Assembly (NCBI GenBank): GCA_020137815.1
Contig: CM035352.1
Coordinates: forward strand, 620,001 to 684,000
Direction of reading: 5' to 3'
Length of the DNA stretch: 64,000 bases
Source: Hormiphora californensis
Lineage: Eukaryota > Animalia > Ctenophora
Below the pieces are notes generated by a model that searched no databases, was not told where the DNA came from, and worked only from the letters and a program-made list of their open reading frames with translations. Position 1 is the first letter of the stretch. Each line of letters starts with the position of its first letter. Shown here piece by piece: positions 1 through 64,000 of this stretch. The position numbers and the translations under genes were made by a program.

Positions 1-2350
1 TCAGCATTGAAAGGTAGATCTCTCAGTGGCTTCGTGGAGTTTAACCTGTAATTCAGGACCTGAAACTTTTTCTCGTGGAGAGCCATGTTGTTCTTCCGGC
101 TCCACTCCTCTATCAAGTTCAAGTCTCTCTGGAGGCTGTCCCTATCGTTCAGGTCCCTGATATCTTGACCAATCTTGGTATCATCAGCGAAAGTTCCAAG
201 TTTTCCGGTCGTTCCTGATACCAGATCGGTAATGTAGATAATGAACAATAGTGGGCCCAAGACTGATCCTTGAATGACACTGCTGATCACCGCCTCCATC
301 CTCGATCTGCATCCTTCCAATACGACAGTCTGCGATCTTCCTGTGAGAAAAGCTTGTATCCACATGAACAGCTTCCCAGTTACTCCATACCTTTGAAGCT
401 TTTGAAGAAGGACTTGAATATCAACTTTGTCAAAAGCCTTCTCAAAATCTATGTAGGCTACGTCTACTTCTAGTCCACTGTTCAGACTCTCCAGAATCGT
501 GTCGTAGTGTAACAGTAGCTGTGTGAGACAGCTCCGACCAGCCCGAAAACCATGCTGCTCCTCATTCAGAATTCCACTGTTCTCCACGTAGTCCGAAAGT
601 TGTGTCCTCACTACTCTCTCAAATGTCTTGACCAGATGCGAAGTTAGTGCAACTGGGCGGTAGTTCTCTGGTTGACATTTGTTGCCCTTCTTGAAAATTG
701 GGGCAATCTGCTGCTCCTTGAGTTGTTGAGGTATAAAGCCGGCCTCAAATGAGCGACTCCAGAGTTTCCATAACGGGTATGCCAGTACTCCTCTGCAGTC
801 GTGGAGAATCTTTGCGGGAATATCTCCATCCGGCGCAGCAGAATGGGGATTCAGTTCCGCAAGGGCCTCCTCGATAGTAGATGGGTTAAAGATGATTTCT
901 GAGATGCTCTCCTGTCGTTGAGCTATCCCCTCTAGGGCCTCGTCCACATCAACTGTTGTTGGGTCACTGAAAACCTTGACATACTGGTCCTGAAGGAGTT
1001 CAGCTTTCAGGACAGGGTCATCAGTCAGCGTGCCGTCTTCCTTCAGAAGGGGACCCACGTTTGTCTTGACTTTTCTCTTATTCTTGGCATATGAGAAAAA
1101 GTACTTAGGGTTCTCCTTGATCTTCGAAACAGCTTCATCCTCTTCAGAGTTGATCTGCTGCAGAAGATGTTGTCGAATTTCTTCCACACATCTCTGTACA
1201 CGAGCAAGTAGTTTCTCAATCCTTGACGGGCTTGCTTTCTCGCTCCTCCTCTTCTTGATCTGCCTATTAAGCCGTCTCCGCTTTGATTTTAATTTAATGA
1301 GTATCCTATCTTTCTCAGGATGCCTCCTAGGCCCTTTTTTCGTGGGCGAGTAATGGCAGGTCACCTGTAGGACTGTAAGGGTCAGGAGGTGAGTGAATGC
1401 GGTGATTGGATCGTGATTCTCAGCTCTTTCACACTCATTCCACAAAACATCCCAATCAATCTCTCCCAATTTCTCTCCCCTATGAAGGTTGATACCCGAA
1501 AAAGACTGAGGATCTATAAGTCCCTTTTTACCCTCAGATCTCCGTGTCAGGTTATAACCCAACACTCCTGTAACAGTCTTGTGATCAGAGATTATCTCTG
1601 TCTCCTCTACGTCCGTAAACACAAAATAGTTTGGCCTATTCGTGAGGATAATATCAAGAACATTCGACCCCCTCGTTGGTTTCACCACTACTTGGGTCAG
1701 GAAATTCGCTTGACAGAATACATCCGTCGATGCACAGTTCCGATCTCCCTCGATGTGCTCCCAATTATGATGAGGGAGGTTTAGGTCTCCCAGTATGAAT
1801 AAATCAGGCGCCGCCTTTCCCCTGGAACATTTCTCGATGAAGCCCTCGAGCACCTCTAGCAAGTAGTGATACTCTCCAGTTCGGTAGATGGACCCAATCA
1901 CGGTGTGTGAATTAGACAGATACACCGCCGCGACATTATTGTCGTCGTCTCCCCAGGAAAAGTCCTCTGTAACTGTGAGAGAGTTGTTGATGTAGAGTGC
2001 TGAACCTCCTCCTCCTCTTGTCTCGCGATCCGATCTGTAGAGCGAGTAACCCGGGACATTGACTTCTGCGTCACAGACTCTGCCATCCCACCAGGTTTCC
2101 GTCAGGGCTAAAGCCATGATTGGGAAGTCTGGGTCAGTCAGTTGGTCCCGTATATACCTCATTTTCCACTTCACGCTGCTAGCAGCCGAGGGGTTGAGGC
2201 TCCTGCCGTTGATGAGGAGCAGATTGGAGAAGTCTATCCTGCTCCCCATTCCGGCTGGGCAAGCTGCCTTTATGTTCGTTGGCTCTGTGTCAGCTGTATT
2301 CCCGGAGGGAGCTGCAGCGAAACGTTGGTTGGAGAAGTGGCTTGATGCAT
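1..2350 (-). mobile_element. CR1/L2-clade non-LTR retrotransposon, 5'-truncated, ORF2 (APE endonuclease + RT) running off the window edge
   Basis: Minus-strand translation from ATG 2249 gives LLINGRSL..LALTETWWD..VPGYSLYRSDRETRGGGGSALYI (APE). Near 180-290 the same frame gives VIQGSVLGPLLFIIYITDL..TFADDTKIG (RT). No ORF in this frame is in the track, consistent with no stop before position 1. Confidence 0.93.
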
Positions 2351-3045
2351 CTCGAAGAAGTGATGTCTTGTTCAGTTCATAGTGTACTACCTCGAATTTG
2401 CTGCAGACCTGAGACCATTCTACTACCCGCTCTAGATCTGCCTGTAGTTCTTCCCCACTTTCTTCAGACACAATTTTTTTCTGTAGTTTGGTATCATCTG
2501 CAAATGTTCCAGTATCACAATGCATGACTCGGCTTTGCAGGTCTGCTACGTAGATGATGAAGAGAATTGGACCAGGGGCGGTGCGCGGCTTTCAGCCGCC
2601 CTGGTCAAAATGCGGCCGAAACATTTTTAACTCACGCGTTCCGTCGAAATACCCAATGCGGATGGTCCGCATTAGCTATTTTAACGTAGCGCGCCGATCA
2701 AAAAATACTGCGACGGCAAAAAAACCTGTGTGGCGCGCGGATTTCACTAAAAATCTCATTTGAAACATCAAATTTTGAGAAAAATTGACCCTTTTCCTTA
2801 AATTTTTCCTTTTTCTCTCCGTGATCCAAAGTAAAAATGCGGACGCGTCCGCATCGTCCGCATGGCAGAGCCGCCCCTGAATTGGACCAAGCACTGTCCC
2901 TTGTGGGACACCGCTTCTTACCACCTCGAAGCTTGATTTCTCCCCCTCCACAACAACCGTTTGATACCTGCCTGATAGAAAGTCTGTAATCCATGCAAGA
3001 ACTTTTCCTCGAATTCCTAGTTTCTCGAGTTTAGCTAGGAGGATT
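2350..3045 (-). mobile_element. Older CR1-type RT fragment, interrupted by a hAT MITE and abutting the younger LINE
   Basis: With 2573-2879 and one TSD copy removed it reads LLAKLEKLGIRGKVLAWITDFLSGRYQTVVVEGEKS..SGVPQGTVLGPILFIIYVADL..TFADDTKLQ..LQADLERVVEW, then KFEVVHY after a frameshift. Confidence 0.88.
2573..2879. mobile_element. hAT-type MITE (307 bp), copy 1
   Basis: Termini CAGGGGCGG...CCGCCCCTG; 8-bp TSD AATTGGAC at 2565-2572 and 2880-2887; near-identical copy at 19894-20200. Confidence 0.92.
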
Positions 3046-3588
3046 GATGAATTTTCAATTTGCCGGTTTTTACTCTGAATTTTGGCTCAAAAGATAACCA
3101 TCGAGAGTTTTCAGGTGGCGATTAGGGATTTTCATTCTGTAAGGTTGCCTGTGGGAAACTACATAGCATAGCTAAGTCCCATTCTGGCATTAGTTTATCT
3201 ATTTTTGCTTTCTTTTTAAAATTTAAAATTTAAAATTTAAAAATTTGTTTCGCGGAAAATTATTTTTCCGGAAATTTAAAAATTTAGTTAAGATAGGCCG
3301 CGCGCAAAAATATACGTCATGATAAATGTAACACGCCAAATAAAAACTTTTAACGATGCATAATTAACGCGCGGTGAAATGTCAAGCATGAAGCAAGCTC
3401 AAATATGAAAATTCGGCCAGCGTTAAAATCTGGGCCAGCGTTAAAATCTGGGTGTTTTGGGAGTGCTGACAAACGGTTTTTTAGGGTTAGGGCTAAAGTA
3501 GGGTTAGGGTTACACGGCGTGCCTGGTGAAATTTTAACACGACCTAGCATGCGACGGGAAACCACCACTTGTACGTGGTAGCTGAGGG

Positions 3589-4825
3589 TCAAACTTTTCA
3601 ACACTACAGGGTGTCCCACTGTCTTTGCATCACCTTGGATCAGGACCGGGCTCCATTAAACTAACCAAAACTCATCGAAAAATTGGTCAAAACGGTTCTA
3701 ACAAAAACCAGTGTTCTAGAGAATTGTCTGGCGAACATTTTGGTGGCAAGATTGACGTTCCAAGTCTTACCAATCGTCAGATATATCGTCGTAAAGTCAA
3801 AAGTACGTGTTCATGAAATCCGACCGGAGTTCACGTTTTGAAAAATTCACAAATGCAAAGTTGCTCGGATCACATTGCATCCCTCATAAGAGTTGTAGGA
3901 AATTGTCTGGCGGTCATTTTGGTACCCGGGTTTTTGTCCTAGCTCAATGTTTAGAGTGTCTTATGACTGTCTAAAGACGGAATTCAACCAGCATTTTTGA
4001 GGGGATCACGTGTCATCAACAAATGGGTAAAATGATTTGAAATTTACAAGAGCTTCATTGGAATCGTCTAAGGTTCATTTTGATACCATGATTTTTTCCA
4101 TAGCTTTATGTTTTAGTTGCGTTATGACTGTAGAAACATGAAAATTGTTCTATGCTGAGTCTTAGTTGGTATCGGCTCACAACCCCTAATTAGGTGGCTC
4201 GGTGTCGTGTGTAATCCCATGATAATCAGCACATATCGTCTCAATTTCATCTAGACACTTGACAGGGTTGTTATGACGATTTGGCAAGGCCCCTGTAAAT
4301 GTGTAGGATACGCGAGTGGTCTATCTCAACCCTATCATGCACTAACATGTTATTCAAGCAGCAATGAGCTTCATAGCAGGGCAAAATGCAATGCGATACC
4401 TGAGACCACTTTTGGAAAAATTCCAGTTCTGACAGTCATAAGACACTCTAAACATTGAGCTAGGACACAAACCCGGGTACCAAAATGACCGCCAGACAAT
4501 TTCCTACAACTCTTATGAGGGATGCAATGTGATCCGAGCAACTTTGCATTTGTGAATTTTTCAAAACGTGAACCCCGGTCGGATTTCATGAACACGTACT
4601 TTTGACTTTACGACGATATATCTGACGATTGGTAAGACTTGGAACGTCAATCTTGCCACCAAAATGTTCGCCAGAAAATTCTCTAGAACGCTGGTTTTTG
4701 TTAGAACCATTTTGACTAATTTTTCGATGAGTTTTGGTTAGTTTAATGGAGCCCGGTCATCACCCAAAATCACAGGTGATGCAAAGACAGTGGGACACCC
4801 TGTACTTTAAACAAATTAATTTGAG
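3589..4825 (+). other. Spliced-leader (SL) exon sequence, split by a Tc1/mariner insertion (3589-3606 + 4805-4825)
   Basis: Joining across the TA TSD gives TCAAACTTTTCAACACTACTTTAAACAAATTAATTTGAG, matching my recollection of the ctenophore SL. It is followed by CAGG, not a GT donor, so it looks like a trans-spliced product rather than an SL RNA gene. Confidence 0.8.
3607..4802. mobile_element. Tc1/mariner-type non-autonomous element (~1.2 kb) with ~365-bp TIRs
   Basis: TA|CAGGGTGTCCCACTGTC...GACAGTGGGACACCCTG|TA; long inverted arms at ~3607-3972 and ~4432-4802. Confidence 0.9.
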
Positions 4826-4881
4826 CAGGAAGATGAATCCGATGTAACAGCCCCGAAGGGCAGAAAAACGAAACGTTGATA

Positions 4882-5838
4882 ATGTCGGAAGCGAAGTACG
4901 AGGGCGATAACCCTATGATAAAACGATTAGAAGAGACGGTGGATGACTTTGTTTCTGAAGTTTACCTGTTGAATTCGGACAACACGACGAGCATCACACC
5001 AGATGAGTTTACTCAATGTTATAGATCGATTCAAGCTGCACCCGATTCAATGTTAACCAACGACAGCTTAGCTTCGCCTAGCAAGCACTGGGGTTCGTAC
5101 TTTAGACATTGTCTCAAGGACCGAACTACGAGTGAAATAATCGAGGCTACTTCGCGTATTTTTCTCTCCAGTATGAAACTTGCCCGAGCAACAATGAACA
5201 ATTTTGAAACGGTTATCAGTGTGGAAAACCTCGAGAAACAGCTGCGTGAATGTAAAGAAGAACTTGACCGCCATCGGGTTAACGTAATCGAGCTTCAGCA
5301 AACGGTTATCAACCACCAGAAGCAACAACTCAGTACAGTGACAGCATCGGTGCAGAAGGTGAAAGCCTACTCTACTGTGCTAGCACAGAATTGTGCTGCA
5401 ACCTCCCCCAAAGTGGGAAAACCACTACCAGTGAATCATCCTACTCCCGTCCAACAGCCCGGAAGAGAGAAGAACATGGTTGTGTTTGGTCTCCCAGAAA
5501 CAACCGATAGAGTAGCTAAAACTACTTTAGACGAACTTTTTGAGGAATTAAATGAGAAACCGAAAGTGACTACGATGAAACGCATCGGCGAAAGAAATGA
5601 GAAGCGCCCTAGACCGCTCTTAGTATCCCTGGAGAAGAGAGCGACTCTCCTCGCACTCCTCAGAAAGGCACGAAACCTCAAAGACTCCAAACAGTTTTCG
5701 GCTGTTTATCTCTCTCCGGATCTTACGCCCTCTGAACTGAAAGAGCAAAAAGCTCTAAGGTCCACTTTGAAGCGGATACGATCAGAAGATCCTGACGGCT
5801 GCTACTTCATCCGTAATAATCTTATCCAAGTGGGATAG
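4882..5838 (+). CDS. LINE ORF1p-like protein (coiled coil + RRM/CTD; CR1/L2 type)
   Basis: Intact ~318-aa ORF with a coiled coil (LEKQLRECKEEL) and REKNMVVFGLPE, RPRPLLVSL and VYLSPDLTPSE motifs typical of LINE ORF1. It is followed by an ORF2-start-like stub (SCLYTNCVS..KL) and a (TTA)n tail at ~5968-5985. Confidence 0.8.
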   Translation: MSEAKYEGDNPMIKRLEETVDDFVSEVYLLNSDNTTSITPDEFTQCYRSIQAAPDSMLTNDSLASPSKHWGSYFRHCLKDRTTSEIIEATSRIFLSSMKLARATMNNFETVISVENLEKQLRECKEELDRHRVNVIELQQTVINHQKQQLSTVTASVQKVKAYSTVLAQNCAATSPKVGKPLPVNHPTPVQQPGREKNMVVFGLPETTDRVAKTTLDELFEELNEKPKVTTMKRIGERNEKRPRPLLVSLEKRATLLALLRKARNLKDSKQFSAVYLSPDLTPSELKEQKALRSTLKRIRSEDPDGCYFIRNNLIQVG

Positions 5839-5988
5839 TTCCCCACTAACTCACCGTTATCAGAGAACCGTGCTAGGAGCAGGCAGTCTACTGCAGTCCC
5901 TTTCAAATTAAGGAAAACGAGTTGTCTGTATACAAACTGTGTCAGTGCGGGATATAAACTGTCATTTTTATTATTATTATTATTACTA

Positions 5989-7142
5989 CGGTGCGGGAAA
6001 AAACATTCCATTCCCTAAAATCTTTTTTTTTACTTTTATTTGATTTGGGTCAAAATTGGCTATATCAAACGTGGTCCCGAAAAATCCATAATGACTTAGC
6101 ACACGAAATATGTCACCCCCACCTATTTTTGCACGTAGAATCGATTGCCGTTGAAGTCGAATCTCTAAAATGACTGTAAAATGGTCAAAAGTTGATTTTT
6201 TACCATTTTTTGGAGGTTTTTGGCCCCTAAACCATTGAAAACGTTGAGATAGGAATTTGAAACTAGTGCCAATCGTTAAAATGGTCATTTTTCTACCAAG
6301 AACCAAGTTTTCGTGTATATCCGATTTATGGTTAGAATTGGGCAAATTGTTGAAATCTGCCAACTAGGAGAACCGTACCTTGATTTTTTCCTTTTTTATG
6401 TTTTGGTATTTTTGATAAACTTCTGATTGAAATGGCCAGTCGGGACCATGCTTAAGTTGTTTATGGGATAAATTTCGACTAAAATCCAAGATTTCATACC
6501 AATCCAATAACAGATCGTTGAATTATAGAAAATTTAGGTAGGCAAAACGGTCAAAATATCAACTTTTTTTGCTTATTTTGACCGTTTTGCCTACCTAAAT
6601 TTTCTATAATTCAACGATCTGTTATTGGATTGGTATGAAATCTTGGATTTTAGTCGAAATTTATCCCATAAACAACTTAAGCATGGTCCCGACTGGCCAT
6701 TTCAATCAGAAGTTTATCAAAAATACCAAAACATAAAAAAGGAAAAAATCAAGGTACGGTTCTCCTAGTTGGCAGATTTCAACAATTTGCCCAATTCTAA
6801 CCATAAATCGGATATACACGAAAACTTGGTTCTTGGTAGAAAAATGACCATTTTAACGATTGGCACTAGTTTCAAATTCCTATCTCAACGTTTTCAATGG
6901 TTTAGGGGCCAAAAACCTCCAAAAAATGGTAAAAAATCAACTTTTGACCATTTTACAGTCATTTTAGAGATTCGACTTCAACGGCAATCGATTCTACGTG
7001 CAAAAATAGGTGGGGGTGACATATTTCGTGTGCTAAGTCATTATGGCTTTTTCGTGATCACGTTTAATGTAGCCAATTTTGACCCAAATCAAATAAAAGT
7101 AAAAAAAAGATTTTAGGGAATGGAATGTTTTTTCCCGCACCG
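5989..7142. mobile_element. Near-perfect palindromic (foldback) element, 1154 bp, TA TSD
   Basis: TA|CGGTGCGGGAAAAAACATTCC...GGAATGTTTTTTCCCGCACCG|TA; arms ~570 bp with a short loop near 6560-6575. The mirrored ORFs 5986-6363(-) and 6769-7116(+) confirm the symmetry. Confidence 0.9.
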
Positions 7143-7950
7143 TAGTGCCATTCTGTAGACCCTCAGCTACCACGTACAAGTGGTGGTTTCCCGTCGCATG
7201 CTAGGTCGTGTTAAAATTTCACCAGGCACGCCGTGGTTAGGGTTGGGGTTTGGGTTGGGGTTAGGCCTTGACATTCCCTACCAGATAAACTTTGAATCAG
7301 CCAAAACGGTTGAGTAGTTTGGCGGTTAGAGCCATTTTAGTGAATCAACTTTTTTTGGCAGCGCGCACCTGTAAACAGGCCTCCAAACACCCAGATCGTA
7401 ACGGCGCCCTAAAATCTGGGTGTTTGGTGAGTGCTGTCAAACGGTTTTTTAGGGTTAGGGCTAAAGTGGGGTCAGGGTTAGGGCTGGGGTTTGGGTTGGG
7501 GTTTGGCCTTGACATTTCCTACCAGATAAACTTTGAATTAGCCAAAACGGTTGAGTGGTTTAGCGGTTAGAGCCATTTTAGTGAATCAACTTTTTTGGCA
7601 GCGTGCACCTGTAAACAGGCCACCAAACACCCAGATCGTAACGGCGCCCTGAAAATTCTTGATATATGTTCTTTTTTATCTTTCCCGGTTTTCTAGTCCG
7701 CCTCGGACTGTCTGAGTCGCGATAGGCGAAGGCCGAAGAGCGAGGCCTCTATGGACAATGCCCAGTGATTATTTCATCGGCTCTGTCCATAAGTTTGTCC
7801 GTTTCGAATTCTATTTTTTTCTTCAAATTTTAATTTTTATATCACCTCAAAATTCTCAATTAGTATGAGTGGAAAATCAAAAGCAAATACATAACATCAG
7901 TATGGATCTCAGAGGCCTAACTTGGGCTTAGTAATGAATACAACTCTCCA

Positions 7951-9252
7951 ATGTCATACCAAACACGATTCAGAAAACTGAAGAAAAATGCCAAGTCATC
8001 AGATTGTTTTTACCCAGATGCCCTAAAGAAACTCAAAAAATCCAAAAGTCGCCGACCAAACAAACTTCCACCTGCTCCCCGGAAACAAGAAGAACCAGGT
8101 CCTTCCGATGCTGTCAGATCAAGTCTCTTCGAGAAGTTTCAAATTGCCCCAGAAGAAACTAAAGAATGTGTTGATGTAGACGCCTTTGTTGAAGACTTAC
8201 TGAGCGATGTCAAAGAGAAATTAAACAAGTTACCGCAAGAAACTCCCAAAAAGAAACCTACCAGGAAATACAGGAAAAAGAAACCAACTTTCATTGACAG
8301 ACTACCGAAGTTTGGCGATAAGAAATCGTTTGACATAAAAAAGCTAGCTGAGAACTACCTGAACTCCTTTCTGGATATTCTCTATGTTTCTGATGAAGAG
8401 AAGGAAGAGAGTGCTATATTCCAAGGCCCTGTTATTGAACCAGAATACTTTCACAACCCCCTCATCAAGAGAGAACCAAAGAAATGCAGCTTCAATGACA
8501 CCCTCTGCTCAGAGGGATATTTCAGTTCCCCGATGGAGGGCGTTAAGGTCAACTGCCCGTGGCCCTCAATCGATAGATGCCCCCTAACTAGTCAGGTTGA
8601 AAGAAAGAACGGGAACATATTCGTAGTGAAACAAGAGAAAAGGTACCAGTACGAAGAAGTGGCACCCCGGGGAAAGAGCGGGAAGCGTAAGAGGACGGTG
8701 ACCTACACACAACCTCCCCGGTACATCACCCCCATTGACTACCACAGACGCTCCCTCGAGCACCTGGATCATCTGGAGCGATGTCAGTGGAGAAACATCG
8801 TGTACAGTCAGGAGTACGAGCAGGTATATCGGAGTACCCCGCCCTGGAGTATCCCCGGATATGTGATGGAGAGACCATTTCGTTCCGCAAACTGGTATCT
8901 TATTCAACACCTGGAAACTCGGTGTGCCAGCCTGTCTCCAAAGCACTGGGAAGCAGTTAGGAAAATAGCTGCGTCCGGTAAGGGGGAAATACCTGATCTA
9001 CCTGCAGCCCTTATCGAGCATTTCTTTTATCGGCGTATCATGAGTACATCGGAAGCTAATCGTCGGAAGAAACACAATAAACGACTTGTGCAGACAATAA
9101 AACCCGAGCTGTATCTTGTACCCCAGTTGGTGACCCGGCACCTTGTTCCCAAACTACCTGATCTTCCTCCTCGACCATCAACATCAGCTACCAAAACACC
9201 CGAGTTGAGAAACGTGGAAAATGTGTACTCCTTCAAACGGAAGAGCTCGTGA
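7951..9252 (+). CDS. Intronless 433-aa Lys/Arg-rich protein of unknown function
   Basis: Long uninterrupted ATG-started ORF with basic NLS-like clusters; no domain recognised. Confidence 0.6.
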   Translation: MSYQTRFRKLKKNAKSSDCFYPDALKKLKKSKSRRPNKLPPAPRKQEEPGPSDAVRSSLFEKFQIAPEETKECVDVDAFVEDLLSDVKEKLNKLPQETPKKKPTRKYRKKKPTFIDRLPKFGDKKSFDIKKLAENYLNSFLDILYVSDEEKEESAIFQGPVIEPEYFHNPLIKREPKKCSFNDTLCSEGYFSSPMEGVKVNCPWPSIDRCPLTSQVERKNGNIFVVKQEKRYQYEEVAPRGKSGKRKRTVTYTQPPRYITPIDYHRRSLEHLDHLERCQWRNIVYSQEYEQVYRSTPPWSIPGYVMERPFRSANWYLIQHLETRCASLSPKHWEAVRKIAASGKGEIPDLPAALIEHFFYRRIMSTSEANRRKKHNKRLVQTIKPELYLVPQLVTRHLVPKLPDLPPRPSTSATKTPELRNVENVYSFKRKSS

Positions 9253-9424
9253 AGTGAATGTGTAAATTTTTGTGAATTTGTTTTGTTGAGATTTGTATTT
9301 TTAATGTTTTGTAAACCACCATGCCATCACATACCCCATCGTTTTGTTTTCTTCTCCCCTGTCCATTATAAACCCCATCCCGTACCTAATATTACCACCT
9401 ACCCCTAGTCATGTATGAAGAGAG

Positions 9425-30221
<20,797 letters not shown>

Positions 30222-30599
30222 GTGACAACAAGTGAGAGAGATTCATATCTTTGGTGTTTAGATCCATTATTGTGTTGACTGATAGTCAATGACTGTGTTA
30301 AAGATACTAAATTCTTTGGAAAGAAACTGCTACAAAGTACATTATGGTCCAACGACTTTTAGTGTATATAGTAGGATGATGGGACAGTGGACACAGTTCC
30401 AATAAGTTATTCAACTTATTATTAGCATGATTAGGCTATTTGTTTGGCTAAAAACCGTACCAAAAAATTTATACTTATACATCTGCAAATACTTGTACAT
30501 CTGCAAATCTCTATATTCAGATCAGATAAAATGAACTATAATTACTGTCTTTGTAGAACAATTACCCAACATTGTAATGCAGCTCCTCCTAGTCCTACA

Positions 30600-33500
30600 T
30601 TAGAAACGTTCATCAAACTCTAACGCTTCATTCCCAGACTCAAATTCTTGATCATCTCCATTCTCCGCCTCCTCACTGTCACCCTCCCTCTTCAACAAGT
30701 TGACCAGTTCATTCAGTACATGCTCAAAAATCTTGGGGTTAACATTCCTTGCAATGACCTGGAGAATGACCCGACCAGAGGTACCAGATTTCCTCCAAAT
30801 CTCCGAATAATCAGGGACATCACGTAGGAAGGAGGTGGCGAGGAGGTGTCGATAGGATCCGGTTACAAAACAGAGGTTTGATATTGAGATTAGGAGGGAG
30901 ATGAGGTTGATGAATACTGTGATGATGAGTCCACCCCAGAAGATTAGAAAGAGGTACTGGTTGATAACATTGGCTGGTAGGACACACATCCCTTGTTCCT
31001 CCTCCATTCCTAATCAGGGGGAGTGGGAGGAATTGTTAGTATTACTGGGACAATAATTGCCTGGTCTGGTTCCTTGGCATAACAATTCACAAACAAACAA
31101 ACAAAAGAGTGAGAGATAGAACACAAGTGACCGAAAAAGTAATTCTATAGTACACACTACACACCTGTGGTGCCCCATCGCTTGATCTCACAAGCGGCCA
31201 TCTTAGGAAACAACTTGTCCTGTATCAGAGTAGCATAGTCTGGACCCGGCTGAAACAGAAATATAATTACTATGGCAATACTGTCCCAATATATACAACC
31301 CTCGAGGGTCCTCCTAATCCTATGTGTGCTTGTATTTTGCAAACGGATCATATTAAATCTGGGGGATGAATCGTACACTGTCTTGTTCGACCCTCCTTCC
31401 CCGCGTTTGAACAAATCAATTCATACAGTACTAGGCGACAACCCAGGGGTCGGTTGCATTGCAACTCACCTAATATATCCCATCCCCGGATTGTTTGAAA
31501 CTTACCTCGTCCTCTTCTGTCGCCCAGAGCAGCCCAAACTCGATAAAACTACCAATATGGAACATTTTCTCAGTTAACCAGAATGTCATCAACACATTGA
31601 TTAGATACATGATCTTGCTGCCAATAATGGTGAAGAAAAGTAGATGTTTCTCCACTCTCTTCCCAAAGTATTGGTCTGTATGGATGTATGCATGGATCCG
31701 GACATAGAGCCACCTGTAGGGGGGCGTTAGTTTGTTATGATTCATAGTTTAACATAGTATCATGAGTGGCTAAATGATATGAAACGAATAAACCGCTAAA
31801 GAGAATATATTCACGTGGAAATATATATCAGTGCAGTGCCGCTCAGTTCTTTAGTATGATCTACTTAGTAAAACATCCAGTGTGCTCAGATGAGGTCGGC
31901 GGCGCCAGTCAGGATAAAACCGGATGCTGGATAGAAACAACTGACCACTAACCACTGTCAGCAGTGGATCATAGTGGTACTTGTTGAGTAAGGGGTACAG
32001 CTAGATCCTAGTGGTACAGCTAGATCCTAGTGGTACAGCTAGATCCTAGTGGTACAGTAAGATCCTAGTGGTACAGCTAGATCCTAGTGGTACAGTATGA
32101 TCCTAGCAGTACAGCTAGATCCTAGTGGTACAGTAAGATCCTAGTGGTACAGCTAGATCCTAGTGGTACAGTATGATCCTAGTGGTACAGCTAGATCCTA
32201 GTGGTACAGCTAGATCCTAGTGGTACAGCTAGATCCTAGTGGTACAGTATGATCCTAGTGGTACAGCTAGATCCTAGTGGTACAGTAAGATCCTAGTGGT
32301 ACAGCTAGATCCTAGTGGTACAGCTAGATCCTAGTGGTACAGCTAGATCCTAGTGGTACAGCTAGATCCTAGTGGTACAGCTAGATCCGAGTGGTACAGC
32401 TAGATCCTAGTGGTACAGCTAGATCCTAGTGGTACAGCTAGATCCTAGTGGTACAGTATGATCCTAGTGGTACAGCTAGATCCTAGTGGTACAGCAAGAT
32501 CCTAGTGGTACAGCTAGATCCTAGTGGTACGATCTTTTGATCTTCGTCCGCTGGATCATGATCAACAGTTCTTACATTGGGCTCTAAATTCAGCTAAATA
32601 TAAGCCGCATCAAGTCGGCTATTGTTAAACTAATCTGACATGCATTATGAAAAACTCAATGATCAATATCATGATAACATGATAGCATGTAGCAATATTA
32701 TCTGTGTGTGACACACAGACTATACTAATTTGTAGGTTCGTATAGAACATGTATTCCCTTTTCAAAGGGTTCAAAGAGTACCTGGCAGCTTTCTGACACA
32801 GAATATCCAGATCTTCAGCAGTCTCAACAGGGTTATGAAGCATTGCAATGACCGGTTTTATATCTCCCATACCTACAGCAAAGTTGTTGAGTTACTCAAC
32901 AACAGCAAAGAGTTTCAGAATAATATCCTACATCACCATTTGCAGCATTGTTCCGTTGGGACAAGAGATAAGTATTTTTTTTAAAACTATATATTTTCTC
33001 TCCACTTGGTCGCTCACATACCAAAGAATTTGAAGACCATGTAAGGTAGGAAGAAAGCACATGAGGAGGTCCAGAAGTAGAACGCTGTGAACTGGTACCA
33101 GGCATGATATACCCTGAAAAAGTGGTTTTCACACCTCAATTACTATTAATTTGGTTCATCTATCATTTGGTTCATCTATCATGCTCTATTATAGGTTTCG
33201 ACTTGACAGACTTCACTAATCACTGCCCATCGTTGGCAGGGGCAGTGTACTGTATCCTGTCGAATCTCAACCTGGTGATGTTTACAAAGGAACAGCGACC
33301 AACCTATGCAGTTTCTTGTGTTTGATTTCCGGGGGACAGGGTATAACCTTTTGTGTTTCCGGGTCATAGTCATCAAAACAGCCCGGTAAATCTTCTGGTA
33401 CCACACCTAAGAGAAACATACGTCTTGTTTACCATAGAGGGATGAATATTTGTAAAGGAACATCTGACACTTTTTCGTCCGCTTCGCTGTGTGACTAGAC

Positions 33501-34251
33501 GTATTACCTGGATTTGTAATGTTCTAACCCTCCCTTTGTACAGGACGTGCGAAACACAGTCTAGCTAGGCAAACCTGGATAAGGTATTTCGTTGCTATGG
33601 TAATCGTACGCCTCCCGTAACGTATAAATACCCTGGGTCCAGCAGTAGTCTTTAGCAAACTCTACCGGGACCTACAAACACACACAATATCAGTCCTTCT
33701 TGGTAACTCCACATTGCTTGTAACTGTTCACCCGATAGTAAGTTACTCTGTCAGAGCATTGGCCTGACCCACTCTCGTTTCTCTCGGAGCGCGCGAGAAC
33801 TGTGGTCAGAGCATTGGCCTGACAGAAGTTACTCAACATGAAAATTTGATAGCTCAAATGTTGAGAATAGTACCCGTACCTTTATGAACCCGTCACATTC
33901 TATGACACTGCCTGTATACCCTCGTATAGTCACTATACTGCCAAATAGGACGGTCACAATAAACATAAAACTCCTATTCCACTGGTCCCACGCATCGTCC
34001 AATGTTATCACCTAGGGGGCATTGCTGAGTAACAGGGAGGAGAGGGATAGGAGGGGTTGTGAAAATGACTGAATGACTGATAGTTTGGAACATGTGGCCA
34101 TGGCCCTACTCCTAATTCCTATTCCTAAACATCTCCCAGATTCAATGCGACCAAGATACCTCTAATATTATAAGAGGGCAGTACCGGGGTATCTACTATT
34201 TACCTTGAAGGGTGCTAGTCGTGGGAATAGGGCTAGAACTTCCAATACCAT
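30600..34251 (-). CDS. Innexin (gap junction protein), ~9 exons
   Basis: MVLEVLALFPRLAPFK|VITLDDAWDQWNRSF..VIECDGFIK|VPVEFAKDYCWTQGIY..YPG|..VYHAWYQFTAFYFW..FFLPY..|LFPKMAACEIKRWGTTG|MEEEQGMCVLPANVINQYLFLIFW. Extracellular Cys pairs and the four-TM layout are conserved. Confidence 0.95.
31996..32530. repeat. 20-bp minisatellite (GTACAGCTAGATCCTAGTGG-like) in an innexin intron
   Basis: About 26 head-to-tail units without spacers; internal palindromic CTAGATCCTAG. Confidence 0.95.
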
Positions 34252-35604
34252 GATGAAGGACTACTAAACTACTAAAACTACTAAATAGTTAACAGTTGAC
34301 AGTTACCAGTAAACGACACGAGATCACGCGATTGTGCTAAAACTAGAAGCAGCTAAAATAATGCACTAGAGCCTATTGTCCTATTAGTATTGATATGGAC
34401 ACTGACAGAGGTTGTTACTCAACAAGACAGAGGTGACCTGTCAGAGCATTGGCCTGACAGGAGGTGACCTACTTCTGGTTTTTATTATAAAACAAGATGG
34501 CCAGATAATAATAGCCTGATTAAATGTATGTGAGCACAACTCTAGTGCAAGCTGGTGAGCTTGAACAAGGGGGGACAATCCACAATACAACTACTATACA
34601 TACAAGTGTATACACATGCAGTGTCACATGCTTGCTTGTTATGGACGACTCGTCCGACGAGAGAGCTTCTTCGAGAATCTCCTTTAGTCTCTTGTCATCA
34701 TCATATTCACATCATACATAGTCACATGGTCCGGGGGAGGGGATCCAGACACAGCGGACAACTGTCTAGCGCCGCGACCCCATCTGAGCGCACTGTTGAG
34801 AATCAAATTGGGGTATGGCACCGCCAGACAGAACACGGTGGACAATTACTGTGATGTCAATCCAATGTCCAGGAAACACTATGGGGTGGGCCTACAAGCC
34901 AACTCCAAGAAGAAGTCACTAGACATCGTCTGGTGAGCGAGATCAAATAGGAGCCAATTGCAATGGTACCACTACCAAGACCCCTTTCTCCGTGATGGCA
35001 GGTCGATGCCCGGTGGTTTCCTTGACAACTTCCTGTTGCTATAGCGACCGTCAACAAATTAAAACAACTCATATCACAAGGGATGTGGGAACATAAGAAT
35101 TTTGAAAATTATAACACAACAGATAGAATCCTTTCTCTTGATAAAAAATACCGGTAAAAACGATTCTCATTTAGAACACTTGTGCGGGAATTCTGATGAA
35201 TGCAACACTTTTCTCTATTTCTCTATTACTAGCAGCTGTCGATAAACAACTCTTTTAACCTATATAAGGGTAGTAGTAGAGGACAAGATGGAAGGACACT
35301 TAAAACATCATAGCGAGTTGATACAACCAGCCACAATTATTTTAACATCTCAATATTACTGAGCTGTCGGCTTTGGTAGAGCCCTGATTTTAGAAGACCC
35401 CTCTCTATTGCACATGCTAGAGCAAATAGAAGAGGGGGACTGTATAGCATATTCAACTAACTCAAAACCAACTGTCCAAATCAGCTATTTAACCAACAAT
35501 TCAGTCTTGCTCGACCCTCTCTCTCTCTCTCCGGGTTTGAACAATGCACAGTCTCTATATCCTCCTAACGCTCAGCACACTCCTCTGGATGACTGTGAAG
35601 ACTG

Positions 35605-38600
35605 TCATCTGTCTGACTCTGAGTAGGATGTCAGGACGGCCTCGTACACCAAGAATGTTATGATGGTGAAGGGGATGGTCTTGGCAAGTTGGAGTGTCCA
35701 CCCAGAGTAACAACCAGAGAGTCCCTCCTCTATATATATCTTTCTTAGAGTTTGAACCACACGACGATACCTGGGGGAGGAAGAGGAGGGTTAGTTGGGA
35801 TGGTCAATATATGTGTCCAGCCCTATAAAGGAGTCCATCAGTGTCCAGATTTTGGCAGAAGGATAGACTACCCCAAATGTTGGGAAGAGGATGGGGAGTG
35901 TGTAACATTTAACAAGTATGTATCAAGTAAAGATCTGTGCATTGAGACAATTACTGAACTCACTTTCTCTCGTGGTAGGGTGTTCCTTCTGATACCTCTC
36001 TAAGTCTCGTTCGTACCACCTCTGTGATGTAGCGTGTTTTAATACAATTATCAACGGAGACAATATGGTTTGAATCCATGTTTCAAATGTTCCTTTGTTC
36101 TCAGGATTTTCAGCAGAAAGATATGTATTTTATTGAAATTTACCTGTTGGATACATAATCGTGTTCGCTATGACTTTAGACACACAGGCAGACGCTGAGA
36201 GATGTACCATTGCTGAAATGGTGTTAATGTCGTTGTGAAAGTAGTGGCTGGTTGTGCTGTTGCAAAAGTGGCTGGTAGTACGTGGTCGACAAACCCCGGA
36301 ACTTGGATTATTCCATATTTGGGGGCAAGTCACGTGACAAGTGATGTCATAGCGAGCCGCGCGCACTAAGAATAGCAGCAGGTAAATGCTGCGCGTTGTG
36401 CTTTACATACTAACTCAGGCTTGGTGACATCGCGCCACACAGTAACGACTCCGAGAATAGCCTAGAGCGTGCAGTTCCTAATATGGAGTCAAGCTAGAAA
36501 TAGTGTGTGATCAATAATCACTTAATAGTTACCTGGGACATATGATGTTTCACGGTATGCATCGGAGAAAACACTCATACAGAATTTACGGGTCTTTAGC
36601 TCTTCATAAACCTAAAAAGTACAGGCCATGCTCTAGCGATCCTGAAATTAATTAGAACAATTAGTCAACGATTAGTGTCGTCTGAATATGAAAATTAGGA
36701 TAAATTACCAACCTACAGCACTGGCTGAAGCGCCTCTTGTAAAACCTCTCCAGCTTTCAGTCCTCCAAATATTGGTAACATACCGCTTTATATCGTTTTT
36801 ATTACAACTAGGATAGGAGAGAATGTCGGGTGATTTAATGCCAAACATATATCGATTATTTGCTTTACTGAATATTCTAAGACATCTTTTGTTATGATGT
36901 CTTGTAGATTAATCAGTTTGGCTGAAAATATGCGATGATAGCAGTCAGATTGGCAAAACATGATCTGTACAGAGATACTGTGGAACATATCACGGTATCA
37001 CAACACACTCACCTTCGCTCGTCGAGTTGCAGCCTTGTTTTTACAACCCAGAAAGGATTCATCATAAAGGCATTGCATATCCCTGCTACCGTCCCTGAAA
37101 ATAGAGAGAGAGAGGATTAGGGACTGAGAAAGGTTAGAAAGGGAGAAAGGGATAATATAATTTCGGGTTGTTGGAAAAGAGGAAGGCTATAACTTATAAA
37201 CAAGCAACTAGGCGGCCTTCTTCTTCTCTTCTTCTCTCTAGGCGGCCTACAAGGAATTGTAAGAAAGGGGGTGCCATCATACGATTCTACGGAACTAATT
37301 ATGTTGAACATGAAGATATATGCTGCATGTCTCTTCTGTTGACATGCCCCACACACACAGTACACAGTAGGATAGTGCATATTAAACACTGGTGGGGTGT
37401 TGAAATGAGTTGCCTATGTATAATGCAAATGTTCGTGCTTTTGATACTTTCTCTCTCACCCATGGCACTCTCTCTGAATCACGCCAGGCCTGTCTGATCA
37501 GACCACGGAAGCGGCTCAGCTGATAAAGAATAACACGCACTGACGTGATTATATTAGGTGAGAGGCCAGAGGGTGAAATCGGTCTCACCTACTGCCACAG
37601 GACGTTTCTGCTAAAATGTGTGTGATATGAGATGTAGGCCGTTATAATTATAGGGGGTTTATATTGGGATTTCTGACAAATAGAGAACATCGGTATATTT
37701 AAGAAACCAGAAGAGTATAATTTAGATTTCCGGTGAAGAAGACAGTATATAATCAGAAATCAAGACTGGCACAGCGGCTCTGTCTCTCCATCTCCCCAGA
37801 CAGAGAGAGAAAAACTAGGATAATAATTTGGGTTTCTGCCATGTTATCACAGCAGGATGTGGTGTTTTATTAAAGGACAGAATTGTGTCCTGGGTCGGCT
37901 ATGCTAGATAAATCGTGTAGTTTCCACCTAAAGGGTATGCAAACAACATTGGACTCTGTTAACACGCCCTTTAGTTGCGGACATTGAGTGATGATGCATA
38001 ATGTTGTAGAATATCGTGTAGATAATATTCAACTCGCCCCTCTTTTATGCAGCCTTCCCGACCCCATGGCCCATAATAATATATAAATTATATATAATCA
38101 TGTCTCTCTCTCTCTCTCCCTTGTTCCACAGAATATCTCTGGCCTTGTTCGACCCTCCCTCCCCGCTTGAACAAAACAAAATATCTCTATGATCTATGAT
38201 AATGCAAACAACAAAAGCTCTCCAAAACAGATTCCATTATAAGGATTCCCGTCCACTCTTATCTACCCACTCACAGAATCTCAGCAGCTGAAAGCTATAA
38301 ATGTGCATGAAAGTCACACCCCCACACACACACAATTAAATACATGATCATGTTTAAATACACACATAATTGATAATCATAATCATGTGTCAAGGCACGA
38401 CTTTTTATTTAAAGTACACAATGTTGTGTCCTAACTGTATTGGTGGAGGGAATCACTTCACACACGTCACACCACGGTCCATTGCAGTGTGCAGCAGTGA
38501 TAGCAAGCAGGTATTCTAGAACATTCTGGAGACACAGTTTGAAACAGTTAAATCCAGCAAGGAGGAAGTCACGTACAGATATACCGTCTTGTTTTTATTG

Positions 38601-40415
38601 TCATGTGAAAACACATGTACATAACAAGGCGAGCCCGGTATATTCATATAACATTTATTCATATAACATTTATTTTTGTCTTCTTCGTTTAAAACTGGCA
38701 CAACTAAACATAGCTGAACTGTCATTAGCAGGCTATCTCTGCTTACTCCTATGTTAAATTGTTAAACTGTTGTCTGTCTGTCGCATCTGTATTAAAAGAT
38801 CATTGTGGCTCTCCCAAACACTCTCCCAAACACTGCTGTATAGGAGATACTGCGAGGCTCTCTCTTAGAGAGATACTCTCCTACATATTGTATACTGGTT
38901 CAGCTATCATCAGACTAACATCCCTCAATTATTGGTGATGATGTTATTTTTTTTCCGGTTTTATTTATTTATTGAAACATTTACCGGTTGGTATACCACA
39001 TTGGAAACAGCGTGTGTGTGTGTTATTGGCTGGTTCAACTTCCCTTATCCAGATTCTCTCACTGTCTAAATCAGTTTCTGTCGACGGATATGATACAATA
39101 CCGCTTTACATACAAACACGACACACTTGGCCCAAAGCCAACACAGAGGACAATGGTCTGGCTTGTGACGTACTGGCAATGCTGGGTATTGTGTACATTT
39201 TATGAATATTATTAGCTGGAACTACTAAAGATGGAAACTGAGAGACCATCATTATTCTATTCAGAATGTAGAGAGCATGAAGCCATCTGCCATGCTAAAA
39301 TGATACACTGATATTCTTGTGTTTCTCCTGCCCATAAACTCTCTCCTCCCATTGCACATCTTTCTCTTTTCATCTCATATGTAATATTCCTTGCATGCTA
39401 GTCAAGCTGTTAATATCATACATGTCCAACCTCTCTGCTATATAACGCTTCTGCACACACACATATTGTTGATCGGGGGTCGATCGTAGAAGGAGATATT
39501 CGCTGAGTTTTAAAAAGGACAGAGAAGCCTGCTGAATAATCAGGTACTTTCCATTGGTAAGCACAGTAACATGCACTTTTTAAGCGGAATTAGAGACAGA
39601 AGGAAACGGAGAAAGAGATTGTTTAAAAATAATTTCAATTGATATTTTACCTGCTGTTAGGTTGATGACTTGGCCTTGGTGTAAAAAGTTTGCGAGGACC
39701 TGCCGACTCTTAGCGTTGATATAGAAGAACGCGGCTTTTGTAGGTACGACAGCAGCTAGTGAGGGAGTCAAACCTTTAAACAGAGACCTGAAAGAGGTGG
39801 TTGTAAATATTCTTTCCGGTGATTGCCATCATGTGCTGTAACATTGCCCGATCCTGTTTCACCGCATGAAGGAGGGTTAGAACATAGCAACTGCAATACT
39901 GAAACCTACCTGTATCCTTCATTCTTGATGATTTGACTGCATAAATTAACAAGGCTCCTGTCCTTTGACAACGCTATTACTTTCATGGACGCATAGCTGG
40001 ATACGGACGACTGAAAAATGATGTTGATTTCATTTCACAATTTACACTTGACTAGCTTATGTTGAATGTGTATCTTGCAAATAGCAATAGTCCCTAATCC
40101 CCAATCACACAAAAACATGCACATGTGGTTACAAAAGAGGAATTACCTGTTGTCGTGTTTTAACAAGTTCGATGGGAGATGTTACAATTACTCCAATCGA
40201 ACCCCCAATGCTGAAATATTTGTTTTTATTGACTAAATATGCCTTGAAAGACAAATTAAATATAAGAATGCTGTTCGAAACAAAAGAAGAAACAACAAAC
40301 CAATATCAAGATCTCAGTTATAAAAACGTAAATGTGTGATTAGTAACCCATTTGCTAACGTCCCTTACCTTCCAGCAGCTAGATGGACGAAAGGGTTGAT
40401 GTCCCTGGTGCTCAT
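35605..40415 (-). CDS. Mitochondrial carrier, SLC25A33/36 (Rim2, pyrimidine nucleotide)-like, ~10 exons
   Basis: MSTRDINPFVHLAAGS|IGGSIGVIVTSPIELVKTRQQ|..EGYR|SLFKGLTPSLAAVVP..|NPFWVVKTRLQL|..YPT|EVVRTRLRE..K|YRRVVQTLRKIYIEEGLSGCYSG. Three carrier repeats. One apparent +1 insertion near 36612. Confidence 0.9.
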
Positions 40416-40782
40416 AAAGAGCGGTCAGAATTCGAAAATAACGCCCCTTTACTTCTTCACACGGCTGGAGACTTATAATAGCGTGGGAGGACTGAGGTCC
40501 TGTAGCGGATGACAGACGAAAGCGGAGAACGGGGTGTACTTTTAAAAAGTGGAGCCTGTAAAATTGAAAAAGTGACGAAATTTCGCGAAAAGTTAATAAA
40601 AGTTAACGCGCGGCGTGGTTTTACATCGTTTGCACACTATTTTGTTGCGCGTTCCATTACATTTTAAAATTGCAGCGTAACTTGAAAGCGAAATCAGATT
40701 TATTCCTTAAAATTTCACTCTTTTTGCTTTTTGCTCCAACTTTTCTGAGAAGTTTCATCATTTTATTATCGTGAGATGTGCC
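40416..40782. promoter_or_regulatory. Probable bidirectional promoter region
   Basis: Only 367 bp separate the divergent ATGs of the SLC25 carrier and the TBK1-like kinase; contains CG-rich motifs such as TTTCGCGAAA and CGCGCGGCG. Confidence 0.5.
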
Positions 40783-43700
40783 ATGAGTTCTGTTTTGAAT
40801 AGTTCTGAGAACTACATATGGAACACAGGAGAGAGGCTGGGTCATGGAGCAACTTGTGATGTATTCAAAGCGTACAATAGACGCACAGGGAGAACCGGCG
40901 GCCGTGAAAGTTTTCAACCGAAGTGGCTATGCCCGAGATATGGTGCAGCAAGAGGTATAAATTTACGTTACTTTGTCTTATCTCACATTCTAATATCATC
41001 AACCATTCAGCGGGAGCTCACTCTGGCTCAAAATCTTGAGCATCGAAATCTTGTAAAAGTGTTCGGAATAGAGCACATCCAGACACAAGTGACTGCCAGG
41101 GTTGTTATCATGGAACTGTGCGAAGGAGATAGTCTCTTCAACTTTCTGATTCTTCCTCAAAACTATTACGGGCTGGCTGACAAGGAATTTCTAACTGTAC
41201 TCAATGATGTGACCGCTGGAGTGAAGTATCTCCGAGAGCAACAGGTAGCCACCGATTACTGATTTGCATTGAAATTTTAACTAATATTGAAATACTGATA
41301 GAATCTAACGGGTTAAACCCTCTCTAGGTAGTCCATAGGGACATCAAGCCTGGTAACATTATGCGGTGTCTGAAAGAGGATGGTTCCAGTTTGTACAAGT
41401 TGACGGATTTGGGTGGGGCAAGAGAGCTGGCAGACGACCAAAGTTTTATGTCGCTTCACGGGACACCAGAATACCTACACCCTGATATGTACAACAAAGC
41501 ACTGGTTGATAAACGTGCACCCGCTAATTTCACTGCTGAGGTGGATCTGTGGAGTCTGGGAGCGACATTCTACCATTGTGCTACCAGTAGAACACCCTTC
41601 AAACCCAAATTGGGACGGAATGATCACGCAACTATGTTGAAGATGACATCTAGCAAGGAACCAGGTGTCATATCGGGGGTCCAAACAGAGAAAGATGGTC
41701 CTATTACCTACAGCAAGGAACTCCCCGCACGGGCACCCCTCTCCAAATCCCTCAAGCGGCTCATTACCCCTGTATTGGCTAAACTACTGGAACGAGACGA
41801 TAGCAAGGCCCTGAAATATGATGAATTCTTCTCTGTGATTGAGGATATCTGTGGATTAAAGTGTATCTCACTGTTCGATGCTCCTTCCTGTACAAATCAC
41901 AAGTTGTACCTTCGTAAGACCTGCACTTTCCAAGAATTCCAGGAAATGGTTTCCCAGGAAACTGGAATCATGCCTGGCAACCAGCTGATCCTATCAGAAC
42001 GGTACTGTGACATGGATACTCTGGAGAAGAACTTCCTGAACCATGACGAGCTATACGTGCTGACAAGGGAAAGTAAAGAGGTTGATACAAAGTACAGTGC
42101 TCATCTCCAAATGTCACCAACATCTACCAAACCCACCTCTGACATCATAACCCGGGATTTAAACCTGGCCTACTGGTACAGTATTGACGTTCACCAGTTT
42201 AGTGGACAACTACAGAAATGTCTTGATCACGTGACCTTAGTTAGCCATGTAATGGCCAGTGTCACGGACTACTCAACCTTTGCCCCTTCCACCCTCCGAC
42301 AGAAAATAACGGAGCTGGGGGCGAGGTATGCCAGTTTGGAGACCCGCCAAAAGGATATCCTGGAGACTAATGACATGTGTCTGGCGTTCGTGTCCCTGTT
42401 AATAGACCTGTTCAATGGGGTGGAACAAGAGAGAGGTAGGAAGGTCAGCTCAGTTCCACATGCTCTGAACACACTACATAGGACCCTGACTAGCAATGAG
42501 ATGTCCACAATCTGTAACCGCCTACAGAAGCCCTGTATCCCTGGAGAGTTTGGTACCTTCTACAATGTGATTAAAGATTGTAGTTTGAAATCCTTCATCA
42601 CCGCCATCCTACCGATAGAGCGTATTGCTGAGGCGATGCATGATATCCTGCTCTCCTGTGCACCCATCCCTTATACACAGTGTCTCCTGGAGGCCAGGAA
42701 GCTCAAGTTGGTCCAGTGGGCCGCACAGAAAGAGAAGAGTGTACGTTGTATAAGTGATCAGCTTCAGTCACTTGACATAAAGAACAGTGAGCTGAGATCC
42801 ACACGGGAATCCACCATGGCTGTAGAACACCTAGCAAAGTTGGAACAGATGTCAGGAATTATGAGGAAGATTATCCAGGATGCCAAGTCGATCTATACAC
42901 AGTTTGAGCAGGACAAGAAGAGGGCAAAGCAGATAAAACTGACGACAGCGTTTAGTCAGATGCATCAGCTCAATAGAATGTACCTTGATACGCTGAGGGT
43001 TAAAGCAAAGGATGTTGCCTCTGCTGCTGTTAAACTGTGTAATGAAGTTAACCTGACATTGAAACCACGGATTGAGGAGTACTTTAGCATTCAGGTTAGG
43101 ACCAATATTCTAGTATTGGGGGGGGGTATTTGGTGACATAATCCTTTGTACTGACGCACTGTACAATAAACAGTACTAAACTATTACACAACCCTCAGGA
43201 GAGTCTTGGTAACCACCAGAAGGAATACGAGTCAGATCTCTCCATGTTAGAACAACAGGAGGAGAACCAGATCATATGGAGGGATCAGATATTCCATCAG
43301 ACACAAGACATACCACGCATCATAAAGGAGGTACATACTGGAAAATTTAGTTTGCAAGGGGGTGGAGTGGTGCATTAATGGGGGTGATGTCTAATGGAGG
43401 GGGGTGGGACGTGGGTGCAGGTGGAACATTAGTTTCCGTTGCTGCTACAAATATATTGACTGAGTTGTGTCACTGTTAGATCACCATCACACGCTCTCAT
43501 GTCTCCCATTTATCCAACATCACCTCCTTTGTAATATAAAACTCTACATTGTGGACCCATGAGAACTGAGAAACCCGAGCCTCTCTATGCATAACAAATT
43601 TCTAAGTAGAACTTTCTTTCTCTCATTACTCTCACGAATTCTGCCGTACTTTATAATTGGGTTCCTTCCTATACACAGGACACACATAAAATAAAGAGTC

Positions 43701-44314
43701 GTCCCTCTGTCAAACAGAGCAGCATGTTTATTAAAACTAACTTCCTAGTTCCTAGAGCACACGGGTAGCCTACACTGTGTTCAGTATAATACCGCGTAGT
43801 CAAGAAATAGTGAGGGAGAGAGGGAGAGAAATTTGACCACTCCCAGATGACATTATATATCGTGTTTTCCCATCCCTTCACCTTTTCCAAACTTCTTACT
43901 ACACTCTTTTTTTAATAATTTAGCATGCATCATTCGAATTCCTTCACCATCACTTCTTCTTCTTGGAGGCCGTCACTTCACCACCACTTCACTGCCCATG
44001 TTCTACTGTATAGAGAATGGACAGTGAAGTGGTGTAGAATCTATAGTGTAGTAGTGTTATCAAGTACATATATAATGATAGTATACCACGGAGTCGACCA
44101 CCGCCTAGAGATTGTCTATCTTTCTCACTACCAAACTATACCGAACTTATTTCAGGTGACGCTACCGGTTCTAAAGGCCACTGAGACATCACGGATGCTG
44201 CACGAGCAAGTAAAACAGTTGGAGGCGCTCAACAAGTCGAACCTGGAGAAACTGGCTGAGAGTCAGAACCTTGCTAGGGCCATTTGTAAAGAGTGGGAGT
44301 GTAGAAGGTCGTAG
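40783..44314 (+). CDS. TBK1: TBK1/IKK-epsilon-like kinase (kinase + ubiquitin-like + scaffold/dimerisation domain), 5 exons
   Basis: Exons ~40783-40954, 41011-41243, 41328-43094, ~43200-43330, ~44157-44314. Motifs LGHGATCDVFK, AAVKVFN (after a +1 shift at ~40889), VHRDIKPGNIM, YKLTDLGGAREL..FMSLHGTPEYLHPDMY, VDLWSLGATFYHCAT. Confidence 0.88.
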
Positions 44315-44932
44315 TGATTTGTCAGGAATTTGGAAATTGAGAAATTTGTAAAGAGTGGGAATGACTTGTGCGTGTAATAGATTTGTAAAGAATAGGGGGC
44401 GTAAGTTCGATGATTTGTGTCTGTGTGTGGGTTATAGTTCAGCAATATGTGGATTGTGTATGAGGGTCCTGTGTGTTGTACTGTGTGATCTCTAATGACC
44501 TCATCAGTAAGGGTGGTGTTCGCTCTAATAACACAATCATCACATATGGTGTGTATACCGCAGTGTTTTTATTCATCATCAACACACCGTTTTATGTTTT
44601 CTTTTAGACGATTTACTGTTACATCCTGTGTTGTAACACAGTGATTTATTCTTGTTTTATGAATTAGTAATTTATTGATTTTGTAACTTCTTTACTTTCT
44701 GGCAAAAGCTCTGTTTTTAATGCGACTTTTTGTTGTTAAAAACCTGTGATAAATTTTCGTAAGTTTTGTTTAGTTGTTCCTTTTTCATAACCCATTCCCA
44801 GTGGCTCTGATATATTCCTGTGCCCTACCTCCCCATGATAACCGCCCCCCACTTCTAACCAATAACTCCGTTTAGCGCAATGTCAACCCCCAACTAATAG
44901 AGAAAAGGACAGTTAGAACAGTGCAGCAGACG

Positions 44933-45671
44933 ATGCGTCTCTTCCTTGTAGTTGCCCTACTGCTCTCTTCTGTGCAAGGTATTTCCGCCCTGGAGATAGT
45001 GTGGTTGGTACAGTGTGTGATATGTAGAGAGAGAGAGAGAGAGAGAGAGAGATTGGTGTAGACAGAGTCTTAACCGATCTAGATGGGTGAGAGAGAACTG
45101 TAGGAAGTGAGATAAAGAGAGAGAGAGGCGGGAAGGAGATGGAGAGCAAAAGAGGACGTATAAGCCCAATACGCGTACAAAGAGAAACACGGATCAGTTC
45201 TATAGTACAATCGGATGGGTATTGGTATACCACTGTTGTACACGTCTGCCACATGGAGTAGGCAGCTTCTGCTAAAGTTGAGACTGGGGCCCCTTTGTTT
45301 TCCCCATTCCCCCCTTTGTTTGGCTATTGTTCCTCGCTCCCTCCCGCTATTTTTCCAAGCACATCCAAATGTTCTACTTCCTCTCTGTCTATCCTCTCCC
45401 CTACCTCCAACTCAGAAGAACCATGGAAGAAGAGTGTACACTTTGTTTGTTTAGGCCCATTACCACCCCTTCTCGAAAGTAGAGAGTGGGAGAGAAAGTG
45501 AGGGAGAGAGAGCGAGAAAGAGAGAGAGAGTGTGTACTGTGTGACAAAGAGAGCTAGATTAATTCCCCCTTTCCCCGCCCACACGGCCTTCTGACTAGCT
45601 GCTGTGGAGTGTGGCTTGTGTACACAATGCCGAACAGTTTATGGAGCGATGGAAGAGAGAAAGTGAATAAT

Positions 45672-45720
<49 letters not shown>

Positions 45721-48700
45721 ACAACGTGAGAGAGAGAGAGAAAGAGAGAAAACAATGAGAGAGAGCTGGTGATCATGGTTAAAATAAACAAACACCCCAG
45801 GAACAGCATCGCCCAATGAAATACCCCCACTCGATCGGGCTGCAGTGCAGCAGCCTGACGCACACAGTAAGATAGCATGCCATAAAACCAATCAATATAT
45901 CCCTCTCTCTTCTCTGTACATTGCAATACATCTGCAGCAGAATGGAATAGAGAGAGAGGGAGGGACAGAGAGAGAGCTTTGCAAGCAGCACAAAGAACGA
46001 TAATCGGTTGCGCCCTAAATGTCTCTCCCCACTCTCTTTATATCTTCGTGTCTCGGCCAATCAGGCAATAAATGGAAATGTGCATCTTTCAAATGATAAA
46101 TATCGGGAGGGGCTTTGATTGCTCACCTCATATTCACAAGAATATGATCACTACTATTTACATGTTTTGATTCGCCCCTCTCTTATTGATCCAGTGCACA
46201 GGATACGTCCCCCCATTACGCAGCCACCTGACGTCACCCATTTCCCAGTGTTTGTGATGGCGCGCGCACATCTCCCACTATGTAGAAAGCTCCTGTTGCC
46301 AGCATTTACAAGGCGCGCGGGGGTAGGTAAACAAGCCACGAAATGGGGTTCAAATTTCACCCCCTGGACTCGCACTATCACACTGAATGTCATTATCAGC
46401 CACACATGACAGAGAACAACTAGAAATATATCAGCGGACAGCGTAATAACATTAGTTGTGTTTCAGGTGCAGCATGGCCTACCGTAACGATCAGTTCTCC
46501 AACTAGTGGGGTATTACTTATTGGAGAGGGGAGGTCAGAAAGTATAACATTTGAGGTTCAAGGTGAACCATTCCCAAGGATAAGGAAATGGTATAAGAAT
46601 GGAGTGGAGATATCATCCGCTAACAATATTGTGTAAGTAGTGAATATCAAACTGAACATCACCGCTATTTATTCTGTGGCACTAATCATTCTCTCTCTCT
46701 ATAGAATTGATGAGTCGGGTGGAAACCTCCAAAAGTTAAAGTTCAACTCGATAACCCGGGGCAATGAGGGTACATACTATCTAGTCGTGTCAAATGATGT
46801 CACACTTGACTCAACCAAGAGTCCAGAAGTAATCGTTAAAGTGTCATGTAAGTACAACACAATACATTGTCGTGATAATGATATAATGGGTTGAATGTCT
46901 TGATAATGATATAATGGGTTGAATGTCTGATAATGAATCTAATTTCAATCCCTTCTCAGATCTTGATGATACCTGGGACTCCTCTGCACAGATTGTAACA
47001 GCTACCGTCGGTGGATTTGCTGTCCTGGAATGTAGACCTCCCGCACACTTTGGATCTTACATCAAATTCTCGTATGTCAATGTTTCTTTGTTCGACCACT
47101 CAAATAAGAAGTAGAGACTACTTAGTACTTAGAGAGAGGCCCTTGCCTTTTATTTGAGTAGTTACCATGAGCGTGAACCCCTTCTGACTTCTCACCCTCG
47201 ACCCTCTCATTACAATACCCCCCCCCCCCCTCTCAGGTGGAAGAAGAACAACGTTGCGATTGAGGAAAGTGAGAGGTCCTATATCTCCGAGTATGGTAAC
47301 CTTGTGTTACTTCAAGTTGCCACTGATGACTACAGTCCTAATTACCGGTGTACCATTACCATTGACACACTTAGTCAAGGAGACCAAACCAAAGAAGGTA
47401 CTGAGATTAGTTTCTTTATTTTCTCTTTCACAATTTATGTCATCTATGTATTTCAACATGTATGTAATGAAACAAATTGTTCCAAACAATCCCAATTTAT
47501 ACACTTGAAATCTAGTGATCCCTGCTCTGCAGTAGTCCTAACAATCACCCCCCTTCTACAGGAGGCCCTGTCACCCTAAACGTACAACAAGAAACTGTGA
47601 CCTACAAAGTGCCCGAGATAGCGCTCCGCCCTGTTGCACTCACAATCGATGCCCAGATCAAAGAGACATTTCTAGTGGAGTGTGTTGCTAATGGTTACCC
47701 AAATCTCCCCACCATCCGATGGTATAAGGACGGGTCAGCCATTACTAGCAGTGGACCTATCTACGATATACAGACGAGGAATTACATCCGAATTACTAGT
47801 AGGTGTAGGGGGTACATACAGCTTGTGGGGAAACAGGGTCAACTAAGGCAAGTGGTATTAGTAGTGTGGGTAGTATAATATCTTGAGCGTATCTGTTTGA
47901 GTGGTTGTGTGGGTGGGAATGAAATCACGTCATCATGACAACTCTACCATATTGTCCCGCTCAGTCCCCTAACATCCCATAATATCCGCCCAATCCCCCT
48001 AACATCTTATCCCGCTCAGTCCCCTAACATCTTATCCCGCTCAGTCCCCCGGAGTGGAGGTAACGTTGGTGGTTTGTACCGGTGTGATGCTACCGACAAC
48101 AAGGGACAATCAACCTACGCAACTGCCCAAATTGATATCTACACGAAGCCTGTCATTACAACTGGTCTGCCAACCTCAGAAGTCAAGAAATCATCAGGAT
48201 CAGAGCTGTCCCTGGCATGTGCAGCTACATCCAGTCCCAGTTCCTCCTTCAAATGGTACAAATCACTTTGATATCCCTGATAATTCTACCCCCTGATAAT
48301 ATTAGACACATGTCACCACTCGCTAGATCACAGTTTAGGGCTGAATAAGAAACTAACAATGTTTCAGGTATAAGAACGCTGTTCAACTAAAGAATGGGAT
48401 TAACACAAAAGTTGACAATGGAATTCTACTCGTTTCTAATTTAAACACCCTCAATCGTGGTGTATACCAGTGTGAAGCATACAACGATGTCGGTAGGAAG
48501 ATATAACAAGTTCTAATTTCATAACAAGTTCTACTTGTGACAACTTATATTTGTGAAAAGTTCTACTTGTAACTAGTACCATGTACCTTGTCAATGTAGC
48601 ACAATTCTTCTTGTATTGTTACTTGTTAGTTAGCTCCACTAATTGTTCTTACTTCCCTAAACAGGCAGCACAATATCAACTGGAAAGGTAACGGTGCAAG

Positions 48701-51700
48701 AGCGGTTAACCTTCGTTATCCGCCCTGAGGATGTAGAGGTATTCCTGGGTACAGCAGCTACATTTAACTGTATGGGGAAGGGTAACCCTGGTCCCACATC
48801 CCTCCAATGGCAGTTTAACGGTGCCGACCCTCCCTCTACGGTAAGAGATATATCATCGGAGTTGTTTTAGTTTTTCTGCGTGGCATTGAAGCAACGAGGT
48901 TTCTTGTTTTCGATGGTATACAGAGTGGCCTATTTAACTCATCCCTATTATAGCACGAGTACACGAACAAGATCGAGAACCAGGCGACCTACAAGATACC
49001 TAAAGTGACCAGTAGCGATGCGGGCAAGATCAGTTGTGTCATTTCATCCCCGGAGAATCTCTACCCCACTGATGTTGCTACCGCCATTTTAACCAGTAGG
49101 TTTTACCACCAACACACTCAGAACAACCCATTTAGTTTAGCACTCTGTGCGACTATTTGGTACCCTACAACATACACACCCTCTCCCACAGTCCGTCAGG
49201 GACCCCAGGTTATTGCTCACGTGAAAGAGATAACGGTAACAGAGGGTTCCAGTGCTGATCTTGTGTGTAAAGTGGAGAATGCTAACAATGTTGACTGGAA
49301 ATGGCTGTTCAAGGGTACACTCGTTACCCAGCCAGATGATCAAAGGTAGGAGTTTAAACTGTACCTGTACCTTGTATTTACATTTTACACCTATGGGATC
49401 TCCTCCCCCCCCCTCCCGGCACTTCCCAGGATGTTTCACTCACTAACATCCCCCCTCCCCCAGGATCACTATAAGTCCAGGACTACTACAAATACGAAGC
49501 ATGACAGCCGCGGACCAAGGTGTTTACACCTGTCAGGCGGATGAGAATGGTCTGTCTAACCATGATACCATTACCATCACGGTGGAGACTTATCCCAAAG
49601 TGGTGACGGACGAAACTAAACGTATTGGAGAGGGTCTTACTGCTGAGTGAGTCAAAATCAGGAACCAATCAGAACTCGTTATTTAGGTCACGTGACTGGT
49701 TATCAGCCAATCAGGGACCAGTATTTCGGTCCGAAACTAAACGTATTGGAGAGGGTCTTACTGCTGAGTAAGTCTAAATAGGGTAACGAAGTAACCCCTC
49801 CCTTGTCAGCGTGCGAAGGTCGCGACTCTTTAGAGGGGTTGATTTCGTAACCAATGTCAAAGTAGGATTGAGTTGTCTGGATCAGACAAAGAAGGATTGA
49901 GGTTGTCTGGATCAGACAAAGTAGGATTGAGTTGTCAGACAAAGTCATCATATTTTCACCTTTATAACCCAGGTTTATCTAGATGACCAAGTGAGTGTGT
50001 GTGTGTGATTCCAGTGAGATTGAAACGGCAGAGTGTGTGATTCTTTTCCCTCCCTGTGTGATTTAGGGAACAGTTTTGGGGGCCAGGGAAAGTGGATGCA
50101 AGGGTGTTTTATTGGATTTCTCCTTTGAAATGCTGTGATTGAGCATTGCAAACAGCTATTTCGATTACTCTTGAAGCCCCACATCACTTCTTTGCTTCAA
50201 ACAGATAACGATTAAAATACCCCCTAACCCCTCCCTTTTTCCACCAGGTTAACCTGTACGGTGACCAGTAACCCCACTTCAACCATTACTTGGAAGAGGG
50301 AAGGTCAAACGATCCAGGAGACAGATGTATACAAGATCGATAACTCTGTTGCAGGATCCTCAACTCTCTCTGTTGTGGGTGTCTCAAAGGTATGGCAGCT
50401 GATGATGAAACGTTGATTTCAGAGAGAGTGGATTTTCATACACAGTAACAGTAGAATTACGGTGTTTATAATCATCCCATTACTAATTAGTTTACCAATT
50501 ATCCCACTAGTTAGTAATAACCCTGACCATCCATAGACAACCCATGTGGGGAAATACATGTGCTCAGCAACCAATAAAGTTGGAACTGGTACCTCAGAAG
50601 TAGACTTGGTGGTTGTGGCACAGTGCGAGGTAACAAACAAACAAACAAACAAACAAACAAACAAACAAACAAACAAACAAACAAACAAACAAACAAACAA
50701 ACAAACAGACAAACAAACAAAGAAACAAACAAAGAAACAAACAGACAAACAAACAAACAGACAAACAAACAAACAAACAAACAAACAAACAGACAAACAA
50801 ACAAACAAACAAACAAACAGACAAACAAATAAATAAACAAACAAACAAACAAACAAACAAATAAACAAACAAACAAACAAACAAACAAACAAATAAATAA
50901 ACAACAAACAAACAAACAAACAAACAAACAAACGAACAAACAAACAAATAAATGAATAAAAAAAACAAAGAAACAAAGAAACAAACAGACAAACAAATAA
51001 ATAAATAAACAAAAACAAACAAACAAACAAACAAACAAACCACTACTCCCAGGTAATGGATACTCCTAAAGATGCTGTGCTGGACTACGAAGGAGAGACC
51101 TTGTTGACGTGTAGTGTCAATCAGTGTTCCCAAACACCCATCTGGACGTGGAAGAAGGATGGTACTGTCATTGAGTTTGATAACTTTAGATACATCAACA
51201 TGGGACAAGGAACTATCAAGGTTGGTCTCTGCCGAATCAATATAAGTTAACCAATCGGCTGATTAATTCTCTGATTTGGAGTGAAGTGAGATACACGCTA
51301 TCGGGGTCGCATACACTATTACACCAAATTGACCCCTTCTTTGCCAGGTAAAACGTGCTATGCCTACTATGGCGGGAGTGTATACCTGTGAAGTGACTGG
51401 AACCACTATTGACATTCAGACATACTCTGCCACCATTAAAATAGAGGTAAAATAAAGAATATACACATCATGAGATGCCCAATCTGTGAACAGTACGGGC
51501 AGATCTTAATTGGTGTATCCCCCCCCCCCTGTGCACTGAACCTGAAGTGTACAACAATCAATATCCCAACTGCACTGTAAGAACAGACGTACCAATCCAA
51601 CCATCTCTCTCACACACAGGTTAAAGCAAAGATCACCAAATTCGGCTCGTACCCGGAGTATTCTGGCAACCGAGTTCTATATAAGGAGGGTGACTCGGTG

Positions 51701-54700
51701 GAGATGACTTGCGAGGCACGTGGTGACTACTCCATGGCACCGCTTAATATCAACTGGTGAGTCACTGGACCCAATGTTACAGTCACCTGGATTAAGTGAA
51801 CTGTGGATGATATATCATGTCCACCTTCTAACTATACAGAATTATTGACCCCCCGCCTCTCCAGGTACAAATCAGGTGTTCTCCAGTACGCTAGGGAATC
51901 TTCAACCTCCGACACCAAAGAGAAAATAATGTACATGACTGCAGTACTAGGAATAGCCGCTGCTCGTGCAGCAGATGCTGGGCACTACCAGTGTACTGTG
52001 CAGAACAACTATAACGAGGATAAACGGGATACTTCCCTCATGCTAATGAGTACGTGTCCAGAACAATTCAGGAAATTGTGTGACTCAAAGTTATCCTTTG
52101 AGGAAGATTTTCACAGATTTAAATGTAACTACCCAGAGAGTCACTTTCTTTATTTCCCACAGCACAACCAGACCGACCAGGGCAACCCTACGACACGTGG
52201 ATAGGGGCGGGTGCAATGGAGTTGTCATGGGGCGAGCCTGCTAACACGGGGAACACTAACCTGACTAGCTATGAGATCCATATAGAGAGTAATGGGAACA
52301 GTGTCTTCAGACCCTTCATGCAGGGGCTTAGTCCTAACCAGGTCACTCAAGTGATGTACTTCCTTAGTGAGAATCAGGAGTACAAGTAAGTACCCACAGG
52401 ACAAACGTCCCTTACACCCCCCCCCTGAACACAATCAGTTTTTGCTTGACAAAGGGCACTCATTTTCTAATTCCTTTCCCAGATTTAAAGTCATTGCTGC
52501 CAACGTTGTTGGTAAAAGTGAGGCGTCCGATGCCAGCAGTGAGATTCAAACCTTCCGGAATCAGGACAGCCCCACTTTGAACCTGGTCACTGAGTTCTCT
52601 CTTACCACTCTGAACTCTGACTCTATCCGGGTTACTTGGTCGGTAAGTCAGGGTGGACAGCCAGTAACTAATTGTGGTAACTAATGGGAAGATATCAACT
52701 GCAGTGAACTAATCCGGGTTAGATCTACCATCCCCCATTTTACCAGGAGCCCAACCAAAGGACCAACTCACTCCAAGGATTTGTAATTGTCTACCGTAAC
52801 GAAGATAAGCTGGAGGCGCCCCTATTCAACAACACTTTCAAATATGACTATACAGCCAGAACAGTAGTTCTAACGGGGCTTAGTGCTGGATCTAAATACA
52901 GTGTCCAGATCCAGTCGAACACCCAGACAACTACCAACTTGTTGGTCTCTAGTGTCAAGTGGGCTAACACCCTCAATCAACGTATGTTTATATTTGCAGT
53001 TTCAAACGTGGTCCCTAACCTACTTGCATTGTTTCCACATACTGCCGTGTGTAATGGCCCCCAACAACCCATCTCCCTCCATCAGGTCCAAGTGAACCCC
53101 TGGGGTGTGAAGCTGACCGAGAATCCTCATCCTCAATTGTGGTAGCATGGCAGACCCCCCTGGACTCTCATGGCATGATCCTCAGTTACAACCTCTACTA
53201 CAGGCCACGGGGTGATGACGGTGATTTCAAGGTTCTTAACGACCTTGATGCACAGCAAACCACGGTTAGTTGAAGGGTTGTCATGTTAGTAGAAGGGTTG
53301 TCATGTTAGTAGAAGGGTTGTCATGTTAGTAGAAGGGTTGTCATGTTAGTAGAAGGGTTGTCATGTTAGTAGAAGGGTTGTCATGTTAGAAGAAGGGTTG
53401 TCATGTTAGTAGAAGGGTTGTCATGTCAGTAGAAGGGTTGTCATGTTAGTAGAAGGGTTGTCATGTTAGTAGAAGGGTTGTCAATTGTCATGTTAGTAAA
53501 AGGGTTGTCATGTTAGTAAAAGGGTTGTCATGTTAGTAGAAGGGTTGTCATGTTAGTAGAAGGGTTGTCATTTAGTAGAAGGGTTGTCATTTAGTAGAAG
53601 GGTTGTCATTTAGTAGAAGGGCTTTTCAGACACTGTTTTGTGATGAAAAGTGGTTCAGTAGATGTGTTAGAGATAAGCTGCTTGGGAGAAGTCTTCTTTC
53701 AGTATATTTTCATAATAATCAAACTCACTCTCCCCTCCCTCCCAGTATGCCCTAACCCTGATTGACTCCAACTCTGACTATGAAGTTGAGGTTGCTGCCT
53801 CTAACTCAGCCGGGGAGGGAACAAGAGCTGGCTGCGTGGCCATCGGAAAAACAAGTTAGTTTCAATTGGAGTTGTAAACCAATATATAGTTTTAGACAGT
53901 GGCCATATTACTGAAGTTACCAATAATAATCACGCTCTTCAACATACAAGTTATACCAGTTTGCCAATTTAACCCCCCCTCTCTCTCTCTCCCTAGTCAA
54001 CAAGGCTATCTTTGAGGAATGGTGGTTCTATCTGATATTGGCTCTAGTTATCCTCATTCTAGTGGCCGCTATAATACTCTGTGCTCTACTAATTTACAAG
54101 AGAAGATCGAAGGATCCAAGGATTATCAAGATGCCACCGCCTGTACAAAAGAGTAAGTACAGCTCTTCTTCTTCTTCTTAGCAGATGTGATATCTTTATT
54201 ACAAACAAACCGATATCTGAGCTATGAATCTTTCTAATAAAGAATAATAAGCATGACTGGTGCGATCCTTTGTATCTCTCTATCTTGTAACAACAATGCG
54301 ACATGATCTATCTAATCTGTTATTTCTAATGAATACACCCGCCATCTGATTACTGATTTTTGATCCCCCGCATCCCCCGATTTTTAACAGAATCACGGTG
54401 GGTTCGATTTAAGGGTCTTTTCGGCAGTAAAAACAACTATGCACCCGTTCGAAATGGCAACCAAGGTGATTAATAATTATCGTGCATAGATTGCAATGTT
54501 AGCTTCATTTAGTCCAATATGTATGTGGCATAGAGAGTCCATGAAATTATTGTATACTCATGCAATTAGTAGAACACATTGTGGAACGTATTTTTAATTC
54601 GTTTCACATCTTTTCATGTTCTTACACTGTCTTGCTGCTGGGTACCAATTGAACCAAACCTACATGTAGGACTCTTCTTGCTGCGCTGCTGATACCCACC

Positions 54701-56714
54701 CCTTTCCTAAAATCTATAGCTGATACTCTTTGCTGACACACAGACACGCTGACAAACTAGTAGGAGCGTTTAGATCAGTTCCCGCCAAAAGTCGCGTGCC
54801 ACCCTTTTTGCGCATTGTCATAGCTCCTTCATTTCAACTCCAATCAAAAAACGACCTTCAATTTTCGAAAGATCTCGTCGAGATCTACAAAAAACTTGAG
54901 GGTCATTTTGTGATTTGATACAAAGCAAAGGAGTGACAGTAACACCTAAATTTCGGGTGGCGTGCGACTTTTGCACGTGCACACTCTAAGCGCTCCTACT
55001 AAACTGAACTCGGACAAGCTGACCAAATTTCAATCTTTATCCGCCATTTTGACAATGTTTTCTCAGATAACTTTGCGGGTCCTAACGCACACATTATGAG
55101 CCCCAACATGGCTCGTCCGCCAACCTACCCTACTAATACTTTCCATGGAGGTAACTATTACTGGCATTTCTAACAGACTCTTTCAATGTACGAGTTGATT
55201 GTTTCACTATTTTCCAAATACCCCCCGCCCCCCTCCAGGTGCTGCCCCATATTCTCCTCCCAGTAATCCCAACTCATGGGGCGGAGCTGCTGGTTTCATG
55301 ACTCAACCTAAGGTAGAGAAATAGAGAGAGAGAGAGAGATAGGGTGTGAGATTAAATAGAGATATTGTTCACTAGTTTCTGATTTAGGTACTTATTTCAT
55401 CTAATCACCCCCCCCCCCCCCCATTCTATAGAGTCCAGACTTTGGAACAGCGCCCCGTAACGACTGGGTACAACTACAACAAATTCAACACATTCGATAG
55501 CCGTGCGTCCTATAACGACCCTCCTAAATCGCCCTACGACGCGGGACGATTTGACCGGCCAAGTTATGAGGCACCCAAATATGAACCTCCCAAGTCACCC
55601 TATGATGCAGGACGGTTTGAGAACCCCAAGTCCCCTGGAAGTAACTATGGGGGCCGGTATGGTGGGGCTGACCCATATGATAACAATACTGTCGATTCTA
55701 GATATAACCGTAAGTTAGCTAAGTTGTGTGATGTCACTTGTTTCTCTGTACTTTTATAAGTTCACCCCTGATACCCCTCACTAACCTATCTAATCCCCTG
55801 ATACCCCTCACTAACCTAACTACTCCCCTGTTACCCCTCACTAACCTATCTACTCCCCTGTTACCCCTCACTAACCTAACTACTCCCCTGATACCCCTCA
55901 CTAACCTATCTAATCCCCTGATACCCCTCACTAACCTATCTACTCCCCTGATACCCCTCACTAACCTATCTAATCCCATGTTACCCCTCACTAACCTATC
56001 TACTCCCCTGATACCCCTCACTACCCTATCTACTCCCCTGATACCCCTCACTAACCTATCTACTCCCCTGATACCCCTCACTAACCTAACTACTCCCCTG
56101 ATACCCCTCACTAACCTATCTACTCCCCTGATACCCCTCACTATCCTATCTACACCCCTGATACCCCTCACTAACCTATCTACTCCCCTGATACCCCTCA
56201 CTAACCTATCTACTCCCCTGATACCCCTCACTAACCTATCTACTCCCCTGATACCCCTCACTAACCTAACTACTCCCCTGATACCCCTCACTAACCTATC
56301 TACTCCCCTGTTAACCCTCACTAACCTAACTACTCCCCTGATACCCCTCACTAACCTAACTACTCCCCTGATACCCCTCACTAACCTATCTACTCCCCTG
56401 ATACCCCTCACTAACCTATCTACTCCCCTGATACCCCTCACTAACCTATCTACTCCCCTGATACCCCTCACTAACCTATCTACTCCCCTGATACCCCTCA
56501 CTAACCTATCTACTCCCCTGATACCCCTCACTAACCTATCTACTCCCCTGATACCCCTCACTAACCTATCTAATCCCCTGTTACCCCTCACTAACCCATC
56601 TACTCCCCTGTTACCCCTCACTAACCTATCTACTCCCCTGATACAGGAGATCCCTACGGAGCGCCATCCTTTAACGGAGGGGGAGGTGGCGGATTCAAAT
56701 CATCTAAATTATAA
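44933..56714 (+). CDS. Type I Ig-superfamily receptor: signal peptide, 9 Ig, 3 FN3, TM and a Pro/Tyr-rich tail (Dscam/sidekick-like)
   Basis: Exon 44933-44978 (MRLFLVVALLLSSVQG) joins 46467. Repeated C..W..GxYxC Ig motifs run to ~52050 and FN3 repeats span ~52160-53855. The TM exon (~53997-54151) reads WWFYLILALVILILVAAIILCALLI. The last exon (56647-56714) ends FKSSKL*. Confidence 0.88.
50632..51040. repeat. (AAAC)n microsatellite filling an intron
   Basis: Starts directly after GAG|GT and ends just before the acceptor at ~51052. Confidence 0.95.
53266..53620. repeat. 20-bp minisatellite GTTAGTAGAAGGGTTGTCAT
   Basis: About 17 tandem units beginning at the intron donor. Confidence 0.95.
54758..55001. 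mobile_element. ~240-bp MITE in a receptor intron
   Basis: Inverted ends TAGTAGGAGCG..CGCTCCTACTA and subterminal IR CAAAAGTCGCGTGCCACCC / GGGTGGCGTGCGACTTTTG. Confidence 0.7.
55765..56646. repeat. 30-bp minisatellite CCCCTGATACCCCTCACTAACCTATCTACT
   Basis: About 29 units filling the last intron of the Ig receptor. Confidence 0.96.
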
Positions 56715-58384
56715 TAGGAATAATTGTTATCGCTCTATAACAGACATTTTTATACATCGCCCCCCATGACTGTGAAATGTAGCCAAGGAGTGATTTGGAC
56801 AACAACAAGTTTTCAACACAGATATTCGGTGATCTGTTTGAAGGAAGTGACACGTTTGTTTTGAACATGATAAACTGATAGATGATGAGATGATATTATT
56901 ATCGAGAAAGATGAGACAGACACACTTTGTATTATTATATTCATTTTTCGTGTTGTATTTGTTATTGAATTTCTATGATACCTAGCAGGAAGGATTTTCG
57001 TTGAAAGAGAGTGAGAGAGTGAGAGAAAATGAAAGAGTGAGAGAGATGGAGATAGAGGGAGAGTGAGAGAGAAGGTTTGGGATAGAAAGAGAGAGAGAAC
57101 GGGGATTAATTAGTGAGTGCCAGTATAACAGCTGTACTCATTTTTGACAGTTTATTCATTTTAGCGTTTCAAAGATTTAGGACCAGTGAAAATGTGATAG
57201 ACGGTATTATATTAGCCCCAGTCTTCAATGTACTGTTATCAGTGTTTGTGTGTTTTTGTTTGGATAGATGAGCTGTCAGGCCAGTGGTCTGACAGAGTGA
57301 ATGAGTTGTTAGAGTGAAAGTTAAACTGACAAAGTGCACTGTGCATGAAAACAGTCAATGCACTGAGAGGTGTTCTAACGATATTACTAGGGTTGAAGTG
57401 GGATTATTATATGAAAAATAAAAGATTCTTTGCAGCTTATACATGTCGGACAAACATTTATTTTATATACAACACAAGTTACCGCTGTTTTTATTTGACA
57501 GTTTTGGAAGTAGATACTGGATACCTATTGACTCAAATGATATCAATGGGGAGATCATCGTCAGAACAACTAGCCATTCGTTCATCCTTAACGGTACGGG
57601 AGGGTCAAGGGACCGGTCCGGACCGTACCTAAATGGCATCCCTGAGGTGCGGCCAGTGCTGCAGTTTGGGGGCCTGAGTGTCACATGAGTTGTGTGTGAT
57701 GCGCGTTATCGGAGGTCACGTGAGCGCGCACTAATTTGATACCGACAGATTAACTTTCATAAGGTCTGATTGATTTGTCGCCCGATGTCTGGGGTAATCT
57801 GCCAGCAAAAGTGTGTCCGATTTGCCAACCGTGGGAAAATGTACACGCCATTCTCGGTTACAAGCAGCATATGGGGCAAAGTATTAACAGTGACAATGTG
57901 TGTCTGTAGATTTAAAAGTTAAAACTTTGTCTAACATAATGTTTGTCTCTAAAAGCAAATTATGTCAGATTATGTCAACTTATGTATCTGATTAGTGTAG
58001 TATTTGTCCGAGTCCTCTTACTCTTTAGCTGATAAATGGGGGTTAGTAACATCATTACCAATACCAATGATCATGTTAAAGCTACTCTCTGATATAGGTA
58101 TGGTCTACCCAGCACATTTAAACTATCCTCCACACTCTTGTTTCTCTTCCTATTTACCTATCCCTTCCTAGATCTGTCTTTTGTCTGACCGCCTATTACT
58201 CTATAGTTGTTTACTCAATCATTGACTGTTTGTACAGGGAAACCAATTCCTGGTTTTCAGCTAGTGTTTGGTTAACCCTTTATTACTCACAGCTTACCAC
58301 AATATATAATTCTCTCTCTTTTTTTCTCTCTCTTCTCTCTCTCTCTCTCTCTCTCCCTCTCTCTCTCTTTTCTGACTCTCTCTA

Positions 58385-58454
<70 letters not shown>

Positions 58455-60129
58455 CTCTCGCTCTCTCTCTCTCTCTCCTCGGCCTCCTCCACATCTCCCA
58501 CTCACACCATCTCTCTCTCACCCTGTCGGGTACTCTGTCGCCAGGGCTCTTGTCCCCATCCCCTTCTCTCCGTCTCCATCTCTCTCTCTCTTCCAAAGGT
58601 TTTGGCTCTCTTCTCCCTCATTATTGCCACTCCTTTCTCCGTTTGCACGTCACTCCTTACTCAATCCCGCCACTCATTTACGTCTCCATTCGCGCTAATC
58701 TTCCAACCGCACCTTCTCTTGTCCACGCAGTAATATAGGATGGGGGCCATGTCAAGGTTTCCCCTCCCCACCCTCCGTTTCCCAGGTTGGCTCACTGCCC
58801 CTGCGATCTCTTTAAAATTGGCTTTTTTCCTCTATAAGTCGTCGATTAATAATCTACATTCTTGTTTGTTTTACCAATTGGCCAAAATAAGAACTGTTTT
58901 GGGACCCAACTGCATTGCTTAAATTATAACTATTCATTTTGGGTTGTTGACGGTTTACTGTTTGTTTTAAAAAAATCATGGATTGGTTTTTCCCAATGGC
59001 CACCTTCATTTACGTGCCCGAACCCATATGATTTTATTCCTGTTGTACCCCGGTTTTTTTGGATCAAACCTAAATTGTATTTTTCTAAAGTAAATTTTCA
59101 ACCCCTAAATAATTCAGGACCTGGCAAAATCAAATGTCTTGCCCGCTTTTGTGCCCCTTCTCTCTCTCAAAGGATTTTGTGCTCTCTTCCCTCCCTCTAT
59201 TCAAGTTGTGCCCAGCCCGGATTGACTCAGTTTGTCACGGTCACCTAAACGCAGTTAACTCTCCCCCACACGTCTCCATTCACTCTAATCCCATCACCTC
59301 TCAGCAGCAGTAATAAAGGATGGGGGCCATGTCAAGATCTCAACCCTCCTCCTCCTCCTGTCTTGTTTGTCTGCCGGTAGGTTGTGATACGGGAAGTACG
59401 TGATATATTTATGTGACCCAACTTGGCGGATCTGCATTTAATATAGTAACATATCTGGCATTATGAATGGGGATTGTTCTCGATCGAGGATTAATAAAAC
59501 TTTGTTCGTGCTGATATATATATATATATCATACTATTATTAAAGCAAATAGGGAAATGATGGGTGATGGTTTTTTTACCAAATATGGCACAAAATTCCT
59601 GGAAATGGCCATTTGCACGTGTTGTCCCTAGAGGGACCCTGGCAACCTGCCAGCTTGAGCCTTAAACTGCACGTGCATCCTTGATTCATCTCTCTGCCGG
59701 TTGCGTGATTGATCGTTTGCTCGATTTAATCTGTTCACCCCCTGTTCACCACGTTTCGTGAACATGACTACTCAATTTCAACACAATCGCCAGCGAGTTT
59801 GGAGGAGCCATATGTCCCAAACTGGCGCTGACGCCTATAGACTACGTGATAGAATCCTACAAAAGAGGTGATTATTATTCAAAAAAATGTTGTCAACATA
59901 CGTAATAACAAAGTATCAATGGCACTAATAAGAAATGGCAGTAATACGTGAAAGTATTTTGCAAATGTGCTCCTTCATAAAATACTTCAGGACCTGGCAA
60001 AAAAGGACCCGTGGTTTTTCTGTCGAAAGAATCGCTGTGGTTAATTTACCTGATAAATTTACTGATTTTAAAAATTTCAAATGATACTACACTATTTGCT
60101 TAGTTTACTGTATGACCATTGACCATCCC

Positions 60130-60164
60130 CGACATTCGCCCGTAGGGCGAGCGGGCTTACTAGT
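60130..60164 (+). mobile_element. Possible Helitron 3' terminus
   Basis: Hairpin TCGCCC-GTA-GGGCGA followed about 8 nt later by CTAG|T; the 5' end was not located. Confidence 0.35.
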
Positions 60165-61208
60165 ATAGACAATAATAATAAGCCTGTTTGCAACCACACC
60201 CATATATTTTGTTACTTAGTAAAAGTGCCCTATTGGGAGTGCCTTTCCTTAGAAACTAGTCAATTCGTGGTAGATAGTTACCCTGCCGCACAACAGGGTA
60301 TAATGTGCATAAGGAGGAAAACCTAACAACCTTTGCTACCCCCCCCCCCCCCCCCCGATTTACTATAGGCCAAGCCCGGGTAGGACAGGGAAGTAAGAAG
60401 CTTCTACATAGGCTCATAAATATTTCCAGGACAGGTTAATGTAATATAACGATTATATTAGTAAATCCCTTTTCTCTATGGCTACCTATATTCCAATATA
60501 TTCTCAAATAATATAGCCTATTGGTATACCATTTCCAGTTTTTGGGTAGGGAGAGTATTATAATAATGCTCTCCCTTTCAGTGTCCCGATTTATTGATAC
60601 AGTGGTAGTTACTGCAGCACTATATGTTTTCTGGTAGTCCCTCTCTCTTTCTCACCCATAACCCACCTGCAGCGCACACCCCTACAATCGCTTTACTCCC
60701 CTTATTGGCTTTTCCTAGCTTGTAACCCCCTTTTAGTCATGTGACCCCATCAGAACATCCTTCTTCTTTCTCTCTGACCCTTTCTCAGTTTCTCTGTGTC
60801 TTTCCTTCTCTCAATCTTCCATTTTCTCCTTTTAACTCCCTTTGTCTCTGTGTGTGTGTGTGAACACCCCTTCAGAAAGGTAATTTTACTTTCCTTGTAC
60901 TATCCCACAGTGAGAGAGTTGAGTAGGACTTAACAACAGTGAGAGAAAAAGATAGAGAGAGAGAGATAGAGAGAGAGAGATAGAGATAGAGAGCGATAGC
61001 GAGATAGAGAGACCGGGATAGAGAGCTCGCTCGCTTCTCTCGCTCTCTCTCTCTCTTCGTCATTCTTCGCTCTCTGCTTCTCTCCCTCTCTCTTCCCCTC
61101 GCTTCTCTCCTCTCTGCTCTCTCTCTCTCTCTTCTTTTCTCTCTCTCTTCTCTCTCGCTCTCCTCTCTCCTCTCTCTCTCCTCTCTCTCTCTTCCTCTCC
61201 TCCGCGCG

Positions 61209-61239
<31 letters not shown>

Positions 61240-64000
61240 TCTCTCTCGCTCGCTCTCTCCTCTCTTCGCTCTCTCTCTTCCCTTCTCTCTCCTCTTTGCC
61301 CTCTGGGTCCGCCCCCCTTTCGGCTTGCCCTTTTTTTCTCTCTCTGCTTCCTTTCTTTCCCCCTCATCTTTCTTTTGTTTCGCATACTTACCTTTTTTTA
61401 GGATCATTTCTAGGCCTTTTCTCTCAATCTTTTTTTCCTTTTTTTTGCCATTCTACTCCTAACAAATGCCTTTCTAAAAAGCCTTTGGCCTCGCACCCTG
61501 TCCCCGCTATCGTTCTTTTGGGTTTTGAATTCCACTAAACAGTTGGATCATCTGTGGTTCTTTTTTTCCTTCCCAAATAACCCCGATTTTAAATTAGTAT
61601 AATTTTTTGGCCCCCTTGTTGGCTTTTTTATCTTTTCCAACACCAAACGATTCCTTTTCCCTGCTAACTCCCTTAAAAATACCTTATCTTATATTTGAAG
61701 GCACGTTTTGTGAGCAACAACCAGACAAACCCACCTTACTTAATTATCTCTTTGGGGTCGTTGGGGGAAAAAATGATTTTAAATAAGGTACGTGTTCAAA
61801 TCGTCGTAGAATTTAATATTTCATTCCCAAATACTATACCATGGTTTTATTTTTAAAAAATTTTTCCCCCCCGGGAATTTTGGAAAAAAACCCCCCAAAA
61901 CTTTTCCCTGGGAAAGGGGGGGTCGATTGAAAAAATCCCTTTTTTGGGGTTTTAAAAAATTAGAAGGGATTTCGACGAGAAGGTTATTAAAACTTGTTTG
62001 TGCTGTTTGAAACCCACACCCTATATTTTGTTACTTAGTGAAGTGCCCTATTGGAGTGCCTTTCAGAAACTGGTCAATTCGTGTAGATAGTCCTTACCCT
62101 ACAAAGAGGAAACCAAACCTTTGCTACCCCCCACCCCCCTTCTTAGACCAATGCCGGGTTTACTCAGGAAGTAATAAGCTTACATGGATGCATAAATATT
62201 TCCAGGAGGTTATGTAATTAAAAATTATATTGACCCTTTCTTGGCTACCTTTATTCCAATATTCTCAATAAGTAGGCTGGGTATTACCATTTTTCCGCTT
62301 TGGGTGGGCCTTATATAATGCCCCTTCTTCCCATTTAACTTCTGGGTTCTCCTCACGTTTCTGTAGTCTTCTTTCTCCATCTCACAATCCCCTCAGCGCA
62401 CTCCCCTTTTCCTTTAACTTCCCTTACCTTTGTTCTGCTTGTAACCCCATTTAGTCATTATCCTCCTCAGACATCTCTTTTTTCTTCGACCCATTCATCT
62501 CTTGCCTTTCCTTCTCTCAAGCTTCCATTTTCTCTTTACACTCCTTTGTCCTTTGTTTAACACCTTCAAAGGTCTTTACTTTCCTGTACTATCCCCGTGA
62601 GGAATACGTGTCTGCACTGTGGAGGCTATAAGTTGATAGAACTTGTAGAATTGGCTACGCTCCCTTATCGGCAATTGTATGTAGAGTTTAGCTTTGCATA
62701 ATGTTCTATATCTTCTATTAAAATTGCATGCATAGACCCAGCCTCCTCTCTCGTTTCTCATTCACTGTTCGTCTGTGCTTCTGCTTCTCTCTGCTGCACT
62801 CTTTGTATTTCGCTAGTACTTCTTCTCTCCTCTTCTCATTCTGTTCGATGTCAATGTTTATTTGTATTGTTTCCATGCAACGCTAACACGAGCCTATCCC
62901 TTAAAAGCACCTCAATCTGTGCGTATTTACCAGTAATTCTCCGACTCCGCCCAAACTCTCCTCCTTTCGTCTTCTCCTTTCTCATATCTTTCTTACATCT
63001 CTCCCTTATTTCTCTCTCTTTCTTCAATCAACCCCCTTTATTGCCTTTTACAAATCCTTACCTATTTACTGTAAACCCCTCTATAAATTGTGTTGTCTTG
63101 TGTTTTTGGACGGCCAAAATCCGTTTGAAGATTGGCGTTGTTGGTTTGGTGATTTTTACCGAGTACAAAGTATTGCATGCAAGATATATCAATTATTCCA
63201 ACTATTTAAGAACGTTGTGTCACTAAACAACACCTTCTTATTAGTTTTTCAGGCTTGAAATAATTCATTAAACTCGGCTACTGGTAAATACGTTCGTACG
63301 CACTTTTAAAATATCCTTTCCCCAAATCTTCCATCTATAAATTTATTTAAAAGGTTTTGTAACCCCCCTCGCCCAAATTCTACCAGGGGGAGAAATCCTA
63401 AAGAACAAAAGCATTGCACGTTTTCCATGCGAGACTGCGAGAGGACCAAAACACTGATAACTAGAGGTAGATTTTGAAGCTGCTACGGCTTGGTATCGTT
63501 AACATCGCATTGTATCGCCGATATACCTGACCAACATCAAATTATCCCTCATGTGGGGGTTGGAGACGCATTATATGCTACATCTTGTTCTAGTGAAGAA
63601 AGAGAGGTGATATAAAAGCTTAGTATGGTGAAGAAGCAACCCAGAAAAGGTATACCAGAATAAAGTGTGTACTGTACAGGTAGTTGCTACTCAATATTTC
63701 AAACTGTGTTTTTTATTGATTGTACTTCATGTAATCTTTATTTGAGAAGATATGATCTTCCTTATCCTAGATGGCCATTATCTTTTTGTTAAATGTACTT
63801 GCTCAGGCTCTAGAACTAAAGTTTTAACTAAACCTACCTATCTTATCCGTAATTTACTAAACGTGTATTGTTTGACTTGGTGGCAGCAGTCACAACGAGT
63901 TTTTTTACCGCGCTTCACACGGGAGTTACAGTAAGGGTGACTGCGTCACCAATTGTTTGACCTGGTTATACAAGAAACTTACTTAAATCATGATCTGTCA

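Follow-up and report, generated by a model that had tools for sequence, protein, structure and literature searches.

A spliced-leader-headed, ORF1-only retroposon nested in a palindromic MITE of the ctenophore Hormiphora californensis

The structure analyzed here, which lies at 3513-7235 of the window (a 64,000-nucleotide stretch of contig CM035352.1 of the H. californensis assembly), is very likely the outcome of three nested, unrelated transpositions, one of which brought in a spliced-leader (SL) trans-spliced 'half-LINE', probably copied with the reverse transcriptase (RT) of a related LINE in trans. By the order of nesting, a 1341-bp palindromic MITE entered a TTAGGG-like tandem repeat with duplication of GTTA, a 1.2-kb non-LTR 'half-LINE' then entered the left arm of this MITE, probably by target-primed reverse transcription, and a TA-targeting MITE later entered the leader of the retroposon.

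Structure of the retroposon

The features of the locus are collected in Table 1. The true insert is a retroposon of 1.2 kb, which consists of an SL, a 56-nt 5'UTR, a 318-aa ORF, a 124-nt 3'UTR and a (TTA)n tail. An earlier note on this DNA had described an intact LINE ORF1-like ORF, a (TTA)n tail and an ORF2 stub. The first two are indeed present, the ORF being uninterrupted and L1-ORF1p-like in its modeled fold, but the supposed stub matches the 3'UTR end of an RT-bearing LINE and not ORF2. The SL head in the window is without the first 6-7 nt of the leader, and comparable 5' truncations of a few nt are found in other copies. A hairpin motif, GCCCCGAAGGGCAG, lies in the 5'UTR at 4850-4863. 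The microsatellite tail is taken as the starting point of target-primed reverse transcription; no clear retroposon target-site duplication (TSD) was seen, and the window copy has a 12-bp target deletion.

Table 1. Positions of the elements and their parts in the window.
Feature	Positions	Strand	Remarks
MITE TSD, left copy (GTTA)	3509-3512	n/a	4 bp; single GTTA at paralogous empty site
Left TIR, 78 bp, CAC start	3513-3590	+	MITE positions 1-78; complementarity to 7158-7235 100%
SL-A, DNA-encoded, first part (AAACTTTTCAACACTA)	3591-3606	+	Matches published leader and SL RNA genes
Nested MITE, 1196 bp, ends CAGGGTG...CACCCTG	3607-4802	n/a	TA duplication 3605-3606 / 4803-4804; splits SL head
SL-A, second part (CTTTAAACAAATTAATTTGAG)	4805-4825	+	End is exact splice-donor position of SL RNA genes
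5'UTR, 56 nt	4826-4881	+	Begins CAG/GAAG/ATG (alternative acceptor AGs)
Intact ORF, 318 aa	4882-5838	+	L1-ORF1p-like (coiled coil, RRM, small C-terminal domain; from a model)
3'UTR module, end GTGCGGGATATAAACTGT (5945-5962)	5839-5962	+	76% over 130 nt to L070 LINE 3'UTR end
Microsatellite tail CATTTT(TAT/TTA)n	5963-5985	+	Same tail type on all sampled copies and L070 LINE
Native body of palindromic MITE	5986-7157	n/a	MITE positions 91-1263; inverted arms 563 nt at 97%
Right TIR, 78 bp, GTG end	7158-7235	-	Complement of left TIR
MITE TSD, right copy (GTTA)	7236-7239	n/a

Two leaders at the heads of the copies

The 39-mer that the earlier note took for the ctenophore trans-spliced leader is exactly that, being identical to the published H. 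californensis leader over its nt 6-44 (PMC8527503). True SL RNA genes, with a GAG/GTAAGCTGA donor (GAG/GTAAG) and an Sm-like site, CTTTTGG, number ~15 for this leader (SL-A) and one for a second leader (SL-B). In the element, the leader stops precisely where the SL RNA has its donor, and no SL intron sequence follows.

Among 32 full-length copies, which are the exact-match set within the assembly, 23 are headed by SL-A and 9 by SL-B with an identical body start, and none is leaderless; an SL-less master copy could exist outside this set or the assembly. That all 32 have a DNA-encoded leader may also be read as the result of a single capture, after which the leader was passed on like any other 5' sequence and transcripts began at it or close by, and the RNA contigs, which are continuous from leader to ORF, would be given by such a DNA-encoded head as well. 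We find this reading very improbable, as SL-A and SL-B occur at one junction and are mixed within the young and the old subfamily alike, head type changing at least three times over well-supported branches of the copy tree and six times by parsimony. Also against it are junctions that have moved to the next AGs (SL/GAAGATG and SL/ATGAATCC in other copies, the alternative sites at CAG/ and AAG/ all being AG acceptors) and the presence of both leaders in many unrelated families. The mixing of the two leaders across the copy tree therefore points to a head that is re-acquired by trans-splicing. With two leaders in use, and an SL-B RNA gene present, the copies have taken up their leader independently of the body that it heads. 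The unit behind the leader is the reverse-transcribed RNA of an SL-trans-spliced retroelement, as had been proposed in the earlier note, and the leader, the ORF1p-like ORF and the dispersed copies all support this.

Inspection of ~50 heads revealed flanks unrelated to the promoter and intron of SL genes, and no stacked relic leaders were seen among them. According to the H. californensis genome paper, the genome contains 718 leader sequences, the nature of which it did not settle (PMC8527503). In our analysis, ~770 SL copies are dispersed over the genome, most of them apparently heads of retroelements and not SL genes; the data indicate that only ~16 of the genomic leader sequences are SL RNA genes, the others being mostly such heads.

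The retroposon family and its protein

At least 40 scored copies, out of 142 candidates, belong to the family, many of them ~100% identical. Full-length copies sit in unrelated flanks, while 5'-truncated copies begin at positions 75-361 of the 1163-nt body query (window 4826-5988). The 3' (TTA)n tail, the 5'-truncated copies, the lack of terminal repeats and the dispersed unrelated sites are hallmarks of target-primed reverse transcription, and the element is a small, young, non-autonomous retroposon of the non-LTR (LINE) type. Its sole ORF, of 318 aa, contains no RT and is followed by the 3'UTR.

A Pfam search of this ORF gave no match. In a structure model of moderate confidence (pLDDT 70.5), it presents a helix at 83-174 and a beta-alpha-beta-beta-alpha-beta unit at 198-279, and a structure search with the model returned human LINE-1 ORF1p for all of the top 11 PDB matches (2W7A, TM 0.69, rmsd 3.4). 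The model thus predicts that the ORF folds like L1 ORF1p, an RNA-binding-type protein, with the coiled coil, RRM and C-terminal domain expected of a HAL1-like protein. The ORF is under purifying selection (dN/dS = 0.15-0.29), at least five divergent families retain the same 1.2-kb ORF1-only design and homologs are found in Pleurobrachia bachei. Contigs from four marine RNA libraries, one of them possibly DNA, cover the retroposon body at >=99% and are almost absent over its flanks; when referring to this result, it should be considered that assembled environmental contigs are blind to transcript starts and to unspliced precursors.

The mRNA-like build of the element (leader, short UTRs and a single ORF), the purifying selection, the homologs in P. 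bachei and the finding of its RNA in oligo-dT libraries would also fit a host gene family of ORF1 descent whose processed retrocopies were passively mobilised, in place of a transposon lineage. This explanation is very improbable. The tails are family-specific microsatellites and not poly(A), the 3' module is of a recognition type common to RT-bearing LINEs, all of the divergent families have the one design and numerous near-identical copies are truncated at the 5' end; moreover, a non-exhaustive look revealed no intron-bearing parent.

A 3' module shared with an RT-bearing LINE

Over its final 130 nt, which take in the tail and ~105 nt of the 124-nt 3'UTR, the retroposon matches the 3'UTR end of a LINE of the same genome, L070, at 76% identity. 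This LINE has a 945-aa ORF2 with an RT domain and a (TTA)n tail; the matching region lies ~1 kb downstream of its ORF2 stop. The terminal 18-mer, GTGCGGGATATAAACTGT, has 79 genomic matches as compared to one in the control, and 17 of its 18 bases are found in L070. A half-LINE is expected to share its 3' end with an autonomous LINE that resides in the same genome, as is the case here. The search for a full-length autonomous LINE with a homologous ORF1 found none. The ORF1 of the full-length L068 LINE shows no similarity to the ORF of the element by BLASTP or profile comparison, nor did tblastn reveal a homolog of ORF1 in either L068 or L069. In the proposed mechanism, the RT of a related autonomous LINE would act in trans and copy the retroposon RNA from the (TTA)n/3'UTR module. 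The candidate partner has one long copy, which lacks its 5' part, so this action of the RT in trans on half-LINE RNA is one that we infer.

Comparison with known systems

Mammalian HAL1 ('half-L1') elements, reportedly treated by Bao and Jurka in 2010, are non-autonomous LINE derivatives with an ORF1p-type gene and a LINE 3' end, presumably served by ORF2p in trans. Like HAL1, the ctenophore element retains only these two parts and presumably borrows its RT in trans. It differs from HAL1, however, in that its 5' end is a trans-spliced leader and not an internal promoter, its tail is a microsatellite and not poly(A), purifying selection acts on at least five divergent families and its ORF1 could not be traced to the ORF1 of any full-length LINE examined.

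In the SL-tagged retrogenes of dinoflagellates, a DNA-encoded 5' leader marks a reverse-transcribed trans-spliced RNA (PMC6050394, PMC5585692, PMC12014239), and the DNA-encoded 5' leader of the ctenophore element likewise represents a retrocopied trans-spliced RNA. Here, however, the host is an animal and it is retrotransposons, LINEs as well as ORF1-only derivatives, whose RNAs are tagged. Stacked relic leaders were not seen among the ~50 heads inspected, and two distinct leaders alternate at one junction.

NeSL-1, SLACS and CZAR are LINEs that insert into SL RNA genes, and they resemble the present element in being LINE-type sequences physically joined to spliced-leader sequence. In contrast to them, the ctenophore elements lie at dispersed unrelated sites with no SL intron or promoter around and carry the leader exon in full, as far as the donor site; SL-gene insertion of this type was ruled out by the flanks of the ~50 heads. 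Targeting of SL RNA genes as in NeSL, SLACS and CZAR, and RT template switching, here onto SL RNA, as in U6-L1 chimeras, are both known to place SL or small-RNA sequence beside LINEs, yet either has next to no chance of being the origin of the heads, as the leader stops at the splice donor with none of the GTAAGCTGA... SL RNA intron, the junctions always follow an AG and the flanks upstream of the heads are unlike the conserved promoter block of SL genes.

The palindromic MITE and the nested insertions

The element that hosts the retroposon is bounded by two 78-bp TIRs with GTTA on both sides, as the earlier note had stated. The two TIRs are fully complementary, and a paralogous site that is empty, one unit further along in the flanking tandem repeat (7462-7495), contains one GTTA. 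TIR identity is 100% in the best 40 of 374 genomic candidates, and the unpaired TIR matches inspected are mutated or interrupted copies of the MITE. Eleven canonical copies that were aligned (1340-1342 bp) have the same perfect TIRs with the same palindromic body between them, and the 4-bp TSD differs in each of 12 copies. The canonical MITE is thus a multicopy element of 1341 bp, palindromic over its whole length (arm identity 98.8%), of which the window copy retains positions 1-78 and 91-1341, the latter part aligning to the canonical sequence at 95%. Its 5'-CAC...GTG-3' termini and 4-bp TSD agree with the hallmarks of Chapaev elements, whose TSD is 3-4 bp (PMC4079192), and the earlier note had given these marks correctly. 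The host MITE shares the invariant ends and the 4-bp TSD with non-autonomous Chapaev (CMC) transposons but differs from such elements in being a near-perfect palindrome; by its termini and TSD, it can be described as a non-autonomous, Chapaev-like DNA transposon.

Two TA-flanked insertions had previously been proposed within this element. The first is genuine, with a TA duplication, and belongs to a multicopy MITE family of ~1203 bp, with 325 genomic candidate matches that are found as inverted pairs ~1203 bp apart; its TA target suggests Tc1/mariner. The second, at 5989-7142, is native body of the host MITE, as it is present between the same TIRs in the 11 canonical copies, and its supposed TA flanks belong to the palindrome CTACGGTG...CACCGTAG. 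Cutting out both does leave 1369 bp, in line with the ~1.37 kb given before, but the retrocopy does not fill almost the whole interior of the element, since it took the place of only 12 bp (TACAGAATGGCG) in the left arm. A one-off insertion into a palindromic MITE was thus the right option, although the MITE, at 1341 bp, is not tiny.

The perfect 78-bp TIRs and the clean 4-bp TSD around the whole structure had also led to the idea of a Pack-type or composite element, with the SL-ORF1 cassette as cut-and-paste cargo of the TIR pair, which would require several TIR-cargo-TIR copies with differing TSDs; by the criterion that the earlier note itself had set, this idea is refuted because the TIR-SL junction occurs once in the 110.7-Mb assembly, with no second TIR-SL-ORF1-TIR composite, and it is further contradicted by 16 other sampled TIR-bearing copies that have the palindromic body without the cassette and by at least 40 copies of the cassette without TIRs, showing that SL-ORF1 moves alone. 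The pairing of the retroposon with the MITE is an accident, an ordinary nested insertion of no special significance.

Proposed expression cycle and significance

In the cycle that we propose for the half-LINE, the host SL would be trans-spliced onto the retroposon RNA and provide a cap and a defined 5' end, with no need for a promoter of its own. The trans-spliced RNA would be translated into the L1-ORF1p-like RNA-binding protein, and a full-length cDNA would write the leader into genomic DNA. We further infer that SL-headed daughter copies owe their transcription to read-through and that the 3' splice acceptor is either the AG with which the DNA-encoded leader ends or one of the AGs that follow; the head would therefore be replaced in each cycle.

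A broader reading, which we offer tentatively and think somewhat more apt to fail than to hold, is that in this ctenophore a guild of promoter-less retroposons, which includes full-length LINEs together with at least five families of ORF1-only 'half-LINEs', takes its 5' ends from SL trans-splicing, with the leader AG as its own acceptor. As the written-in leader ends in this AG, any read-through transcript would therefore be trimmed and re-capped with fresh SL-A or SL-B, and the re-capped RNA would be unit-length, translatable and retrotransposition-competent. ORF1 and ORF2 functions may then ride on separate SL-headed retroposons with one common 3' recognition module, and it would follow from the guild reading that most of the 718 'leader loci' are retroelement heads.

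LINE-like expression after loss of the 5' end is a long-standing problem, for which internal promoters and 5' ribozymes are the known solutions. A third would be trans-splicing onto a leader that is encoded in the DNA and renews itself, and this idea of leader renewal is directly testable because the two leaders act as natural barcodes. A retroelement-head origin of leader loci bears on gene models in which Iso-Seq reads were mapped to the 'nearest leader locus'. Among non-autonomous retroposons that code for protein, ORF1-only elements kept by purifying selection in several divergent families are a rare case, and the copies compared here argue that this family obtains its 5' end from host trans-splicing, and does so repeatedly.

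The palindromic element and its insert

The TIR element of the window is a palindromic MITE, the two 78-bp arms of which are 100% complementary and are both bordered by GTTA, and in the unit of the surrounding tandem repeat that comes next, the paralogous site is empty and GTTA occurs just once. Our search of the 110.69-Mb assembly (45 contigs) yielded 374 candidate copies of the TIR, and the best 40 of these 374, which were scored, were all 100% identical. Most TIR matches lie in inverted pairs with a spacing of ~1341 bp, and the unpaired hits, when inspected, proved to be only damaged MITE copies. When 11 elements were aligned, they presented the common order of TIR, TACAGAATGGCG and a long palindromic body starting with CTACGGTGCGGG, with a 4-bp TSD that differs in each of the 11; the identity of one MITE arm to the other is 98.8%. 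Chapaev elements are recognized by CAC...GTG ends and 3-4-bp TSDs (PMC4079192), and the palindromic MITE resembles them in its CAC...GTG termini and 4-bp TSD, the features on which this likeness is based.

As the copy in the window matches the canonical MITE over positions 1-78 and 91-1341, the stretch that the earlier note considered a second TA-flanked insertion (5989-7142) is the native body of the TIR element, and its TA "flanks" belong to the palindrome. The true insert lies between MITE positions 78 and 91 and itself harbors a TA-flanked MITE. Without this nested MITE, the insert is a 1.2-kb retroposon, the intact ORF of which is preceded by leader nt 7/8-43 and a 5'UTR of 56 nt and followed by a 3'UTR of 124 nt and a (TTA)n tail. 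The 1.2-kb unit was found end to end in four sampled copies (99.8, 99.1, 95 and 88% identity) with unrelated flanks. The genome search gave at least 40 scored copies among 142 candidates, many of them ~100% identical, and several start inside the body query (positions 75-361), fitting 5' truncation. The retroposon is mobile by itself.

Since the junction between TIR and leader occurs only once in the genome, and since retroposon copies are found in unrelated flanks, the composite arose from a single nested insertion that deleted 12 bp of its target, and the pairing of TIR element and retrocopy is an ordinary one. The alternative of a Pack-type element that moves a leader-tagged gene thus fails, a single-copy composite being the earlier note's own ground for abandoning it. 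The observation of the earlier note is confirmed in part and its interpretation supported in part: the identity of the leader and the one-off insertion of a retrocopy into a palindromic element stand, while the second TA insertion, the Pack-type idea and the ORF2 stub, which is considered below, do not.

Sequence similar to the ~240-bp tandem repeat that flanks the MITE also adjoins several other transposon copies, at the LINE-bearing locus L070 and in the 3' flanks in the sampled loci L047 and L083. Rfam gave no match over the whole window.

Positions of the features considered in the analysis (L-numbers are sampled loci, C-numbers are contigs of the assembly)
Feature	Position	Description
TIR element (MITE)	3513-7235	arms 3513-3590 and 7158-7235
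Flanking tandem repeat	3400-3512 and 7236-7660	~240 bp, with degenerate TTAGGG-like tracts
Similar repeat sequence	L070:1870-1925	
True insert	3591-5985	
TA-flanked MITE inside the insert	3607-4802	1196 bp; family with 325 candidate matches in the genome
5'UTR hairpin motif	4850-4863	GCCC-loop-GGGCAG
Window ORF	4882-5838 (+)	318 aa
(CT)n microsatellite	11041-11396	long, 181 copies
SL-A RNA genes (L063-L067)	C13 cluster 3181665-3195360; divergent gene pairs C5:6431354/6431971, C9:4528298/4528838, C11:221870/222487	conserved upstream block, GTAAGCTGA donor, CTTTTGG Sm-like site
SL-B RNA gene (L082)	G000:C13:2741080-2741430	same initiator, donor and Sm-like site as SL-A genes
Head-to-head pair (L081)	C15:3420-5807	
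Leader in seawater metatranscriptomes	L043:1494-1546	runs X1-X4

The window ORF and its sister families

Comparison of the window ORF with Pfam returned noise only. Its structure model, based on an alignment of eight paralogs (pLDDT 70.5), predicts a long helix (83-174) and an RRM-like unit (198-279). When this model was compared with the PDB, the top 11 hits were all human LINE-1 ORF1p (trimer, RRM-CTD construct and central domain), with a TM of 0.69 for the central domain. Between subfamilies, the dN/dS of the ORF is 0.15-0.29. Homologs include proteins of Pleurobrachia bachei, and many others are found on database contigs of 1.1-1.9 kb.

The same design is presented by at least five divergent families (the window type; L051/L054/L061; L040/L050/L062; L038/L058; and L048), namely an ORF1-type gene between short UTRs, with a leader in front of the 5'UTR, a GCCC-loop-GGGCAG motif within the 5'UTR and, at the 3' end, a microsatellite tail that is specific to the family. 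This hairpin motif, seen 20-40 nt after the leader also in L038, L040, L048, L050, L053, L058 and L060/L068, occurs both in the ORF1-only families and in a full-length LINE.

Spliced leaders and their dispersed copies

The 39-mer that the earlier note identified as the ctenophore trans-spliced leader is indeed that of this species, as it equals nt 6-44 of the published H. californensis leader, which 56% of Iso-Seq reads carry and which occurs at 718 positions in the genome (PMC8527503). A 34-mer of this leader gave 613 dispersed genome hits, as compared with 0 in the control. At 30 sampled loci, a wide variety of bodies follow the leader, with ORFs of ORF1-like, PHD or CCCH type, and an SL RNA gene was found at 0 of the 30. 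True SL RNA genes are few (15 leader copies with GAG|GTA), and all five inspected genes for SL-A, the leader containing the 39-mer, share a promoter block, the GTAAGCTGA donor and the Sm-like site. The second leader, SL-B (...CATCAACTACAACGTAAAACTATTTATTGAG), has at least 160 dispersed genome copies that precede many bodies, with heads in L073-L081. The text of the genome paper describes a single leader, with copies >90% identical to it (PMC8527503).

Some leader-headed elements are arranged in inverted pairs, head to head, with an overlap in GTTTCAAAC, the near-palindromic start of the leader (L042, L045, L057 and L081), an arrangement suggesting that two cDNA ends were joined through microhomology. 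In several families (L033, L034, L042, L045, L052, L055 and L057), CUGAUGA-stem-GAAAC, which resembles the core of a hammerhead ribozyme, is present just after the leader. A hammerhead was considered for these seven loci, but Rfam returned no hammerhead match and only sub-threshold miRNA-like hits, which are spurious and due to the head-to-head leader hairpins.

Two leaders at one junction

Heads were compared in 32 retroposon copies with an exact body start. SL-A heads 23 of these and SL-B, ending in ...AACGTAAAACTATTTATTGAG, heads nine at the same junction, with no leaderless copies (0/32). In some copies the junction is shifted inward by three or seven bases, every time after AG. In a maximum-likelihood tree of 23 copies, where the placement of two SL-B rows on long branches (L086 and L089) is unsure, both well-supported subfamilies hold both head types; at least three changes of head type are forced by well-supported branches, and parsimony gives six. 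Given two leaders at one junction that are mixed on the tree, the AG-shifted junctions and the lack of leaderless copies, the head has been added repeatedly by trans-splicing. This suggests that leader-headed copies were themselves sources, the encoded leader of which would have been removed and replaced.

The body of a retroposon copy is covered at 99% or more by contigs from four libraries of marine RNA, of which two are oligo-dT and one may be DNA, and one 493-nt contig spans the leader into the ORF, although assembled contigs cannot reveal transcript starts. RNA contigs over the flanks of the copy are nearly absent. The ctenophore leader also appears at very high depth in seawater metatranscriptomes of several studies, joined to many downstream sequences, and could mark ctenophore mRNA in environmental samples.

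The LINE partner and leader-headed LINEs

The last 130 nt of the retroposon (3'UTR and tail) are 76% identical to the 3'UTR end of the RT-bearing LINE in L070, which has an ORF2 of 945 aa. Both have a 3' end of the GAGCGGGATATAAACTGT/(TTA)n type, the (TTA)n tail being common to them and the terminal motif matching at 17 of 18 positions. As the common segment lies ~1 kb after the ORF2 stop, the region following the window ORF is 3'UTR and contains no ORF2 stub. On this 3' similarity, the L070 LINE is the best candidate for RT donor. In a search for a full-length copy, only one L070-type LINE reached the ORF2 start, and this longest copy is itself 5'-truncated beside another repeat.

Full-length leader-headed LINEs do exist, at L068 and L069. 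The former starts with a leader, ends in a (TTTGA)n tail and encodes an ORF1 of 410 aa and an ORF2 of 971 aa with endonuclease and RT domains. BLASTP and profile comparison detected no relation between its ORF1 and the window ORF, no homolog of which was found by tblastn in either locus.

Our literature search for spliced-leader-headed LINEs in animals found no description, the only analogue found being dinoflagellate retrogenes. The guild of leader-headed LINE derivatives of which the retroposon is a member is notable and apparently undescribed.
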